Below, piece by piece: positions 1-64,000 of a stretch of 64,000 nucleotides of DNA (position 1 is the stretch's first letter; every line of letters begins with the position of its first letter). A program made the position numbers and the translations under genes. The notes below the pieces were generated by a model. It was not told the DNA's origin, did no database searches, and was given only the letters and a program-made list of their open reading frames with translations. This DNA is from an uncultured Nitrospiraceae bacterium (GTDB taxonomy: Bacteria > Nitrospirota > Thermodesulfovibrionia > Thermodesulfovibrionales > Dissulfurispiraceae), in NCBI GenBank assembly GCA_963727805.1, contig CAVSHF010000003.1, forward strand, positions 224,001-288,000, in the 5' to 3' direction.

Positions 1-440
1 GGGCCGGAAATAGTGATGGTCAAGGGACGATCACCGGACTCTTTACGGTCCTCGTTGAAAGCGACGATATGAACGATCCCATCGCCGATGCGGCCAGGGC
101 CATCCTTGACGGGCACATTATCCTTTCACGTGAGATGGCCAACCACAATCATTACCCGGCGATTGACGTGCTTCAGAGCATAAGCAGGCTGATGAAAGAT
201 ATTGTTGATGATGAACAAAAGCTCAATGTCGAAAAGGTGCTCGATGTCATGGCTACGTATAAGCGCTACGAAGATGTCATTACCATAGGAGCCTACAAGG
301 AAGGGACAAATCCGAAGCTCGATTTCGCCATCCGGATGATGGGGAAAATACGGCCCTTTCTGAAGCAAGATGTCTCCGAGAAAGTGACCTTCGACGAAGC
401 GATGAAGCAACTGCGTGATATCTTCAAGGAGGCCTCATGA
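1..440 (+). CDS. fliI: Flagellar export ATPase FliI, C-terminal part (5'-truncated by window)
   Basis: Frame is open from nt 3: GTITGLFTVLVESDDMNDPIADAARAILDGHIILSR..NHYPAIDVLQSISR, typical of FliI/T3SS ATPases; followed by fliJ. Confidence 0.95.
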   Translation, partial: AGNSDGQGTITGLFTVLVESDDMNDPIADAARAILDGHIILSREMANHNHYPAIDVLQSISRLMKDIVDDEQKLNVEKVLDVMATYKRYEDVITIGAYKEGTNPKLDFAIRMMGKIRPFLKQDVSEKVTFDEAMKQLRDIFKEAS

Positions 441-877
441 AGACCCCGCTTGAAAACCTGCTTTCGCTGAAACGGTGGGAAGAGGATGAGGCTAAGAACC
501 TGGTTGCATGGGCGAAGAAAGACCTCGATATAGAGGAAAAACGTCTTGCCGGACTTGAGGAGAATTTCAGCATCCTTCGCAAAAAAATGCAGTATCCTGA
601 AAAGGATGCAGTTACTATCGACGAGATAAAGAAGATGAACGAGCATATGGAGCACTTATTTGGTCTTCTCCAGCGTCAGAAAGAGACTATTGTTGCGAGC
701 GAAAAGAGACTCGATGAGGCAATGAACATCCTCGCTGAGGCCGCCAAGGATCGTAAAACCTATGAAACAGTCGATGAAAGACATAAAGAAGCCGAAAGAC
801 ATGAACTGACAAAAAAGGAGCAGAAAGGGATGGATGAACATGCTGTCATGAGGTACAAAAAGCACTATGGCCAATAA
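437..877 (+). CDS. fliJ: Flagellar export protein FliJ
   Basis: 146 aa coiled coil overlapping the fliI stop; C-terminal EQKGMDE resembles the FliJ EQK.MDE motif. Confidence 0.85.
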   Translation: MKTPLENLLSLKRWEEDEAKNLVAWAKKDLDIEEKRLAGLEENFSILRKKMQYPEKDAVTIDEIKKMNEHMEHLFGLLQRQKETIVASEKRLDEAMNILAEAAKDRKTYETVDERHKEAERHELTKKEQKGMDEHAVMRYKKHYGQ

Positions 878-1325
878 AGTCAACAGCAGGTTTATATTGA
901 GAGCGTCTGTTGCCATTCTCATACTTTCGCTTTCCTTTTCCCCGGTTCTCTCCACATCTGCCCAGGAAAAGAAACAGGAACTGAAAGGCACACCTACCGC
1001 TTCCTCAATAGAAGAGGAGAGACTCAAGATACTCAAGGCCGACCTGCAAGCTCAAATCGATCAACTTAAAAAATTGAAGCAGGAATATGAAGAGATGCGC
1101 AAGGGACTTGAAGGTAAGAAGCATGAGCAGATCACGAAAGTAGTAAAAATGTTTGAGGCCATGCCGCCCGAAGAAGCTGCGAAAACAATCGAAAAGCTCG
1201 ATGACGACACGGCAGTCCAGATCCTAACCTCCCTCAAGGCAAAGTCTGCGGGTAAAGTTCTTGCTCAGATTGAACCGGCCAGGGCGGCTGTCCTTTCAAA
1301 AAAGGCCCTCCTCAAAGCCAAATAG
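867..1325 (+). CDS. MotE/FlbB-like periplasmic flagellar protein (MgtE N-terminal-like domain)
   Basis: Signal peptide, coiled coil, then VKMFEAMPPEEAAKTIEKLDDDTAVQIL..KSAGKVLAQI; usual position after fliJ. Confidence 0.75.
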   Translation: MANKVNSRFILRASVAILILSLSFSPVLSTSAQEKKQELKGTPTASSIEEERLKILKADLQAQIDQLKKLKQEYEEMRKGLEGKKHEQITKVVKMFEAMPPEEAAKTIEKLDDDTAVQILTSLKAKSAGKVLAQIEPARAAVLSKKALLKAK

Positions 1326-1332
1326 TCCTTTA

Positions 1333-1365
1333 GGAAAATACTTCCCATCACAGGAAAATAATTCC
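1333..1365. promoter_or_regulatory. Paired 13-bp imperfect palindromes, candidate enhancer for a sigma54 activator
   Basis: GGAAAATACTTCC and GGAAAATAATTCC, 20 bp apart, upstream of the fliK sigma54 promoter; a similar pair lies at 23424-23455. Confidence 0.55.
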
Positions 1366-1399
1366 CTGTTCCCTCCAGCGACTTATGCAGTTTATTAAA

Positions 1400-1520
1400 G
1401 ACGGCCCGAATACCAGTGGCTTCTAAGCCTGGGGATGAATGGGCGTCAGTAGCATAGTCCGTTCTTATGGATGGAGCGATTCTCCCTAGAAGCCACGGAC
1501 TCTAGTCCATGGAGCCTCAT
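1400..1520. mobile_element. Small palindromic element resembling fused IS200/IS605 ends (non-autonomous)
   Basis: Left hairpin CCAGTGGCTTCTAAGCCTGGGGATGAAT; right hairpin GAAGCCACGGACTCTAGTCCATGGAGCCTCAT; perfect 10-bp inverted repeat GTGGCTTCTA/TAGAAGCCAC; no ORF. Confidence 0.45.
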
Positions 1521-1566
1521 TAACAAATACCTCAAATAGAGGGTATCTGACTTCTGAGTTTCTTCA

Positions 1567-1582
1567 TGGCACAACTATTGCT
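1567..1582 (+). promoter_or_regulatory. sigma54 (-24/-12) promoter of fliK-flgD-flgE
   Basis: TGGCAC-AACTA-TTGCT, a full consensus match. Confidence 0.9.
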
Positions 1583-1613
1583 CTTATCCCTCCATAACCC
1601 AAAGGAGGTCTAC

Positions 1614-2804
1614 ATGATTCCAGGTGTAATACCTGCATCACAGGTACCGGAAAGCCAGTCCACAGCTATGTCTTCGGGCGCCCCGGATAAAGGATTTATT
1701 TCGATTCTCAAATCTTCTGTTCAGAAATCCGGCAAGACGGAGAACGATGATAAGCCCACATGTTTGCAAGAGGCCGCCTCAAAGAATGCAACCCTTACCA
1801 ACAAGACCCTTGACTCAACAGATACGCCTGTTTCGCAGAACAAAGCCGAAGCACAGCAGTCACAGGACCCAGCGGAGGTCCTTCGTCAACTGATCATGCA
1901 GATGACCGTTATCGCCCAGCAGATGATTACGGCTCCAGTGATCAGAGATGCTTCCACCACGACAAGTGTCATGGCATCTGAAAGCGCACAGGTGATGCAA
2001 ACACCACAGGCTCTGCCACAGTTACTCGGAAATATTGCGGGAACGCCTGCAACTGAACAGGAGGCAAATAATCCGGGAATCTTTTTGAAACCGCTTACTG
2101 AGAATATTCCCGATATTGCCGATGTTAAGGGCTTAATAATGAATGCAGCAAATAAGCCTCAGCAGGGCACCGCGGTCAATATGGTATTGGGAGAAGGTGA
2201 TTCTACAAAGGTGGAAACCGGGGCCGAGCTGAAAGCCTTCAATATGGGTGGAAAGGACGCGGCGGTCATATCCAAGGCATCGGAATCATTCGATGATAGT
2301 TTCTTACAATTGAAGATAGAGACAAGTGCAGGCCAGGCATCGGCAGACAGGAATTCGTCCCAGGATGCCTCAGGATTCTGCGCCCAGACTCTCCAGACCC
2401 AGCCGCCTTCCAATCATGGCGGATCTGCCTCACAAGAGGTTGTTCCCGTGAGCAAGTTGACATCGGTCGACGAAGTCATTTCAAAGGCAGTTGACGCTGG
2501 GCAAAAAAACCTAATTATCAGGATTGATCCTCCCGACCTCGGGAACGTTCAGATAAGGCTCAGCTTCGACAATGGGGTTCTGAAAGCTGATGTGAAGGTC
2601 GATTCCACTGCAGTGAAAGATTCGTTTAATCTTGCGTTGCCCCAGATCAAGACATCCCTTGAAAATTCGGGGATAAAGGTGAGTGAATTTAATGTGGACG
2701 TCAGGGAAGACCAATACAGCAATGGGCAAGGAAGTAATAACCAGGGACAGCAGCAAAGGCAGGGCAGGGGATTGAAGAACAGTTTCTCTGACTTCTTTGC
2801 ATAG
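1614..2804 (+). CDS. fliK: Flagellar hook-length control protein FliK
   Basis: Low-complexity N-terminus; C-terminal IRIDPPDLGNVQIRL..LPQIKTSLENSGI domain. Start moved to ATG 1614 (AAAGGAGG RBS) because the track start at 1566 lies inside the promoter. Confidence 0.9.
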   Translation: MIPGVIPASQVPESQSTAMSSGAPDKGFISILKSSVQKSGKTENDDKPTCLQEAASKNATLTNKTLDSTDTPVSQNKAEAQQSQDPAEVLRQLIMQMTVIAQQMITAPVIRDASTTTSVMASESAQVMQTPQALPQLLGNIAGTPATEQEANNPGIFLKPLTENIPDIADVKGLIMNAANKPQQGTAVNMVLGEGDSTKVETGAELKAFNMGGKDAAVISKASESFDDSFLQLKIETSAGQASADRNSSQDASGFCAQTLQTQPPSNHGGSASQEVVPVSKLTSVDEVISKAVDAGQKNLIIRIDPPDLGNVQIRLSFDNGVLKADVKVDSTAVKDSFNLALPQIKTSLENSGIKVSEFNVDVREDQYSNGQGSNNQGQQQRQGRGLKNSFSDFFA

Positions 2805-2820
2805 ACAGGAGGTAGAAAGT

Positions 2821-3300
2821 ATGAGCATTTTAGCCATCGGCAACGCAGCTTTGAGCTCCCTTTACGCGGCGAGCAACCAGGCCAGTACCAGTGGCAGTAA
2901 CAGTACCAGTGGCAGTACCAGTACCAGTAGCAGTACCAGTAGCAGTACCAGTGGCACCGGCGGGTTGGGGGAGAGCGATTTTCTCAGTCTGCTTGTCGCA
3001 CAGCTAAAAAACCAGGATCCTCTTAACCCGATGAGTGACACGGACTTCATAGCCCAGCTGGCTAATTTCAGCAGTCTACAGCAGATGACCAGTGTCAATA
3101 CAAACGTAAGCAGTTTACTGCAGCAGCAAGGTATTTCCAACGCTACTGCTATGCTCGGCAAGCAGGTGCAGACATCGGACGGCAAGAGCGGTATTGTGAC
3201 CCAGGTAAGTATGGATAGCGGGCAGGCTTCAATTTATGTGGGCACCAACAAGTATTCGTTAAGCGACATCACATCTATCCAAAATGCAACAACAGCATGA
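2821..3300 (+). CDS. flgD: Flagellar hook capping protein FlgD (short form)
   Basis: FLSLLVAQLKNQDPLNPMSDTDFIAQLANFS motif; GGAGG RBS before ATG 2821. Confidence 0.95.
   Translation: MSILAIGNAALSSLYAASNQASTSGSNSTSGSTSTSSSTSSSTSGTGGLGESDFLSLLVAQLKNQDPLNPMSDTDFIAQLANFSSLQQMTSVNTNVSSLLQQQGISNATAMLGKQVQTSDGKSGIVTQVSMDSGQASIYVGTNKYSLSDITSIQNATTA
2883..2954 (+). repeat. Tandem hexamer repeat (CAGTRN)x12 inside flgD
   Basis: cagtac/cagtgg/cagtaa/cagtag units encoding a Ser/Thr/Gly linker. Confidence 0.9.
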
Positions 3301-3318
3301 AAAGGAGGTAAAAATATC

Positions 3319-4569
3319 ATGTCTATAGGATCGGCACTTTTCACCGGTGTAAGCGGGCTTAATGCAATGGGGCAGGAGCTATCCGTAATCGGCAATAATA
3401 TCGCCAACGTCAATACGGTCGGATATAAGGGGAGTTCGATGAACTTCGGCGACATCCTGAGCCAGACCCTTACGGGACTGTCAGGCACATCTCAGATAGG
3501 CCGAGGGGTTGCGGTGAACGGGGTAACGCCCGATTTCTCGCAAGGGACCTTTCAGACAACTTCTAACAGTCTTGACCTTGCTATTGACGGAGATGGTTTC
3601 TTTATGGTCAACAACAGCGGGGCGACTGAATTCACGAGAGCGGGCAATTTCCAGCTGGACAAGAACGGCAATGTCACGACTCCGTCCGGAGCAATACTTC
3701 AAGGTTATCTGGCTAACGCCACAGGGACTGTGACCGGGCAGATAGGGAATCTCCAGATTCTCGCGACGCAGAGCCCGGCGTTGCCTTCCGCTAATGGCTC
3801 CGTCGTGGTCAACCTTAACGCCGGCGATAGCCCCCCAACGGCTCCTTGGGTTGATCCCACCGGAGGCACTACAGCGCCGGCAGCCACTACATATAATTAC
3901 TCAACATCTGATACAGTATACGATTCGCTAGGAGCTGCGCATCAGGTGAATATTTATTTCGCAAATACGGCACCTGGGGCATGGACGGCGAATTACGTCT
4001 ATCAGGATAACACCGGTACATTCCAGCAGGCTGGAACCCAGGCCATGACGTTTGGGCCGACGGGGACGCTCGCCACCGGACCAACTAGCACTCAGGCTTT
4101 TAACTGGGGCAACGGCTCGAATCCTGGATCCATAAAATTCGATCTCACAGGAACAACCCAATACGGCTCGGCTTTTTCGATTACCAGTATCGGTCAGGAC
4201 GGGTACGCATCCGGGACAATGAGTAATCTCACCATTGATCAGACAGGAGTAGTTACCGGCACATTTACTAACGGGCAGACCAGAACCCTTGCTCAGGTTT
4301 GCTTAGCAAAATTCGAAGCCCCCACTGAATTAACAAGCATGGGTGACAATATGTACGCCCAGTCCAGCAGTTCCGGACAGCCAATCGTTGGAGCACCGCA
4401 GACATCGGGATTGGGCAGAACATTGTCGAGCAGCTTGGAGATGAGCAACGTAGACCTCGCCACTGAGTTTACGAACCTGATTTCAGCTCAGAGGGGTTTC
4501 CAGGCCAATACGAAAATCATCACGACGACAGATGAACTGCTGAACGACCTCATCTCGATCAAACAGTAA
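3319..4569 (+). CDS. flgE: Flagellar hook protein FlgE
   Basis: GNNIANVNTVGYK, DLAIDGDGFF, TRAGNF, YDSLG, LEMSNVDLATEF..QRGFQAN. Confidence 0.97.
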   Translation: MSIGSALFTGVSGLNAMGQELSVIGNNIANVNTVGYKGSSMNFGDILSQTLTGLSGTSQIGRGVAVNGVTPDFSQGTFQTTSNSLDLAIDGDGFFMVNNSGATEFTRAGNFQLDKNGNVTTPSGAILQGYLANATGTVTGQIGNLQILATQSPALPSANGSVVVNLNAGDSPPTAPWVDPTGGTTAPAATTYNYSTSDTVYDSLGAAHQVNIYFANTAPGAWTANYVYQDNTGTFQQAGTQAMTFGPTGTLATGPTSTQAFNWGNGSNPGSIKFDLTGTTQYGSAFSITSIGQDGYASGTMSNLTIDQTGVVTGTFTNGQTRTLAQVCLAKFEAPTELTSMGDNMYAQSSSSGQPIVGAPQTSGLGRTLSSSLEMSNVDLATEFTNLISAQRGFQANTKIITTTDELLNDLISIKQ

Positions 4570-4586
4570 AGTAAGAGTTATTTGTT

Positions 4587-4630
4587 TGACGGTTGGGTGG
4601 GATTATAGCCCGCTCAACCGTCATCTTCTT
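4587..4630 (+). terminator. Probable intrinsic terminator after flgE
   Basis: 15-bp stem TGACGGTTGGGTGGG/CCCGCTCAACCGTCA followed by TCTTCTT. Confidence 0.7.
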
Positions 4631-4674
4631 GACCCCATCCTGATAAAATCATAATAAATCAATTAGATATACAC

Positions 4675-4690
4675 TGGCACAATCCGTGCT
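4675..4690 (+). promoter_or_regulatory. sigma54 promoter of the fliL-fliA operon
   Basis: TGGCAC-AATCC-GTGCT (GG-N10-GC). Confidence 0.8.
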
Positions 4691-4752
4691 AAAATGCTGT
4701 CATACATCCCTATACGTATGTCTTGAAAACATTCCGGCTTGAGGAGGATTGT

Positions 4753-5241
4753 ATGGCAGATAAAGAACCTGATGAGGAGCAAGAGCCCTCTGAAGAAACC
4801 GGCGCGAAAAAAGGCAAGAAAAAGATGATGATGATCATCATCATCGCGGCGGTGGCTGTAGCCCTAGCGGCCGGCGGCTTCTTCCTGGTGCCGAAGTTTC
4901 TCGGAGGTAAGGAAAAGAAAGAGGACACAAAGACCGAAGAAGGAGCAATGTTTACCCTCGATCCTTTTGTCGTAAATCTTAATGACCCGGGAGGACCTAA
5001 ATTCCTCAAGGTCTCACTGCAACTGGAGCTTGCCGGGCCTGCTTTAATGGAAAAAGCGAAACAGAAGTCTCCGCAATTGAGGGATGCAGTTATTACCCTT
5101 CTTACGAGTAAATCATCAGAGTCGCTCTTCCCGCCTGAGGGAAAGCTCCAGCTCAAAGACGAGATCAATGCACGTATGAACCAAATACTGGGGGCCAATT
5201 CGGTCAAGAACGTCTATCTCACCGATTTTGTCATGCAGTAG
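4753..5241 (+). CDS. fliL: Flagellar basal body-associated protein FliL
   Basis: Single TM helix, LDPFVVNL, LRDAVITLL, VYLTDFVMQ; GAGGAGG RBS before ATG 4753. Confidence 0.95.
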   Translation: MADKEPDEEQEPSEETGAKKGKKKMMMIIIIAAVAVALAAGGFFLVPKFLGGKEKKEDTKTEEGAMFTLDPFVVNLNDPGGPKFLKVSLQLELAGPALMEKAKQKSPQLRDAVITLLTSKSSESLFPPEGKLQLKDEINARMNQILGANSVKNVYLTDFVMQ

Positions 5242-5252
5242 GGAGAAAAGGA

Positions 5253-6215
5253 ATGGATGAAATCCTCTCTCAGGAAGAAGTCGATGCCTTGCTCAAGGGC
5301 ATACAAGAAGGGGAGGTCGAGACCGAAAAGGGTATCGAACCTGCTGGCGTAAAGTCTTACGATTTCACAGGACAGGAAAAGATCGTCAGGGGCAGGATGC
5401 CGTCGCTCGACATCGCCAATGAGAGGCTTGCGAGGAATTTCAGACTTTCGCTCTCCGCTGCAATTCGGAGGATGGTGGACATCACCAACGTCAATGTGAC
5501 GATCACTAAATTCTACGATTTCATGCGCGGCGTTCCATTTCCGTCGAGCATTAATATCTTCAAGATGGAGCCGCTTCGGGGCTTCGGCCTCCTTGTTTTC
5601 GACGCCCAGATGATCTTCAGCCTCATCGAATTCTTTTTCGGGGGTACGGGGAAGAGCTATTACAAACCGGAAGGTCGTGAGTTCACCCCCATTGAGCAGA
5701 AGATCATCCACAAGGTAGTTATGATATTTTTCGATGATATGGAGGAGGCTTGGAGGGCCATCTATCCGATGAAGCCTGTCTACGTGCGCGCTGAGATGAA
5801 CCCCCAGTTCGTGAATATCGTCACTCCGGTCGATGTTGTAATAAAGGTCGAGTTTGTCCTTGAAGTGGAAGGGAAGCAGTGCAAGGCATTCCTTTGTATC
5901 CCTTACGGGACTGTCGAGCCTATCAAAGAGAAGCTCTACAGCGCCTTCTCGGCCGACCGTGATGAGCTCGATATGAAATGGCTGGACAGATTGAAAGAAA
6001 GGCTTAAGGAAATTCCCGTAGTCGTCTCCGGAGTACTTGGCAAGGTGATGCTCGATGTGAATAGAGTAGTTGATTTGAAGGTTAATGATCTAATTGTTCT
6101 AGACCGCCGGGTCGATGATGATATCGATATCCTGGTCGAAGGGTACCCGAAATTCAAGGGTACATTTGGTATTTTCCGGGGTTCTTACGGGTTAAAAGTG
6201 AACAGGGATCTGTAA
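5253..6215 (+). CDS. fliM: Flagellar motor switch protein FliM
   Basis: N-terminal ILSQEEVDALL CheY-binding motif, FFGG, REFTPIE. Confidence 0.97.
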   Translation: MDEILSQEEVDALLKGIQEGEVETEKGIEPAGVKSYDFTGQEKIVRGRMPSLDIANERLARNFRLSLSAAIRRMVDITNVNVTITKFYDFMRGVPFPSSINIFKMEPLRGFGLLVFDAQMIFSLIEFFFGGTGKSYYKPEGREFTPIEQKIIHKVVMIFFDDMEEAWRAIYPMKPVYVRAEMNPQFVNIVTPVDVVIKVEFVLEVEGKQCKAFLCIPYGTVEPIKEKLYSAFSADRDELDMKWLDRLKERLKEIPVVVSGVLGKVMLDVNRVVDLKVNDLIVLDRRVDDDIDILVEGYPKFKGTFGIFRGSYGLKVNRDL

Positions 6216-6255
6216 CGTTTAAAGTTATCCGTATTGGAAGAAGAGGAGAGAGACA

Positions 6256-6585
6256 ATGGCAGACGAAGTGAAAGATCTGGAAATGCAGGAAATCGAGGAC
6301 CCGGGGAAGCAGGTCCAGGGAATGTCGAAGGACATCAATTTTATCCTGGACATCCCGCTAGAAGTGACTGTTGTCATCGGAAGGACCAAGATTCTTGTGC
6401 AGGAACTGCTCCAGCTCGGTCAAGGGTCAGTGGTCGCACTTGAGAAGCTTGCCGGAGAGCCCATGGAGGTCTACGTTAATGACCGACTTATCGGAAGAGG
6501 CGAGGTGGTCGTGGTGAATGAGCGGTTCGGCGTCAGGCTAACCGACATTATCAGCCCAGCGGAAAGGGTGAGGCAGCTCCGGTGA
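6256..6585 (+). CDS. fliN: Flagellar motor switch protein FliN
   Basis: ILDIPLEVTVVIG..LAGEPMEVYVN..GEVVVVNERFGVR. Confidence 0.97.
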   Translation: MADEVKDLEMQEIEDPGKQVQGMSKDINFILDIPLEVTVVIGRTKILVQELLQLGQGSVVALEKLAGEPMEVYVNDRLIGRGEVVVVNERFGVRLTDIISPAERVRQLR

Positions 6586-6630
6586 CCTGGAGAATTCAAA
6601 ATTCAATGAACATGGTAAGGGGGAAGTGAA

Positions 6631-7683
6631 GTGGGTTTCGAATTGATCAAAGCTGTCATGGCACTCCTGACACTCCTTGGAGGGCTGTATCTTCTCCTCA
6701 GATTTCTGCGAGGAAGGATCATGCCTAAAAAGGGGATCATCGAAATGGTCCACTATCAGCCTTTCGGTCCCAAAAAAGGTGTTGCGATAGTCAAGATTGT
6801 AAAAGACTATGTTGCCCTCGGCATTGCTGATGAGAATATTTCGCTCCTCGGAAAACTGAATCCCGCAGACGTGGAAGCATCCATGAAGCTGATGGAAGAT
6901 AAACCCGCAGCTGCCCCCTTTGACATCAGGGGACTTTTTGGCGGAAAACTAAAGCGGTTTTTCCCGGTCATCGTGGCAGCAGTTTTAATACTGCCATCTA
7001 TGACGTTTGCTCAGACGCCCTCTGCTGCGGCCCCTGCTGTATCTCCGGGCTTCTTTGGGCTTACCACACCTATCGAACTTCTCTTTTTTTTGACGATCAT
7101 CGCTTTCTTGCCGGCAATCCTCGTCATGACGACCTGTTTCACGAGGATCGTCATAGTACTCTCTTTTTTGAGGCAGGCACTCGGAACGCCGCAGGTGCCC
7201 CCTACCCAGGTAATTATCGGTCTATCTCTATTCATTACCTTTTTTGTCATGTCTCCTGTTTTTGATACTATTTATACGAATGCGTATATTCCTTATACAA
7301 AGAAAGAGATCAAGTCTGACGAGGCCCTTGCGAAGGCTTCCGATCCGTTGAAAGAATTCATGCTCAAGCAGACGAGGGAAAAGGACCTCGCACTCTTCCT
7401 GAAGATGTCCAAGGCCGAGAGACCTGCCAAGCCTATGGATTTGCCCATGAGGGTAGTAGTCCCCGCTTTTTCGATTGGAGAGCTGAAGCGTGCTTTCGAA
7501 ATAGGATTTCTTATTTATTTGCCCTTTCTGGTCATCGATATGGTTGTTGCCAGCGTGTTGCTCTCGATGGGCATGATGATGCTACCGCCGGTAATGGTAT
7601 CAATGCCCTTCAAGATCCTTCTGTTTGTGCTCGTTGACGGATGGGGACTTCTTATAGGATCGCTAATAGAGGGTTTCCGATGA
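6631..7683 (+). CDS. fliP: Fused FliO-FliP export gate protein
   Basis: aa1-~90 are FliO-like (TM, GPKKGVAIVKI..LGIADENISLL); the rest is FliP (TCFTRIVIVLSFLRQALG, PFLVIDMVVAS, PFKILLFVLVDGW); no stop between. Confidence 0.9.
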   Translation: MGFELIKAVMALLTLLGGLYLLLRFLRGRIMPKKGIIEMVHYQPFGPKKGVAIVKIVKDYVALGIADENISLLGKLNPADVEASMKLMEDKPAAAPFDIRGLFGGKLKRFFPVIVAAVLILPSMTFAQTPSAAAPAVSPGFFGLTTPIELLFFLTIIAFLPAILVMTTCFTRIVIVLSFLRQALGTPQVPPTQVIIGLSLFITFFVMSPVFDTIYTNAYIPYTKKEIKSDEALAKASDPLKEFMLKQTREKDLALFLKMSKAERPAKPMDLPMRVVVPAFSIGELKRAFEIGFLIYLPFLVIDMVVASVLLSMGMMMLPPVMVSMPFKILLFVLVDGWGLLIGSLIEGFR

Positions 7684-7949
7684 CGACGGAACTGCTCAAC
7701 CAGATGTCGCGGCAGACGTTTGAGACGGTGCTTCTCGTAGGGGGACCGGTGCTCGTGGTAAGTCTGGTCGTAGGAGTTCTGATCAGCATCTTCCAGGCAA
7801 TTACGCAACTGCAGGAAGTGACTCTTACGTTTGTCCCCAAGATCATCGCGGTATTCCTGACGCTGCTCCTGACGTTGCCGTGGACGGTAAAGGTCCTTGT
7901 CGGCTTTACCAGAGGCATTTATGAAAATATACCGCTCTATGTCAAATAG
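7680..7949 (+). CDS. fliQ: Flagellar export protein FliQ
   Basis: ISIFQAITQLQEVTLTFVPKI; ATG 7680 overlaps the fliP stop. Confidence 0.95.
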   Translation: MTTELLNQMSRQTFETVLLVGGPVLVVSLVVGVLISIFQAITQLQEVTLTFVPKIIAVFLTLLLTLPWTVKVLVGFTRGIYENIPLYVK

Positions 7950-7963
7950 TCATGTGAAATGAT

Positions 7964-8701
7964 ATGGAATTCTACAACTTAATAACTATATATGCCGACA
8001 AGTTCATTCCGATCTTCATCAGGGTGATGGTGATGATTGCCTTCATCCCTTTTATCGGGACAACGACGACTCCGGTAATCGTGCGAACAGGACTCGGACT
8101 TGCCCTTACCCTGCTTCTCGCGCCGATCGTCAATGTGAACCTCGATAATCCACTGAAGGCAGTATTCGAGGCCTTTTTCATAGGTTCGGCACTGGGCCTG
8201 ATGGTGAGGATTGTCCTTGGGGCGATAGAGACGGCCGGACAGTGGATGAGCATTTCAATGGGAATCGGCGTGGCCTCTGTCTTCAACCCGCAATTCGGGG
8301 AAGTCCTCGGCCCGCTAAGCCTTTTTTACAGCCTTATGGGCATGGGACTCTTTTTCATCCTCGATATTCATCATTTTTTCATAGAGGCGATAGTGCTCAG
8401 TTTTGACGTCACGTCGGTAAATTATCCGGGCATATTCGCCGCGGTGCTGAAGCTGAATGCCCTCTTCTTCCCTCTCGCGTTCAAGATCGCTGCCCCTATC
8501 TTTCTTGTACAGGTTCTCGTTAATCTGTCAATGGGATTCCTTTCGAGGGCGATGCCGCAGGCAAATATATTCTTTGTTAGTTTTCCGCTCCTTATCGGCG
8601 TTGGCATCATTTTCATGGCGCTTACACTGGGGCTTACGTTCATGGTGATGGCCAAATCTTTTATACACGTTAAAGATGCGATGATGATACTGGTGCGATA
8701 A
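7964..8701 (+). CDS. fliR: Flagellar export protein FliR
   Basis: Polytopic membrane protein, GFLSRAMPQANIFFVSFP; sits between fliQ and flhB. Confidence 0.95.
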   Translation: MEFYNLITIYADKFIPIFIRVMVMIAFIPFIGTTTTPVIVRTGLGLALTLLLAPIVNVNLDNPLKAVFEAFFIGSALGLMVRIVLGAIETAGQWMSISMGIGVASVFNPQFGEVLGPLSLFYSLMGMGLFFILDIHHFFIEAIVLSFDVTSVNYPGIFAAVLKLNALFFPLAFKIAAPIFLVQVLVNLSMGFLSRAMPQANIFFVSFPLLIGVGIIFMALTLGLTFMVMAKSFIHVKDAMMILVR

Positions 8702-8702
8702 C

Positions 8703-9767
8703 ATGCCCGAACAGTTTGAAGAAAAAACCGAACAAGCAACGCCACGACGGCGTGAAAAGGCGCGGGAAAAAGGTGATGTTCCCAAAAGCAGGGAACTCAC
8801 TTCGCTCTTTCCGGTCTGGACCATCTTCCTCTATTTGCTCTTCGGCGGGGCACTCTTTTCGTCGCTTCTGAACTACCTCAGGAGTTCACTTCATCGGGGT
8901 GTTACGATGCAGTTCACGGAAACGACAGTGATGGATATCTTCCGGGCTGACACCATACAGATAGGCATGGTTATGATGCCGCTGTTTATATTAATCCTTC
9001 TTGGTGTCCTGATTGTCCATTTTCTGCAGACGGGGTTTTTTCTCAGTACTGTGCCCCTGAGCCCTGATCTTTCGAAGCTTAATCCTCTGCAGGGGATCAA
9101 GCGGATATTTAGTATCAATACGATTTATGAAACCGTCAAGGGTCTTTTTAAAGTGACCATCCTCGGTACAATACTTTATCTGATATTGAAAAAAGAAGTC
9201 TTTAATATTCCGCTTCTCGTTGACATGGACATCGTCAACGTCGGTAATTTTTCATTTGCACAGATAAAGAAGCTTGTGATGATCTCGGCACTCGTCCTGA
9301 CCGTTTTTGCCGCTATCGATTTCGCTTTTCAGCGCTGGCAATACTCGCGTAATTTGAGGATGACCAAGCAAGAGATCAGAGAAGAGCAGAAAGAAGTGGA
9401 AGGCTCGCCGATGATAAAGGCGCGCATAAGGAGTATTCAAAGAGAGATGGCACGCCGGAGGATGATGCAGGAAGTCCCACGGGCCGATGTGGTAATCACC
9501 AACCCGACACATTTTGCGGTCGCTCTCAGATATGATCTCAAAAAGAAGGCAGCACCACAGGTTGTTGCGAAAGGGGCCAATCTCATAGCAGGAAAGATAA
9601 AGGAAATTGCCAAACAGAGCGGCGTGCCGGTCGTCGAAGACAAGCCGCTTGCGCGGGCGCTCTATACTCTTGATGTCAATCAGGAGATACCGGAGGCTTT
9701 CTATAAAGCGGTGGCGGCGATACTCGCCCATGTGTATAAGATGAAGGGGAAGGGAATTACGGGATAA
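8703..9767 (+). CDS. flhB: Flagellar export protein FlhB
   Basis: EKTEQATPRR and the NPTH autocleavage motif. Confidence 0.97.
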   Translation: MPEQFEEKTEQATPRRREKAREKGDVPKSRELTSLFPVWTIFLYLLFGGALFSSLLNYLRSSLHRGVTMQFTETTVMDIFRADTIQIGMVMMPLFILILLGVLIVHFLQTGFFLSTVPLSPDLSKLNPLQGIKRIFSINTIYETVKGLFKVTILGTILYLILKKEVFNIPLLVDMDIVNVGNFSFAQIKKLVMISALVLTVFAAIDFAFQRWQYSRNLRMTKQEIREEQKEVEGSPMIKARIRSIQREMARRRMMQEVPRADVVITNPTHFAVALRYDLKKKAAPQVVAKGANLIAGKIKEIAKQSGVPVVEDKPLARALYTLDVNQEIPEAFYKAVAAILAHVYKMKGKGITG

Positions 9768-9770
9768 GCC

Positions 9771-11822
9771 ATGCTCGAAAACTTGCAGAAAAAAAGCGAT
9801 CTGTTACTGGCTGCGGGAATCATGATCATACTCGGTCTGATGATCATTCCGATTCCGCCCATGCTACTCGACATTTCCCTCTCGTTCAGCATAACCTTTG
9901 CAATTGTGGTCATTCTCGTCACATCGTATATATCGAGACCCCTCGACTTTTCGGTCTTCCCGTCAGTGCTCCTTATCGCGACCTTGCTCAGGCTTTCGTT
10001 GAATATAGCCTCTACGAGGCTAATACTCACTCACGGCGATACTGGCACCCAGGCTGCGGGTAAGGTGATCCAGTCCTTTGGAGAGTTCGTGATCGGGGGA
10101 AATTTTGTCGTTGGGTTCGTCGTTTTCATGATTCTGGTTCTTATCAATTTTGTAGTCATTACGAAGGGGTCCGGCAGAATCGCAGAGGTATCAGCACGGT
10201 TTACTCTCGATGCGATGCCAGGCAAACAAATGAGCATCGATGCCGATTTAAACGCCGGTCTCATCGACGAAACAGAAGCCAGAAGGCGCAGGCAGGACAT
10301 CAGCAGGGAAGCAGATTTCTACGGTGCCATGGATGGAGCGAGCAAGTTCATACGTGGAGACGCGATCGCAGGTATCATTATCATGATCATCAATATTATC
10401 GGTGGATTTCTTATCGGTGTTCTCCAGAAGGGCATGCCCGTATCAGATGCGGTGCAGACGTATACAATCCTGACGGTTGGAGAGGGCCTTGTGGCCCAGA
10501 TACCCGCGCTCATTACCTCGACGGCGGCAGGTATCGTGGTATCGAGGGCTGCGACAGAAGCCAATCTCGGCGCTGAATTTGCGAAGCAGCTATTGGGAAA
10601 TCCAAGGGCCCTCGCCTCTGCGGCAGGAGTTCTTGGCGTTCTCGGTCTAATACCGGGACTGCCGCATGTTCCGTTCCTGATGATCGCGGCAATCACGGGA
10701 ACTGGTGCCTATTTCGTCAATCAAAGCATAAGAAAGGAAGAGGAGGCTGCGGCACCGGCACAGGTACAAGCGGTCAAGCCAGTCGAGGACCTCGAAGCCT
10801 TGCTTCCGCTGGATCCGTTTACCCTCGAGATCGGGTATGGTCTTATCCCGCTCGTCGAAGCTGGCGCTCCACTGTTGGCAAGGATCAAGGCAATCAGGAA
10901 GCAGATGGTTTCGGATATGGGGTTTATTGTCCCTCCCGTCCATATCAAGGACAATCTTTCGCTGAAACCGACGGCCTATTCAATTCTTATCAAAGGGGTT
11001 GAGGTCGCATCGGGAGAGGTAATTCTGAAAAAATATCTTGCTATCTCGCCGGGTACGGAGAAGGAGAAGATCGAAGGCATTCCCGCGAAAGACCCCGCCT
11101 TCGGCCTCGCGGCGAGCTGGATAGATGAAAAGGATGTCGAAAGAGCGCAACTCTCCGGGTATACCGTCGTGGATGTCCCGTCGGTTATTACAACCCATTT
11201 GACCGAAGTGATAAAGAACTATTCCCATGAACTGCTCGGCAAGCAGGACGTCCAGAAACTGCTCGATGCCCTTACAAAAACGCATCCAAAAGTAGTTGAA
11301 GACCTTATCCCCGCTCTGCTGAACCTGGGCGTCGTTCAAAGAGTCCTCCAGAACCTCATGAAAGAGCGGATATCGATTCGAGACCTACAGACGATACTTG
11401 AAACGCTTTCGGATTATGCCTCAATGACAAAGGATGCGGACCTGCTCACCGAGTATGTCAGACAGTCGCTGGCAAGGAGTATCACCAAGCAGATTCAGAA
11501 CCCTGACGGTTCAGTGTCCGTAATCGTCATCGACCCCCAGGCAGAGCGTACCATGGTCGAGGCAGTACAGACGGGTCCGCAGGGCACCCAGTATTTTAAC
11601 TTGGACCCCTTGATGACAGAAAAAATCGTCGCGAGCATGAAAGAGAATTTCGAAAGTGGCCTGATAAAGGGTTACCAGCCCGTAGTGCTCTGCTCGCCCG
11701 CCACAAGGAGGTTCGTCAAGAAGATGGCTGAAAGGATCTCAACCGCACTCATTGTGGTCTCACATTCAGAGATTGCACCCAATACAAAGGTTTATTCAAT
11801 AGGAACGATAAAGATTGATTAA
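9771..11822 (+). CDS. flhA: Flagellar export protein FlhA
   Basis: RIAEVSARFTLDAMPGKQMSIDADL, FYGAMDGASKF. Confidence 0.98.
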   Translation: MLENLQKKSDLLLAAGIMIILGLMIIPIPPMLLDISLSFSITFAIVVILVTSYISRPLDFSVFPSVLLIATLLRLSLNIASTRLILTHGDTGTQAAGKVIQSFGEFVIGGNFVVGFVVFMILVLINFVVITKGSGRIAEVSARFTLDAMPGKQMSIDADLNAGLIDETEARRRRQDISREADFYGAMDGASKFIRGDAIAGIIIMIINIIGGFLIGVLQKGMPVSDAVQTYTILTVGEGLVAQIPALITSTAAGIVVSRAATEANLGAEFAKQLLGNPRALASAAGVLGVLGLIPGLPHVPFLMIAAITGTGAYFVNQSIRKEEEAAAPAQVQAVKPVEDLEALLPLDPFTLEIGYGLIPLVEAGAPLLARIKAIRKQMVSDMGFIVPPVHIKDNLSLKPTAYSILIKGVEVASGEVILKKYLAISPGTEKEKIEGIPAKDPAFGLAASWIDEKDVERAQLSGYTVVDVPSVITTHLTEVIKNYSHELLGKQDVQKLLDALTKTHPKVVEDLIPALLNLGVVQRVLQNLMKERISIRDLQTILETLSDYASMTKDADLLTEYVRQSLARSITKQIQNPDGSVSVIVIDPQAERTMVEAVQTGPQGTQYFNLDPLMTEKIVASMKENFESGLIKGYQPVVLCSPATRRFVKKMAERISTALIVVSHSEIAPNTKVYSIGTIKID

Positions 11823-11848
11823 GGAAATGAGTTGCAGGAGGACAAGGG

Positions 11849-12904
11849 ATGAAGATTAAAAAGTTCGTCGGTAAAAACTTTAAAGAAGCCCTCGAAATGG
11901 TCAAGAAGGAACTCGGCGCCGATGCGATCATCCTTTCGAGCAGAACCATGAAAACGGGCCCACTTGGCCTGCTGAAAAAAGAGACGGTGGAAGTGACAGC
12001 TGCTCTTGACGAAACAGCTGTTGAAGAGGCGTTTCGTCAAGAAACAGCATTGGATGGATCCTTCACTTTGAGTGAGGACATTTTACGCGAAATACGCAGT
12101 CTGAGGGATGAAATCAGTTTTCTTAAGGAGACACTGAGACCTGTTGTCCCGACACTAAGAATCGGTAAGGACAAAAAAGGCCTTTATAATATGCTGATCA
12201 AGCAAGGGGTTGATTCACAGTTCGCCATGGTGCTCCTCGAAAAGTCGGGTGAGACCGTCGGGAGCCTTATGAGTGCAATAAAGCAGGAGGTCAAGGTGAG
12301 GAGGCTCATCCCTTCGGAAGAGCGGGGCTACATGTTTTTCGGACCGCCTGGCATCGGGAAGACGACAACGATGTCCAAAGTCGCTCACATGCTTTCATCG
12401 CATAGGCGGCAGGTCAGTCTGGTATCGCTTGATTCTCAGAGAATTGGTTCTATTGCCTACCTGAAAGAACTCTCGCGTCAGTTGAAGTGTGATCTGAAGC
12501 TTGTTAAAAGCGTGAATGAACTTCCGAAGATCATCTATAAAGAATCTGAAAGGGGGGCAGTTCTCGTTGATACCCCGGGGAGTGAATACGGTCAAATACT
12601 TAGACAGACAAAGGAAGTCTTTTCCTCAGGATTCCCCCTGAACAAATGTTTTCTGATGGATGCTTCCATGGATATAGTATCGACGATGAAACTTTGGCAG
12701 CAGGCCGTTCCTTATGCCATAGATACTATTGGCTTCACGCGACTCGACCTTGCGACGCAATACGGCAATCTCTACAATTTGTCGACGTTGACGGGACGTC
12801 CGTTATCATTCGTGACCGATGGCCCCGATGTCCCTGAAGATATAAGGGTCCCGACGCCCGATTACATCGCTGGCCTCATCACGGGAGGCATCTGTGAAAA
12901 CTAA
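11849..12904 (+). CDS. flhF: SRP-family GTPase FlhF
   Basis: N-terminal MKIKKF..ELGADAIILS; P-loop GPPGIGKTTT, DTPG, TRLD, G.DVPEDI. Confidence 0.9.
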   Translation: MKIKKFVGKNFKEALEMVKKELGADAIILSSRTMKTGPLGLLKKETVEVTAALDETAVEEAFRQETALDGSFTLSEDILREIRSLRDEISFLKETLRPVVPTLRIGKDKKGLYNMLIKQGVDSQFAMVLLEKSGETVGSLMSAIKQEVKVRRLIPSEERGYMFFGPPGIGKTTTMSKVAHMLSSHRRQVSLVSLDSQRIGSIAYLKELSRQLKCDLKLVKSVNELPKIIYKESERGAVLVDTPGSEYGQILRQTKEVFSSGFPLNKCFLMDASMDIVSTMKLWQQAVPYAIDTIGFTRLDLATQYGNLYNLSTLTGRPLSFVTDGPDVPEDIRVPTPDYIAGLITGGICEN

Positions 12905-13703
12905 CGGGCCAAGGATTATAGCGGTTTCGAGTGGTAAAGGTGGGGTAGGAAAGACGAACTTCGTGGCCAACCTGGCTCTGTACTTTGCGGGTATGAACAA
13001 AAAAGTGCTCATCATGGACGCCGATCTCGGATTGAGTAACATAGATGTACTTCTGGGAATAACACCGCGATATAATCTCAAACATGTGCTCAACGGGTCG
13101 AAGAGCATGAAGGAGATCATCGCCGAGGGACCTATGGGCATACAGATCATCCCTGCTAGTTCCGGGGTCAGGCAACTTACTAGGCTTACCGATACCCAGA
13201 GGCTGAAACTGCTCTCGGAACTTGACCAATTTGAAATCCCGGTGGACATCTTTCTTATCGACACGGGGGCTGGGATATCTGATAATGTACTTTTCTTCTG
13301 CAGCTCTGCCCAGGAAACGATAGTAGTAGTGACGCCCGAGCCTACTTCGATTGCCGACGCCTACGCCCTGATCAAGGTGCTCTCCCGTGATTTTGGGGAC
13401 AAATATTTCAGGATTCTGGTTAATACGGCGAGAAGTGACAAAGAGGCCTTCGAGACCTTCAGAAAGATTGCCCTTGTAACCGACAGATTTTTGTCGCTTT
13501 CGTTAGATTACTTGGGATATCTGCCATATGAACCGACCGTCAAGGACGCAATTATCGCCCAAAAAGGATATATTTCTATGTATCCCAACAGCAACTTTGC
13601 GAAGAAACTAGCTACCGTGGCGAACAAGGTACTCGATGACCCTGTCGGAGAGGTGAAAGGAGGCATTCAATTCTTTTTGAAGCAGGCGTTGCGGGTTGGC
13701 TGA
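12894..13703 (+). CDS. flhG: MinD-like ATPase FlhG/FleN
   Basis: SGKGGVGKT, DADLGLSN, DTGAGIS, TPEPTSIADAYALIK. Confidence 0.95.
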   Translation: MKTNGPRIIAVSSGKGGVGKTNFVANLALYFAGMNKKVLIMDADLGLSNIDVLLGITPRYNLKHVLNGSKSMKEIIAEGPMGIQIIPASSGVRQLTRLTDTQRLKLLSELDQFEIPVDIFLIDTGAGISDNVLFFCSSAQETIVVVTPEPTSIADAYALIKVLSRDFGDKYFRILVNTARSDKEAFETFRKIALVTDRFLSLSLDYLGYLPYEPTVKDAIIAQKGYISMYPNSNFAKKLATVANKVLDDPVGEVKGGIQFFLKQALRVG

Positions 13704-13776
13704 TAGTACTGATGGGTTTTCTAGTAGAATAGAAGAAGTAAAAAATGGTATCTAACTTTAACCGGAGGCGAATGCT

Positions 13777-14529
13777 TTGCCCATGGTAGACTCATATACA
13801 GCAGCGGGACTGCCGGGACCGCCCGACCAACGAGAAGAGATAGTTCGCCAATTTTTGCCAAGGGTAAAATATTATGCGCATAAATACGCCTTTGGGTTGC
13901 CGCCTGAACTGGAGGTCGAGGATCTTGTGTCCGCCGGAATCGTCGGTCTTCTCGAAGCCGTCAACAGGTTCAATCCAGCCATGAACACTACGCTAAGCAC
14001 CTTTGCCGATTTCAGGATCAGGGGTGCTATTATCGATGAGATACGCTCCATGCAGTGGGCCTCGAAAGATGTTAAGAAAAAGATCGAGGAGGTCAGGCAT
14101 ACGTATGAAGAAATCGAAAAGAATTTGCACCGAAGCGCTACTGATGAGGAAGTTGCTGAAAAGCTTAAGATTAGCATAGTTGAACTCCATAAAATATTAG
14201 CAACTGTTAACACTGTAAGGATGGTACGTCTCGAAGATCTAGGCTTAAATCGAGATGGCGAGACGCTTGACATTCTTGAATGCATTTCAGCCGAAGGTAA
14301 AAAAGACGTGCTCGACGAGCTTGGCATGAGGGAACTTCAGACGACCCTTGGAAAGGTGATTGATGAACTCCCTGAGAAGGAACGCCTGGTTCTGACACTT
14401 TACTATTACGAAGAACTCAATATGAAAGAAATAGGGCGCGTTCTTAATGTCAGCGAATCGAGGGTATGCCAACTCCATGGCAAGGCACTCCTTAAGCTCA
14501 GGAAAAAAATGGATGAATTTAAGGACTGA
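13777..14529 (+). CDS. fliA: RNA polymerase sigma-28 factor FliA
   Basis: EDLVSAGIVGL, RIRGAIIDEIR, LYYYEELNMKEIG.VLNVSESRVCQLH; TTG start 8 nt after GGAGG. Confidence 0.95.
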   Translation: MPMVDSYTAAGLPGPPDQREEIVRQFLPRVKYYAHKYAFGLPPELEVEDLVSAGIVGLLEAVNRFNPAMNTTLSTFADFRIRGAIIDEIRSMQWASKDVKKKIEEVRHTYEEIEKNLHRSATDEEVAEKLKISIVELHKILATVNTVRMVRLEDLGLNRDGETLDILECISAEGKKDVLDELGMRELQTTLGKVIDELPEKERLVLTLYYYEELNMKEIGRVLNVSESRVCQLHGKALLKLRKKMDEFKD

Positions 14530-14617
14530 ATTCTTGTAATATACGTAGTCTATATTCCGTGTTGTTTTTTAAATGATAATTTGCCATCAGATCTGTACGC
14601 GATGAGGGGGGAGATGA

Positions 14618-16465
14618 ATGATCAGGAACATTAAAAAGGTCATAGAAAAACTCAGCGCGGGGGATCCATCTGTACGCAGAAAGGCAGCTGAGGACCTCGC
14701 CGAGGGCGATGAAAGAGGAATCTACCCGCTGATAAAAGCATTGAGTGATGAAAATACAGGGGTTCAGGATGCGGCGATGAGGTCGCTAATTGCTTTTGGA
14801 GGCGAGATCGTAGCATATATGGTGCTCCCTCTGCTGCGCGAAAGTTCTTACCTGAGAAATACCGGCCTGATTATTTTGAAACAGCTGGGAGCTGTATCGG
14901 TATCTTTACTTTATCCGCTTCTCAAGGACAAAGATCATGATATCAGAAAATTCGCCATTGATCTTCTCAGCGAGATACAGACTGATGTCGACGCATCACA
15001 AATCATCCGGTCTCTTGAAGATGAGAATGCTAACGTAAGGGCCGCGGCGGCAAAGGCCCTTGGGGACCTTGGCTATCGTAATGCGATATCGCAGCTCATG
15101 GAATGCCTCAACGATGAAGAATGGGTCTGCTTTTATGCACTTCAATCTCTGGGAGACCTGAAGGCACTAGAGGCGGCATCTGCCATCGCGGCGCTCCTTT
15201 TAAGCCCTTCCGAAGTCGTCCGTTTTTCTGCCATCGAAACAATGGGCCGACTGGGTTCTCCGGCGGCATTACCTGCTCTGATGTCCTATCTGCCGAAAGC
15301 CTCCGATGACGAGGAGCTTGTGGTTGTTAAGAGCGTCATACAGATCGGGGCGACCCCGGATATGACTGAACTAACAGAACATATCGTCAATTTATTTCTC
15401 AAAGGCGACTGGGAAGACAAAGGGATCGCTCTTGAGGGGTTTAGCGCGCTTAAATGCAGAGAGGCTATCGCTCTGCTAGTAGAGACGGCGGGGCACCTCG
15501 ATCCCTTTAACCCTGACAGCGATGAGAAAACTGCCCTTCTTAAACGGGCTATTCTTACTATAGACGGCGAGGATGAGTTGCTCAAGATGCTCGACTCCCC
15601 CGATCTGAAATACCGCGGCAAATCTTTTGTGATCAATATCCTTGGCGAAATGAAAAGCAAAAAGGCGGCAGGCAGGCTTTCAGGGTATCTGAAAGATGTC
15701 AGCAGGGATTTGAGGCGGGTATCGGCGGAAGCTCTCGGAGAGATCGGTGAAGCCTCTGCTGTCGAGGAACTGATGGAAGCTTCCCAGTCGGATGCGGACG
15801 CCCATGTCAGGCGCTCGGCAATCGAGGCCCTCGGAACTATTGGCTCCAAAGAAGCCTATAAAGTCTTGAAAGGGCTGCTGGAGGTCGAAAGATATCCTGA
15901 CTTGCTCGAAAAGATAGTCGAGTCCCTGATGAAGATAGATCGGGAGGCGTTGCTGGCTGACATTGCCGGATATAACAGCACCATACGGCAGATTATTGCC
16001 CGTTCGGCAAGCGATCTTAAAACGCTGTTCATCCTTACTGAAGATAGTGATTCCCGGGTGAAGATTTCGGCAATAAACGGACTCGGCCGTATCGGCTCGC
16101 CCGAGGCGATTGATCAAATCATCGCCTTCCTCAGCCATGATGATCCTGAAATCAGAAAAGCCTCGGTTGTATCGCTTGGTGATGTGCATAGATGCTCGGA
16201 TGAGTTGTTTCAGGCCCTTGGTGATACCGATCCCCGGGTTCGCTTTTATGCGGTGAAGTCGGTGGCATCTGCGTGCGATGCGGAAGCAGCTATCGGTAAA
16301 ATATCGGGAATGTTGAACGACACCTATATCCCGGTAATCATGGCGTCCATCGACGCGATTCGGGATATAGGGGGCAGGGAGGCTTTTGAGGTGCTGTCCG
16401 CCCACGAAGAGCATCAGAATGTCGATGTTCGGGCAAAGATAAGGGAGGTGCTCGACGCTCTATGA
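14618..16465 (+). CDS. HEAT-repeat protein of the chemotaxis operon
   Basis: Repeated L.D....VR..A..ALG.IG units along 615 aa; its stop overlaps the cheR start. Confidence 0.9.
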   Translation: MIRNIKKVIEKLSAGDPSVRRKAAEDLAEGDERGIYPLIKALSDENTGVQDAAMRSLIAFGGEIVAYMVLPLLRESSYLRNTGLIILKQLGAVSVSLLYPLLKDKDHDIRKFAIDLLSEIQTDVDASQIIRSLEDENANVRAAAAKALGDLGYRNAISQLMECLNDEEWVCFYALQSLGDLKALEAASAIAALLLSPSEVVRFSAIETMGRLGSPAALPALMSYLPKASDDEELVVVKSVIQIGATPDMTELTEHIVNLFLKGDWEDKGIALEGFSALKCREAIALLVETAGHLDPFNPDSDEKTALLKRAILTIDGEDELLKMLDSPDLKYRGKSFVINILGEMKSKKAAGRLSGYLKDVSRDLRRVSAEALGEIGEASAVEELMEASQSDADAHVRRSAIEALGTIGSKEAYKVLKGLLEVERYPDLLEKIVESLMKIDREALLADIAGYNSTIRQIIARSASDLKTLFILTEDSDSRVKISAINGLGRIGSPEAIDQIIAFLSHDDPEIRKASVVSLGDVHRCSDELFQALGDTDPRVRFYAVKSVASACDAEAAIGKISGMLNDTYIPVIMASIDAIRDIGGREAFEVLSAHEEHQNVDVRAKIREVLDAL

Positions 16466-17295
16466 CTCCTCTTATTCTAACTGACGAAATCTTCCGGCAT
16501 ATTAGGGATTTTATTTATGAAAAAAGCGGTATTTTTATCCCTGACAACAAGAAATATTTTATTGAGAATCGGCTGGGCAAAAAAATTCAGGAAAAAAATC
16601 TTAAGGGTTATGAGGATTATCTCTATATTCTGAAATTTGGCGGTGACAGGAATGAGCTGACCACTCTCTTCGATCTTGTCACTACGAATGAAACATTTTT
16701 TTTCAGGGAACCTCAGCAATTCGACGTTTTCAGCGGAGACCTTATGGCGCGAATTATTACTGAGAACACCAAGGCAGGCCGGAAGGATATTCGCGTGTGG
16801 TCAGCGGCCAGTTCTACGGGAGAGGAACCCTATACTATCGGCATGGTGCTCCTCGAAAAAAGCGAAACTGTCGGGATGAGAAAAGAGATCTATGCTTCGG
16901 ATATCAGTGAATCTGTATTGAGTTCGGCGAGAGCCGCCGTTTATGGATCTTATGCAATCAGGAATATTCCCGAAAACTATATGAAAAAATATTTTACGAA
17001 TACCAACCAGCAGTATCAGCTTGCTGCCTCTGTCAAGTCCCTGGTTAAGCTTATGAAGGTCAATCTTATTGATGATAAAGACAGCAAAGCGATTAGAGGG
17101 ATGGATGTTGTATTCTGCAGGAATGTGCTGATCTATTTTGATGAAAAAGCCAAGCAGAAGGCGGTCTCGCAGCTTTATGACTCGTTGCGGCCAAATGGCT
17201 ATCTGTTCGTTGGAACGTCGGAAAGTCTTCATAATATAACGAGAGCTTTTAAGCCGACGGTTATCAATAAGGTTATCGTTTATCAAAAAATGTAA
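16462..17295 (+). CDS. cheR: Chemotaxis methyltransferase CheR
   Basis: TTNETFFFRE, WSAASSTGEEPYT, FCRNVLIYF. Confidence 0.97.
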   Translation: MTPLILTDEIFRHIRDFIYEKSGIFIPDNKKYFIENRLGKKIQEKNLKGYEDYLYILKFGGDRNELTTLFDLVTTNETFFFREPQQFDVFSGDLMARIITENTKAGRKDIRVWSAASSTGEEPYTIGMVLLEKSETVGMRKEIYASDISESVLSSARAAVYGSYAIRNIPENYMKKYFTNTNQQYQLAASVKSLVKLMKVNLIDDKDSKAIRGMDVVFCRNVLIYFDEKAKQKAVSQLYDSLRPNGYLFVGTSESLHNITRAFKPTVINKVIVYQKM

Positions 17296-17327
17296 AGATA
17301 CATAAGTATTGATTGAGGAGCCAAGGT

Positions 17328-17705
17328 ATGAAAATTCTCGTGGTTGATGACGACAAAACGACTCGGAAGTTGCTGAATCTTTTTCTAAAGGCAAAAGGAT
17401 ATGAAGTCGTGACCGCCGAAAATGGGCTTGATGCGATGGAAAAATTGGGGACGGAGAGTATCAATCTTGTCGTCACCGATATGAACATGCCCTATATGGA
17501 CGGGATTGAACTTACGAAAAACCTTAGAAATGATGAAAACTGGAAGAATATTCCGATTGTCATGGTGACGACCGAAGCGGATGAAGATGAGCGGAGAAAG
17601 GCTATGGATGCCGGGGTGGATGATTATCTGGTCAAGCCTGCTAATGCGGAACAGATAACCGACAGTATAAAAAGAATATTGAAAAAGCTCTTCAAGGGAG
17701 CGTGA
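17328..17705 (+). CDS. Single-domain response regulator (CheY-like)
   Basis: ILVVDDD, TDMNMP.MDG, DYLVKP. Confidence 0.9.
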
Positions 17706-17707
17706 TG

Positions 17708-18112
17708 ATGTTTAATTTAAAGATCAAAGTTCTTGTAGTAGACGATTTCCCGACGATGAGAAGGATTGTGAAGAATCTTCTCAAGCAACTCGGTTTCGAA
17801 AACATTGACGAAGCCGAAGATGGAGCTCAGGCACTCGGCAAGCTTAAAGCAGGCGGCTATGGCTTGGTCGTATCGGACTGGAATATGCCGGTGATGGAAG
17901 GCATCGACCTGCTCAAGCATGTGCGGGAGGATGAAGCGCTTAAGACGATGCCTTTTCTTATGGTTACAGCGGAGGCTGAAAAGGACAAAGTGATAACGGC
18001 AATCAAGGCAGGTGTGGACAATTATGTAGTCAAACCTTTTACTGCCGAGGTTTTGAAAGAAAAGCTTGAAAAAATTGCAGATAAAAGACCATCTTTGAAA
18101 GCCGGGGGATAA
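17708..18112 (+). CDS. cheY: Chemotaxis response regulator CheY
   Basis: [35 protein letters not shown]. Confidence 0.95.
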
Positions 18113-18113
18113 T

Positions 18114-19898
18114 ATGGCCGACGAGATGGAAGAAATTATAAGCGAGTTTGTCACCGAGGCAGAGGAGACGCTCGAAAAGATCGACCCGATGTTCGTTGAT
18201 CTCGAGACGAGAGGGTACGATAAGGAAATTCTTAACGAGATATTCCGGGGTATGCATACTCTGAAGGGCGCTGCTGGCTTCCTCGGATTTCAGCCCATCG
18301 TTGATGTCGCCCACAGAGCCGAGAGTATCATGAAAAGGCTTCGCGACGGCGATATGACCCTCACACGGAATATAATGGATTCTATCCTTAAAAGTGTCGA
18401 TATGCTGCGCCTCCTTATCGTTCATATCAGCGCAAAGGACAATGTCGAGGAGCACATCGCACCGCTTCTGCAGGAACTTGACTCGGTGATCATTTCTCAG
18501 GCAGAACCGGCAATAGGGATCGACCTCGAAACTGAGGCAGAGGTTGCACCCGAAATGCAGGTGCCGGCTGAAGAATTTACTGAAGTTGGACCCGACAGAG
18601 CGGAAACTCCTCCATCTTCGTCCACACGAGAATCTGCCGCTCCGGCCGCGGCCGAAGAGCAGGTACAGCAGGTAAGTAAAGAGAGGGAGGTCGTATCGAC
18701 CCTGAGGGTTGATATAAGTAGGATCGACAAGGTAATGGATCTCGCGGGAGAGATTGTGCTCGCCCGGAATCGGCTCCTCAACCTGGCAATGAAGCTTGAA
18801 CTCTCCCATTCCGGTGACGAAAATGTTGAAAGTCTCCTCGAGACGACGAGTTTTCTGGACAGGGTGACCTCTGACCTGCAGCTTGCCGTCATGAAGATCA
18901 GGATGCAGCCCATACAAAAGGTTTTTTCCCGATTCCCTCGCATGGTCAGGGATCTCTCAAGGAACATTGGCAAGGAGATTGACCTGGAGATATTCGGAGA
19001 GGAGACCGAGGTAGACAAGAGCGTTAACGAAAATATCGGTGATCCCCTCATCCACATTGTTAGGAACTCGGTTGATCACGGTATTGAATTTGCAGAAGAA
19101 CGAGAGAACAAGGGAAAGCACCGCAAGGGAAGGATCATTATAAGCGCTTATCAGAAGGGCACTCAGATCGTCATCGAGGTGTCGGATGATGGTAAAGGGA
19201 TAGATGTCGAAGCTGTAAAGCGGAAGGCCCTTAAACAAGGTATTGTTACTGAAGAAGAAATCGCCAAGATGCCTGATGAAACGGCAATCAACCTCATCTT
19301 CCTGCCTGGTTTCTCAACAAAAGAGGTGTCGACGGAATTGAGCGGTCGCGGTGTGGGCATGGATGTTGTGAAGACGAATGTCAGCAAACTCAACGGCTAT
19401 GTCGAGGTAGTGACCAAGAAGGACCAGGGAAGCACCTTTAGAATAAGTCTTCCCCTGACACTGGCCATCATTCAGGCGATGATGGTCAGAATCGGCAACG
19501 AATACTACGCTCTCCCACAGTCGATGATTGAAGAGACGCTAAGGGTCAAAAACAGCGATATCAAGGACGTAGGGGGGCAGCGCGTTCTCACCATTCGGGG
19601 TAAGGTCCTGCCGGTTTTCAGTATGTCCGAAACCCTCGGTGTGAGGGCTAGGGGGGAGAAGCGGCATGACAATAGTTACGTCCTTGTAGCTTCAGTTGCG
19701 GAAAGACGGTTTTGCATTACTGTCGATGAATTGCTCGGTCAGGAAGAGATTGTAATCAAGACAATCAACGGGGTCGACTCGGAAGAATGCGGCATCCTTG
19801 GCGCAACTATAACCGGTGATGGGAAGGTTGTACTCATCCTTGATCTCGCTATCACAGCGAGGAAAATATTTATCTCCAAGGCAGGTAAAAAGGCCTAG
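18114..19898 (+). CDS. cheA: Chemotaxis histidine kinase CheA (no recognisable P2 domain)
   Basis: Hpt IFRGMHTLKG, acidic linker, dimerisation domain, HATPase (RNSVDHG, DDGKG, GRGVGMDVV), CheW-like P5. Confidence 0.97.
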   Translation: MADEMEEIISEFVTEAEETLEKIDPMFVDLETRGYDKEILNEIFRGMHTLKGAAGFLGFQPIVDVAHRAESIMKRLRDGDMTLTRNIMDSILKSVDMLRLLIVHISAKDNVEEHIAPLLQELDSVIISQAEPAIGIDLETEAEVAPEMQVPAEEFTEVGPDRAETPPSSSTRESAAPAAAEEQVQQVSKEREVVSTLRVDISRIDKVMDLAGEIVLARNRLLNLAMKLELSHSGDENVESLLETTSFLDRVTSDLQLAVMKIRMQPIQKVFSRFPRMVRDLSRNIGKEIDLEIFGEETEVDKSVNENIGDPLIHIVRNSVDHGIEFAEERENKGKHRKGRIIISAYQKGTQIVIEVSDDGKGIDVEAVKRKALKQGIVTEEEIAKMPDETAINLIFLPGFSTKEVSTELSGRGVGMDVVKTNVSKLNGYVEVVTKKDQGSTFRISLPLTLAIIQAMMVRIGNEYYALPQSMIEETLRVKNSDIKDVGGQRVLTIRGKVLPVFSMSETLGVRARGEKRHDNSYVLVASVAERRFCITVDELLGQEEIVIKTINGVDSEECGILGATITGDGKVVLILDLAITARKIFISKAGKKA

Positions 19899-19929
19899 AG
19901 GATTTTGCAGAGGAATGCAAGGAGGATAG

Positions 19930-21129
19930 ATGCAATTTATCGGTTTTATGATGAACGGTAGTGAATATACAATTCCTATATTGAAAGTGCAGGAGATCGT
20001 CAACCTGCCTCACGTGACCAAGCTGCCGCAGGCCCCCGATTATCTTGAGGGCGTTACGAATCTGCGGGGGAAGATAATTCCGATCATCAATCTGAAAAAA
20101 ATGGTTGGGCTTCAAAGCGAGAGCGCCGGAGAAAAAGTGATCGTCATTTCGAGCGGACGGATCACCTTTGGAGTCCTCGTTGACGGTATCACCGGGGTCG
20201 TATCGATCGAGGAGAGTGAGATTGAGCCGGCGGCGAATTTCATGAATACCCAGATTGAGCAGATAGAGGGAGTGGCCCGTATCAATGACAGGCTAATTGT
20301 CCTGCTCGATACCAAAAAGCTTATTCCTCTTGAGGATGTCGGGCTGTTCGAAGACAATGTCTTTGAGGTGACCGACACGGGGGATAATAAGGTCGAGGTT
20401 GTGAGAACCGTTCAAGGGATGGGCGGACAGATACTGGTAAAAGAGGTGGTTGATGCCAAGGACTATTTTGAAAAAAATAGCCCTCCTCCGGGCGATCCAC
20501 GCAATGAAATATATGGTAAGGTCATGGAATTCATGGACGCCGTTGCAACCCAGGACTTTGAAAAAGCCGATGGATTAATTCAGAGCATTGCATCTAGCCA
20601 GGGGCAGACTGGTCAGGTCGATCTTTTCAAGCAGGTCGGCAAAGTAACCCGGAAACTCCATGATTCGATCAAGAGTTTCAAGGAGGCACTTGATCCACGG
20701 CTGAAGGACATGGCGATGACGGATATGCCGAGTGCTATCGATAAATTGCAATTCGTGATTGAAAAGACTGAGGATGCGGCAAATAAGACGATGGGCATAG
20801 TGGAAAAATACATCCTGTTCATGGACGACCTTTCCATGCACATCCGCAATATCAAGGAGCCTCAGGAGTCGGTCGAATACCTGAAAAAATTCAAAAATGG
20901 CCTCGAAGATGATCTAACGGAGATCTTGACAACGCAATCGTTTCAGGACCTGACGGGTCAGACTCTGAAAAAAGTGATTACCCTGGTGGGTGATATCGAA
21001 GAGGAGCTTGTGGGCCTGATTGCAAGTTTCGGTTTTAAAACAGAGAGCAGGGGGAAAGCTGAAGCGGTTGCCGCTGAAAACGTATCTCAGGAAGGAGTAG
21101 ATGACCTGTTAAAGGACTTCGGTTTTTAG
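19930..21129 (+). CDS. Fused CheW-CheZ protein
   Basis: N-terminal CheW (VQEI..LPQAPDYLEGVTNLRGKIIP); C-terminal CheZ (TEDAANKTM, QSFQDLTGQ, SQEGVDDLLKDFGF). Confidence 0.88.
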   Translation: MQFIGFMMNGSEYTIPILKVQEIVNLPHVTKLPQAPDYLEGVTNLRGKIIPIINLKKMVGLQSESAGEKVIVISSGRITFGVLVDGITGVVSIEESEIEPAANFMNTQIEQIEGVARINDRLIVLLDTKKLIPLEDVGLFEDNVFEVTDTGDNKVEVVRTVQGMGGQILVKEVVDAKDYFEKNSPPPGDPRNEIYGKVMEFMDAVATQDFEKADGLIQSIASSQGQTGQVDLFKQVGKVTRKLHDSIKSFKEALDPRLKDMAMTDMPSAIDKLQFVIEKTEDAANKTMGIVEKYILFMDDLSMHIRNIKEPQESVEYLKKFKNGLEDDLTEILTTQSFQDLTGQTLKKVITLVGDIEEELVGLIASFGFKTESRGKAEAVAAENVSQEGVDDLLKDFGF

Positions 21130-21173
21130 AATATTCTCATTTACTGGGGTCATAAGCAAAACGAGGTAAAACA

Positions 21174-22238
21174 ATGGTTAAAATTCTCATCGTCGATGAC
21201 TCTGCCTTTATGAGAAATGCTCTCACGAGCATGCTTTCTACTGATCCTGAAATATCAATTGTCGGGACTGCCCGGGACGGTATGGAGGCTATTGATAAAA
21301 TTGCGAGCCTGAAGCCTGATGTCGTTACGATGGATGTTGAAATGCCTCGGATGGATGGTATCACGGCATTGAAGCATATTATGATGAAGACCCCCGTGCC
21401 TGTTATCATGGTGAGTTCTCTGACGACCGACGGGGCGAAAGTTACCCTTGATGCCCTTGACTTGGGTGCCGTTGATTTTATACCTAAAAATCTTTCCGAT
21501 CTGTCGGTAAATATCGTTAAGATCAAGGAAGTCCTACTCGACAAGATAAAACAGATAGCGAAAAGGGGACCCATGAGAAGGCCGGTCAGGCCGATCGATA
21601 AAGCTTCTATCGAATCGAAAGTGCGCGAAATGCACCTGGCCATGCCCCAGAGGGCGACTGGAGAACGAAAGACCAGCGTCGTCGCCATCGGCACATCGAC
21701 CGGCGGTCCCAGGGCACTCCAAGAGATTATAACGCTTCTCCCAAAAGATTTTTCGGTACCGATCGTGATAGCCCAGCATATGCCTCCGAGTTTTACCGGA
21801 CCCTTTGCTGAGAGACTTAACCAACTGAGTAAAATCGAAGTGAGGGAGGCTTCGGAAGGGGATCTATTGAAACCGGGCCTTGTCCTTATCGCGCCTGGAC
21901 GTGGACACATGAAAGTTGTGAAGAAACGCACTCTCGAAACGGTTGTGACGATATCTGAAAACAGGGAAGAATTTACCTACCGGCCTTCAGTTGACGCACT
22001 AGTGTCATCTATAGCAGAATGCTATCCGGGGAGGGCGCTTGGGGTTATTCTGACCGGAATGGGGAACGACGGATTGAAGGGCATGACTGAGTTGAAAAAG
22101 ACCGGTGGCAGGATCTTCGCGCAGAATGAACAGACGTGTGTCGTCTATGGTATGCCAAAGGCGGTGGTCGATGCCGGTATCGCGGACAAAGTCCTTTCTC
22201 TTGAGGAGATGGCAGGCGAAATCATAAATGCCGTATAA
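21174..22238 (+). CDS. cheB: Chemotaxis methylesterase CheB
   Basis: Receiver domain plus GTSTGGP, QHMP, RPSVD, LTGMGNDG. Confidence 0.97.
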   Translation: MVKILIVDDSAFMRNALTSMLSTDPEISIVGTARDGMEAIDKIASLKPDVVTMDVEMPRMDGITALKHIMMKTPVPVIMVSSLTTDGAKVTLDALDLGAVDFIPKNLSDLSVNIVKIKEVLLDKIKQIAKRGPMRRPVRPIDKASIESKVREMHLAMPQRATGERKTSVVAIGTSTGGPRALQEIITLLPKDFSVPIVIAQHMPPSFTGPFAERLNQLSKIEVREASEGDLLKPGLVLIAPGRGHMKVVKKRTLETVVTISENREEFTYRPSVDALVSSIAECYPGRALGVILTGMGNDGLKGMTELKKTGGRIFAQNEQTCVVYGMPKAVVDAGIADKVLSLEEMAGEIINAV

Positions 22239-22316
22239 TATGTGATGAGTGCTGCATAGCGTGTAAAAATCCTGAAGATGCCAGTAGAAGGAATATAATA
22301 GAGGGGGGTAAGCAAA

Positions 22317-23153
22317 ATGCAGAGTGATTTGGAAAAGATTATACTTGATACTATAGACATCCCGAGTCTTCCCACGGTTGCGGTTAAGGCTCTCGAACTT
22401 ATCAACTCCGACAGTTCTTCAATTGACGAACTGGAAAAGATCATTTCCAGAGATCAGTCTTTTTCGGCCCGCTTGCTCAGGATCGCCAATTCCCCTTATT
22501 ACGGCATGAACCGCCGCATCGATACCATTTCGAGCGGTGTCATGCTCATCGGGTTTAATACCATGAAGTCGCTGGTGGTTGCGGCATCACTGAAAGATAT
22601 GCATCGCAAATTTGGCCTCTTTGAGCAGAAACTTTGGGAGCACAGTCTCGGTGTTTCCGTCGCATCTTCCCTGCTTGCCAGAGTGTCGAAACTGGCACAG
22701 CCTGAAGAAGCCCTTGTGGCGGGCCTTATCCATGATGTCGGAAAGACGATACTCAACAACAGCATTCCCGACAAATATGCCCTAATCACGCAGAAAGTAT
22801 ATGAGGAGGGTACGCAGTATAAGGATGTGGAGACGGAACTGCTGGGATATACTCATTGCGATGTGGGCGGATTGATTGCACGCAAATGGAAGCTTCCGAA
22901 AAACCTCGAGATTGTAATTCAATATCACCATTCCGAAACGCTCCCCACTTTTGAAGATAGCTCCTTTGAATCGCTCTGCCAGATAGTCAATGTTGCCGAC
23001 TCTATCTGCCTGAGTCAGTCTATAGGAATGAAAGGTCCTGAGAATATTAAGGTGCACTATTCTAATCTCGGGTTTGGAGAGGCTGGATATAACAAGGTTC
23101 TTGATCTGTTTAAAACGACATACGCGGAGCAGAAAGCAGCGCTTATGGCGTAA
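22317..23153 (+). CDS. HDOD domain protein
   Basis: IPSLP, LLRIANSPYYG, WEHS, AGLIHDVGK, W.LP...I.YHH. Confidence 0.92.
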   Translation: MQSDLEKIILDTIDIPSLPTVAVKALELINSDSSSIDELEKIISRDQSFSARLLRIANSPYYGMNRRIDTISSGVMLIGFNTMKSLVVAASLKDMHRKFGLFEQKLWEHSLGVSVASSLLARVSKLAQPEEALVAGLIHDVGKTILNNSIPDKYALITQKVYEEGTQYKDVETELLGYTHCDVGGLIARKWKLPKNLEIVIQYHHSETLPTFEDSSFESLCQIVNVADSICLSQSIGMKGPENIKVHYSNLGFGEAGYNKVLDLFKTTYAEQKAALMA

Positions 23154-23202
23154 CAATCAGCGGGGAATTATCACGATATGGCTTCGTGCAATTGTGAGTT
23201 GA

Positions 23203-23229
23203 TAAAGTATTTGTTATTTTGCCCGATAG
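23203..23229 (+). promoter_or_regulatory. sigma28 promoter
   Basis: TAAA-N15-CCCGATAG ending 6 nt before ATG 23236. Confidence 0.7.
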
Positions 23230-23235
23230 AAAAGT

Positions 23236-23430
23236 ATGGCTGATGATAACGGCTTGAAACAGATTTATGGAATCCCTGGCGTAATCGGGATTCGTCCGGG
23301 CTATGTGTTTGCCAAGATGCGACCCAGGAAGAGGCAGGAAAAGAAAAAGAAGGAATTTGCCGAAGAGTTTAGGAAAGCCTCTGTAGAGCCGGAAGAGGAA
23401 GAACAAAAAGGAATCGACATAGAGGTATAA
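23236..23430 (+). CDS. Small hypothetical flagellar-regulon protein (64 aa)
   Basis: Directly behind a sigma28 promoter; highly charged; C-terminus KGIDIEV. Confidence 0.65.
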   Translation: MADDNGLKQIYGIPGVIGIRPGYVFAKMRPRKRQEKKKKEFAEEFRKASVEPEEEEQKGIDIEV

Positions 23431-23455
23431 AGTTCCCACCGAGGAAAAATTTTCC
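23424..23455. promoter_or_regulatory. Paired 13-bp boxes, candidate enhancer for the flgF promoter
   Basis: GGTATAAAGTTCC and GGAAAAATTTTCC, 19 bp apart; resemble 1333-1365. Confidence 0.5.
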
Positions 23456-23503
23456 ATGTAGCTTGTTCGTCGGAGAAGCAAATTTCAGTCAGAAATCAAT
23501 AAA

Positions 23504-23593
23504 TACTAAGACGGCCATTCGTAAGAACATGATCCCTTGTTCACGGCCCTCCACAAGTAGTTGAATATACAGTTATTTGGAGCCGTTTTAGTA
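23504..23593. repeat. 90-bp element with 12-bp terminal inverted repeats (MITE-like or structured RNA)
   Basis: TACTAAGACGGC ... GCCGTTTTAGTA (one mismatch/GU pair) with internal hairpins. Confidence 0.4.
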
Positions 23594-23682
23594 ATAGACA
23601 TCAGCCGCTAAATGTTGCACGTTTCGTTCTGATTGCCTTTCAGCTAATTCCTTTTTCAAGCCCTCCTCCTAAAAATCGTTTC

Positions 23683-23698
23683 AGGCATCAATATTGCT
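23683..23698 (+). promoter_or_regulatory. sigma54 promoter of the flgF operon
   Basis: AGGCAT-CAATA-TTGCT (GG-N10-GC), 32 nt before ATG. Confidence 0.8.
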
Positions 23699-23730
23699 TT
23701 ATTACTTTTCAGTAGAATGGAGGAGCCGGC

Positions 23731-24459
23731 ATGTATAGAGGGATTTATGTTGCAATGACAGGTTCGACGCTCAAGTTGACGGAGCTTGACAACATCGCTA
23801 ACAACATTTCCAATGTCAACACACACGGATATAAAAGAACATCTTTCGCAACACGTCTGTATCCTCTTACTGAAGGTCTTGCCCAAACTCAACCATCGGT
23901 GTATCCTGATGCCCGGGCAATGGCAAGCAATGGGAAACTTATAATTGACCATATGCAGGGGACTATACAGAACACGGGTACTGCCACAGATCTGTCTATC
24001 AGTGGTGATGGCTACTTTGTTTTAGATGTGAAAGGAACGCAAAATTTTACGCGCAACGGTTCATTCACTATTGACAAGGATGGGTTCCTCGTCAGCAGTG
24101 ATGGATACAAGGTCCTTGGCATGACAGACAAACCGATCAATCTGGGCAAAGAAACAAAGGCTGCTCCTGTCATAGCTGCTGACGGGACCGTCTCCGTCGA
24201 AGATAACCCTGTAGGGCAAATTAAGATCGTTAAGATTAAAGACGCTCAAAACATGTCAAATTCACTGTTTTCCGGAAAGAGTGATGGACCTGCCAAGGGT
24301 GAGATTAAACAGGGTACCATCGAACGATCTAACGTCAATCCCATGCAGGAGCTTGTGGCTATGATTACAGCCCAGAGGAGTTTCGACTCGATTCAGCAGG
24401 TGATAAAAACTTTCGATCAGCTTGCCTCAAGGGCAAACACTGAAATAGCGAAGGTCTGA
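23731..24459 (+). CDS. flgF: Flagellar rod protein FlgF
   Basis: MYRGIY..ANNISNVNT.GYK, TRNGSF, ERSNVN; precedes flgG. Confidence 0.92.
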   Translation: MYRGIYVAMTGSTLKLTELDNIANNISNVNTHGYKRTSFATRLYPLTEGLAQTQPSVYPDARAMASNGKLIIDHMQGTIQNTGTATDLSISGDGYFVLDVKGTQNFTRNGSFTIDKDGFLVSSDGYKVLGMTDKPINLGKETKAAPVIAADGTVSVEDNPVGQIKIVKIKDAQNMSNSLFSGKSDGPAKGEIKQGTIERSNVNPMQELVAMITAQRSFDSIQQVIKTFDQLASRANTEIAKV

Positions 24460-24506
24460 GCATCAATGGTAATTAAAAAAGTGGAATTTAAAAAGGAGGT
24501 CTCGAA

Positions 24507-25295
24507 ATGATCAGGGCGCTTTTCACTGCAGCAAGCGGTATGTCAGCCCAGCAGATGAATGTGGATGTAATCTCAAACAATATAGCCAATGTCAACACTA
24601 TAGGTTTTAAGGGTAGCAGGCCGAATTTCCAAGATCTTTTTTCACAGACTACGTCAGCTCCAGGGACCGCAGCAACGCAAAGCACGACAATCCCAACAGG
24701 GATGCAATTAGGGCTTGGCGTCAGACCAGCGTCCATTGGTAAGCTGTTTACTCAAGGCGATTATAGCTCGACAGGCAACTCCCTCGATCTCGCCATTCAG
24801 GGGCAAGGATTCTTCCAGGTGACAATGCCTGATGGGACAATTAATTACACAAGAGCCGGCAATTTCAATATGGATAAAGATGGAAGAATCGTCACCTCTG
24901 ACGGCAACCCACTTGAACCTGCAATCACTATCCCTGCCAACTCGACGAGTATCACTGTTGGGACCGATGGGACCGTGTCAGTCGTGCAGGCAGGCAGTAC
25001 GGCGCCTGTGCAGGTCGGAACAATTGAACTCGCTAATTTTATGAACCCGGCCGGGCTTCAGGCCAACGGCCAAAATCTGTTCGTCAATACGGAAGCATCG
25101 GGGGATGCACAGACGAGCACTCCGGGCCTTCAGGGGCTGGGAACCATAAGTCAGGGGTTTCTTGAAAGTTCTAACGTCAACATTGTACAGGAATTGGCAA
25201 ACCTCATCACTGCCCAGAGAGCCTTCGAGATGAACTCAAAGGCCGTACAAACAGCAGACCAGATGCTCCAGAACATCAACTCAATGAAACAATAA
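24507..25295 (+). CDS. flgG: Flagellar distal rod protein FlgG
   Basis: MIRALFTAASGM.AQQ, FQDL, GMQLGLGVR, QRAFEMNSK. Confidence 0.97.
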   Translation: MIRALFTAASGMSAQQMNVDVISNNIANVNTIGFKGSRPNFQDLFSQTTSAPGTAATQSTTIPTGMQLGLGVRPASIGKLFTQGDYSSTGNSLDLAIQGQGFFQVTMPDGTINYTRAGNFNMDKDGRIVTSDGNPLEPAITIPANSTSITVGTDGTVSVVQAGSTAPVQVGTIELANFMNPAGLQANGQNLFVNTEASGDAQTSTPGLQGLGTISQGFLESSNVNIVQELANLITAQRAFEMNSKAVQTADQMLQNINSMKQ

Positions 25296-25299
25296 CGAT

Positions 25300-26016
25300 A
25301 TGAAAAGCTATCATCCTACAATAAAAATTCTTGTGCTAGCTTTAAGTCTTAGCCTTTGTGCCAGTGTGTGGGCGGGGACTGATGCTCTGTTTGACAAGGT
25401 ACAAACTGCGGTTAAAGCAAACTTGGCCAGTTCAGTGTCTGAAAAGGCTGAACTCGAGGAGCTTAGGATAATTAAAGGAGCCGAGTATTTCGGAAGTCCC
25501 TCGCACGACATGACCATCCAGAACATTTACATGGATGGGTACAGCGGCAAAAACAAGGTTATTTATGCCATCTACTTAAGAGACAGTTTATCGCAAACAG
25601 TAAACGTTGTCGTTGAGGCTTCATACGATGTTTTTGCCGATGTTTTTATGACAGCAAGACATTTGGTGAAAGGCGATGTGCTAACTCCGGATGACTACTA
25701 TACGGTAAGACAGAAGCTTTCAAAACTCCCTGTAGGAGCGATAACTGATAAAAACGAAGTTGAAGGGAAAATCCTCAAGGTTTCTCTCACAGACGGCGTT
25801 ATTCTGAGGTCAAACGTTGTTCTTTCTTCCTTGATGATGAAGAGAGGCAAAAAAGTGAACGTCCTTGTAGAGGGCGAAAATATTGTGATATCAGCAAAAG
25901 GGACTCTCCGCAGTGATACCGAAGTTGGAGACACTACAAATGTTCTTTGCGACCTGACAAAAAAAGAAATAAGTGGTGTGCTTGTGTCGTCGACACTGGT
26001 GAAGGTGAAGATATGA
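25300..26016 (+). CDS. flgA: P-ring assembly chaperone FlgA
   Basis: Signal peptide, SAF-like domain, KRGKKV..ISAKG; between flgG and flgH. Confidence 0.85.
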   Translation: MKSYHPTIKILVLALSLSLCASVWAGTDALFDKVQTAVKANLASSVSEKAELEELRIIKGAEYFGSPSHDMTIQNIYMDGYSGKNKVIYAIYLRDSLSQTVNVVVEASYDVFADVFMTARHLVKGDVLTPDDYYTVRQKLSKLPVGAITDKNEVEGKILKVSLTDGVILRSNVVLSSLMMKRGKKVNVLVEGENIVISAKGTLRSDTEVGDTTNVLCDLTKKEISGVLVSSTLVKVKI

Positions 26017-26735
26017 AAAATATCGTCCGTTATGCAGCCTGTGGCATTTTACTTGTTTCCCTTATCGGCTGTTCTGGGCTAAAGGATGCGAGAGAAATAA
26101 AAGCCGGGACCATGCCGGTCAAGTACATAGCCAACAAGGAAACCGAGCCGGCTGTTTCTGATGGATCACTTTGGCGTGACACCGCATCGTTATATGAGGA
26201 CAGAAAGGCACGGAGGGTCAATGACCTGCTGACCATCCTCATTACGGAGAATGCGACAGCCACCAACACGGCTTCCACTGATGCAAACCGCAGTTCAACC
26301 GCCAACTATGCCATTGCCAATCTGTTCGGTGCAAATACTGACTTCGGTATTCAAGGATTACCTCTTATTCAGAAAATGTACCCCGGGTTAAAGTTTACCC
26401 CAAGCGCTTCAGGCAGTTCGACATCTGCCTTTGCAGGTAAGGGCGATACAGCCAGGAAGGGAACCCTGACAGCTACCATTACTGCAAAGGTGGTAGAAGT
26501 TCTTCCTAATTCAAACATGGTAATCGAGTCACGCAAGGAAGTCATTGTCAATAATGATAAACAGATCATTGTTATACGAGGGATAGTTCGGCCTGAGGAC
26601 ATATCAACTGCCAATACGGTCATATCAGCAAATGTGGGCGATGCACAGATATACCTTGTGGGAGACGGCGTGCTTGACGATAAACAGTCTCAGGGTTGGC
26701 TAGTGCGTGCCCTGGACTCTGTTTGGCCTTTTTAA
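26013..26735 (+). CDS. flgH: Flagellar L-ring protein FlgH
   Basis: Lipobox LIGC after ATG 26013; GSLW, D.KARRVND.LTI.I.E, RGIVRPEDI, GWL..VWPF. Confidence 0.95.
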   Translation: MKNIVRYAACGILLVSLIGCSGLKDAREIKAGTMPVKYIANKETEPAVSDGSLWRDTASLYEDRKARRVNDLLTILITENATATNTASTDANRSSTANYAIANLFGANTDFGIQGLPLIQKMYPGLKFTPSASGSSTSAFAGKGDTARKGTLTATITAKVVEVLPNSNMVIESRKEVIVNNDKQIIVIRGIVRPEDISTANTVISANVGDAQIYLVGDGVLDDKQSQGWLVRALDSVWPF

Positions 26736-26754
26736 GGGGAACGAGGTGGAACGG

Positions 26755-27114
26755 ATGAATAGGGGTGAGATGACTGACATCTGGAACAAAGCGGTGGGCG
26801 TAGTGACGGAGATCTATTATGTTGCAGAAAAATACCCTGATAAAGAGCTGCCTGGATTCGCCAATCGCATGAAGAAGACAGCCTGCTTTATGGCCAACAG
26901 TATGGCCGAGGGAGCTTCTAAGAAAAACTTGGCAGATATCTTGCAATGTATTTCGGGATCGCAGAGAGCCGCGGCTGAACTGGCAAGGCAATTGCATAAA
27001 GCATCGAGCGTGAAGCATCTCGAAACAAAAGAGAAATTAATGGGAGAAATTGACGGAATATCCGACGCACTCCGCAAACTCTCATCCGGACGGAGGGTGA
27101 AAGACGAGGCATGA
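26755..27114 (+). CDS. Four-helix-bundle protein (23S rRNA-IVP / Avd-like family), divergent
   Basis: WNKA..EIY...YP..EL.G...M....MANSMAEG matches the family pattern W..A...IY...FP..E..GL..QM.R...SI..NIAEG. Confidence 0.7.
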   Translation: MNRGEMTDIWNKAVGVVTEIYYVAEKYPDKELPGFANRMKKTACFMANSMAEGASKKNLADILQCISGSQRAAAELARQLHKASSVKHLETKEKLMGEIDGISDALRKLSSGRRVKDEA

Positions 27115-28220
27115 AAAAAACACTGGTGGCACTTCTTCTGGCATTACTCATGATATTTTTTATGGCTTCCGTTGTTTTAGCTGAACGTGTCAAGGATATA
27201 GCATCGTTTTCGGGTATCAGGGAAAACGAGATAATCGGCTACGGGCTTGTTGTCGGACTTAACCAGACGGGAGACAAAGACGGCACTTACATTTATCAGC
27301 CTTTTGCCAATATGCTCAACAAGATGGGCATCAACGTTACCCAGGCTGACTTAAAGACCAAGACAAAGAACATTGCCGCAGTTATTGTCACCGCAAAACT
27401 GCCGACGATGGTAAGACCGGGGTCAACTGTCGATGTTCAGGTCTCTTCAATCGGTGATGCCAAGAGCCTTCAGGGCGGCACGCTGCTAATGGCCCCGCTT
27501 AAAGGCCCCGACGGTAATGTCTATGCTGTTGCTCAAGGGCCTATTTCGATAGGGGGCTTCTCTGCGGGTGGTGGGGGTACGACAACCGTTAAAAATCATC
27601 CGACTGTAGGGATGATCCCAAACGGCGCTATCGTCGAAAAAGAAGTTCCAGTACAGATGAACAGGAAAAGCAGGCTTGAGCTGCTTCTTGCTACTCAGGA
27701 CGTAACGACGGCTATGCGGATTGCGGACAAAATCAATGCACAGTTCCAGGGGGGCATCGCCAAAGCGGAAACCCCGTCACTGGTGGCTCTGAGCATCCCG
27801 CAAGAATATTCAGATAGGGTTATTGATTTTATGTCAAAAGTAGAACTCATAGAGGTGCAAGTAGATATGCCTGCCAAGGTCATCGTTAACGAGCGTACGG
27901 GCACCGTGGTAATAGGAGAGAATGTAAGGATTAGCCCCATTGCTCTTGCTCACGGCGGTCTTACGATCGAGATCAAGACAGAATACCAGGTTTCACAGCC
28001 GCAGTCTTTCGCACCCAAGAAGGCAGAAACTGTGGTTGTCCCCAAAACCGAGGTTAAGGCTGAAGAAAAGAAGGGGACGCTCATGGAAGTTAAGGGAACT
28101 ACCGTCGGGGAACTAATCAAAGCGTTAAATGCGCTTGGAGTTACCCCGAGAGACCTTGTTGCGATAATGCAGGCCATAAAGGCTTCCGGTAATCTGAAAG
28201 CCGAACTGGTGTTAATGTGA
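27111..28220 (+). CDS. flgI: Flagellar P-ring protein FlgI
   Basis: RVKDIA..GYGLVVGL, SSIGDAKSLQGGTL, VNERTGTVV. Confidence 0.97.
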   Translation: MKKTLVALLLALLMIFFMASVVLAERVKDIASFSGIRENEIIGYGLVVGLNQTGDKDGTYIYQPFANMLNKMGINVTQADLKTKTKNIAAVIVTAKLPTMVRPGSTVDVQVSSIGDAKSLQGGTLLMAPLKGPDGNVYAVAQGPISIGGFSAGGGGTTTVKNHPTVGMIPNGAIVEKEVPVQMNRKSRLELLLATQDVTTAMRIADKINAQFQGGIAKAETPSLVALSIPQEYSDRVIDFMSKVELIEVQVDMPAKVIVNERTGTVVIGENVRISPIALAHGGLTIEIKTEYQVSQPQSFAPKKAETVVVPKTEVKAEEKKGTLMEVKGTTVGELIKALNALGVTPRDLVAIMQAIKASGNLKAELVLM

Positions 28221-28657
28221 TGGCAACGATGACTGGAATAACGTCACAAGCAGTGCTCCCGGCCAATCTCTTGATGGACTCTGGAAGAATTGCCGGGTTG
28301 GATAAAAACATGGATCCTCAGAAAGCAGCTAAACAGGTGGAACAGGTCTTTCTCGGAGAGTTAATCAAAGTCATGTTCGACAATACTGAAGTCGGCAAAG
28401 GCCAAATGGTGTCAGGCTATATGCCCATCGTTGCGTCGGAGGTTGCCAAAGCACTTTCAGCCCGGGGCATAGGGTTTCACGAGTTTTTGATGAGAAGTCC
28501 ACAATTCAGTAACATGGTGACAAAAAATCAGACAACAGATAAGACTGACAAAAGAGCTGACAACAACGCAGCGGTGGATAAGACGGTTGGAGAATTAAAG
28601 ATGCCTGTGCGCGGAGGTATTACTTCTGCTTACGGGGCGGTTTCCAGGGCAAAGTGA
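28217..28657 (+). CDS. flgJ: FlgJ-like rod-binding protein with a truncated M23 remnant
   Basis: KAAKQVEQVFLGELIKVM..EVAKALS.RGIG; directly after flgI; ends MPVRGGITSAYG. Confidence 0.75.
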   Translation: MMATMTGITSQAVLPANLLMDSGRIAGLDKNMDPQKAAKQVEQVFLGELIKVMFDNTEVGKGQMVSGYMPIVASEVAKALSARGIGFHEFLMRSPQFSNMVTKNQTTDKTDKRADNNAAVDKTVGELKMPVRGGITSAYGAVSRAK

Positions 28658-28695
28658 GTTGGGGGCGTCGCGGTTGACCCCACTGGCAAGTACTG

Positions 28696-28722
28696 TTAAT
28701 TTTTTCCAGGAACCTCCGATAA
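28696..28722 (+). promoter_or_regulatory. Possible sigma28 promoter of flgMNKL
   Basis: TTAA-N15-TCCGATAA. Confidence 0.55.
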
Positions 28723-28766
28723 CTAAGTATAATACTATGGCCATAGGATTATACGAATAGGAGGAC

Positions 28767-29072
28767 ATGAAAATGAGGATCACAGACAAGGCAGACGTCG
28801 GCGGGGTCAACTTTCAAAAGCCAGAGAAAACAAAGGATAAGGCAAGCGAAGGGGCGTCCGGAGAAGTCACATCGAAGGACGACCAGATAAGCCTATCGGG
28901 CGCAGCCAAGGAGATTGGCAGGCTGCAAGCAGAAGTGAGCAAGCTGCCCGATGTCCGTACCGACAAGGTGGAAGAACTTAAAAGTGCAATTAATTCGGGC
29001 ACTTACAATGTGAAGGGGGATGCCATAGCCGGCAAATTATTGAAAAATGCAATCATCGACGAACTTATATGA
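28767..29072 (+). CDS. flgM: Anti-sigma28 factor FlgM
   Basis: DQISLS..PDVRTDKVEELKSAINSGTYNV...IAGKLL. Confidence 0.93.
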   Translation: MKMRITDKADVGGVNFQKPEKTKDKASEGASGEVTSKDDQISLSGAAKEIGRLQAEVSKLPDVRTDKVEELKSAINSGTYNVKGDAIAGKLLKNAIIDELI

Positions 29073-29493
29073 AGAACTGATCGCTGTACTGGAACGAGAG
29101 TTTGACCTCTGTTCCGATTTGGTAGCACTGCTGCAGAAGGAAAAGGATGTGATCGCGGGCCTTGACACCGTGGCCCTCGATGGACATCTCAGGGACAAGG
29201 AACTTGTTACCGCCAAGATTCAGGTGCTTGAAGACTCTAGAGAGAGGATCCTGCAATCACTTGGATTCACTGACAAGACGCTTTCCGAAGTGGCTGCATC
29301 TGCTGAACCGAATTATAAAGAACGCCTTTCCTTTATTGCATCCAAATTCAAATCCATTGCAAACAGCATAAAGGAATTGAATACCCTGAACAGTCTGTTG
29401 ATAGACAAATCGCTTTTTTACATCAAAAGCTCCCGTAATTTCCTGAGTACTTTTGGTATCAATCCCAAGCAACGCGTTTCCATGGAGGCATGA
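29047..29493 (+). CDS. flgN: Export chaperone FlgN
   Basis: Helical, L..LLQKEKDVI, ELN.LN..LI; between flgM and flgK. Confidence 0.85.
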   Translation: MQSSTNLYEELIAVLEREFDLCSDLVALLQKEKDVIAGLDTVALDGHLRDKELVTAKIQVLEDSRERILQSLGFTDKTLSEVAASAEPNYKERLSFIASKFKSIANSIKELNTLNSLLIDKSLFYIKSSRNFLSTFGINPKQRVSMEA

Positions 29494-30869
29494 CGATGTC
29501 TATGCTCGGCATTTTGAACATCGGGACCAGCGCACTTCTTGCTGCACAGAGTGCCATGAACACTACATCAAACAATGTGGCCAACGCATCGACTCCCGGC
29601 TATACACGCCAGGAAGTGGAGTTGTCGAGTGTCCCGTCTGGACTAACAGGCCTCACAGGGTCAAGTGGAAATGGGGTAACTGTTACAGATGTCAAGAGGC
29701 TCTATGACTCCTTTACTACCCTGCAGTTAAGAACTGAGGAGTCCAACTCATCTTATTGGAGCACCTATTCAAATTATGCCAGCTCCATAGAAAATGTATT
29801 CAACGAAACCTCTACTACCGGGATAGGCCCTGCCATCAGCAACTTTTTCAATGACTGGCAGCAAGTTGCGCAGAATCCGCAGGGCACTGCTGAAAGGACT
29901 ACACTTCTCAGCGATGCACAGTACCTGAGTTCACGTATCAGTGGCGCGTATAATAATCTTGCAAACCAGCAAGCACAGATTTATCAAAATAGCCAAGACC
30001 TGGTGACACAGGTCAATAATATCTCACAACAGATTAATGGCCTTAACGGAAAAATCGTCTCCGCTCCAGGAGACCTCGGGCTGCAAGACCAGAGGGATTC
30101 ATTGGTAGAGCAGCTCAACCAGATCACTCGCGTGACTACCGTCGAAGACAGCAGTGGCAGATATAATGTTTATGTAGGGGGGACGGCACTTGTTGATGCT
30201 TCCGGTTCACATGATATGTCGGTTGCCCTGGATGGCAATAATGCCATGCAATTTAGCGTCGGCGCTACTAATATCAACAGCCAGATGACGACCGGCGGTC
30301 AACTCAATGCCAACCTCGTTGCACGGGATACTACCATAGCGGGCTATATCACACAGCTTAATACATTTGCGACCGACTTCAGCAACACTATCAATGCCCA
30401 GCAAGCTGCGGGCTTTGATTTAAACGGCACGGCAGGCGCAAATTTATTCACCACGCCCTCAGCCCAGTTTGCCGCGCGGGATATGAGTGTGGCTATCACC
30501 GACCCGAATAAGATTGCGGCATCGGCGACTGCAGCCGGGGTACCTGGCGATAATCAGAATGCTCAGGCTATCGCAAACCTTGCGGATTCGGCATTTATGT
30601 CGGGCAGCACTCCCACTGATTATTACAGCAATATTGTCTCTGCCGCTGGCACAGATGCCCAGTCGGCAAATACGTATGTATCATTTGAGACATCCCTGGT
30701 GAATCAGCTGCAAACACAGAGACAGTCAACATCGGGAGTAAGTCTCGACCAGGAGGCGGCTAACCTGGTTCAGTATGAGAAATCCTACGAGGCGGCGGCA
30801 AAGATTATCAGTATGGGCAGTGATCTTCTGGACACTATTATCGGGATGGTCAGTACAAGTACCAGTTAA
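29490..30869 (+). CDS. flgK: Hook-associated protein FlgK
   Basis: SNNVANASTPGYTRQ, DQRD.L, SGVSLDQEAANL..Y..AAK. Confidence 0.95.
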   Translation: MTMSMLGILNIGTSALLAAQSAMNTTSNNVANASTPGYTRQEVELSSVPSGLTGLTGSSGNGVTVTDVKRLYDSFTTLQLRTEESNSSYWSTYSNYASSIENVFNETSTTGIGPAISNFFNDWQQVAQNPQGTAERTTLLSDAQYLSSRISGAYNNLANQQAQIYQNSQDLVTQVNNISQQINGLNGKIVSAPGDLGLQDQRDSLVEQLNQITRVTTVEDSSGRYNVYVGGTALVDASGSHDMSVALDGNNAMQFSVGATNINSQMTTGGQLNANLVARDTTIAGYITQLNTFATDFSNTINAQQAAGFDLNGTAGANLFTTPSAQFAARDMSVAITDPNKIAASATAAGVPGDNQNAQAIANLADSAFMSGSTPTDYYSNIVSAAGTDAQSANTYVSFETSLVNQLQTQRQSTSGVSLDQEAANLVQYEKSYEAAAKIISMGSDLLDTIIGMVSTSTS

Positions 30870-30880
30870 GGAGGTAATAC

Positions 30881-31774
30881 GTGAGAATTACAACACAGAT
30901 GCTCTATTCGCAATTTAACTATAACCTTCAAAATAGCATGAATGCCGTTTATCAAACTGACGAACAGATTGCAAGCGGACAAAAATTGAACACCCCTTCA
31001 GATGATCCTTCCGCGGTATCGGATATCATCTCTGGCAAGGCAGAGTTAAGTTCCATTGCAGGGTACCAGGATGCGATTACCAGCGCCAACCTGTTGCTGA
31101 ATGCTACCAATACGGCTCTTGGGAGCCTGAGCACGCTTATTTCAAGCGCTCAACAGGCAGGCCAGAGTGCTTTGTCAGCATCGGCATCTGATATGGGTAC
31201 CTATGCATCCATGGTTGGCAATCTGATTCAGAGCACCATAGGAATCGCCAATACAAAGGTTGGGGACAAGTATATTTTTTCGGGATTCGCAACTGACAAG
31301 CCTGCAGTCGATAGTTCAGGCCTGCTGCAGGGTACATCGGACCTCATCTCGATGCAGATCAATACCGGGACTTCGGTCAAGGTGAATGTTACGGCTGCAG
31401 GCCTGATTTCATCTGCTGCCCCCCTGGACAACACTACTATCATCGGGGCAATGACAGCCCTCCAGACAGCTATTCAGGCTAACAATCAGGCAAACATCCA
31501 GTCCGCGCTGACAGCTCTTGGCAATCTCTCATCGACCGTTCTTGCCAAGCAATCCGATGTGGGTACGAGATTGAATATGACCAATCAGGAAAGTCAGGTT
31601 CTCACCGCAACGGATACGGATGTCACCAACGATGTGTCCGACAAGCTAATGCTTTCCACAGTTGATATTGCCAGGCTCTCTGCACTTTCGCAGCAGCAGC
31701 AGACTGCGTTGTCGAGCTTAAGGACTATCACCAACGGTGCCCTTAATACAAGTCTTTTTGATTTCTTGAAATGA
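30881..31774 (+). CDS. flgL: Hook-associated protein FlgL
   Basis: MRITT, SGQKLNTPSDDP, YIFSG, SLFDFLK. Confidence 0.93.
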   Translation: MRITTQMLYSQFNYNLQNSMNAVYQTDEQIASGQKLNTPSDDPSAVSDIISGKAELSSIAGYQDAITSANLLLNATNTALGSLSTLISSAQQAGQSALSASASDMGTYASMVGNLIQSTIGIANTKVGDKYIFSGFATDKPAVDSSGLLQGTSDLISMQINTGTSVKVNVTAAGLISSAAPLDNTTIIGAMTALQTAIQANNQANIQSALTALGNLSSTVLAKQSDVGTRLNMTNQESQVLTATDTDVTNDVSDKLMLSTVDIARLSALSQQQQTALSSLRTITNGALNTSLFDFLK

Positions 31775-31798
31775 GATAAGACTGCCGAAGTCCAACAG

Positions 31799-31826
31799 AA
31801 AGGAAGGCATTAGCCTTCCTTTTTTT
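31799..31826 (+). terminator. Intrinsic terminator after flgL (possibly bidirectional)
   Basis: AAAGGAAGGC-ATTA-GCCTTCCTTT plus a T run. Confidence 0.85.
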
Positions 31827-32223
31827 GTTTTCATACTATCTATTGGTTAGGAGAAATGGTGCATCGGCGGAATTTTGAGTTTTTGGTGCTATTTCCAAAA
31901 GAGGCTTTGATTACAATCGGTGGTAGCAGCCGCGGTTTGTGTCTGAGCACTCACAGGTTCAAGTGGGGAATATCAAGCCTTGATGCTCACCGAAATTTGC
32001 AACATTTTATCTGCATATCGAGACGTCATAAGTCGCGTTTTGAGAATGTCTTTGCTGATGGATCACCGATTCATGATTGGAAGTATTTTTTTCGGCATCG
32101 GTAGTACTCTGGTTCAGCCTCACCTTGACGTTTCCTCTTTCATTCTGACAATCAGAGAATCAATTGGATCGATGCTATCGCAGGCAGTATTGTCCCCTGC
32201 GAGCACCATGTTCTTAGTGCTTC

Positions 32224-32517
32224 CTATGACCATCTCGAGGTTATTCTTATTTTGCTTTGGGAGTTATTATGCTGGTATGACTTGGCTGCAGACTCGGCCT
32301 CTTGTGGTGGTTTGACTGCACTTGTCGTGAGATTGGATGCTGCAGCATTTTGTGCTTCGTTGCTGATTGTTACCTTGTCAGCGGCAGCATGATGCTTTGC
32401 ATGGGCCTTGTGGGTTTTCGCGTGGTTATGGGTTATATTGGTGACTTGCGATGCCGGCTCGGTTGCGCCTGCAGCCGAATTGACGACTCCTGTGATTCTG
32501 TTGTCTACCATAGCCAT
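32224..32517 (-). CDS. Hypothetical Ala/His-rich protein (97 aa)
   Basis: AAGGGG RBS, follows flaF; contains DKVTISNEAQ. Confidence 0.6.
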   Translation of the reverse strand: MAMVDNRITGVVNSAAGATEPASQVTNITHNHAKTHKAHAKHHAAADKVTISNEAQNAAASNLTTSAVKPPQEAESAAKSYQHNNSQSKIRITSRWS

Positions 32518-32563
32518 AAATTATCCCCTTCATGCGCATTAATTGTTATTACCGAGTTTGTGT

Positions 32564-32947
32564 CTATCGCCCCTGCAGTCCGGCGGCAATATTGAGGTTG
32601 ATGTTCACGAGGATGTTCAGCTTCTCTTTGGCGGGGGTGATCATAATGTCCACCGTATGTCTGTTGATGAAGGCGGAGAGTCTCAGAATGTTTATTCTGA
32701 TTTCACCTGGAAGCTGACAAGCATCATTGGCAACCTCGGTTTGAAATATTGTCCAGACTCTTTGGTTTAATTTGAGCGCATCTGACAGGCGCGTCCTGAT
32801 GTCCGGATGGTCCCATGTGTCGATGCAGTCATTCAGTTTGAGTGCACACTTTGTTAATACGTCAGATTCGGTATCCCTGCCGCTGACTGTTGCTGTGTGG
32901 ACTGTCTTGTATGCGTTTATTTGCTTGTTACACGCCATGGCTCGCAC
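32564..32947 (-). CDS. flaF: Flagellar biosynthesis regulator FlaF
   Basis: AY......SGRDTE..VL, DAL..NQRVWTIF, LP.EIR.NIL.LS.FI, LVNIN.NIAAGL; coupled to flbT. Confidence 0.88.
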   Translation of the reverse strand: MRAMACNKQINAYKTVHTATVSGRDTESDVLTKCALKLNDCIDTWDHPDIRTRLSDALKLNQRVWTIFQTEVANDACQLPGEIRINILRLSAFINRHTVDIMITPAKEKLNILVNINLNIAAGLQGR

Positions 32948-33338
32948 TGATAGCCTCCTCTAATAATTTATTTTCCATTTCGATAAGTGTTTTTATTTGC
33001 GTTAGCGCTTTATAGTATTTTTGATCCATTACCAGTTTGGTTATTATATTGATCGGTCCAACCAGACTCGGAGCAGCCTTCATTATTTCCATTATTTGAG
33101 ACGAATATGAAGTGGAATATCGATCCAAATTGTCGGAATCGATATACATGAGCTGGACCGTAAAATACAGGTTTTTGCACGGTGTATTTGCATCTTGCGG
33201 CCTAATGATCTCCTTTTCTCTTAAGATGCTCACTTTGTTTTCGAATACCAGCTCACATCGTCTTGTCCCGCCGTTTGTGATCACCGCTCCGCTGACAATA
33301 CATTTCTCGCCTGGCTTCAACTCAATTTTTAATGGCAT
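32928..33338 (-). CDS. flbT: Flagellin translational regulator FlbT
   Basis: MPLKIELKPGEK.IV.GAVITNG, ILRE.EI....ANTP...LYF.VQLMYID, YYKAL...K.LI..E. Confidence 0.92.
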   Translation of the reverse strand: MPLKIELKPGEKCIVSGAVITNGGTRRCELVFENKVSILREKEIIRPQDANTPCKNLYFTVQLMYIDSDNLDRYSTSYSSQIMEIMKAAPSLVGPINIITKLVMDQKYYKALTQIKTLIEMENKLLEEAISASHGV

Positions 33339-33373
33339 TTTCTATGCCCTCCTTGGAACAATATTCTATTGTT

Positions 33374-33853
33374 TTAGACTTTGATATTTAAAAGCGACCC
33401 GGGTTTTGCCGGTTCGGTGGATAATTGGTGGTTATCATTCAGAGTATCTTTCAGCTTGTATAGATTGTCAAGAGCTTTCGAGACTTCTATATCTGTTGCA
33501 TTGGGCGGCAGCGTATTGCCGGGGGACACTATTTTCTTGATATTATGGTCTATAGGTGACGTCTTGATGTCTTCCTGTAGTCCCTTAATTCTCTTGATTA
33601 ATGCTGGTCTTTGCGGATGCCCAGCTGGGAAGAAAGGCGGAAAAGAGTCAATTAATTCCTTCAGTTGGTTCTGTATATAATTTACACCTTGCAATATTGA
33701 TGTTACATCAGCTGCTGTTGTACTGCCTGTATTTGATGTATCAGCTTGGAAAAAAGAATTTGTTGTTCTGTTTGTGGTCGCATCACTATTCATCCCGTCG
33801 CTTCGGGTTATGGCCTGAGAATATTGACTTGTCTGTACGCCGCTGATATCCAT
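33374..33853 (-). CDS. Hypothetical protein directly downstream of flagellin
   Basis: 159 aa; S/T-rich N-terminus, FPPFFPAG motif between helices, C-terminus GSLLNIKV. Confidence 0.75.
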   Translation of the reverse strand: MDISGVQTSQYSQAITRSDGMNSDATTNRTTNSFFQADTSNTGSTTAADVTSILQGVNYIQNQLKELIDSFPPFFPAGHPQRPALIKRIKGLQEDIKTSPIDHNIKKIVSPGNTLPPNATDIEVSKALDNLYKLKDTLNDNHQLSTEPAKPGSLLNIKV

Positions 33854-33873
33854 GTTTTTTTAAGCCCCGATGA

Positions 33874-33900
33874 TATAAAGTGGGGGGGAAATCCCCCCCT
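33874..33900 (-). terminator. Hairpin after flagellin (weak terminator or mRNA stabiliser)
   Basis: G7-AAAT-C7 stem with a short U-rich tail on the minus strand. Confidence 0.55.
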
Positions 33901-33927
33901 TAGCTCAGTTATACAAAAAACGTAATC

Positions 33928-34761
33928 CTATCCGAACAGTTTCAGTACTGACTGTGCCGACTGAGACGCAAGGCTCAGTGCCGTTGTGCCAAGTGACTGC
34001 CTGGTCTGGAGCATCAGCATGTTCGCGCCTTCCTGATTAGTGTCTGCGAGTGTAAGGTTATCTGAGCCAGTCTGAAGCACGTTCATGATGCCAGTTGAAA
34101 AGCTCTGTCTCGTCTGTATGATTGAAAGGCTGCTGGAAAGTGTTTGAGCCGTGCCTTGCAACGTTGTGATAGCAGCCGAGGCTGCGGCATTAGCGCCAGC
34201 TAGAGCGGTCCAACCGGTAACTCCGGTATCGCCGGCTGTATATGCAGTGATAAGTCCGAGAGTAGTGCTTGTCGTTGCCGCGGCAGGCGTAACAGTTAAT
34301 TTGTCAGCCGCGCCAGACCCGAAAGTAACCGTAAGCGTATTGGCGGCGAGCAGGTTTGTTCCCTGGAATCCGGAATCCCCTGACATTTGGTCGATCTGAT
34401 CCAAAACTGTTTTATACTGGGTTTCCAGATTAAACTGAGCCGTCTTGTCAGAGGTGGCTAAGGCCGATTGTACTAACGACTGAGCCTGCTGAGTCAATGA
34501 TTGAATACTGGTGATACCCTGGTTGGCAGCCTGGATAGTCTGAATACCATTGCTCATGCCGTCGTTGTAGGACGCGAGCTGATTAGCCTGATTCAGCATA
34601 TTCTGAGATGCAAAGTACTCAAGCGGGTTATCCAGGGCTGAATTGACTTTCTTGCCTGTTGCCAAGTGCTGCTGAGTGGTTTGTGTTAGATTGGCGGTGT
34701 TCTGAAGTGCTACGAGGTTGGCCCTCATGCCTGCTGTTAAAGAAATGTCTCCGATGCTCAT
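33928..34761 (-). CDS. fliC: Flagellin (short, alphaproteobacterial-style)
   Basis: ISLTAGMRANL..LQ...LATGKKVNSALDNP..YF; C-terminal LTLADTNQEGANMLMLQTRQSL..SAQSVLKLFG. Confidence 0.95.
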   Translation of the reverse strand: MSIGDISLTAGMRANLVALQNTANLTQTTQQHLATGKKVNSALDNPLEYFASQNMLNQANQLASYNDGMSNGIQTIQAANQGITSIQSLTQQAQSLVQSALATSDKTAQFNLETQYKTVLDQIDQMSGDSGFQGTNLLAANTLTVTFGSGAADKLTVTPAAATTSTTLGLITAYTAGDTGVTGWTALAGANAAASAAITTLQGTAQTLSSSLSIIQTRQSFSTGIMNVLQTGSDNLTLADTNQEGANMLMLQTRQSLGTTALSLASQSAQSVLKLFG

Positions 34762-34871
34762 GGTATATCTCCTCTGATGGGAATATTTACCTGCCTTCTG
34801 GCAGGCTTCGCGGCATTTGCTTCTTTACTTCCGTTTCTTGCTTCCCCCTTCCTTCATTTCCTTTAATATAG

Positions 34872-34898
34872 TTTTCGACGGTGTCAGGAAAAACTTTA
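34872..34898 (-). promoter_or_regulatory. sigma28 promoter of flagellin
   Basis: TAAAGTTT-N11-GTCGAAAA on the minus strand. Confidence 0.85.
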
Positions 34899-34922
34899 GC
34901 GTATTTTCACAAAAAAATTTCA

Positions 34923-36254
34923 TTATGCAATTTGTGACATTCCGCTGTATTCATTGGCCTTCGAGTCCATGACGTTCCCGTAGACGTCTTTTCCGCCGAA
35001 CCTGAACATGATGTGCTCCGGGTCAATGGTGCCATTGCCGCTGGTGTTTTGAGTAATACTGAATTGTACTGTAGCAGTCTGTGTGACTGAATTATAGGAA
35101 ACGCCAAGAGGTATCGGAGAAATAGTTGCCTCAGTGGGGTTTATCGTCATCCCGAAATTATAAGCCCCACCCGGATCCGAGCCTGTAGAGCGGCTAATCT
35201 GCCAGTTCATAACGTTTTGTACGGAACTGGGATCCATGTTGTTACTGAATACAAAGTTCATAGACTCTATCTTTATAGTATTAGGTTGTGAATATGCCGG
35301 GTCCATTGTTGACAGTTGGGTATTAGGCCCAAGCGCTGGATTGAATCCAGAACTGTAAACAGTCACTATTTTGGGATCCGTGTGTTGGGTAATATATGCT
35401 TGGAGCAGAGTCTCAGCAGCTTTGCTGGTTGTTGAAGAATTTGTTGAATTACTGCTTGCCGTAGATGTTGCCGACGATGAATCCGTTGTGGAAGAATCGG
35501 CCATAGCAGTAAGTACTTTCATTTGATCATTGGCAGCACTTAAGTTTTTCATGTCCACATAAGTTTCCCCAAGCTCCAGAAGTGAGTTGCTATCTTTGGG
35601 GCTGATGTCTAGTGCCTTACCAAGTTCGTTTATAGCCGCACTATAGTTGCCCATCTTATGGTAAAGCTGTCCAAGAGCAGAATACCCGCTGGAATCATTC
35701 GGGGTCAGCTGCACTACCATTTTGAATTGGGTTTCTGCGGCTGTGTAATTGCCTGCTGCCATATACGCCTGCCCCAGCGAGTAATTATCTGATGAGGTTC
35801 CGGGATTCTCCGCTACGGCTTTAGAGTAAGCCTTGATTGCGTCAGTGTAATCTTTCTGGCCATAATATACATCTCCTAAGGCACAATCTATCGTGTCACT
35901 TTGCGGAAAGACCTCTTGCGCTTGCTTAAAGAGCTTGATGGCCGCATCATTATTCCCTTGTTTCTGATAGATTCCAGCCAGTAATTGATACGCCTGCACC
36001 GAATTGTCAGAATATGGTGACAGTCCTATAGATAATTTATAATCCGTTATTGCCTCTTGCGTATTTCCGCTTTGTTGCGCATTAGTACCATTGGATAGAG
36101 CGGAAGCCGCGATGTTGTCTATCATGTCTTGCGTGGGAGCTGTGGATGAAAACAGATCGTCCACCTGCATGTTTTGCTTGTTTTGGTCACTTGACGCGCC
36201 GACGCTTGTAGATAAGCCTATGCCTATTGACGGTGTTAACCAGATATCCGACAT
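34923..36254 (-). CDS. TPR-repeat protein with a C-terminal beta-rich (Ig-like) domain
   Basis: About 6 TPR units (aa ~50-250), a Ser/Thr linker, then beta-rich FVFSNNMDPSSVQN..NWQI; no Sec signal. Confidence 0.85.
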   Translation of the reverse strand: MSDIWLTPSIGIGLSTSVGASSDQNKQNMQVDDLFSSTAPTQDMIDNIAASALSNGTNAQQSGNTQEAITDYKLSIGLSPYSDNSVQAYQLLAGIYQKQGNNDAAIKLFKQAQEVFPQSDTIDCALGDVYYGQKDYTDAIKAYSKAVAENPGTSSDNYSLGQAYMAAGNYTAAETQFKMVVQLTPNDSSGYSALGQLYHKMGNYSAAINELGKALDISPKDSNSLLELGETYVDMKNLSAANDQMKVLTAMADSSTTDSSSATSTASSNSTNSSTTSKAAETLLQAYITQHTDPKIVTVYSSGFNPALGPNTQLSTMDPAYSQPNTIKIESMNFVFSNNMDPSSVQNVMNWQISRSTGSDPGGAYNFGMTINPTEATISPIPLGVSYNSVTQTATVQFSITQNTSGNGTIDPEHIMFRFGGKDVYGNVMDSKANEYSGMSQIA

Positions 36255-36305
36255 TAATTTCCCCTCGTTACTATTCGGATATAAACAACGCTTTTCATAC
36301 AGTAA

Positions 36306-36332
36306 TTATCGGTACATAAGACTGAAACTTTA
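36306..36332 (-). promoter_or_regulatory. sigma28 promoter of the TPR gene
   Basis: TAAAGTTT-N11-ACCGATAA on the minus strand. Confidence 0.88.
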
Positions 36333-36486
36333 GGCTTGCACAAAGATAATAATATGCAGCCGCATAAGTATAAGGCGCTATAACGAGCTTGTGATTTTGA
36401 AAAAAATGTCTTAAAGTGTTATTTTATCAAGTGTTAGAGCTAAACACTTGCGGATATTTATATGAAAAGGAGGATTCTCGCCACCT

Positions 36487-36960
36487 ATGAAACGCGTGCC
36501 GATGACGCCTGAAGGCTATCAGAAGATGAAAGAAGAGCTCGACAGGCTCCTTAAAGTAGATAGACCAAAGAATATTAGGGATATTGCCGAGGCGAGGGCC
36601 CACGGCGACCTTTCCGAAAATGCGGAATACCATGCCGCCAGGGAGAAGCAATCATTTTTGGAGGGACGGATCCAGGAACTCCAGGCTAATATCTCAATGG
36701 CTGAGGTAATAGACGCCTCGAAGATAAACCAGTCAAGGGTTGCCTTCGGCGCGAAGGTCAAGGTTTTCGATGTTGAAGCCGATGAAGAATACGTATTTAC
36801 TATCGTGGGGACTGAAGAAGCCAATGTGAAGAGCGGCAAGATATCTATTACCTCGCCTGTTGCACGCGCTTTAATCGGCAAGGAGGTCGGTGACGTTGCC
36901 GTTGTTAAGGCCCCTGCCAGGACTATTGAATACGAGGTCGTCGAGATAACCTTTGAGTAG
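36487..36960 (+). CDS. greA: Transcription elongation factor GreA
   Basis: ARAHGDLSENAEYHAA, ISITSPVARALIGK. Confidence 0.97.
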   Translation: MKRVPMTPEGYQKMKEELDRLLKVDRPKNIRDIAEARAHGDLSENAEYHAAREKQSFLEGRIQELQANISMAEVIDASKINQSRVAFGAKVKVFDVEADEEYVFTIVGTEEANVKSGKISITSPVARALIGKEVGDVAVVKAPARTIEYEVVEITFE

Positions 36961-37720
36961 AATTTTTGACGCCACAGTTGTTGACAATACCTCCATCAGC
37001 AACTTTTTCAAAATCATTTCTATGCGTCCGCTTTCTGAAATTAACATCCCTGAAGCGGGCCAGTTTTTTATGCTTCAGACCGGCAAGACGTATGATCCCC
37101 TCTTAAAAAGACCCTTCAGTCTTTTTAGATATCAGAACGGGATTCTGCAATTCCTCTATCGGATACGGGGAAAGGGCACCATGTGCATAGCGGACATAAA
37201 GGCGGGTGAAGTGGTGCAAATCCTTGGTCCCCTCGGTAATGCATATCCGGTCCCCGCGGGAGATTTTATCGTCGTTTCGGGAGGCATCGGAATAGCATCC
37301 ATCTTTTCACTTCTGCAAAAGTCCCCTAATAAGGCTTATCTATTCTACGGCGCGCGAAATTGCGACGAACTGCTCATGCTTGACGAAGCGAAGGCATTGG
37401 CCAAAGACGTTTACATAACCACCGATGATGGAACGGTGGGCAAGAAAGGGCTGATAACCGGACCATTAAAAGAGCATATGGAGTCTGCTGAGTTTACAGA
37501 GAAACCTCTACCTATTTATACGTGCGGCCCAACCCCTATGTTAAAAGAGATCGCCCGGATCCTTAGGGGCAGAGGGTTAACCTGCTATGCTTCGCTGGAA
37601 GAAGTCATGGCGTGCGGAGTGGGGGCTTGCCTTGGCTGTGTGACCAAAACGATATCGGGGTATAAGAGGGTGTGCAAGGAAGGACCGGTATTCAATATCG
37701 AGGATATCGTATGGGAATAG
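36953..37720 (+). CDS. pyrK: Dihydroorotate dehydrogenase electron transfer subunit
   Basis: [34 protein letters not shown]. Confidence 0.93.
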
Positions 37721-38691
37721 AGAAAAAAAGAATAAAGAGTAAAGAGCAAACGATAAAGAACAAAGAAGTCGGTAAAAGTGAGCCGAATCTCTCGGTGCAA
37801 ATTGCAGGGTTAAAGCTCAGGAATCCTGTAATGACTGCGTCGGGCACGTTCGGGTACGGTGAAGAATATGCTGAATTTGTCGATTTGAACAGGCTCGGCG
37901 CTATTGTTGTTAAAGGACTTTCTATTGTTCCCAAGATGGGGAATCCTGCACCAAGGATTGTCGAAACCCCTTCGGGCATGCTGAATGCGATAGGTTTGCA
38001 AAACATCGGGATCCAAGCTTTTATCAAGGGGAAACTTCCATTTTTGAGGCAATTCGATACCCCAGTCATTGTAAATTTCTTTGGGGACAGCATCGATGAA
38101 TTCGTTCAGGCTGCCGAGCAATTGAGCAATACTGAAGGCATCCACGGGCTAGAGATGAACATTTCCTGCCCGAATAAGCAGGCGGGCTGGTGCATATTCG
38201 GCACGGACCCGAAAATAATGAGCGAGGTAGTATCAGCGGTAAGAAAGAGGACAAATCTCCCCCTGATCGTGAAGCTTTCTCCCAATGTTACTGATATCGG
38301 GGCGATGGCGAAGGTTGCAGAAAATGCTGGCGCTGATGCAGTGTCTCTCATAAACACGATTACCGGCATGGCCATAGATATCAGGCGGCGCAGGCCGGTT
38401 CTGGCCAATGTAACCGGAGGGCTATCGGGTCCTGCTGTCAAACCTATAGCGGTCAGAATGGTTTGGGAGGCCCGCAAAGCCGTAAAGATACCAATTATAG
38501 GATTGGGCGGGATCATGAGCACAGGTGATGCCCTCGAATTTCTCATTGCCGGCGCAGCAGCCATTGCAGTGGGTACCGCCAACTTCATTAATCCGCTTGC
38601 AACGATACAAATCATCGATGGAATCAAGAGGTTTCTTGAAGAGGAAGGGCTTACTGATATCAATCATCTCATCGGATGTCTAAAAGTTTAG
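37711..38691 (+). CDS. pyrD: Dihydroorotate dehydrogenase class 1B
   Basis: [46 protein letters not shown] 37711 has a GAGGA RBS. Confidence 0.96.
37731..37765 (+). repeat. Degenerate heptamer tandem repeat (ARYAAAG x5) in the pyrD 5' end
   Basis: aataaag agtaaag agcaaac gataaag aacaaag. Confidence 0.6.
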
Positions 38692-38706
38692 TGTCGAGGC
38701 AACGCA

Positions 38707-39519
38707 ATGGGAGACGATGGTGGCCATCCTGAAATGTCACACATAATAACCCTCACTACGGACTTCGGCTATAAAGATCCTTTTACTGCCGAGATGAAAG
38801 GTGTCATACTTTCTATCAAATATTCGTCTATCATCGTTGATATTACCCATGGAATCGAACCCTTTAACATCCTCGAAGCGGCATTTGTCATTGGATCGTC
38901 ATTCAAATATTTCCCCTCAGGTACTGTGCACATCGTCATTGTCGATCCCGGCGTCGGTTCTGATCGAAGATCGATCATCATCGAAGCAGGCGACCACTTT
39001 TTTGTGGGGCCAGATAATGGAGTATTTTCTGCTATTTTGCAGGGAGCGTCATCGACAAAATGTATCCACATCGCAAATCAAGCATATATGCTTACAAAGG
39101 AGAGCCCGACGTTTCAGGGAAGGGACATATTTGCGCCTGTTGCGGCATGGCTTTTGAAAGGCATAAGTCCTTCAGACGTAGGTCCTGAAATTTCCGATCC
39201 CACGGTGATTATAATTCCCCGGCCTTCTAAGACTAGTGAAGGGCTTTCAGGTGAGGTAATTTATCTTGATCAGTTTGGAAATGCCATCACTAACATCACT
39301 GCAGGCGACCTTGAACCGCTTGGTAATGGTTATGCGGTACAGATCAAGGAAAGCCATTTCGTTCCGGTAAATCACTATGCTCAATCCTCTCCCGGCAGCT
39401 TATGTTGTCTTGTCAACAGTTCGGGTCATCTCGAGATCTTCACCTCCCGCAATAATGCGTCACGGCTGTTCCGAATTGGAAAGGGCGACGCCGTTTTCGT
39501 CCGACCGGTAATGGCTTGA
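38707..39519 (+). CDS. SAM hydrolase / chlorinase-fluorinase family protein (DUF62)
   Basis: ITLTTDFG, DITH, VDPGVGSDR, GPDNG, TFQGRDIFAP, DQFGN; start may be ATG 38734. Confidence 0.92.
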   Translation: MGDDGGHPEMSHIITLTTDFGYKDPFTAEMKGVILSIKYSSIIVDITHGIEPFNILEAAFVIGSSFKYFPSGTVHIVIVDPGVGSDRRSIIIEAGDHFFVGPDNGVFSAILQGASSTKCIHIANQAYMLTKESPTFQGRDIFAPVAAWLLKGISPSDVGPEISDPTVIIIPRPSKTSEGLSGEVIYLDQFGNAITNITAGDLEPLGNGYAVQIKESHFVPVNHYAQSSPGSLCCLVNSSGHLEIFTSRNNASRLFRIGKGDAVFVRPVMA

Positions 39520-39569
39520 GCTAACAGCCACGTTTAAGTGCACATCTTAAAACTCAGAAGTGTTGCTGA

Positions 39570-39602
39570 ATACTTGACATAAACAGTCTGGTATTATAAA
39601 TT
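39570..39602 (+). promoter_or_regulatory. IscR type-1-like operator overlapping a sigma70 promoter
   Basis: ATACTTGACATAAACAGTCTGGTAT; TTGACA-N17-TAAATT. Confidence 0.75.
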
Positions 39603-39607
39603 AATAT

Positions 39608-40042
39608 ATGCTGAGATTATCTACAAAGGGGCAATACGGGGTGCGGGCCATGTTTGAGATTGCTCGTGGTTTCCCTGATAAACCTGTCACCATCAGAAAG
39701 ATATCTGAGAGGCAAGACGTATCAGTAGCTTATCTGGAACAGATACTCAACAGGCTTCGCAAGGCTGGTCTCATTAAAAGCGTCAAGGGTCCGGGAGGCG
39801 GATATCTTCTGAGTAAGAATCCCGTTGAAATAAGCATAGCCGCTATCCTGAAAGAACTCGAAGGCCCGGTAGCTATTACGTCCTGTTTGAATCCGCTAGA
39901 GGGCTGCGTTCGGGTGGATTCATGTGTGACGCACCTGCTTTGGAAGGCCCTTGGGGAACAGGTCGAAGCCTTTCTGCAGACGATTACGCTTCGTAATCTC
40001 GTTGCTGGAGAATTTACTAAAAAGAAGGCGATACATAGTTGA
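39608..40042 (+). CDS. iscR: Rrf2-family regulator, IscR-like
   Basis: LSTKGQYGVRAM, YLEQI..L, SVKGPGGGY, three Cys plus His (C..C..C..H); upstream of iscS/iscU. Confidence 0.88.
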   Translation: MLRLSTKGQYGVRAMFEIARGFPDKPVTIRKISERQDVSVAYLEQILNRLRKAGLIKSVKGPGGGYLLSKNPVEISIAAILKELEGPVAITSCLNPLEGCVRVDSCVTHLLWKALGEQVEAFLQTITLRNLVAGEFTKKKAIHS

Positions 40043-40067
40043 CATATTTGCTCAACTACTTTACCCT
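40035..40067 (+). promoter_or_regulatory. Second IscR-like operator / sigma70 promoter
   Basis: ATAGTTGACATATTTGCTCAACTAC; TTGACA-N17-TACCCT. Confidence 0.65.
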
Positions 40068-40073
40068 GTTAAT

Positions 40074-40328
40074 ATGAAATTCGTTCATAACGTAAAAGCT
40101 GATGTGACAGCGGACATTGTTTATATGATGTGTCCTATGCATTTGCTTAAACTTGACGAAATGATAAAGGAGCTTGATTTCGGCCAGGTCCTCCAAGTCC
40201 TTACTGACTACGATGGTGCCCTTGAAGACATACCGCAGTGGTGCGAGAGAACCGGCAACGAATTTATCGGCATGGATGAGAGCGAAGATTTCTACCGGTT
40301 CTATATAAGGAAGACAGCCAAAGCCTAG
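40074..40328 (+). CDS. TusA/SirA-family sulfur carrier
   Basis: D...MMCPM, GQVLQVLTD..GALEDIP.WC..TGNE, FYIRK. Confidence 0.88.
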   Translation: MKFVHNVKADVTADIVYMMCPMHLLKLDEMIKELDFGQVLQVLTDYDGALEDIPQWCERTGNEFIGMDESEDFYRFYIRKTAKA

Positions 40329-40407
40329 AAAGTCGTATCACGACCAACTTTTTCTGCTCTTAAATGGGGAAAGTTGACAGGTTGTGATGGGTAGAAAAGG
40401 AGATAAT

Positions 40408-41607
40408 ATGAAAAAATGCTATTTTGACCACGCAGCGACAGACCCGTTGCATCCGGCGGTTTTAGAGGCTATGATGCCCTATTTGAAGGAGGAGTTCGGC
40501 AATGCTCTTAGCGTCTATGATCTTGGCACGAGGGCGAGAGACGCTATAGAGAACGCGCGGCAGGAAGTTGCGGGACTGATCAATGCCAAGCCATCGGGTA
40601 TTATATTTACCTCCAGCGGTGTCGAAGCTAACAATACTGCCCTCAGGGGCATCGCTCTGGCCAACCAGGCAAAGGGAAAACATATCATCGTCTCCAAGGC
40701 AGAACATCATTCGATCCTTAACAGCGCGCGCTTCTTGGAAAAGAGCGGGTTTGTTGTAACCTACCTGCCGGTCGATAAATACGGCCTTGTCGATCCCGAA
40801 GTAGTAGCGAATTCGATCACTAAAGAAACGATCCTTATTTCAGTTACTCATGCGAGCCGGGAAATCGGCACGATAGAACCTATAAAAGCTATAGCGGCAA
40901 TTGCAAAAGAAAGAAATATCGTTTTTCATGCGGATGCCGTCGCGACCACGGGGAACATCCCCTTAGATGTCGACGAGCTCGGGGTCGATCTGCTGAGCAT
41001 GACAGCACATCAATTCTACGGACCGAAGGGGGTTGGGGCCCTCTATGTACGTGAAGGGATGCGCCTTGTCCCGCTTATATATGGAGGTATACAGGAAGGC
41101 GGAAGAAGAGCCGGCACAGAAAATGTGGCAGCCATCGTCGGCATGGGGAAAGCTGCTGCTCTTGCGCGTTCTGATATGGCCTCCCGAATGGAGCACTGCG
41201 TAAAATTACGGAATGCATTGATTGAGGGTGTTTTAAAAATTCCCCGTGTTTACCTGACAGGGCATCCCGAGAACAGGCTCCCTAACCATGCGAGCTTCGT
41301 GGTCGAGTACATCGAAGGAGAGGCGATGCTCCTCATGCTTTCAATGAAGGGTATTTACGCCGCCAGCGGATCGGCATGCTCGTCAAAAGCGCTGAAATCC
41401 TCTCCAGTGTTGATGTCGCTTGGTATACCGTCAGCACTGGCGCAGGGTTCCATTGTATTCACCCTTGGAACTGACAATTCCCAAGAGGATGTAGCATACT
41501 TCCTTAATGAGTTCCCTGTTATAATTAAAAGGTTGCGGGAGATGTCTCCCTTTGCGAAAGGGTGGGGCGATGAAGGTCAGGGCGATAAATGTTACGTAGG
41601 AGGATAA
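40408..41607 (+). CDS. iscS: Cysteine desulfurase IscS/NifS
   Basis: YFDHAAT, AEHHS, FYGPKGVG, RAGTENV, ASGSACSS; AAAGGAG RBS before ATG 40408. Confidence 0.93.
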   Translation: MKKCYFDHAATDPLHPAVLEAMMPYLKEEFGNALSVYDLGTRARDAIENARQEVAGLINAKPSGIIFTSSGVEANNTALRGIALANQAKGKHIIVSKAEHHSILNSARFLEKSGFVVTYLPVDKYGLVDPEVVANSITKETILISVTHASREIGTIEPIKAIAAIAKERNIVFHADAVATTGNIPLDVDELGVDLLSMTAHQFYGPKGVGALYVREGMRLVPLIYGGIQEGGRRAGTENVAAIVGMGKAAALARSDMASRMEHCVKLRNALIEGVLKIPRVYLTGHPENRLPNHASFVVEYIEGEAMLLMLSMKGIYAASGSACSSKALKSSPVLMSLGIPSALAQGSIVFTLGTDNSQEDVAYFLNEFPVIIKRLREMSPFAKGWGDEGQGDKCYVGG

Positions 41608-41611
41608 GGCG

Positions 41612-41983
41612 ATGTATTCTGAAAAAGTGATGGACCATTTCATGAATCCGAGGAATGTCGGCGAAATGCCGGATGCAGACGGTGTTGGCATGGAAGGCAA
41701 TCCCACGTGTGGCGACGCCATGCAGATATTCATAAAGGTTGAAAATGATCGGATTGTTGATGCTAAGTTCAAGACCTTCGGCTGCGGTGCTGCTATAGCC
41801 GTCAGCAGTATGGTTACCGAAATGGTGAAGGGCAAGACCCTCGACGAAGCCCTGAGCATGTCGAAAGAAGCCGTTGCTGCGGAGTTGGGAGGCTTGCCTC
41901 CGCAGAAGATGCATTGTTCAAATCTGGGAGCTGATGCACTCAAAAAGGCTATTGAAGATTACCGGAGTAAGAAAAAATCTTGA
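41612..41983 (+). CDS. iscU: Fe-S cluster scaffold IscU/NifU-N
   Basis: YSEKVMDHF.NPRNVG, CGD, FGCG, LPPQKMHCS. Confidence 0.95.
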   Translation: MYSEKVMDHFMNPRNVGEMPDADGVGMEGNPTCGDAMQIFIKVENDRIVDAKFKTFGCGAAIAVSSMVTEMVKGKTLDEALSMSKEAVAAELGGLPPQKMHCSNLGADALKKAIEDYRSKKKS

Positions 41984-42008
41984 CAAATCTTGGCCATCGC
42001 TCTAAAAT
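41980..42008 (+). promoter_or_regulatory. sigma70 promoter of the romR-like gene
   Basis: TTGACA-N17-TAAAAT. Confidence 0.75.
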
Positions 42009-42044
42009 TTGACAAAGCCTAATTATCAGTGAAAGGGGCCGAAA

Positions 42045-43139
42045 ATGGCATATAAGCTCTTGTTGGCGGATGACAGTCAGACCATTCAAAAAGTAGTGGA
42101 GCTTGTCCTCAATCCTGAGGGATTCGATATCATGGCTTATGACGATGGTCAAGAGGCAGTGAAGGCCCTTGAATCTATGATGCCTGATATAGTTCTGGCT
42201 GATATCGAAATGCCAAAATTGAACGGCTATCAATTATGTGAGAAAATCAAGGGAGATGCAGCAACACTTCATGTCCCTGTCATCCTTCTGGCCGGTGCGT
42301 TTGAACCCTTCGATGAAGACTATGCGAAGTCAGTCGGTGCCGATGATTTCATTCTGAAGCCATTCGAGTCTCACGAATTGATAAGCAAAGTCAAATCCCT
42401 CATCAGCCAGCAAGAGACATTGGGAATATCTCCACGGGCGAGTGCGGAGAGCATGACCGCCGAGACATCAAAAATACCGGAGTTCGAGCCGGTTGCAGCA
42501 GCGCCCGTACAGGAAACAGAATGGGCAGAAAGCTTCACTTTTGACCAGGAAGAAGAGTTTGCGCTACCCTTAGAAAAAGATGTTATGGTAACACTTTCTC
42601 CAGGAGTGAAGGCATTTGATGAGGAACTCATGGAGAGCTTTCAGGCAATTGAAGATGAGAGCAAAGCAGCATCTGGCGTTGCGGCTGGAGGCGAATCGAA
42701 GGAAATCTCCATAGAAGAGATATCGAAGATGGTGAAAGAAGCTATGGGGGAACCGATATCGTCCCTGGCGGAACAGGAACCCTCAGCACCACGAGGGAAA
42801 ATCACTCCCGTTGGGATTTCGGAGATGAGCACGACGGCTATTGATGATCTCGTTCAGGATTCTGTACACTATCAGACTGGCACTTTGAAAAGCGTCGTCG
42901 ACACGGCAGTCAGGGAAAGAATCCAAGAAATTCTTCCGTCGATTCTTAAGGATTCTGTTGAACGGGCGGTATCCGACACGGTCCCGAATCTGCTTGAGGA
43001 GGCGTTGCGGGCATCGCTGAAGGAGATAACCGGTTTTCTTCATACCGCGATCAACGACGAAATAAAGAAGGTAGTTCCCGATCTTGCGGAATCAATCATC
43101 AAGCGGGAAATCGAGAAGATAACTTCCGAGCTTGCTTAG
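42045..43139 (+). CDS. RomR-like response regulator / polar scaffold
   Basis: Receiver with ADDS.TI.KV, LLAG.FE.FDE, KPFES; acidic disordered linker; C-terminal VVPDLAESIIKREIEK; adjacent to valS. Confidence 0.75.
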   Translation: MAYKLLLADDSQTIQKVVELVLNPEGFDIMAYDDGQEAVKALESMMPDIVLADIEMPKLNGYQLCEKIKGDAATLHVPVILLAGAFEPFDEDYAKSVGADDFILKPFESHELISKVKSLISQQETLGISPRASAESMTAETSKIPEFEPVAAAPVQETEWAESFTFDQEEEFALPLEKDVMVTLSPGVKAFDEELMESFQAIEDESKAASGVAAGGESKEISIEEISKMVKEAMGEPISSLAEQEPSAPRGKITPVGISEMSTTAIDDLVQDSVHYQTGTLKSVVDTAVRERIQEILPSILKDSVERAVSDTVPNLLEEALRASLKEITGFLHTAINDEIKKVVPDLAESIIKREIEKITSELA

Positions 43140-43244
43140 CAGGCCCGTTTGCTAACCTCCAGAAGAGCCGATATATTCCTGCCCCTCGTCAAAATACGAT
43201 TAAAGATAATAAGTTAATGCGATAATAAATATAACGGGAACAGC

Positions 43245-46067
43245 ATGAATGAACTGAAAAAGAGTTACACTCCTGACGAAATTGAAGACAAGTGGTACAG
43301 TCTTTGGGAAAAGCAAGAATATTTCAGACCTGATCCGGAAGCTGAGGGAGCTGCTTTCAGTATCGTTATACCGCCTCCAAATGTTACCGGGTCGCTGCAT
43401 ATGGGCCATGCGCTGAATGCAACACTGCAGGACATCCTTTCACGGTGGAACCGGATGCGGGGTAATAAGGTTTTGTGGCTTCCCGGCATGGATCATGCGG
43501 GCATAGCGACACAGAATATTGTCGAGAAAGAGCTAGCCAAAGAGGGACTGGACCGTCATAAGCTTGGGAGGGACCAATTTATTGAGAGGGTCTGGAAGTG
43601 GAAGGGCGAGTATGGCGGTAGGATTATCCATCAGCTCAAGAAGCTTGGGGCCTCCTGCGACTGGTCGAAGGAACGCTTCACCCTCGACGAAGGTTTGTCG
43701 AAGGCTGTACGGGAGGTTTTTGTCAGACTCTTTGAAGAGAGTCTTATCTACCGCGATAGCAGGCTTATTAATTGGTGCCCGCGCTGCCATACGGCGCTTT
43801 CCGACTTAGAAGTGGAATATGAGGACATCGAGGGGAAATTATATTATTTAAAATATCCGCTGGCGGATGGCCTGCACTCTCTTACTGTTGCCACGACAAG
43901 GCCCGAAACTATGCTTGGAGATACTGCCGTTGCCGTCCATCCCGAAGATGAAAGATATCGGCGTTTTATCAATAAGGTTGTTGATCTCCCCCTCACCGGC
44001 AGGAAGGTTCCCGTCATCGCCGATACCATGGTCGATCCAACTTTTGGAACAGGTGCAGTGAAAGTAACGCCCGCACATGACTTCAACGATGAAGCTACGG
44101 GCAAACGACACAACCTTTCTTTCATCAGCGTCATAAATGAGGACGGTCGTATGAGCGCGGATGCCGGAGATCGGTATAACGGTCTTGATCGTTACGCTGG
44201 CAGAAAAAAAGTGCTTGAAGACCTTAAGGAACTCGATCTATTGGAAGGGGAAAAGAAGCATCGCCATTCCGTAGGACATTGCTACCGTTGCAAAACAGTA
44301 ATAGAACCGCTGCTTACGATTCAATGGTATGTGCGTGTCGAGTCTCTGGCCGCGGAGGCTGTGAAAGCGGTAGAAAATAAAAACATTAGCATCATACCCG
44401 ATTCGTGGGAGAACAACTACTTCGCTTGGATGAGGGACATAAATGACTGGTGCATATCGCGCCAGATCTGGTGGGGGCACCGAATACCCGTTTGGTACTG
44501 TCCTGATTGCAAGACTGCCGAGGGGATCTCCCAAGGTGACCTGATAGAGCATATCTTCTTCGAGCCGATAACGGTTTCAGACCGAATTGCGATTCAATCA
44601 GGCACGTATTCTGAACTGAGGCGATTAGGACTGTCCAAAGATGAAATAGTTAATAACTCCAAGATAGTCCGGGTCCCCAAAAATGTGAGATCGGTATGCA
44701 GTAGAGAGGATATCGAAACGTGTCCTGAATGCGGCGGCGAGGTTATCCGGGATCCCGATGTGCTCGACACTTGGTTCTCGTCGGCTCTCTGGCCTTTTTC
44801 TACTTTGGGATGGCCTGAGCAAACTGAGGACCTTTCGACTTTTTATCCGACGAGCGTGCTTGTCACTGGGTTCGATATCCTTTTCTTCTGGGTTGCGCGT
44901 ATGGTTATGATGGGGCTCAAATTTATGGGGAAAGTGCCCTTCAGGGATGTTTATATTCACGCCCTTGTCCGTGATGCGAAAGGCCAGAAGATGAGCAAAT
45001 CGAAAGGTAACGTCATCGACCCTCTTATAATGATAGACAAGTACGGGGCCGATGCATTCAGGTTTTCACTTGCCGCATTTGCTGCCCAAGGAAGAGATGT
45101 GCGTTTTTCCGAAGAACGAGTCGAGGGCTATCGCTACTTCATTAATAAACTCTGGAACGCGTCGAAATTTATGCTTGTCTACAAAGCGGCATGGACAAGG
45201 CAGTCGGTGAGCGTCGGGGATACTCGACTCGATCTTGGGAGCAGATGGATACTGAGTAGGCTTGCGGCAGCGACTGAGGAGGTGCACAGGAACCTCGAAA
45301 TCTACCGATTTAACGATGCGGCGAATGCGGTATATCAGTTCCTGTGGCATGAATTCTGCGACTGGTATCTGGAAATGTCGAAGCCCCTTCTTTACAATGA
45401 GGAAAAAACAGAGCGGATCGGGGTCATCAACTGCCTCTACTTTGTCTTCGAGAAGGTTCTTCAGCTTCTCCATCCATTCATGCCGTTTGTGACCGAAGAG
45501 TTGTGGAGCACGGTCCTTGAAAAGGAAGGGAGCATTATGATGTCTCGCTTTGGCGATGCCCCGATGAGGGATATTGATGCTGAGCAAAAAATGGGTTATA
45601 TGATCGATGCGGTAACGGGAATACGGAGTATCAGAGGGGAGTTGAATATCTCACCTTCTGTTGAGGTTAGGGCCGCTATCAGGACAGACTCGCGAGATGT
45701 TGAGACGCTCTTCAGTGAGAATATTGAAATATTTAAGAAGATGGCGAGATGCAAAGAGCTGCAGATTGGTCGCGATATAAAGCGGCCCAAGGGTTCGGCT
45801 ATTGCTGTTATGAATGAAATGGATATCTATATTCCCATGGAAGGACTCCTTGATGTCGGAGCTGAAATAGCACGACTTCAAAAAGAGATCGCCAAAGTGG
45901 AAAGCTCGCTTGTGTTTATCAATAAGAAGCTACAGAACGGTGATTATATGAATAATGCGCCGAAAGAGGTTGTCGAAAAAGAACGGGCGAAGTTCGATGA
46001 TCTCGTACAGAAGGAGCAGAAGATCGAAGAGAACCTGAAACTTCTGCGGTCGATTGACCATGAATAA
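43245..46067 (+). CDS. valS: Valine--tRNA ligase
   Basis: PPPNVTGSLHMGH, DWCISRQIWWGH, DTWFSS, KMSKS, C-terminal coiled coil. Confidence 0.98.
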   Translation: MNELKKSYTPDEIEDKWYSLWEKQEYFRPDPEAEGAAFSIVIPPPNVTGSLHMGHALNATLQDILSRWNRMRGNKVLWLPGMDHAGIATQNIVEKELAKEGLDRHKLGRDQFIERVWKWKGEYGGRIIHQLKKLGASCDWSKERFTLDEGLSKAVREVFVRLFEESLIYRDSRLINWCPRCHTALSDLEVEYEDIEGKLYYLKYPLADGLHSLTVATTRPETMLGDTAVAVHPEDERYRRFINKVVDLPLTGRKVPVIADTMVDPTFGTGAVKVTPAHDFNDEATGKRHNLSFISVINEDGRMSADAGDRYNGLDRYAGRKKVLEDLKELDLLEGEKKHRHSVGHCYRCKTVIEPLLTIQWYVRVESLAAEAVKAVENKNISIIPDSWENNYFAWMRDINDWCISRQIWWGHRIPVWYCPDCKTAEGISQGDLIEHIFFEPITVSDRIAIQSGTYSELRRLGLSKDEIVNNSKIVRVPKNVRSVCSREDIETCPECGGEVIRDPDVLDTWFSSALWPFSTLGWPEQTEDLSTFYPTSVLVTGFDILFFWVARMVMMGLKFMGKVPFRDVYIHALVRDAKGQKMSKSKGNVIDPLIMIDKYGADAFRFSLAAFAAQGRDVRFSEERVEGYRYFINKLWNASKFMLVYKAAWTRQSVSVGDTRLDLGSRWILSRLAAATEEVHRNLEIYRFNDAANAVYQFLWHEFCDWYLEMSKPLLYNEEKTERIGVINCLYFVFEKVLQLLHPFMPFVTEELWSTVLEKEGSIMMSRFGDAPMRDIDAEQKMGYMIDAVTGIRSIRGELNISPSVEVRAAIRTDSRDVETLFSENIEIFKKMARCKELQIGRDIKRPKGSAIAVMNEMDIYIPMEGLLDVGAEIARLQKEIAKVESSLVFINKKLQNGDYMNNAPKEVVEKERAKFDDLVQKEQKIEENLKLLRSIDHE

Positions 46068-46079
46068 AGGGGGTGTGCC

Positions 46080-46562
46080 ATGGAAAAATATGTAGTGGAT
46101 ATGGAAGGTAAAGACTTCGACCTTGTCGAGGCTGAATTCATTAATATACGGCAGAGTACGATCAGGGCCGTGGAGGGTGGGCATATCGAACTGCAGCAGG
46201 TCGGTGCCTTGAGCATTGACGGTGAACGAATAGAGGTTACCCAAGGCGCTTCGCTGTTGATGAGAGGGACGAATCTATCCCTAAACCAGAGTGTTGGGGT
46301 CGTCACAGCCGGCAATGAAACTACCCTGAATTTTTCATGCACCCCCATTTCCGTCTCGGTTGAGGAAGCGACTGCCAACAGGTGCGCGGTGGGTATAATG
46401 GCTGCAAAAAATATGACCTCCAAGAACAGCGCTTCAATTTTAATGATAGGACAAAATATTAGCGGCGATGTGACCACGCTTCTGGACTGGCGTTCAGCCC
46501 TTGCTATCGGAGCAGTCGCCGGAGGAATCTTCGGACTTTTTTCACTCCTCAAGCAGAGATAG
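46080..46562 (+). CDS. Hypothetical protein with ~15-aa periodicity and a C-terminal TM helix
   Basis: RBS present, in line with valS and nadC; repeat pattern visible in the translation. Confidence 0.8.
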   Translation: MEKYVVDMEGKDFDLVEAEFINIRQSTIRAVEGGHIELQQVGALSIDGERIEVTQGASLLMRGTNLSLNQSVGVVTAGNETTLNFSCTPISVSVEEATANRCAVGIMAAKNMTSKNSASILMIGQNISGDVTTLLDWRSALAIGAVAGGIFGLFSLLKQR

Positions 46563-46598
46563 GTGTTCCCTTCTATCACAGGGATGGGATATTAAACA

Positions 46599-47438
46599 AT
46601 GTGGATTAGAGCCAAAGATGTCGTCCGCTCTGCCCTCGAAGAAGACCTTGGGCATGGGGATATCACTTCGTCTCTAATAATTGGTGACGAGAAAGCGAAC
46701 GCACATATTATCGCCAAGGAAGCCTTTATCCTCGCGGGGATGCCGTTCCTCGCCGAGGTTTTTGATAGCATTGCCAGAGAAGTGAAGATAGATCTCCTTT
46801 TTGCCGAAGGCGCACATGTGAAGAAAGGAGATATCCTTGCGCGGCTTTCGGGATTGGCAAAAAGCCTCCTCGCCGGAGAGCGGGTTGCGCTTAACATCCT
46901 CCAGCACCTATCAGGTATCGCCACGACCACGGGCAACTTTGTCGAAAAGGTAAAGGACCTACCGGTACGGATTGTCGATACGAGAAAGACGACGCCGGGC
47001 ATGAGACTGCTGGAAAAATACGCAGTTACAGTCGGAGGCGGAGCGAACCATCGTTTTGGACTCTATGACGGCATTTTGATCAAGGATAATCACATTAAAA
47101 TTGCCGGAGGGGTAAAACAGGCGATAGGACTCACAAAAAAGGCACCTCATCTCCTTAAAATCGAGGTCGAAGTCAAAGATATGGATGAGCTGAAGGCGGC
47201 ACTTGATGCGGGAGCTGATGTCATCATGCTCGATAACATGTCCGTCGTGGACATGCAGACGGCCGTGAAAATCGCTCGTGCTTGCAATAATAATATTCTC
47301 CTTGAAGCCTCGGGGAATGTGAATCTGCAGAATGTTAGAGATATAGCTGAAACGGGAGTCGATATTATTTCCGTTGGCGCGATTACTCATTCCGCCAGGG
47401 CTGTGGACATTAGCATGAAAATAATCGATACTCACTAA
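46599..47438 (+). CDS. nadC: Nicotinate-nucleotide diphosphorylase (carboxylating)
   Basis: ERVALN, DTRKTTPG, NHRFGL.D.ILIKDNH, IMLDN, EASG. Confidence 0.97.
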   Translation: MWIRAKDVVRSALEEDLGHGDITSSLIIGDEKANAHIIAKEAFILAGMPFLAEVFDSIAREVKIDLLFAEGAHVKKGDILARLSGLAKSLLAGERVALNILQHLSGIATTTGNFVEKVKDLPVRIVDTRKTTPGMRLLEKYAVTVGGGANHRFGLYDGILIKDNHIKIAGGVKQAIGLTKKAPHLLKIEVEVKDMDELKAALDAGADVIMLDNMSVVDMQTAVKIARACNNNILLEASGNVNLQNVRDIAETGVDIISVGAITHSARAVDISMKIIDTH

Positions 47439-47450
47439 CATGGAGAGAAA

Positions 47451-48479
47451 ATGACGAGACTGACCTATAAGAAAGCGGGGGTGGATGTCGAGGAAGGTGA
47501 CCGTTTTGTCAAACTCATTTCCCCCATCGTCAAAAAGACCTTCAGGCCTGAAGTAATGACCGATATAGGGTCTTTTGGGGCGCTCTTCGCCCTCAAGAAA
47601 TATCAGAATCCTGTCCTTGTGAGCGGCACGGACGGGGTCGGCACGAAACTGAAGATAGCCTTCATGACCGGCCGGCATGACACGGTTGGTATCGATCTAG
47701 TAGCTATGTGCGTCAACGACATTTTAACGTCGGGAGCCGAACCTCTTTTCTTCCTCGATTATTTTGCCACCGGGAAGCTGCGTTCGGATAAGGCAAAGGC
47801 TGTAGTAAGCGGCATTGCCGCGGGATGCCGGGAAGCGGGCTGTGCTCTCATTGGTGGGGAGACGGCTGAGATGCCAGGTTTCTATAAGCAAGATGAATAT
47901 GACCTCGCCGGTTTTTCTGTCGGGGTTGTCGAAAAGAAAGGGATAATTGACGGATCGGCAATAAAAGAGGGTGATGCACTCATAGGGATCGCATCGAGTG
48001 GTCTTCATAGCAATGGGTATTCACTGGCGAGGAAAGTCTTTTTTGAGAAGGAACGTTTGAAAATCGGCAGTTATGTCCCCGAGTTGCAGTCCACCGTCGG
48101 CGAAGAGCTGCTAAAGCCGACACGCATCTATGTTAAAGTTTTTCAGTCTGTCAAAGAAAAATATCATGTCAAAGGCATGGCCCATATCACCGGAGGGGGG
48201 ATTCCCGGCAACCTTCCGAGGATATTCAACAAGAAACTTACGGCGATCATTCAAGACGGCTCGTGGCCCGTACCGCCTGTTTTCGAACTTATCCGAAAGC
48301 TTGGTCGTGTGCCGGTTGCGGACATGAGAAAGACCTTTAACATGGGAGTCGGATATGTTATAGTAGTTGAGGGCAAGAGCGCCAGCTCTGCTGTTACCTT
48401 GTTGAACAAATACGGTTATCCAGCTTATCTTATCGGTACCATCGAGAAAGGAGGTCGAGAAAGAATACGCTATGTATAA
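47451..48479 (+). CDS. purM: Phosphoribosylformylglycinamidine cyclo-ligase
   Basis: TDGVGTK, DLVAMCVND, GGETAEMPG, SSGLHSNG, HITGGG. Confidence 0.97.
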   Translation: MTRLTYKKAGVDVEEGDRFVKLISPIVKKTFRPEVMTDIGSFGALFALKKYQNPVLVSGTDGVGTKLKIAFMTGRHDTVGIDLVAMCVNDILTSGAEPLFFLDYFATGKLRSDKAKAVVSGIAAGCREAGCALIGGETAEMPGFYKQDEYDLAGFSVGVVEKKGIIDGSAIKEGDALIGIASSGLHSNGYSLARKVFFEKERLKIGSYVPELQSTVGEELLKPTRIYVKVFQSVKEKYHVKGMAHITGGGIPGNLPRIFNKKLTAIIQDGSWPVPPVFELIRKLGRVPVADMRKTFNMGVGYVIVVEGKSASSAVTLLNKYGYPAYLIGTIEKGGRERIRYV

Positions 48480-49341
48480 GTTCAAAAGATTCATAAAGAA
48501 GCTCTTCACTCCCGTTTCGATCATGATGGTCCCTCATGACAGCAAGAAAACGATCAACATCAAGGTCCCCTCCATCGGCATTGGCATCTCGATTATTTTA
48601 TGGTTTATCGGGTCAATGTATATGATTTCAATTGCTATCGATGCATTCGAATACCAGAGAATGAAGAGCACACTAAATTACTATACCGCACAGTTCACCG
48701 AGCTGAAATCGACCATGGTTATGCTGAAGAGCGCTGAGACGCAATTCAAAAGCATTTTATCACGAGGTGGCAAGACTGAGATACTCGAGCATATTGATAC
48801 AAAAACAGCCACGTCGGACACCGGCTCGCTCGACATGGAGGAACTGAAAGAGCAGATTAAAAAGACCGCCGAATCTGTGGCGTCGATACAGGCATATCTG
48901 AAGGAACAAAGGGATATTTATGTCTCGACCCCGACCGGGTGGCCTGTTGCCGGAGCGATTACGTCACCCTTTGGTGAAAGGGATGCACCCTTTGGGGGAG
49001 GCAAGCAGTTTCATACGGGTATTGATATTTCAGTCCCATCGGGCACGCCCGTTAAGGCGACCGCCGACGGAGTCATCAGCTTTGCAGGATGGAATGCGGG
49101 CAGCGGCAATCTCGTGGTCGTTGAACATGGTGCCGGATATTCGACTTTGTATGCCCATAACGGTTCAATTGCCGTGAAGGTCGGGCAGCGGATCAAGAGG
49201 GGAGATATCATCTCCTATTCCGGCTCAACAGGTAATTCAACGGGCCCTCATGTGCATTACGAAGTATGGCAACAAGGCAGGGCCGTGAATCCGAAGGGAT
49301 TCCTGGAGGTCGCACGTGATGTTTCAAAAGAAAAACGATAA
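48472..49341 (+). CDS. Membrane-anchored M23 metallo-endopeptidase
   Basis: TM plus coiled coil, then HTGID, YAH, STGPHVHYEV. Confidence 0.93.
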   Translation: MYKFKRFIKKLFTPVSIMMVPHDSKKTINIKVPSIGIGISIILWFIGSMYMISIAIDAFEYQRMKSTLNYYTAQFTELKSTMVMLKSAETQFKSILSRGGKTEILEHIDTKTATSDTGSLDMEELKEQIKKTAESVASIQAYLKEQRDIYVSTPTGWPVAGAITSPFGERDAPFGGGKQFHTGIDISVPSGTPVKATADGVISFAGWNAGSGNLVVVEHGAGYSTLYAHNGSIAVKVGQRIKRGDIISYSGSTGNSTGPHVHYEVWQQGRAVNPKGFLEVARDVSKEKR

Positions 49342-49690
49342 ACTGGAGTCGTTCATAGGCGTCAATTCCGAATTTAAGGGAGACATCACCGTTCCCGGGA
49401 CGCTGAGGATTGACGGAAAGATAACCGGAAATGTCACCGCCGGATGGATCATTGTGGGTGAGAAGGCCTTTATCAAGGGCGATCTTTTTGCAACCGGGAT
49501 TGTGGTGGGAGGGCGGGTTGAAGGAACGATTAAGGCGGATGATATTGTCGAACTTAAGCCAACTGCTCATCTTTATGGCGATATCATTTCATCGAAGCTT
49601 GCCATTGCCGAAGGAGGCATTTTTATGGGACGCTCAGTCACCCAGGGTAGCGAAGCGAAGCTTATAGATTTTTCGGGAGAAGGGGCATAA
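49319..49690 (+). CDS. Bactofilin (polymer-forming cytoskeletal protein)
   Basis: FIG....FKGDI...GTLRIDGKITGNV..VGG.VEG.I..GDI..L.I.EG.IF.G. Confidence 0.92.
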   Translation: MFQKKNDKLESFIGVNSEFKGDITVPGTLRIDGKITGNVTAGWIIVGEKAFIKGDLFATGIVVGGRVEGTIKADDIVELKPTAHLYGDIISSKLAIAEGGIFMGRSVTQGSEAKLIDFSGEGA

Positions 49691-49706
49691 ATAGGCCTCC
49701 CGATGA

Positions 49707-51635
49707 ATGAAGAAGATATTTCTCGAGAGCCGTTCTCGTGAAGACGCGTTGACACTTGTGGCCAGTCGGCTCGATGCTATCGGAATCGGCCGGCTTTCTG
49801 AAGAGATAATCCCCTCCTCATTTGCACTCGGCAGAATCACAGCAGCACCTGTCTTTGCACGCTATTCCTCGCCTTTTTACCATTCGGCAGCTATGGACGG
49901 TTATGCTGTAAGGTTTGCCGAAACCCTTACCGCCTCGGAAACCTCACCAGCAGTTCTAAAAGTCGGTGTGCAGGCACTTCCTGTCGATACGGGCGATCCC
50001 ATGCCCGAGGGCTTCGATGCGGTCATTATGATAGAGGATGTTAACCGTTCTGAAGACATGCTTGAAATATACGCCTCAGTTACACCCTACCAGAACGTGA
50101 GGCCGATAGGCGAAGATATCGTTGCAACTGAGCTGATCGTCTCTGAAAACCATGTCCTGCGGCCCGTTGACATAGGAGCGCTGCTTGCTAGCGGCCACAT
50201 AGAGATAGCGGTTGTCAAGAAACCGAAGATAGCTGTCATCCCGACGGGCACGGAGCTTGTCGAGCCAGCAATAGTGAAGAATCGACCTCCGGTCCCGCCC
50301 GAGATCATCGAATATAATTCGGCAATGCTTTCAGGACTCGCTTCCGAATTGGGTGGCGATACGGTCCGCTATCCGATCATTAGTGACGATTTCGAGAAGA
50401 TCAAGGAGGCCATTGTAGAGGCATCTAGGACAGCGGACATCGTGCTTGTAAATGCCGGATCGGGTAGGGGCTCCGAGGACTATACCTCAGCAGCCATTGC
50501 TGACGTTGGCGAGCTCCTTATCAACAGTGTCACGATAAAGCCTGGTAAGCCATTTATTGCAGGAATTGTCAATAACACGCCGGTTTTCGGCATCCCCGGC
50601 TATCCGGTATCGGCTTTTGTGACCTTTCGTCTATTTGTGAAACCCCTGATTGAGCGTCTTTGTGCAGTACCGATGAAAAAGGATGAAACTATCCGGGCCA
50701 CGCTTTCGAGACAAATTGCATCATCTTTGGGTGTCGATGAGTTTGTTCGTGTTAAGGTTGGAGTCGTAGGCGACAAATACATTGCGACTCCTGCGGGAAG
50801 AGGAGCTGGGTTGCTTATGTCGGTAGTGCGTGCCGACGGTATGATGACGGTTCCCGCAAGCTCCGAGGGAATTGCCGTAGGCAAGGAAGTCGAGGTCGAA
50901 CTCTTCAGGAGTAAGGATGAGCTAATAAATACGATCGTATGCATCGGAAGTCATGACAACTCCCTCGACGTTCTCGCAAACGCCATAAAAAAGAACTACC
51001 CAGGGTTTGGGCTCTCATCTGCACATGTAGGATCAATGGGTGGCCTTATGGCCCTCAAAAAAGGTGAAGCCCATATGGCGGGCACCCATCTTCTTGACGA
51101 GGAATCAGGTGAATATAATATTCCCAGCATTATAAAACATTTGCCCGACAGAAAGATTGTTCTCATCAATCTTGTCTACCGCCTGCAAGGATTGCTTGTG
51201 AGAAAGGGGAATCCTAAAAAGGTTAAGGGATTTCAGGACCTCATCCGGGATGATATTGTTTTCATCAACAGACAGGGAGGGTCAGGTACGAGACTGCTTC
51301 TCGATAAATATCTCAGGGACCTTTGCATTGACCCCTTGCATATAAAAGGATATGAACGGGATGAATATACTCACATGGCTGTAGCATCGGCAGTCCTTAC
51401 GGGACTTGCCGATACGGGACTTGCCGTCTATTCTTCAGCAAAAGCTTTGAACCTTGATTTCATACCTGTAGCCGAGGAGCGTTACGATATTGCGATCCCC
51501 GCCGAGTTTATGGAGACAGAAAAAATTCGGATACTTCTCAGGATTATTAGGAAGAATAAGGAATTCATAGAGACCGTGTTATCCCTTGGCGGATATGATA
51601 CAAAAGACATGGGCAAAGTTCTGTTCGCCAATTGA
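49707..51635 (+). CDS. moeA: Molybdopterin molybdotransferase MoeA with C-terminal PBP (LysR-type substrate-binding) domain
   Basis: AAMDGYAV, TG.ELV, KPGKP, PGYPVS; then GSHD, GSMGGL, INRQGGSGTR. Confidence 0.92.
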   Translation: MKKIFLESRSREDALTLVASRLDAIGIGRLSEEIIPSSFALGRITAAPVFARYSSPFYHSAAMDGYAVRFAETLTASETSPAVLKVGVQALPVDTGDPMPEGFDAVIMIEDVNRSEDMLEIYASVTPYQNVRPIGEDIVATELIVSENHVLRPVDIGALLASGHIEIAVVKKPKIAVIPTGTELVEPAIVKNRPPVPPEIIEYNSAMLSGLASELGGDTVRYPIISDDFEKIKEAIVEASRTADIVLVNAGSGRGSEDYTSAAIADVGELLINSVTIKPGKPFIAGIVNNTPVFGIPGYPVSAFVTFRLFVKPLIERLCAVPMKKDETIRATLSRQIASSLGVDEFVRVKVGVVGDKYIATPAGRGAGLLMSVVRADGMMTVPASSEGIAVGKEVEVELFRSKDELINTIVCIGSHDNSLDVLANAIKKNYPGFGLSSAHVGSMGGLMALKKGEAHMAGTHLLDEESGEYNIPSIIKHLPDRKIVLINLVYRLQGLLVRKGNPKKVKGFQDLIRDDIVFINRQGGSGTRLLLDKYLRDLCIDPLHIKGYERDEYTHMAVASAVLTGLADTGLAVYSSAKALNLDFIPVAEERYDIAIPAEFMETEKIRILLRIIRKNKEFIETVLSLGGYDTKDMGKVLFAN

Positions 51636-51642
51636 TGAAAAA

Positions 51643-53175
51643 ATGATCGCCTTGGCATTCCCTCTGGAAATCGTTTTAAAGAAACCCTCAGACTTGGATA
51701 AGAAGGCTGACAGGGAAAGATTACTTGACGCCATTTCCCAAACCCTTGTGAGTTCTTTACCTCTCGATATAGACCTGGATGTACTTAGGCGGGTTCCTGC
51801 CCTGATGAGGGAACAGGATTTTTTCCTCCAAGTCGTGATCGCGTTATTAAGGGCGAGGCTCGAAGTAGTCGCTGCAGGGCAGGCCGCATGTTACGGAATT
51901 GCCATCGACCTTGGGACCACGAATCTGGTCGCATCATTCTTCGACATGAAGACATTCAACAAAATTGATTTAAGAGAAACAGTCAACCCCCAGACCTCAA
52001 TCGCCTCGGATGTGCTCTCCAGGATCCATGAATCCATGAAGGGTAGAGGTGAAGAGCTGCATCGACTTATGATAGAGGGAGTTAATGAACTAGTCGGGCA
52101 GTTATGCGTGGCGAATGGTGTCGATAGTCGGGATATTTTTGCCCTCACAGTTGCGGGGAATACCATAATGACCCATTATTTTCTTAACCTGCCAGTAGAG
52201 AATATTCCAATGGCGCCTTACATTCCAGTGGCGCACACGCCGGGGTTCATCCGTCCGTCGCAATTGGGAATTGCCATTAATCCCAAAGCTGTCGCCTATG
52301 TATTTCCCAATGCCGGGAGCTACGTAGGTGGAGATATTTTTTCGGGCATTTTAGCTTCAGGCCTCTATCGGAATAGGGAACCTTCTCTTCTAATCGATGT
52401 GGGTACTAATGTCGAGATTGTTCTGGGCTGTAACGAATGGATCATTGTCGGGGCCGGTGCGGCAGGTCCCGCCTTGGAGGGGGACATTGCGGGCATAGGA
52501 ATGCGGGCTGAAGAAGGGGCTATCTATGAAATCGAGATTGAAACGGCGGCCGATGCACAGGGAAAACCGTGTGAACTGAAATATAAGACTGTTGGTGGCA
52601 GCGGACCCTCGGGCATTTGCGGATCGGGCATGATCGAACTTGTTTCGGAACTTTTCAGAAATGGCATAATCGATCAACGGGGGAAATTCACCACTTTATC
52701 GGGCAGGTCGGGACGTGTTATAGAGTGGGAAGGCAATCGAGGATTTGTTATCCATGACGGGGGTGGAAGAAAGCTCCTGATCAAGGAGACTGAGATCGAT
52801 AATTTCCTAAGGTCGAAGGCGGCACTTTTTACATCGATCCATATACTCATAAAATCGGTAGGACTAAGCTTTAGCGACTTGCAGAAGGTTTATGTCTGTG
52901 GCGCCTTCGGAGCCCATATTAATGTCGATAAGGCTATCAGCATCGGCATGCTTCCGGATATCGACCGAGAGAGATTCATTATTCTCGGCAACTCTTCACT
53001 AGCAGGGACGGAAAAGCTCCTTGGCGACAGAGGCTTGCTCCCCGAAATCGACCGGATATCATCACTTATTACCTACCGGGAAATGAATACGGATGGCGAT
53101 TTCCTCAGAGAGTTTCCGGCTGCGATGTTCCTGCCACATACGGACCCCGAGGTTCTTAAGGCGAAATCTTACTGA
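51643..53175 (+). CDS. ASKHA-domain ATPase (RACo/DUF4445 family)
   Basis: IDLGTT, DVLSRI, GNTIM, YVGGDI, DVGTN.E, AGPALEG, GICGSG, GAFG. Confidence 0.9.
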   Translation: MIALAFPLEIVLKKPSDLDKKADRERLLDAISQTLVSSLPLDIDLDVLRRVPALMREQDFFLQVVIALLRARLEVVAAGQAACYGIAIDLGTTNLVASFFDMKTFNKIDLRETVNPQTSIASDVLSRIHESMKGRGEELHRLMIEGVNELVGQLCVANGVDSRDIFALTVAGNTIMTHYFLNLPVENIPMAPYIPVAHTPGFIRPSQLGIAINPKAVAYVFPNAGSYVGGDIFSGILASGLYRNREPSLLIDVGTNVEIVLGCNEWIIVGAGAAGPALEGDIAGIGMRAEEGAIYEIEIETAADAQGKPCELKYKTVGGSGPSGICGSGMIELVSELFRNGIIDQRGKFTTLSGRSGRVIEWEGNRGFVIHDGGGRKLLIKETEIDNFLRSKAALFTSIHILIKSVGLSFSDLQKVYVCGAFGAHINVDKAISIGMLPDIDRERFIILGNSSLAGTEKLLGDRGLLPEIDRISSLITYREMNTDGDFLREFPAAMFLPHTDPEVLKAKSY

Positions 53176-54202
53176 GGCTATCCGACGCCGTTATTTCGGC
53201 GATTGCCGCTTCAGGTGCTTGTAGAGGACGCTTTGCTCCGATAAAGCGCTTTACGTAATAGGGGGTATCCAGATTGTCGATCTGCACCTTCTTTGCTCTC
53301 GACGAGGCATGAATAAACATATTGTTGCCGATGTAAATCCCGACATGCGAAGGGAAAGATGCATAGGTCCGGAAAAAGAGCAGATCGCCGCTTTGCAACT
53401 CTGCCCTGTTGATCTCCTCACCCACCTTGTACTGCTCTCGTGCGCTCCGTGGAAGGGGTTGGCCGACGAAACCGTAGACCTTTTGTACAAAGGATGAGCA
53501 ATCAAGCCCAAAGATCCCGTTGCCGCCGAACTTATAAGGAAGGTTTTGCATTTTTTTTGCGAAGAGCAGAAGGCGATCAGTAGCCGACAGAGTCGATAGT
53601 TCATCTGATTGGGACAATGCCTTTACTTCTTCAATTTTATCCGAAACATTAACACGCTTACTCATCTTGTCTGATTCAGGGGCCTTTTCTTCTTTATCCG
53701 AAGACTTGCCAACGATCAGCTGCCTACCGGTTTTAAGCTTATTGCTTGTCATATGATTAAGTAGTTTTAATTCTCGCACTGACAGGCCATATTTCTTAGC
53801 GATATTAGCAGGGGTTTCTCCCTTCTTGACAGTGTGGTATTCTCTGTCCCCGCTGTCGGCGGAACTACTATTCTTTTGAGGTGCCGGCTCGTTCTCCGTC
53901 GTCTGCAATGCCCTTTCAGTTGAATTTGTTTTGACCGTTTTTGCAGTTTTATCGGTTTTTGAAGACTTCTTCGAAGGGATAATCAATTTCTTCCCAATAG
54001 ACAGATCATCAGAGTCGAGATGGTTGGTCTCCCTTAATTCATTGACCGGGACTTTGAACTTTTTTGCTATTTTAGCAAGATTGTCTCCCCTTTTAACCTT
54101 ATAATGGGTATTGGCTTCCGCCATGGTCAGCATGCACAGGGACACAATCACGGCGATTAAAGCGGTATAGATAAAGCTTCTTTTATAAGAATATCTATGC
54201 AT
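53156..54202 (-). CDS. LysM x2 + NlpC/P60 cell-wall endopeptidase
   Basis: Signal peptide, YKVKRGDNL and HTVKKGET LysM domains, PYKFGG..DCSSF, HVGIYIG..FIHAS. Confidence 0.93.
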   Translation of the reverse strand: MHRYSYKRSFIYTALIAVIVSLCMLTMAEANTHYKVKRGDNLAKIAKKFKVPVNELRETNHLDSDDLSIGKKLIIPSKKSSKTDKTAKTVKTNSTERALQTTENEPAPQKNSSSADSGDREYHTVKKGETPANIAKKYGLSVRELKLLNHMTSNKLKTGRQLIVGKSSDKEEKAPESDKMSKRVNVSDKIEEVKALSQSDELSTLSATDRLLLFAKKMQNLPYKFGGNGIFGLDCSSFVQKVYGFVGQPLPRSAREQYKVGEEINRAELQSGDLLFFRTYASFPSHVGIYIGNNMFIHASSRAKKVQIDNLDTPYYVKRFIGAKRPLQAPEAAIAEITASDSLSKISP

Positions 54203-54253
54203 TGGCTATCTCCGCATCTTCAAGATTTATCCGGGGAAAAAATACGCCGGATA

Positions 54254-54841
54254 TCATGCAGCTTCGGTATTAAAAAAATCGTGTATCGCTGGCAACTCGG
54301 TCAGATTCTTGAGTCCGAAATAGTGCAAGAATTCATTCGTTGTAGCATATAAAAAAGGCCTGCCAGGAGACTCTTTTTTCCCGACGATTTTAATGAGCCG
54401 CTTATCAAGCAGACTTTTGACCGCTGCATCGGAATTCACGCCTCTTAACTGGTCTATCTCGACTTTCGTAATGGGCTGTTTATACGCGATAATCGAGAGA
54501 GTTTCGAGCGCAGGCTGTGAAATTTTGTTTGAGACATGGATATTCTTAAGTCGCCTAATCCATGAGGCCAACTCTGGGTCAGTGAGCATTTCGTAGCCGT
54601 CAGCGATTTCTGCAATAACGATTCCGGAATCTCTTCCCCTGTATTCAGCTATCAGCTCTCTCATTATATCCATGATGTCATGCTCGGTCACCGAAGTGGC
54701 CTTTGATATGGCGCCTACTGTAAGTGGCTCTCCGCTCGCAAAAAGCATTGCCTCAATAATGGCCTTGTTTCGGTTCGGAGCCACCGGTAAGTTTCGGGAA
54801 TCGTCAGGAGCAGGCGCAACTATGGAATCGACATTTTCCAT
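54254..54841 (-). CDS. scpB: SMC-associated protein ScpB
   Basis: IEAMLFASGEP, ALETLSIIAYKQPIT..IDQLRGVNS, PGRPFLYATT; start ATG 54841. Confidence 0.95.
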   Translation of the reverse strand: MENVDSIVAPAPDDSRNLPVAPNRNKAIIEAMLFASGEPLTVGAISKATSVTEHDIMDIMRELIAEYRGRDSGIVIAEIADGYEMLTDPELASWIRRLKNIHVSNKISQPALETLSIIAYKQPITKVEIDQLRGVNSDAAVKSLLDKRLIKIVGKKESPGRPFLYATTNEFLHYFGLKNLTELPAIHDFFNTEAA

Positions 54842-54929
54842 GTTGGGTAAAAGTATACCAGATGAAGCAATAAATTGCAAAATAATGTTATATTTACAAA
54901 TTAATATATATGAAATGAAGGAGCGGCGG

Positions 54930-55772
54930 GTGAGAAACACATTGATAATGATAGCGAATAAAATCAACGGGACCGGAGTTGCGGCCCTTTTCTTAACGTT
55001 CTTTTTCTTTATTGTCTCTTTCTCGAGCGGAAACAATGTCTTTGCCTTTGGTCAAGGTGGATGTGAAGGGGAATGCAATACATGTCACGCTCTTAGTAAA
55101 ACGGAAGCGAGTGATATTATGAAGAAGCTGAAAATTCCTGCCCCGAACGTGCGCGATATCCGTATGAGTCCTATCAAGGGCCTTTGGGAGGTTACCGTTG
55201 ATTCGCAGGGCAAGAGCGGACTTTTTTATATTGCCTTTTCGAAAAATTACATCGTACAGGGACAGATTGTCGAAGTGTCAACCGGGGTTGATAAAACGAA
55301 AGAACAGTACCAAATTATGCAGGATAGCAGAAAAATAGACATTTCTAAAATATCTCTGACGAATGCCCTCGTACTAGGAGACAGGAAGGCCAAAAAACGG
55401 GTAATCGTCTTCACCGATCCTGATTGCCCCTTCTGCGGGCGTCTTCATGATGAGATGAGGAAGGTGGTCGAAAAGCGTAAGGACATCGCATTCTATATCA
55501 GGCTTTTCCCGCTTGTAAAACTCCATCCCGATTCGTATTGGAAATCTAAAAGCATTGTCTGCAACAAGTCCCTCCAGATGCTCGAAGATAATTTTGCGAA
55601 AAGACCAATACAGCGTACTGAATGCAGCACGAAAGAAGTCGACGATACCCTGAAGGTAGCTGAACGCCTTGGTATTACTGGGACTCCAACATTAATAATG
55701 CCTAACGGAAAAATGCGCTCGGGGGCGATGAGTGCCGATCAATTGATCGATCTTGCAGACGGCAAAAAGTAA
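54930..55772 (+). CDS. dsbC: DsbC-family thiol:disulfide isomerase with N-terminal CxxCH
   Basis: Signal peptide, SPIKGLWEV dimerisation domain, FTDPDCPFC, GITGTP; GTG start after GAAGGAG. Confidence 0.88.
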   Translation: MRNTLIMIANKINGTGVAALFLTFFFFIVSFSSGNNVFAFGQGGCEGECNTCHALSKTEASDIMKKLKIPAPNVRDIRMSPIKGLWEVTVDSQGKSGLFYIAFSKNYIVQGQIVEVSTGVDKTKEQYQIMQDSRKIDISKISLTNALVLGDRKAKKRVIVFTDPDCPFCGRLHDEMRKVVEKRKDIAFYIRLFPLVKLHPDSYWKSKSIVCNKSLQMLEDNFAKRPIQRTECSTKEVDDTLKVAERLGITGTPTLIMPNGKMRSGAMSADQLIDLADGKK

Positions 55773-55799
55773 GGAGTACGGGTCCAAAGGAGAACAAAG

Positions 55800-56639
55800 C
55801 TGAGTTATTCATCTTCGTTAATATTTTTTTCGCTTATCTTTCTTTTTGCTGCCCTTGTCATTTTCGTTGTTTTATTACCAAAGCTACTTATGAAAAAACA
55901 ACCACAGACCCCCAAAAAAAGCCAAGCTGATATCATTACTGAGTCATTTCAGGTGCTTGGCAACGAATTGAAGTCCCTCAAGGAGCAACTTATCCTGAAG
56001 GAGAGGTTGGCGACCCTCGGGGAGGTATCGGCTGGAATAGCCCACGAATTCAGGAATCCTATGGCTGTCATCATAGGCTATGCAAAACTTCTTTTAAAGA
56101 GTCTCGAAGAAACGGATCATAGAAGACAAATTGTTCAGGCCATCATAAAAGAGATTGATACTATGAACCGGGTGATGGAGGAGCTGCTGAAATTTTCGAA
56201 ATCCGAGCCTATTGATAAAACGGATGTCGATCTTGTAAGGATGCTCGGCGAAGTAGTGCACGAGGCTGTAAGGCCCGAATCAATAGTGTTTAATTGTACC
56301 GGGATATTTATAGTGAAAGCCGATGAGACCCTTCTTAAGCAAGCAGTGAAGAACCTCCTGAATAATGCCCTCTATGCCGGAGAAAATGCATGGCTGGTAT
56401 TGAAAGAGGGACACTTGTCAGGGGAAAAAGGTGTATTTATCGAGGTGTCGGATAACGGGAAAGGGGTTTCTACCGATGAAGCAAAGAAAATATTTTATCC
56501 CTTTTATTCAACAAAACAAGATGGGCTCGGCATCGGTCTCTCGCTTGTGCAGAAAATAGCGATGGCGCATGGGGGGGCTGTGGATGTTACAAGCACCGAA
56601 GGGAAAGGCGGTCTTTTCCGGTTTTTTCTGCCATATTGA
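55800..56639 (+). CDS. Sensor histidine kinase (PilS/NtrB-like), probable CTG start
   Basis: ERLATLGEVSAGIAHEFRNP, NLLNNA, DNGKG, FYSTK..GLGIGL; the in-frame upstream extension encodes a TM helix. Confidence 0.85.
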   Translation: MSYSSSLIFFSLIFLFAALVIFVVLLPKLLMKKQPQTPKKSQADIITESFQVLGNELKSLKEQLILKERLATLGEVSAGIAHEFRNPMAVIIGYAKLLLKSLEETDHRRQIVQAIIKEIDTMNRVMEELLKFSKSEPIDKTDVDLVRMLGEVVHEAVRPESIVFNCTGIFIVKADETLLKQAVKNLLNNALYAGENAWLVLKEGHLSGEKGVFIEVSDNGKGVSTDEAKKIFYPFYSTKQDGLGIGLSLVQKIAMAHGGAVDVTSTEGKGGLFRFFLPY

Positions 56640-58013
56640 ATGGGCAAAGCAATGGATACAGTCCTTATCATAGACGATAAAAAAAGCATGGTGGACATGC
56701 TTTCGAAGACCTTCCAGTCTGAAGGTTTTTCAGTCCTCGCCGCTAATAGTGTGCGAGAGGGAAAGAAGCTGATTCAGCAAGGCGAAATGGATATCGTCGT
56801 GACAGATCTGAGACTTCCCGATGGAGACGGTATTGAGGTCCTCAAAACCGTTAAAGAGGCTTCGCAACTTATCCCTGTTGTTCTTATGACTGCCCATGGA
56901 AGCATTGAGATTGCAGTTAGGGCTGTTAAGGACGGGGCCTACGATTTTCTCACCAAGCCCTTTGACCCAGAGCATTTACTTATAATTGTCCAACGCGCTT
57001 TGGCCGAAAGCGCATCGCGAAAAGAAAATCTCATCCTCAAAAAGGAATTTTCGAGATTCCTCGATATGCCGGACATTATCGGTGTCAGCAAGGCTTGGGA
57101 TCAGGTACTGGCAAAGGTCCATAAGGTCGCTCCTATGAAAACAACGGTTCTTGTTCTAGGCGAGAGCGGCACAGGCAAGGAACTAGTCGCCCGGTCAATC
57201 CATCATCTCAGCCCGAGGGCGCGGGAGCCCTTCATTGCCGTCAATTGCGCCGCAATTCCGAAGGACCTGATCGAAAACGAATTATTCGGTCACGAAAAAG
57301 GGGCGTTCACGGGCGCACAAGACATAAAACCGGGAAGGTTCGAACTCGCCGACAAGGGCACAATCTTTCTTGATGAAATAGGCGACATGGAGATGTCTCT
57401 TCAATCAAAGCTCCTGAGAGTCCTCCAGGAAAGGGAAATTGAACGCGTCGGGGGTACCAAGCCGATCAAGGTTGATCTCAGGGTTATCGCCGCCAGCAAC
57501 AAGAACCTGAGAAAGGAAGTCACAGAAGAACGCTTTAGGGAAGACCTTTTTTACCGGCTGAATGTTTTTCCTGTCGTTGTTCCGCCTCTCCGTGAAAGGG
57601 TAGAGGATATCATCCCGCTGACGAAGCACTTCATCGCTCTATTTTCACGAGATATGAATAAACAGGAACCTGCGTTGTCCGGCGAGGCAGAAAAGCTGCT
57701 CATGGATTATGACTGGAAGGGCAACGTGCGAGAACTCAAGAATGTTGTTGAAAGAGCTATTATCATGTGCGATAGCCATACCCTATTAAGTGGCCATTTC
57801 AATATTGCTGAGGTGCGCAGCGATAGAGCTGCGCCCGATGCTTCCCTGCGTGCAGTATCGGGAATTGCCATTCGATCAGCTGAAAAGGCGAGGATCGAAG
57901 ACGCATTGCGAAAGACCGGCTGGAATAAAAGCCGAGCAGCAGAGATTCTTCAGGTGAGTTATAAGACATTGCTGACCAAGATCAAGGACTATGAGATTGC
58001 AGGGAAGCCTTAA
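56640..58013 (+). CDS. sigma54-dependent response regulator (NtrC family, PilR-like)
   Basis: Receiver, GESGTGKE, GAFTGA, FLDEIG, W.GNVREL, Fis-type HTH. Confidence 0.95.
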   Translation: MGKAMDTVLIIDDKKSMVDMLSKTFQSEGFSVLAANSVREGKKLIQQGEMDIVVTDLRLPDGDGIEVLKTVKEASQLIPVVLMTAHGSIEIAVRAVKDGAYDFLTKPFDPEHLLIIVQRALAESASRKENLILKKEFSRFLDMPDIIGVSKAWDQVLAKVHKVAPMKTTVLVLGESGTGKELVARSIHHLSPRAREPFIAVNCAAIPKDLIENELFGHEKGAFTGAQDIKPGRFELADKGTIFLDEIGDMEMSLQSKLLRVLQEREIERVGGTKPIKVDLRVIAASNKNLRKEVTEERFREDLFYRLNVFPVVVPPLRERVEDIIPLTKHFIALFSRDMNKQEPALSGEAEKLLMDYDWKGNVRELKNVVERAIIMCDSHTLLSGHFNIAEVRSDRAAPDASLRAVSGIAIRSAEKARIEDALRKTGWNKSRAAEILQVSYKTLLTKIKDYEIAGKP

Positions 58014-58033
58014 GTCTGCCTTAGAATCGGGTA

Positions 58034-58075
58034 TTATGTAATTAATTACATAAAAAATATGTAACGCATTACATA
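58034..58075. promoter_or_regulatory. Tandem palindromic upstream activator sites
   Basis: TTATGTAATTAATTACATAA (perfect 20-mer) and TATGTAACGCATTACATA; both fit TATGTAA-N4-TTACATA, 23 bp apart. Confidence 0.75.
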
Positions 58076-58136
58076 ATTGATTAAGTCAGATATTCAAAAA
58101 TCCTGAAAATACAATGCTGATTAGCTTCCCCCGCCT

Positions 58137-58152
58137 TGGCATTATACTTGCT
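58137..58152 (+). promoter_or_regulatory. sigma54 promoter of the minor pilin operon
   Basis: TGGCAT-TATAC-TTGCT. Confidence 0.85.
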
Positions 58153-58167
58153 TTAATCAATTCACAT

Positions 58168-58683
58168 ATGCGTAATAATACACTATCAAATAGCCAAATG
58201 GGATTTAGTCTTGTTGAAATGCTCATTGCACTTGCGATTGTTACGATTCTCAGCGCCATAGCTATCCCTATGTTTAGCGGGTTTGTAGACAATCGAGATC
58301 TTAAATCGGCCGCTAGAGACATTGCTGGGGATATTTTTGAAACGAAACAGAGGGCGATAAGTTCAGGTAACTTTTTTAGAATGGATTTTGATGTTGCTAA
58401 TAACAGTTACACTATTAAAGAGTGTGATGCCAATAATAGCGATGCTAGTTGTGTAGTGCAAAATACTAAGACTCCATCGGCTTTCAGGAATGATGTTCAA
58501 ATTACAAATGCTACATTCAGTGGCGCGGTGCCAACACGGATAACTTTCCAGCCAAGGGGGACAGTTGACACTGGTGCCGGTGCTAGCAATGCCGGCGTAG
58601 TGCTAACAAACGGAAGAACATCAAGTGCGACCGTATCAGTAAACTTAACGGGGAGAACATATGTTACCTGGATTCTGCAGTAA
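58168..58683 (+). CDS. Type IV minor pilin, FimT/FimU-like
   Basis: Class III signal G|FSLVEMLIAL, ITFQPRG, LTGR; the start must lie downstream of the sigma54 site (ATG 58168). Confidence 0.88.
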   Translation: MRNNTLSNSQMGFSLVEMLIALAIVTILSAIAIPMFSGFVDNRDLKSAARDIAGDIFETKQRAISSGNFFRMDFDVANNSYTIKECDANNSDASCVVQNTKTPSAFRNDVQITNATFSGAVPTRITFQPRGTVDTGAGASNAGVVLTNGRTSSATVSVNLTGRTYVTWILQ

Positions 58684-59119
58684 CAGAGGTTTTGGCATGA
58701 TTGATTCTGTTATGGCGCTTTGCATTACCCTTATAGGGATTGCCGGGCTGCTGTCAATCATGCCGATAGGATGGGGACTTGCAGGGAAATCGGATATGCG
58801 CACCATGGCCTCCGAAATATTGCAACGCGAACTTGAAAACATGGAGATGCTTGTCATGAATCCGTGCAATACTATTGTAGTCGGGCCTATTGCTGACGAA
58901 ACGGTTTATTCAAGTGGGTCTTCTGGTGCGGAGGCCGGCAATCACAGCTTTACTGTCCAGAGGGCGATTGCACAATTAGGTACCGGGTGGCAGATACAGG
59001 TTACAGTAATATGGCCGGGAACATCGACAGGCATTGTTGAAAGCCGCCTGGTAATCAAGCAACCCGATTACAGTGATAGCCTGAACTGTCTATCGGGTAC
59101 GCGTCTCTTGAGCTTTTAG
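58661..59119 (+). CDS. Type IV minor pilin, PilV-like
   Basis: RG|FGMIDSVMAL prepilin-like signal, QIQVTVIWP; operon position. Confidence 0.78.
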   Translation: MLPGFCSNRGFGMIDSVMALCITLIGIAGLLSIMPIGWGLAGKSDMRTMASEILQRELENMEMLVMNPCNTIVVGPIADETVYSSGSSGAEAGNHSFTVQRAIAQLGTGWQIQVTVIWPGTSTGIVESRLVIKQPDYSDSLNCLSGTRLLSF

Positions 59120-59140
59120 TTATAGGGGGCCTGCGAGGAT

Positions 59141-59863
59141 ATGATGCGCGATAAAATGAACGATTTGATTGGAAATGCAAAAGGGTTCACTCTTATCGAA
59201 GTCCTTCTTGCTATGGTTATAGGTACCATAATATTGGCTGCAATCTACATGGCCACTATGGAAGGGCATAGGGCCTCCACCGGTATCGAACAGAAGATTG
59301 CAGTTCAAGAGGATGTGAGGGCTGCGCTTGACATTATGGCTATGGAAATAGGGATGGCTTCTTACAATCCTACAAGATCGAAAAATTTGTGGCGTGCGGC
59401 CGATTGTGGAACTGTCGCTAATGCATATAAAGGAATACAGACGGCTGCCAATTTTGCAAATTCGATTACGATAGAAGCGGATCTCAATGCAAATGGCCTG
59501 ATTGCTGAACCTAATGAAGTTGTCACGTATACTTTAGATACAGTTAATCAGCGGATTACAAGAGAAGCTAATTGTGGTGGGGCACAGTCCTTTATTGGTG
59601 ACGTAACAGCGGCATCTAACAGGCAACGGAACGTAAAAGTTGTAAATAGTGCCCTCATTCCGCCGATACCGATGTTCAGATACTACGATAGTGCAGGTAA
59701 TGAGATTGTGGCCGCAAGCCTGCCGATCAACATTCCGCAGATTCGGCGGATAGACATTACTATTGCGGTAATTGCCGCCGACCCTGATATTCAGGGCCAG
59801 ACGCGTCAAATAATTCATACTACAAGCGTGATCCCGAGAAATCATGCTGTAACAACTTTGTAG
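59141..59863 (+). CDS. Type IV minor pilin, PilW-like
   Basis: KG|FTLIEVLLAM, EIGMASYNP, FRYYD, IRRIDITI, PRN. Confidence 0.85.
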   Translation: MMRDKMNDLIGNAKGFTLIEVLLAMVIGTIILAAIYMATMEGHRASTGIEQKIAVQEDVRAALDIMAMEIGMASYNPTRSKNLWRAADCGTVANAYKGIQTAANFANSITIEADLNANGLIAEPNEVVTYTLDTVNQRITREANCGGAQSFIGDVTAASNRQRNVKVVNSALIPPIPMFRYYDSAGNEIVAASLPINIPQIRRIDITIAVIAADPDIQGQTRQIIHTTSVIPRNHAVTTL

Positions 59864-59878
59864 GCAAAGGGGCGTTTC

Positions 59879-60400
59879 ATGAATTTATTTAAGAAGTCAA
59901 AAATGCATGATGAACGTGGATTTGCCTTTATTGCCGCATTACTTGCCATGCTGATTATGGTTTCTCTCGGTGTATTAATATTCACGCTGACCACCAGAGA
60001 CGTGAGAGTCACCGTCAAACTTATGGGGGAGAAAAAAGCCTTCTCGGGAGCTGAGCATGGCATTCATTGGTTGATGCAGCAATACGTTCCTGGCATAGTT
60101 TTAGGAAATCCCGCTAATGCGTGCCCTGGGAATGGCGGTTTTTTCCAAGTCTCTTCTGGCGTCGGTGTCGGCGATCCTTCTACGTGTTTTAGTTTTGTAC
60201 AGCCCATTCAGCCCACATCTGGAGGAAGTTCAATGATTCCTCTTGCAGGGTATTCCAATACCGGGGTAGCTACTTTTGGGTTAACGCCTGCTGATTCAGG
60301 AGTTACAGGATTCAATACTGCATATATGAGTCAGATTAGTATAGATGTGGGATTAGGTTATGGACCTGTTGGTGGTGCTGAAGGTCCGACGTATCAATAA
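59879..60400 (+). CDS. Type IV minor pilin, PilX-like
   Basis: ERG|FAFIAALL (no Glu5, as in PilX), AFSGAEHGI. Confidence 0.82.
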   Translation: MNLFKKSKMHDERGFAFIAALLAMLIMVSLGVLIFTLTTRDVRVTVKLMGEKKAFSGAEHGIHWLMQQYVPGIVLGNPANACPGNGGFFQVSSGVGVGDPSTCFSFVQPIQPTSGGSSMIPLAGYSNTGVATFGLTPADSGVTGFNTAYMSQISIDVGLGYGPVGGAEGPTYQ

Positions 60401-60423
60401 TCGTCGAAAATTGGAGAGATGAT

Positions 60424-60759
60424 ATGTTGAAAATAAAAATTATAGCGATAATTACAGTTTTTTCCTGCAGTATTCTTTATTGCCCGGTTGTATCCACTGC
60501 CATTATGAAGACGGGAGGAGGGGGGGCTAACAGCGATCGTGGGGAGGGCGCCCCTTCTTCAAATTCAAATGGGATGACTAGGGTCACTTCATTTGTAAAA
60601 ACGATAGACAGTAACACTATCGTTCTTGAGGATAACAGGAGCTTTAGTCTTTCCGGAGTCCAGGTCATCAACAAGAAAGCGGCCAACAAGACTTCGGGGA
60701 AAACAGTAGTCGAGATGCTGTTTATCAATAATGCCTTGAAACAAGTTGTCATTCATTAA
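60424..60759 (+). CDS. Secreted hypothetical protein between pilX and pilY1
   Basis: GGAG RBS, signal peptide, Gly-rich linker, small beta-rich domain. Confidence 0.75.
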   Translation: MLKIKIIAIITVFSCSILYCPVVSTAIMKTGGGGANSDRGEGAPSSNSNGMTRVTSFVKTIDSNTIVLEDNRSFSLSGVQVINKKAANKTSGKTVVEMLFINNALKQVVIH

Positions 60760-60774
60760 TACAAGGGGGATCAA

Positions 60775-63700
60775 ATGAAAATAAAATGGTTCGTAATTTC
60801 TATCGCGGCGATCTCTCTCTTTTTGTCAGCTTCGGTTAATGCCGATGAATCTGATATATTCATGTCGCAGATACAACCTAACGTTTTATTCATACTCGAT
60901 AACTCCAATAGTATGGATGAGGACTTTTACGGAAATGCACTTGGTTCGTACGCAACTGGCAGCAAGTCAGTCGAAGCCAGAAGGTCACTTATCAATATTG
61001 TCAACGCTTATGTAAATAACATGAGACTGGGACTGATGGCCTATCAGCTGCCGTCAGCTTCCAAAATGTACATTCATAATTCAGGATATTTTATATCGTA
61101 TGATCCCAGATCATACTGTCCAAAACCTCCGTCCGACTGCACCAACTATTGCATAACTGGGAATATCGCAAGTAAAAATGCTTGTCAAACATCATGTCAG
61201 GCGCAAAATTCATTGTTTGATGCAACATACGGATTTAATGGAACTGATGGAGATGAAATCATTCAATTGCCTATCGGCAACGCGCTCAGGACCGCCTATT
61301 GTCCGCTGGTATATCCCAAAACGGTTAGTTTACCAAACCCGTCTGATATGACCCACAATATTTATTACGCTCAAGCCCTGCCGTTTTATGATTCGGGGAA
61401 TGACGGAATCGCATTTCTGTATTCACCGGGGTACAATGCGCTGACGCAGTCAAACGGGGCAGGTCAAGGTCCGTATAATGTGTACGATATTTGGATAAAT
61501 AAAACCGGGACCTCTGATGGATCCGATACGTTAGCTAATGGATATTTGAACTATTGGTTTGCTACGGGGCTGGTACCAACCGATTCTGATGTGGCGATAG
61601 GGTATTATAATTTCGGTCGAAGACTGTTCTGGGCTTATGTGGGGCCGACATGGTTTGCAAACAGCTCTCCGGGCGGGGGATACCTTCACGTGGCCGGTAA
61701 TACCAATAATCAGTCCACTAATACTCAATTGAATGCCCTGCTTGCAAAGCTCGCGATGCACGAAAACGATCAGGCAGGTTATATGAGTTGCTCCAATACG
61801 GGCAATCCCAATAGTTGTCCGTATATCGTAAACGCGGGTCTGACGCCAACTGCCGGCACTTTGCAGTCAGCAATAAATGACTTTCAAGGGGTGAGCGGGT
61901 ACACTAGTCCGATAACTGACCACTGCCAACAGAATTTCGTCGTTTACGCAACCGATGGCTTGCCCAGTAACGATGAAAGCGGCAACTCCGGCAGTGCCAG
62001 TTCGCTCATGCCCGCTGTGTTATCCAAAATAACGGCTCTGAGGTCCGTCTCTAAAAGCATAAGCGGCACATCATATAATTTTGACATTAATACCTATGTC
62101 TTGGGCATGGGGCTGACAGACTCGGATAAAGTCCTGTTGGATCAAATGGCAGTAGCAGGGGGGGCTGACGTCGGTGGGCATGCTTATTATGCGGACAATT
62201 CCGACCAGCTTACCACGAATCTCAATAATGTGCTAGCTAATATCATAGAGAGGGCATTTTCGTTCACTACAACTTCTGTGGCGTCTTCTCGTTTTGCGGA
62301 TGAGAATTATCTCTATGAGGCATCGTTCGAACCTGTCAATTTCAATTCTTTCTGGAAGGGTCATCTGCAAAAATACCAAATTAATACTGACGGCTCAATT
62401 GGATCTATGGTATGGGATGCGGGCAGCGTCCTGCAATCTCAATTGGCATCATCTCGAAACATTCTGACGTATGAGTCAGGCACTATTCAGGCATTTAACA
62501 CAGGCAATATCACGCGAACGGATTTGGGTGTGTCAACTGATGCCCAAAGAGATGCAATTGTCGGTTATGTCCGTGGCGACCCAACGTATAATCCCGACAA
62601 CTGGAAATTGGGTGATATATTTCATTCGAATATAATCTCGGTAGGCACTCCGTCGAGTTATTGGAATGACACCCGAGATCACAATGTTTCGAGCGGCATG
62701 AACGCCTTTACACAGTTCAGAGCGAACAATCAAAGAACCACTGCAAATGGAAAGAGAATTGTGTTGGCAGGTGCTAACGACGGACAGTTCCATTCCTTCC
62801 GTGCATCTGATGGTGTGGAAATGTGGAGTTTTATCCCGCCTAATTTCTTGCCAAAATTGTCATATCTGGCACATTCAAGCAATCCCACGACGCTTACTCA
62901 TCAGTATTTTGCCGACGGACCGGTAGTTGTTTCTGATGCATGGTTTGGAAGCGGAGATGGTACTTCTAAAAATGTGAGCGATTGGCAAACGCTTGCTGTC
63001 TTCTCAGTGGGAAGGAACGATGCTATATATGACGACACAGTAGCATCTAATTCAACGAAATATTGGAGTTCCTCTCCAACTTGCGATGCAGGCTTAAGCG
63101 ATACTTATAATTCAACTACTGCCCCATATTATTGCGGTTATTACGCCTTTAACTTCACGAATACGCTCAGCCCGGTTTCAAAGTGGCGACTCAATACGAT
63201 CAATCCGAACGGTGCGGCTCTTGCCCCCTATTTAGGGGAACCATGGGGCAAGATGGCGATTGGAAAGGTAATTATTTCAGGTAATGAAAAATGGGTTGGC
63301 TTCATCGGTGGTGGTTACAATTATTGCCCTGGTAGCACGGCCTGCACCGACAATCGAGGCAAAGGCTTTTACGTTGTCGATCTTAGTAACGGATCTATTC
63401 TGTGGAGTTATACGGGAACGACATATAGCATTGCTGCCTCGCCGGCAACTGTCGATTACGATAACGATGGGTTCATAGATACAGTTTATGTCGGAGACAT
63501 GGGTGGTAACATATGGAGATTCAACTTCTGCACTAGTGCTCAGGCATCAGGGGTGGGAGGGTGCGATACGTCTGGCTGGAGCGGCGGCAAACTATACGCC
63601 GCGCCAAACGGAGAGGCCCCGATCTATACGTCCGTCACGGGTGCGAAAGATTCTAATGGCACCCAATGGATATATTGGGGAACGGGAGATAAGGTGAATC

Positions 63701-64000
63701 CCAAGTCAAGCAGTGGAGGACGGTTGTACGGCGTTATGGACACCGATCGGTCATCGACTTATCATATTGGTGACTTGAAAGATATTACTTCTACGACATT
63801 TGTCAGTGGAAGCGACAATCAAAAGGGTTGGTATATCAATCTTTCGGGTACTGGGGAAAAATCACTCGCTGATCCTGTCATCTTCGCTCAAGTCCTATAT
63901 TTCTCCACCTATACACCATATCTTGGAACAGATCAATGTATGGCGGCCGGAACAGGGACATTGTACGCAATCAATTACTTATCCGGAGGTGCAGTGATTG
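60775..64000 (+). CDS. pilY1: PilY1/PilC-type pilus adhesin with vWA domain (3'-truncated by window)
   Basis: In-frame motifs from ATG 60775 to the window end: signal peptide, PNVLFILDNSNSM (MIDAS), TDGLP, WKGHLQKY, KLGDIFHS, GANDG, WSFIP, DYDNDG, YVGDMGGNIWRF, GWYINL, FSTYTP. Confidence 0.92.
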   Translation, partial: MKIKWFVISIAAISLFLSASVNADESDIFMSQIQPNVLFILDNSNSMDEDFYGNALGSYATGSKSVEARRSLINIVNAYVNNMRLGLMAYQLPSASKMYIHNSGYFISYDPRSYCPKPPSDCTNYCITGNIASKNACQTSCQAQNSLFDATYGFNGTDGDEIIQLPIGNALRTAYCPLVYPKTVSLPNPSDMTHNIYYAQALPFYDSGNDGIAFLYSPGYNALTQSNGAGQGPYNVYDIWINKTGTSDGSDTLANGYLNYWFATGLVPTDSDVAIGYYNFGRRLFWAYVGPTWFANSSPGGGYLHVAGNTNNQSTNTQLNALLAKLAMHENDQAGYMSCSNTGNPNSCPYIVNAGLTPTAGTLQSAINDFQGVSGYTSPITDHCQQNFVVYATDGLPSNDESGNSGSASSLMPAVLSKITALRSVSKSISGTSYNFDINTYVLGMGLTDSDKVLLDQMAVAGGADVGGHAYYADNSDQLTTNLNNVLANIIERAFSFTTTSVASSRFADENYLYEASFEPVNFNSFWKGHLQKYQINTDGSIGSMVWDAGSVLQSQLASSRNILTYESGTIQAFNTGNITRTDLGVSTDAQRDAIVGYVRGDPTYNPDNWKLGDIFHSNIISVGTPSSYWNDTRDHNVSSGMNAFTQFRANNQRTTANGKRIVLAGANDGQFHSFRASDGVEMWSFIPPNFLPKLSYLAHSSNPTTLTHQYFADGPVVVSDAWFGSGDGTSKNVSDWQTLAVFSVGRNDAIYDDTVASNSTKYWSSSPTCDAGLSDTYNSTTAPYYCGYYAFNFTNTLSPVSKWRLNTINPNGAALAPYLGEPWGKMAIGKVIISGNEKWVGFIGGGYNYCPGSTACTDNRGKGFYVVDLSNGSILWSYTGTTYSIAASPATVDYDNDGFIDTVYVGDMGGNIWRFNFCTSAQASGVGGCDTSGWSGGKLYAAPNGEAPIYTSVTGAKDSNGTQWIYWGTGDKVNPKSSSGGRLYGVMDTDRSSTYHIGDLKDITSTTFVSGSDNQKGWYINLSGTGEKSLADPVIFAQVLYFSTYTPYLGTDQCMAAGTGTLYAINYLSGGAVI

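Follow-up and report, generated by a model that had tools for sequence, protein, structure and literature searches.

The closest described counterpart of the locus analysed here is the FlbT/FljJ/FlaF system of Caulobacter crescentus. As presented in the available parts of PMC7591256, PMC9812332, and PMC3930126, the genes of FlbT and FlaF adjoin the flagellin gene, a divergent flagellin paralogue is adjacent, and FliD and FliS are absent; all of these features are shared by our locus. FlbT binds flagellin leaders (PMC3930126), and FlaF is listed as a FliS analogue (PMC13277936). The same FlaF/FlbT organism has a flagellin polymerisation factor other than FliD, named FlaY, with a function that has been shown (cited in PMC13277936 and 10.1101/2024.09.25.614892), and the second of these papers counts among its limitations the question of how bacteria that have no FliD grow their filaments. 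In turn, the TPR-glycosyltransferase FlmG, encoded near flagellin, carries an N-terminal TPR array and a C-terminal transferase (available part of PMC7591256).

The block at 32224–36332 of the window (the whole 64,000-nt stretch of DNA that was analysed) consists of six minus-strand ORFs convergent on flgK and flgL, which belong to the plus-strand series flgM-flgN-flgK-flgL (28767..31774). ORF-A (34923..36254, 443 residues, TPR repeats in Pfam) is followed by the flagellin (33928..34761, 277 residues, Flagellin_N, of a PRK12688-like type), ORF-B (33374..33853, 159 residues), FlbT (32928..33338, 136 residues, PF07378 at E=1.9e-39), FlaF (32564..32947, 127 residues, PF07309 at E=4.4e-28), and ORF-C (32224..32517, 97 residues). 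The best NCBIfam model for the flagellin, PRK12688, scores 203 bits, under its cut-off of 614; FlbT and FlaF exceed their Pfam cut-offs, with FlaF also above and FlbT slightly below those of NCBIfam, and neither ORF-B nor ORF-C matched any family at E<0.05. ORF calls, Pfam, and a motif scan confirm the minus-strand block with two sigma28-type sites described in the initial annotation. Both flgM and fliA (13777..14529, plus strand; TIGR02479, 243 bits, over cut-off) lie within the window. Whereas Caulobacter, in the parts of its literature available, uses no FliA and its FljJ is a full flagellin, the cassette described here is under FliA/FlgM with conserved sigma28 sites, and includes one structural flagellin and a paralogue eroded to 159 residues without polymerising ends. 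The hosts also differ, since the cassette is found in Nitrospirota, Desulfobacterota, relatives of Thiobacillus, and Bacteroidota/Ignavibacteriota MAGs. The filament module recurs across several phyla and is not a one-off.

The lack of fliD, fliS, flaG, fliW, and csrA, noticed initially in the window, extends over the whole host assembly (3.89 Mb on 5 contigs, with 100% completeness), where FliD_C, FliD_N, FliS, FliW, CsrA, FlaG, and DUF1217 gave no match above cut-off and no canonical fliC-fliD-fliS locus was found elsewhere. The proposed hybrid of FliA/FlgM with FlbT/FlaF, devoid of FliD and FliS, is thus real. Genome-wide matches to Flagellin_N comprise one flagellin and FlgL, nothing else. 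A degenerate FliD was ruled out with a custom HMM built from four FliD proteins, the best match of which reached only E=0.26. A weak match to FliD_C (E=0.047) was dismissed as FliD; it belongs to a 523-residue membrane-anchored protein, which we take to resemble a chain-length regulator. Nine regions behind other high-scoring intergenic sigma28 sites, inspected by eye for an alternative cap, held no obvious candidate. The block is a filament module of a genome devoid of the usual fliC-fliD-fliS-fliW-csrA set.

ORF-A starts with a disordered N terminus (residues 1–38), followed by TPR helices (42–254), an S/T linker, and an Ig-like domain (~296–437). Its AF2 models (pLDDT 85 and 90.5) comprise helical repeats and one β-sandwich, with neither a FliD-like fold nor terminal coiled-coil legs, and with no β-propeller, which is the fold of FlaY. 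No FliD_N or FliD_C domain was matched in ORF-A by Pfam. Thus, ORF-A bears no resemblance in sequence or fold to FliD (HAP2, with FliS and FliT), although it is likewise late, sigma28-driven, likely exported, free of a signal peptide, and found in the same phyletic slot. The full-length model matched TPR proteins only. The Ig-like domain is nearest to that of the S-layer protein SbsC (VIA Z 8.8, rmsd 2.7, 93 aligned); with Foldseek the best match of this Big_5/SbsC type had E=3e-3, with none at E<=0.001, and Pfam Big_5 was weakly matched in 3 of 70 members. A plasmid search with the domain was empty, the Atlas gave unnamed clusters only, and distant profile matches are long repeat proteins. 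A single-sequence locus search with ORF-A returned two matches, both unrelated TPR proteins.

The composition of ORF-A resembles that of an exported protein. Cysteine accounts for 0.06% of residues over 51 ORF-A sequences, compared with 0.01% in flagellin and FlgK, and 0.7–1.6% in FlaF, FlbT, and FlgN; the remaining TPR segments encoded at these loci reach 1.63%. In 29 members the N terminus has no hydrophobic stretch (maximum 0.2–1.8, with 3.36 for the FlgI control), and there is no signal peptide. The last property would also suit a protein of the cytoplasm, either a chaperone of flagellin or an adaptor serving the FlmG-like TPR glycosyltransferases, which are frequent neighbours of the cassette; the TPR domain of FlmG binds flagellin (available part of PMC7591256), and in several loci large TPR-containing genes, likely encoding glycosylation enzymes, lie between flaF and ORF-A. 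We consider such a role unlikely, as the cysteine content is 25-fold below that of the neighbouring TPR proteins, the N terminus is disordered and rich in S/T/N, the chaperone role is already covered by FlaF, and the host block has no large TPR gene. Where FlmG, as far as described in PMC7591256, has a transferase, ORF-A has an Ig-like domain.

ORF-A and FliD almost never occur in the same genome. Among 201 genomes of the Nitrospirota class, the ORF-A domain is present in 15 and FliD_C in 100, never together; all 15 carriers have FlgK and 14 have FlaF, and the three genomes with both FlaF and FliD are without ORF-A. A second sample (50 of 80 ORF-A loci, drawn from three phyla) contains FlaF in 43 genomes and FliD_C in none. 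In the Thiobacillus family (121 genomes), ORF-A occurs in 48, FliD in 42, and both in one, as against ~17 expected under independence. For 50 of 80 loci that had been selected by this flagellin type, 41 genomes had ORF-A and two had FliD, one of them with both; the two proteins meet in G378 and G398. Fisher p-values make this exclusion look stronger than it is, because related genomes are not independent and the samples overlap. The association of the TPR-Ig gene with flaF/flbT and its anti-correlation with fliD, suggested for profiling beforehand, are therefore borne out for ORF-A, with FliD in 0/15, 0/50, and 1/48 carriers, and near-exclusion is observed across unrelated groups.

Since ORF-A is nearly confined to genomes devoid of FliD, it is likely to be a substitute cap that arose independently. 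We propose, with about even confidence, that ORF-A is exported via the flagellum and does the work of the FliD cap, capturing flagellin monomers where the filament grows; with its putative flagellin binding, it ranks as the leading candidate for a third type of cap. The entire cassette excludes FliD, so the profile by itself reads equally as replacement of FliD and as accompaniment of a flagellin type. Some flagellated genomes with this flagellin lack both proteins: G268 (a single 2.72-Mb contig with FlgK) and G044 (100% complete, 120 contigs), in each of which ORF-A is missing from the syntenic site, 13 of the 57 genomes of the Thiobacillus family in which FlaF is of the strong type (one ending at a contig edge), and 8 of the 50 genomes selected by flagellin. 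The existence of such flagellated genomes, together with the similarity to SbsC, the long repeat proteins among the distant matches, and the export-like composition, would agree with ORF-A being an exported accessory protein of the filament (a surface coat, sheath, or tip adhesin), while flagellin polymerises capless or by an unseen factor. The S-layer match would fit a coat or an adhesin no less than a cap. A dispensable coat, however, should not be as widely kept as in 41 of 50 carriers from different phyla, nor would it predict the absence of ORF-A from all three class-sample genomes with FlaF and FliD, and we regard this explanation as a minor possibility, to be taken seriously.

Within the genus, the cassette proteins are 35–51% identical, compared with 66–83% for FlgK, FlgM, FlgN, and FlgI, so that the cassette and the junction have different histories. 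An acquired flagellin might accordingly need ORF-A as an adaptor seating it on the host FlgL at the hook-filament junction, and ORF-A frequently sits between the cassette and flgKL. Its domain is nevertheless kept across hosts whose FlgL differ greatly, and an adaptor role alone leaves the exclusion of FliD unexplained, making this proposal improbable.

The sigma28-type site of ORF-A (36306..36332, minus strand) has one mismatch in 16 and is the best in the genome, the sole one at that level; sites with two or fewer mismatches number five genome-wide, versus two and four in two shuffled genomes. A matrix derived from ORF-A promoters also puts ORF-A top in the host genome, a ranking that is partly circular. 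Upstream of ORF-A homologues, a site with at most one mismatch in 12 is present in 28 of 74 (null 0.09%). The flagellin site (34872..34898, minus strand, two mismatches) is by itself no better than chance, so its support is conservation among relatives, 48 of 90 of whose flagellin leaders have at most one mismatch (null 0.3%). Of the two near-consensus promoters announced initially, the first stands on its own and the second through its relatives. Since 55 of 80 ORF-A loci have no fla, flbT, flaF, or flgKL nearby, ORF-A could be a hitch-hiker with no filament role; we hold this extremely improbable, as ORF-A is missing from all 79 class-sample genomes that are FlgK-negative, and sigma28 sites persist before orphan copies distant from flagellar genes.

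Upstream of the flagellin gene, a hairpin with an AGAA loop and a 7-bp stem (34789..34806, minus strand) recurs in 85 of the 91 leaders of related flagellin genes (null 1.3%), with compensatory changes giving several pair types per stem position. Outside flagellin leaders it was found before 3 of 77 ORF-A and 1 of 54 flbT genes, and Rfam gave no match at E<=1 over 31700–36500. It is a likely FlbT operator, with putative binding, and as such offers a concrete candidate RNA target for FlbT.

ORF-B is an eroded paralogue of flagellin that holds a fixed place in front of flbT. A graded series of homologues connects it to flagellin, including the bridge protein L121, with matches to ORF-B at E=1e-7 and to flagellin at E=1e-10; both polymerising ends are lost and a PP[FY]P insert is present. 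Matches to its profile occur in 45 of 79 flagellin loci, and in many Desulfobacterales loci it was not seen between fla and flbT. FlaG, a chaperone, and TP_0700 were rejected as identities (no Pfam match in 20 members at E<0.03), and Atlas matches (0.91, low feature counts) were set aside after the flagellin ancestry emerged. ORF-B is neither a cap nor a chaperone; by analogy, it is likely an FljJ-like co-repressor candidate with putative FlbT binding. The series illustrates stepwise decay of a structural subunit into a likely regulator.

Completion of the hook would release FliA from FlgM, leading to transcription of ORF-A and flagellin. FlbT and the ORF-B co-repressor would then bind the AGAA hairpin, ~20–40 bases upstream of the start codon, and block translation until FlaF-assisted export clears ORF-B, as modelled on FlbT-FljJ-FlaF of Caulobacter, with FlaF serving as the export chaperone in place of FliS. 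The analogy makes the repression and the FlaF substitution fairly probable. ORF-A would exit by its disordered N terminus, its TPR groove holding flagellin termini and its Ig domains making a plate or ring, a step which, judged on profile, regulation, and composition, we consider about evenly balanced. Precedents are FlmG for a TPR domain binding flagellin (PMC7591256, available part) and FlaY for polymerisation by a non-FliD factor (as cited in the accessible text of PMC13277936 and 10.1101/2024.09.25.614892). We can speculate, at somewhat less than even confidence, that ORF-A opens a third class of caps, arisen by convergence (TPR-Ig, after FliD and FlaY), moving between phyla with a self-regulating cassette whose repressor reads the covarying hairpin, aided by a flagellin reduced to a pure export-timing sensor.

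No description of ORF-A, of the cassette outside Alphaproteobacteria, or of the hairpin was found in a mostly open-access literature, in which Kint and Viollier 2023, Ardissone 2020, and Anderson and Gober 2000 were represented through citing papers, so that a described FlbT site is possible. ORF-A gives FliD-less bacteria a named cap candidate, present in cultured environmental strains, and the annotation logic that no fliD means no filament may mislead for many bacteria that reduce sulfate or iron or oxidise sulfur. Cultured carriers in which FliD_C is absent include Geomonas limicola Red745, Geotalea toluenoxydans JCM 15764, Citrifermentans bremense R1, and Desulfosarcina widdelii PP31, of which the last has two copies of ORF-A. 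Of the three unknowns originally assigned capping, chaperone, or surface functions, only ORF-A retains such a part, as cap candidate; ORF-B, a degenerate flagellin paralogue, is likely regulatory, and ORF-C is confined to close relatives. The low-complexity, lineage-restricted ORF-C had no tblastn match in the other loci compared, has only three close homologues, at about 70% identity, and falls outside the conserved module. The six-gene order is itself local, with fla, flbT, flaF, or flgKL inside the fetched DNA in just 25 of 80 ORF-A loci, many on short contigs. A second hairpin 3' of the flagellin gene (33882..33899, minus strand), read from the sequence and folded, has a G7/C7 stem and is probably terminator-like.

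The sequence bears out what the initial annotation describes: six minus-strand genes with two sigma28-type sites, convergent on flgKL. The window carries a flagellar cluster running from fliI to flgL, together with fliA, flgM, flhF, and chemotaxis genes, with motA/motB-like genes on the same contig outside the window. The genome, which is 100% complete, contains one flagellin and gave no match above the cut-off to FliD_C, FliD_N, FliS, FliW, CsrA, FlaG, or DUF1217; the control genomes gave matches to all of these except DUF1217. No canonical fliC-fliD-fliS locus, which would have spoken against the proposed filament module, lies elsewhere in the genome.

ORF-A (34923-36254, minus strand), encoding a TPR-Ig protein, was present in 15 of 201 genomes of the Nitrospirota class, compared with 18 for FlaF, 100 for FliD_C, and 122 for FlgK. 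All 15 have FlgK and none has FliD; the predicted co-occurrence of ORF-A with flaF/flbT and avoidance of fliD held, with ORF-A and FliD found together in 0 of 201. ORF-A is present in 15 of the 25 genomes with FlgK and without FliD; five of the other ten were examined for flagellin type, of which two carry the window's type near contig ends and two gave no match. In the fifth, G044, ORF-A is cleanly missing. Members of the ORF-A family also occur in Desulfobacterales, Syntrophales, Syntrophobacterales, Geobacteraceae, and relatives of Thiobacillus, and the genomes behind 50 of the best 80 loci (of 143 stretches) include 43 with FlaF and none with FliD_C. In a Thiobacillus-family sample of 121 genomes around G261, ORF-A occurs in 48, FliD in 42, and both in 1. 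A strong FlaF class comprises 57 of these genomes, 44 of them with ORF-A; weaker FlaF-like genes (E 1e-6 to 1e-13; e.g., locus L157, G328:C1:824380-824670), which are a second FlaF class, occur in 51 of the 121, with ORF-A in none and FliD in 40. At least one copy of the weaker gene is remote from flagellar genes. In a sample independent of ORF-A (50 of 80 loci chosen by flagellin type, mostly non-Nitrospirota and mostly MAGs), ORF-A was found in 41 genomes, FliD in 2, and neither in 8. Some genomes are common to several samples and kin are not independent; nonetheless, the exclusion recurs in separate phyla and inside one family. The single-contig genome G268 encodes FlgK, two flagellins, FlbT, and FlaF yet has neither ORF-A nor FliD, which counts against the necessity of ORF-A. 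Three same-family genomes (G029, G024, and G200; loci L101-L103 and L013) have FliD and several flaF copies without ORF-A, with the window's flagellin type in at least two, and may be intermediates of the swap.

The AlphaFold model of ORF-A (29 sequences, pLDDT 85) comprises a disordered N terminus (1-38) followed by TPR helices (42-254) and, after a linker of low confidence, a β domain that, modelled alone, is Ig-like (pLDDT 90.5). No Pfam family matches this domain, in which 16 columns are invariant across 70 sequences and whose profile matches 146 clusters at E<=1e-10. Strong full-length matches are mostly ~400 residues long, with long repeat proteins among the weaker ones; a homologue of 80% identity comes from Dissulfurispiraceae, and ORF-A branches within Nitrospirota in the domain tree. 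A hydrophobic leader is absent from all 29 members examined, and cysteine makes up 0.06% of residues, whereas the remaining TPR segments of these loci have 1.63%. Such a composition would mark an extracytoplasmic protein, not specifically a flagellar-exported one, because the cysteine content of periplasmic FlgI is low as well (0.17%); we infer export through the flagellum. ORF-A is not FliD, FlaY, or FlmG, as these were ruled out by domain tests. The closest structural match of the Ig-like domain is SbsC, an S-layer protein (Z 8.8, rmsd 2.7, 93 aligned; the next unrelated match has Z 6.5). That ORF-A is a coat or adhesin, the main rival reading, seems to us less likely; a cap-like function, for which ORF-A is a candidate, is held with moderate confidence.

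The synteny of ORF-A is loose: fla, flbT, flaF, or flgKL accompanies it in 25 of the best 80 loci (of 143 stretches). Sigma28 sites nevertheless accompany the ORF-A gene, with <=1 mismatch in 28/74 and <=2 in 37/74 (null, 0.09% and 2.8%). Desulfosarcina genomes (L075/L080, L068/L076, and G419) have two ORF-A paralogues apart from the flagellin cassette, and Bacteroidota/Ignavibacteriota MAGs (L175, L200, L202, L203, L211, L222, L228, and L230) show the order fla-flaF-fla-orfB-flbT, with ORF-A in 4 of 9 tested. Genes of 1,400-2,500 residues between flaF and ORF-A in relatives (L100:7887-13817, L104:11448-19001, L105:8819-13033, and L110:6570-16047) are likely flagellin glycosylation enzymes; the window's block has none.

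ORF-B (33374-33853, minus strand) belongs to a PP[FY]P-motif family detected by profile in 45/79 flagellin loci, nearly always immediately 3' of flagellin and 5' of flbT; in further loci it takes the form of a flagellin-like gene. Long forms (270-290 residues) align end to end with flagellin, and the bridge protein L121 matches both the window's flagellin (24% identity, E=1e-10) and ORF-B (29% over 73 residues, E=1e-7), with proteins of intermediate length in between. Judged by this bridging series, ORF-B is a flagellin paralogue by ancestry. The window's copy keeps the middle helices and lacks both ends, and would therefore not be expected to polymerise. In Caulobacter, as reported in PMC7591256 and PMC9812332, repression by FlbT requires the flagellin paralogue FljJ, whose secretion via FlaF ends it; the ancestry and position of ORF-B fit a candidate FljJ-like partner of FlbT. 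ORF-C (32224-32517, minus strand), with three homologues at ~70% identity and absent from one same-genus locus, is a genuine small gene of local distribution. The capping, chaperone, or surface role envisaged for all three unknown proteins is retained for ORF-A, as a candidate cap; ORF-B is probably a regulator, and ORF-C falls outside the conserved module.

The flagellin leader of the window contains a stem-loop (34789-34806, minus strand) with an AGAA loop and no Rfam match. Such stems, rarely with an AGGA loop, occur in 85 of 91 related leaders, compared with 1.3% of shuffles, in 8/12 leaders from the Thiobacillus-family and Desulfosarcina regions, and in 3/77 leaders of ORF-A (start approximate) and 1/54 of flbT; about 8 of the 85 are ribosome-site hairpins, a different element. 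Four stem positions show three to five pair types each in an alignment-free count over related sequences. The pattern was derived from the same 91 leaders, so the Thiobacillus set is the sole outside check. Since FlbT binds flagellin 5' UTRs (PMC3930126) and the genome lacks CsrA, the other repressor that binds such leaders, the hairpin is probably an FlbT operator. The regulatory arm would then represent a variant form of the FlbT/FljJ/FlaF system of Caulobacter, from which it differs in being placed under FliA.

Same-genus identity is 35-51% for cassette proteins and 60-65% for the flagellin N terminus, compared with mostly 60-83% for flanking flagellar proteins, and FliD is retained in 29/36 genomes of the family; this would fit repeated cassette exchange. 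Non-FliD factors exist (10.1101/2024.09.25.614892), and PMC13277936 treats FlaY as an analogue of FliD and FlaF as one of FliS. Going by column position, one Desulfobacterales row of its Table S1 has entries for FliA, FliC, and FlaF and blanks for FliD, FlaY, DUF1217, and FliS; the text passages covered hold no comment on it and the supplementary PDF gave zero matches for the corresponding terms. Further supplements, of bioRxiv preprints and of subscription papers, may bear on novelty.

Elsewhere in the window, a single 350-residue ORF (6631-7683, plus strand) is an apparent fliO-fliP fusion, CheW is joined to a CheZ-like region (19930-21129, plus), a four-helix-bundle gene (TIGR02436; 26707-27114, plus) lies between flgH and flgI, and FlgJ (28217-28657, plus) is short, at 146 residues, and has no muramidase domain. 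On the minus strand, at 53156-54202, a long ORF has, by eye, an N-terminal hydrophobic leader and a LysM-like start. Outside the window, an orphan 101-residue protein with a rod/hook-type N terminus (G000:C5:1197451-1197756, minus; L280) is encoded downstream of a sigma28-like site.
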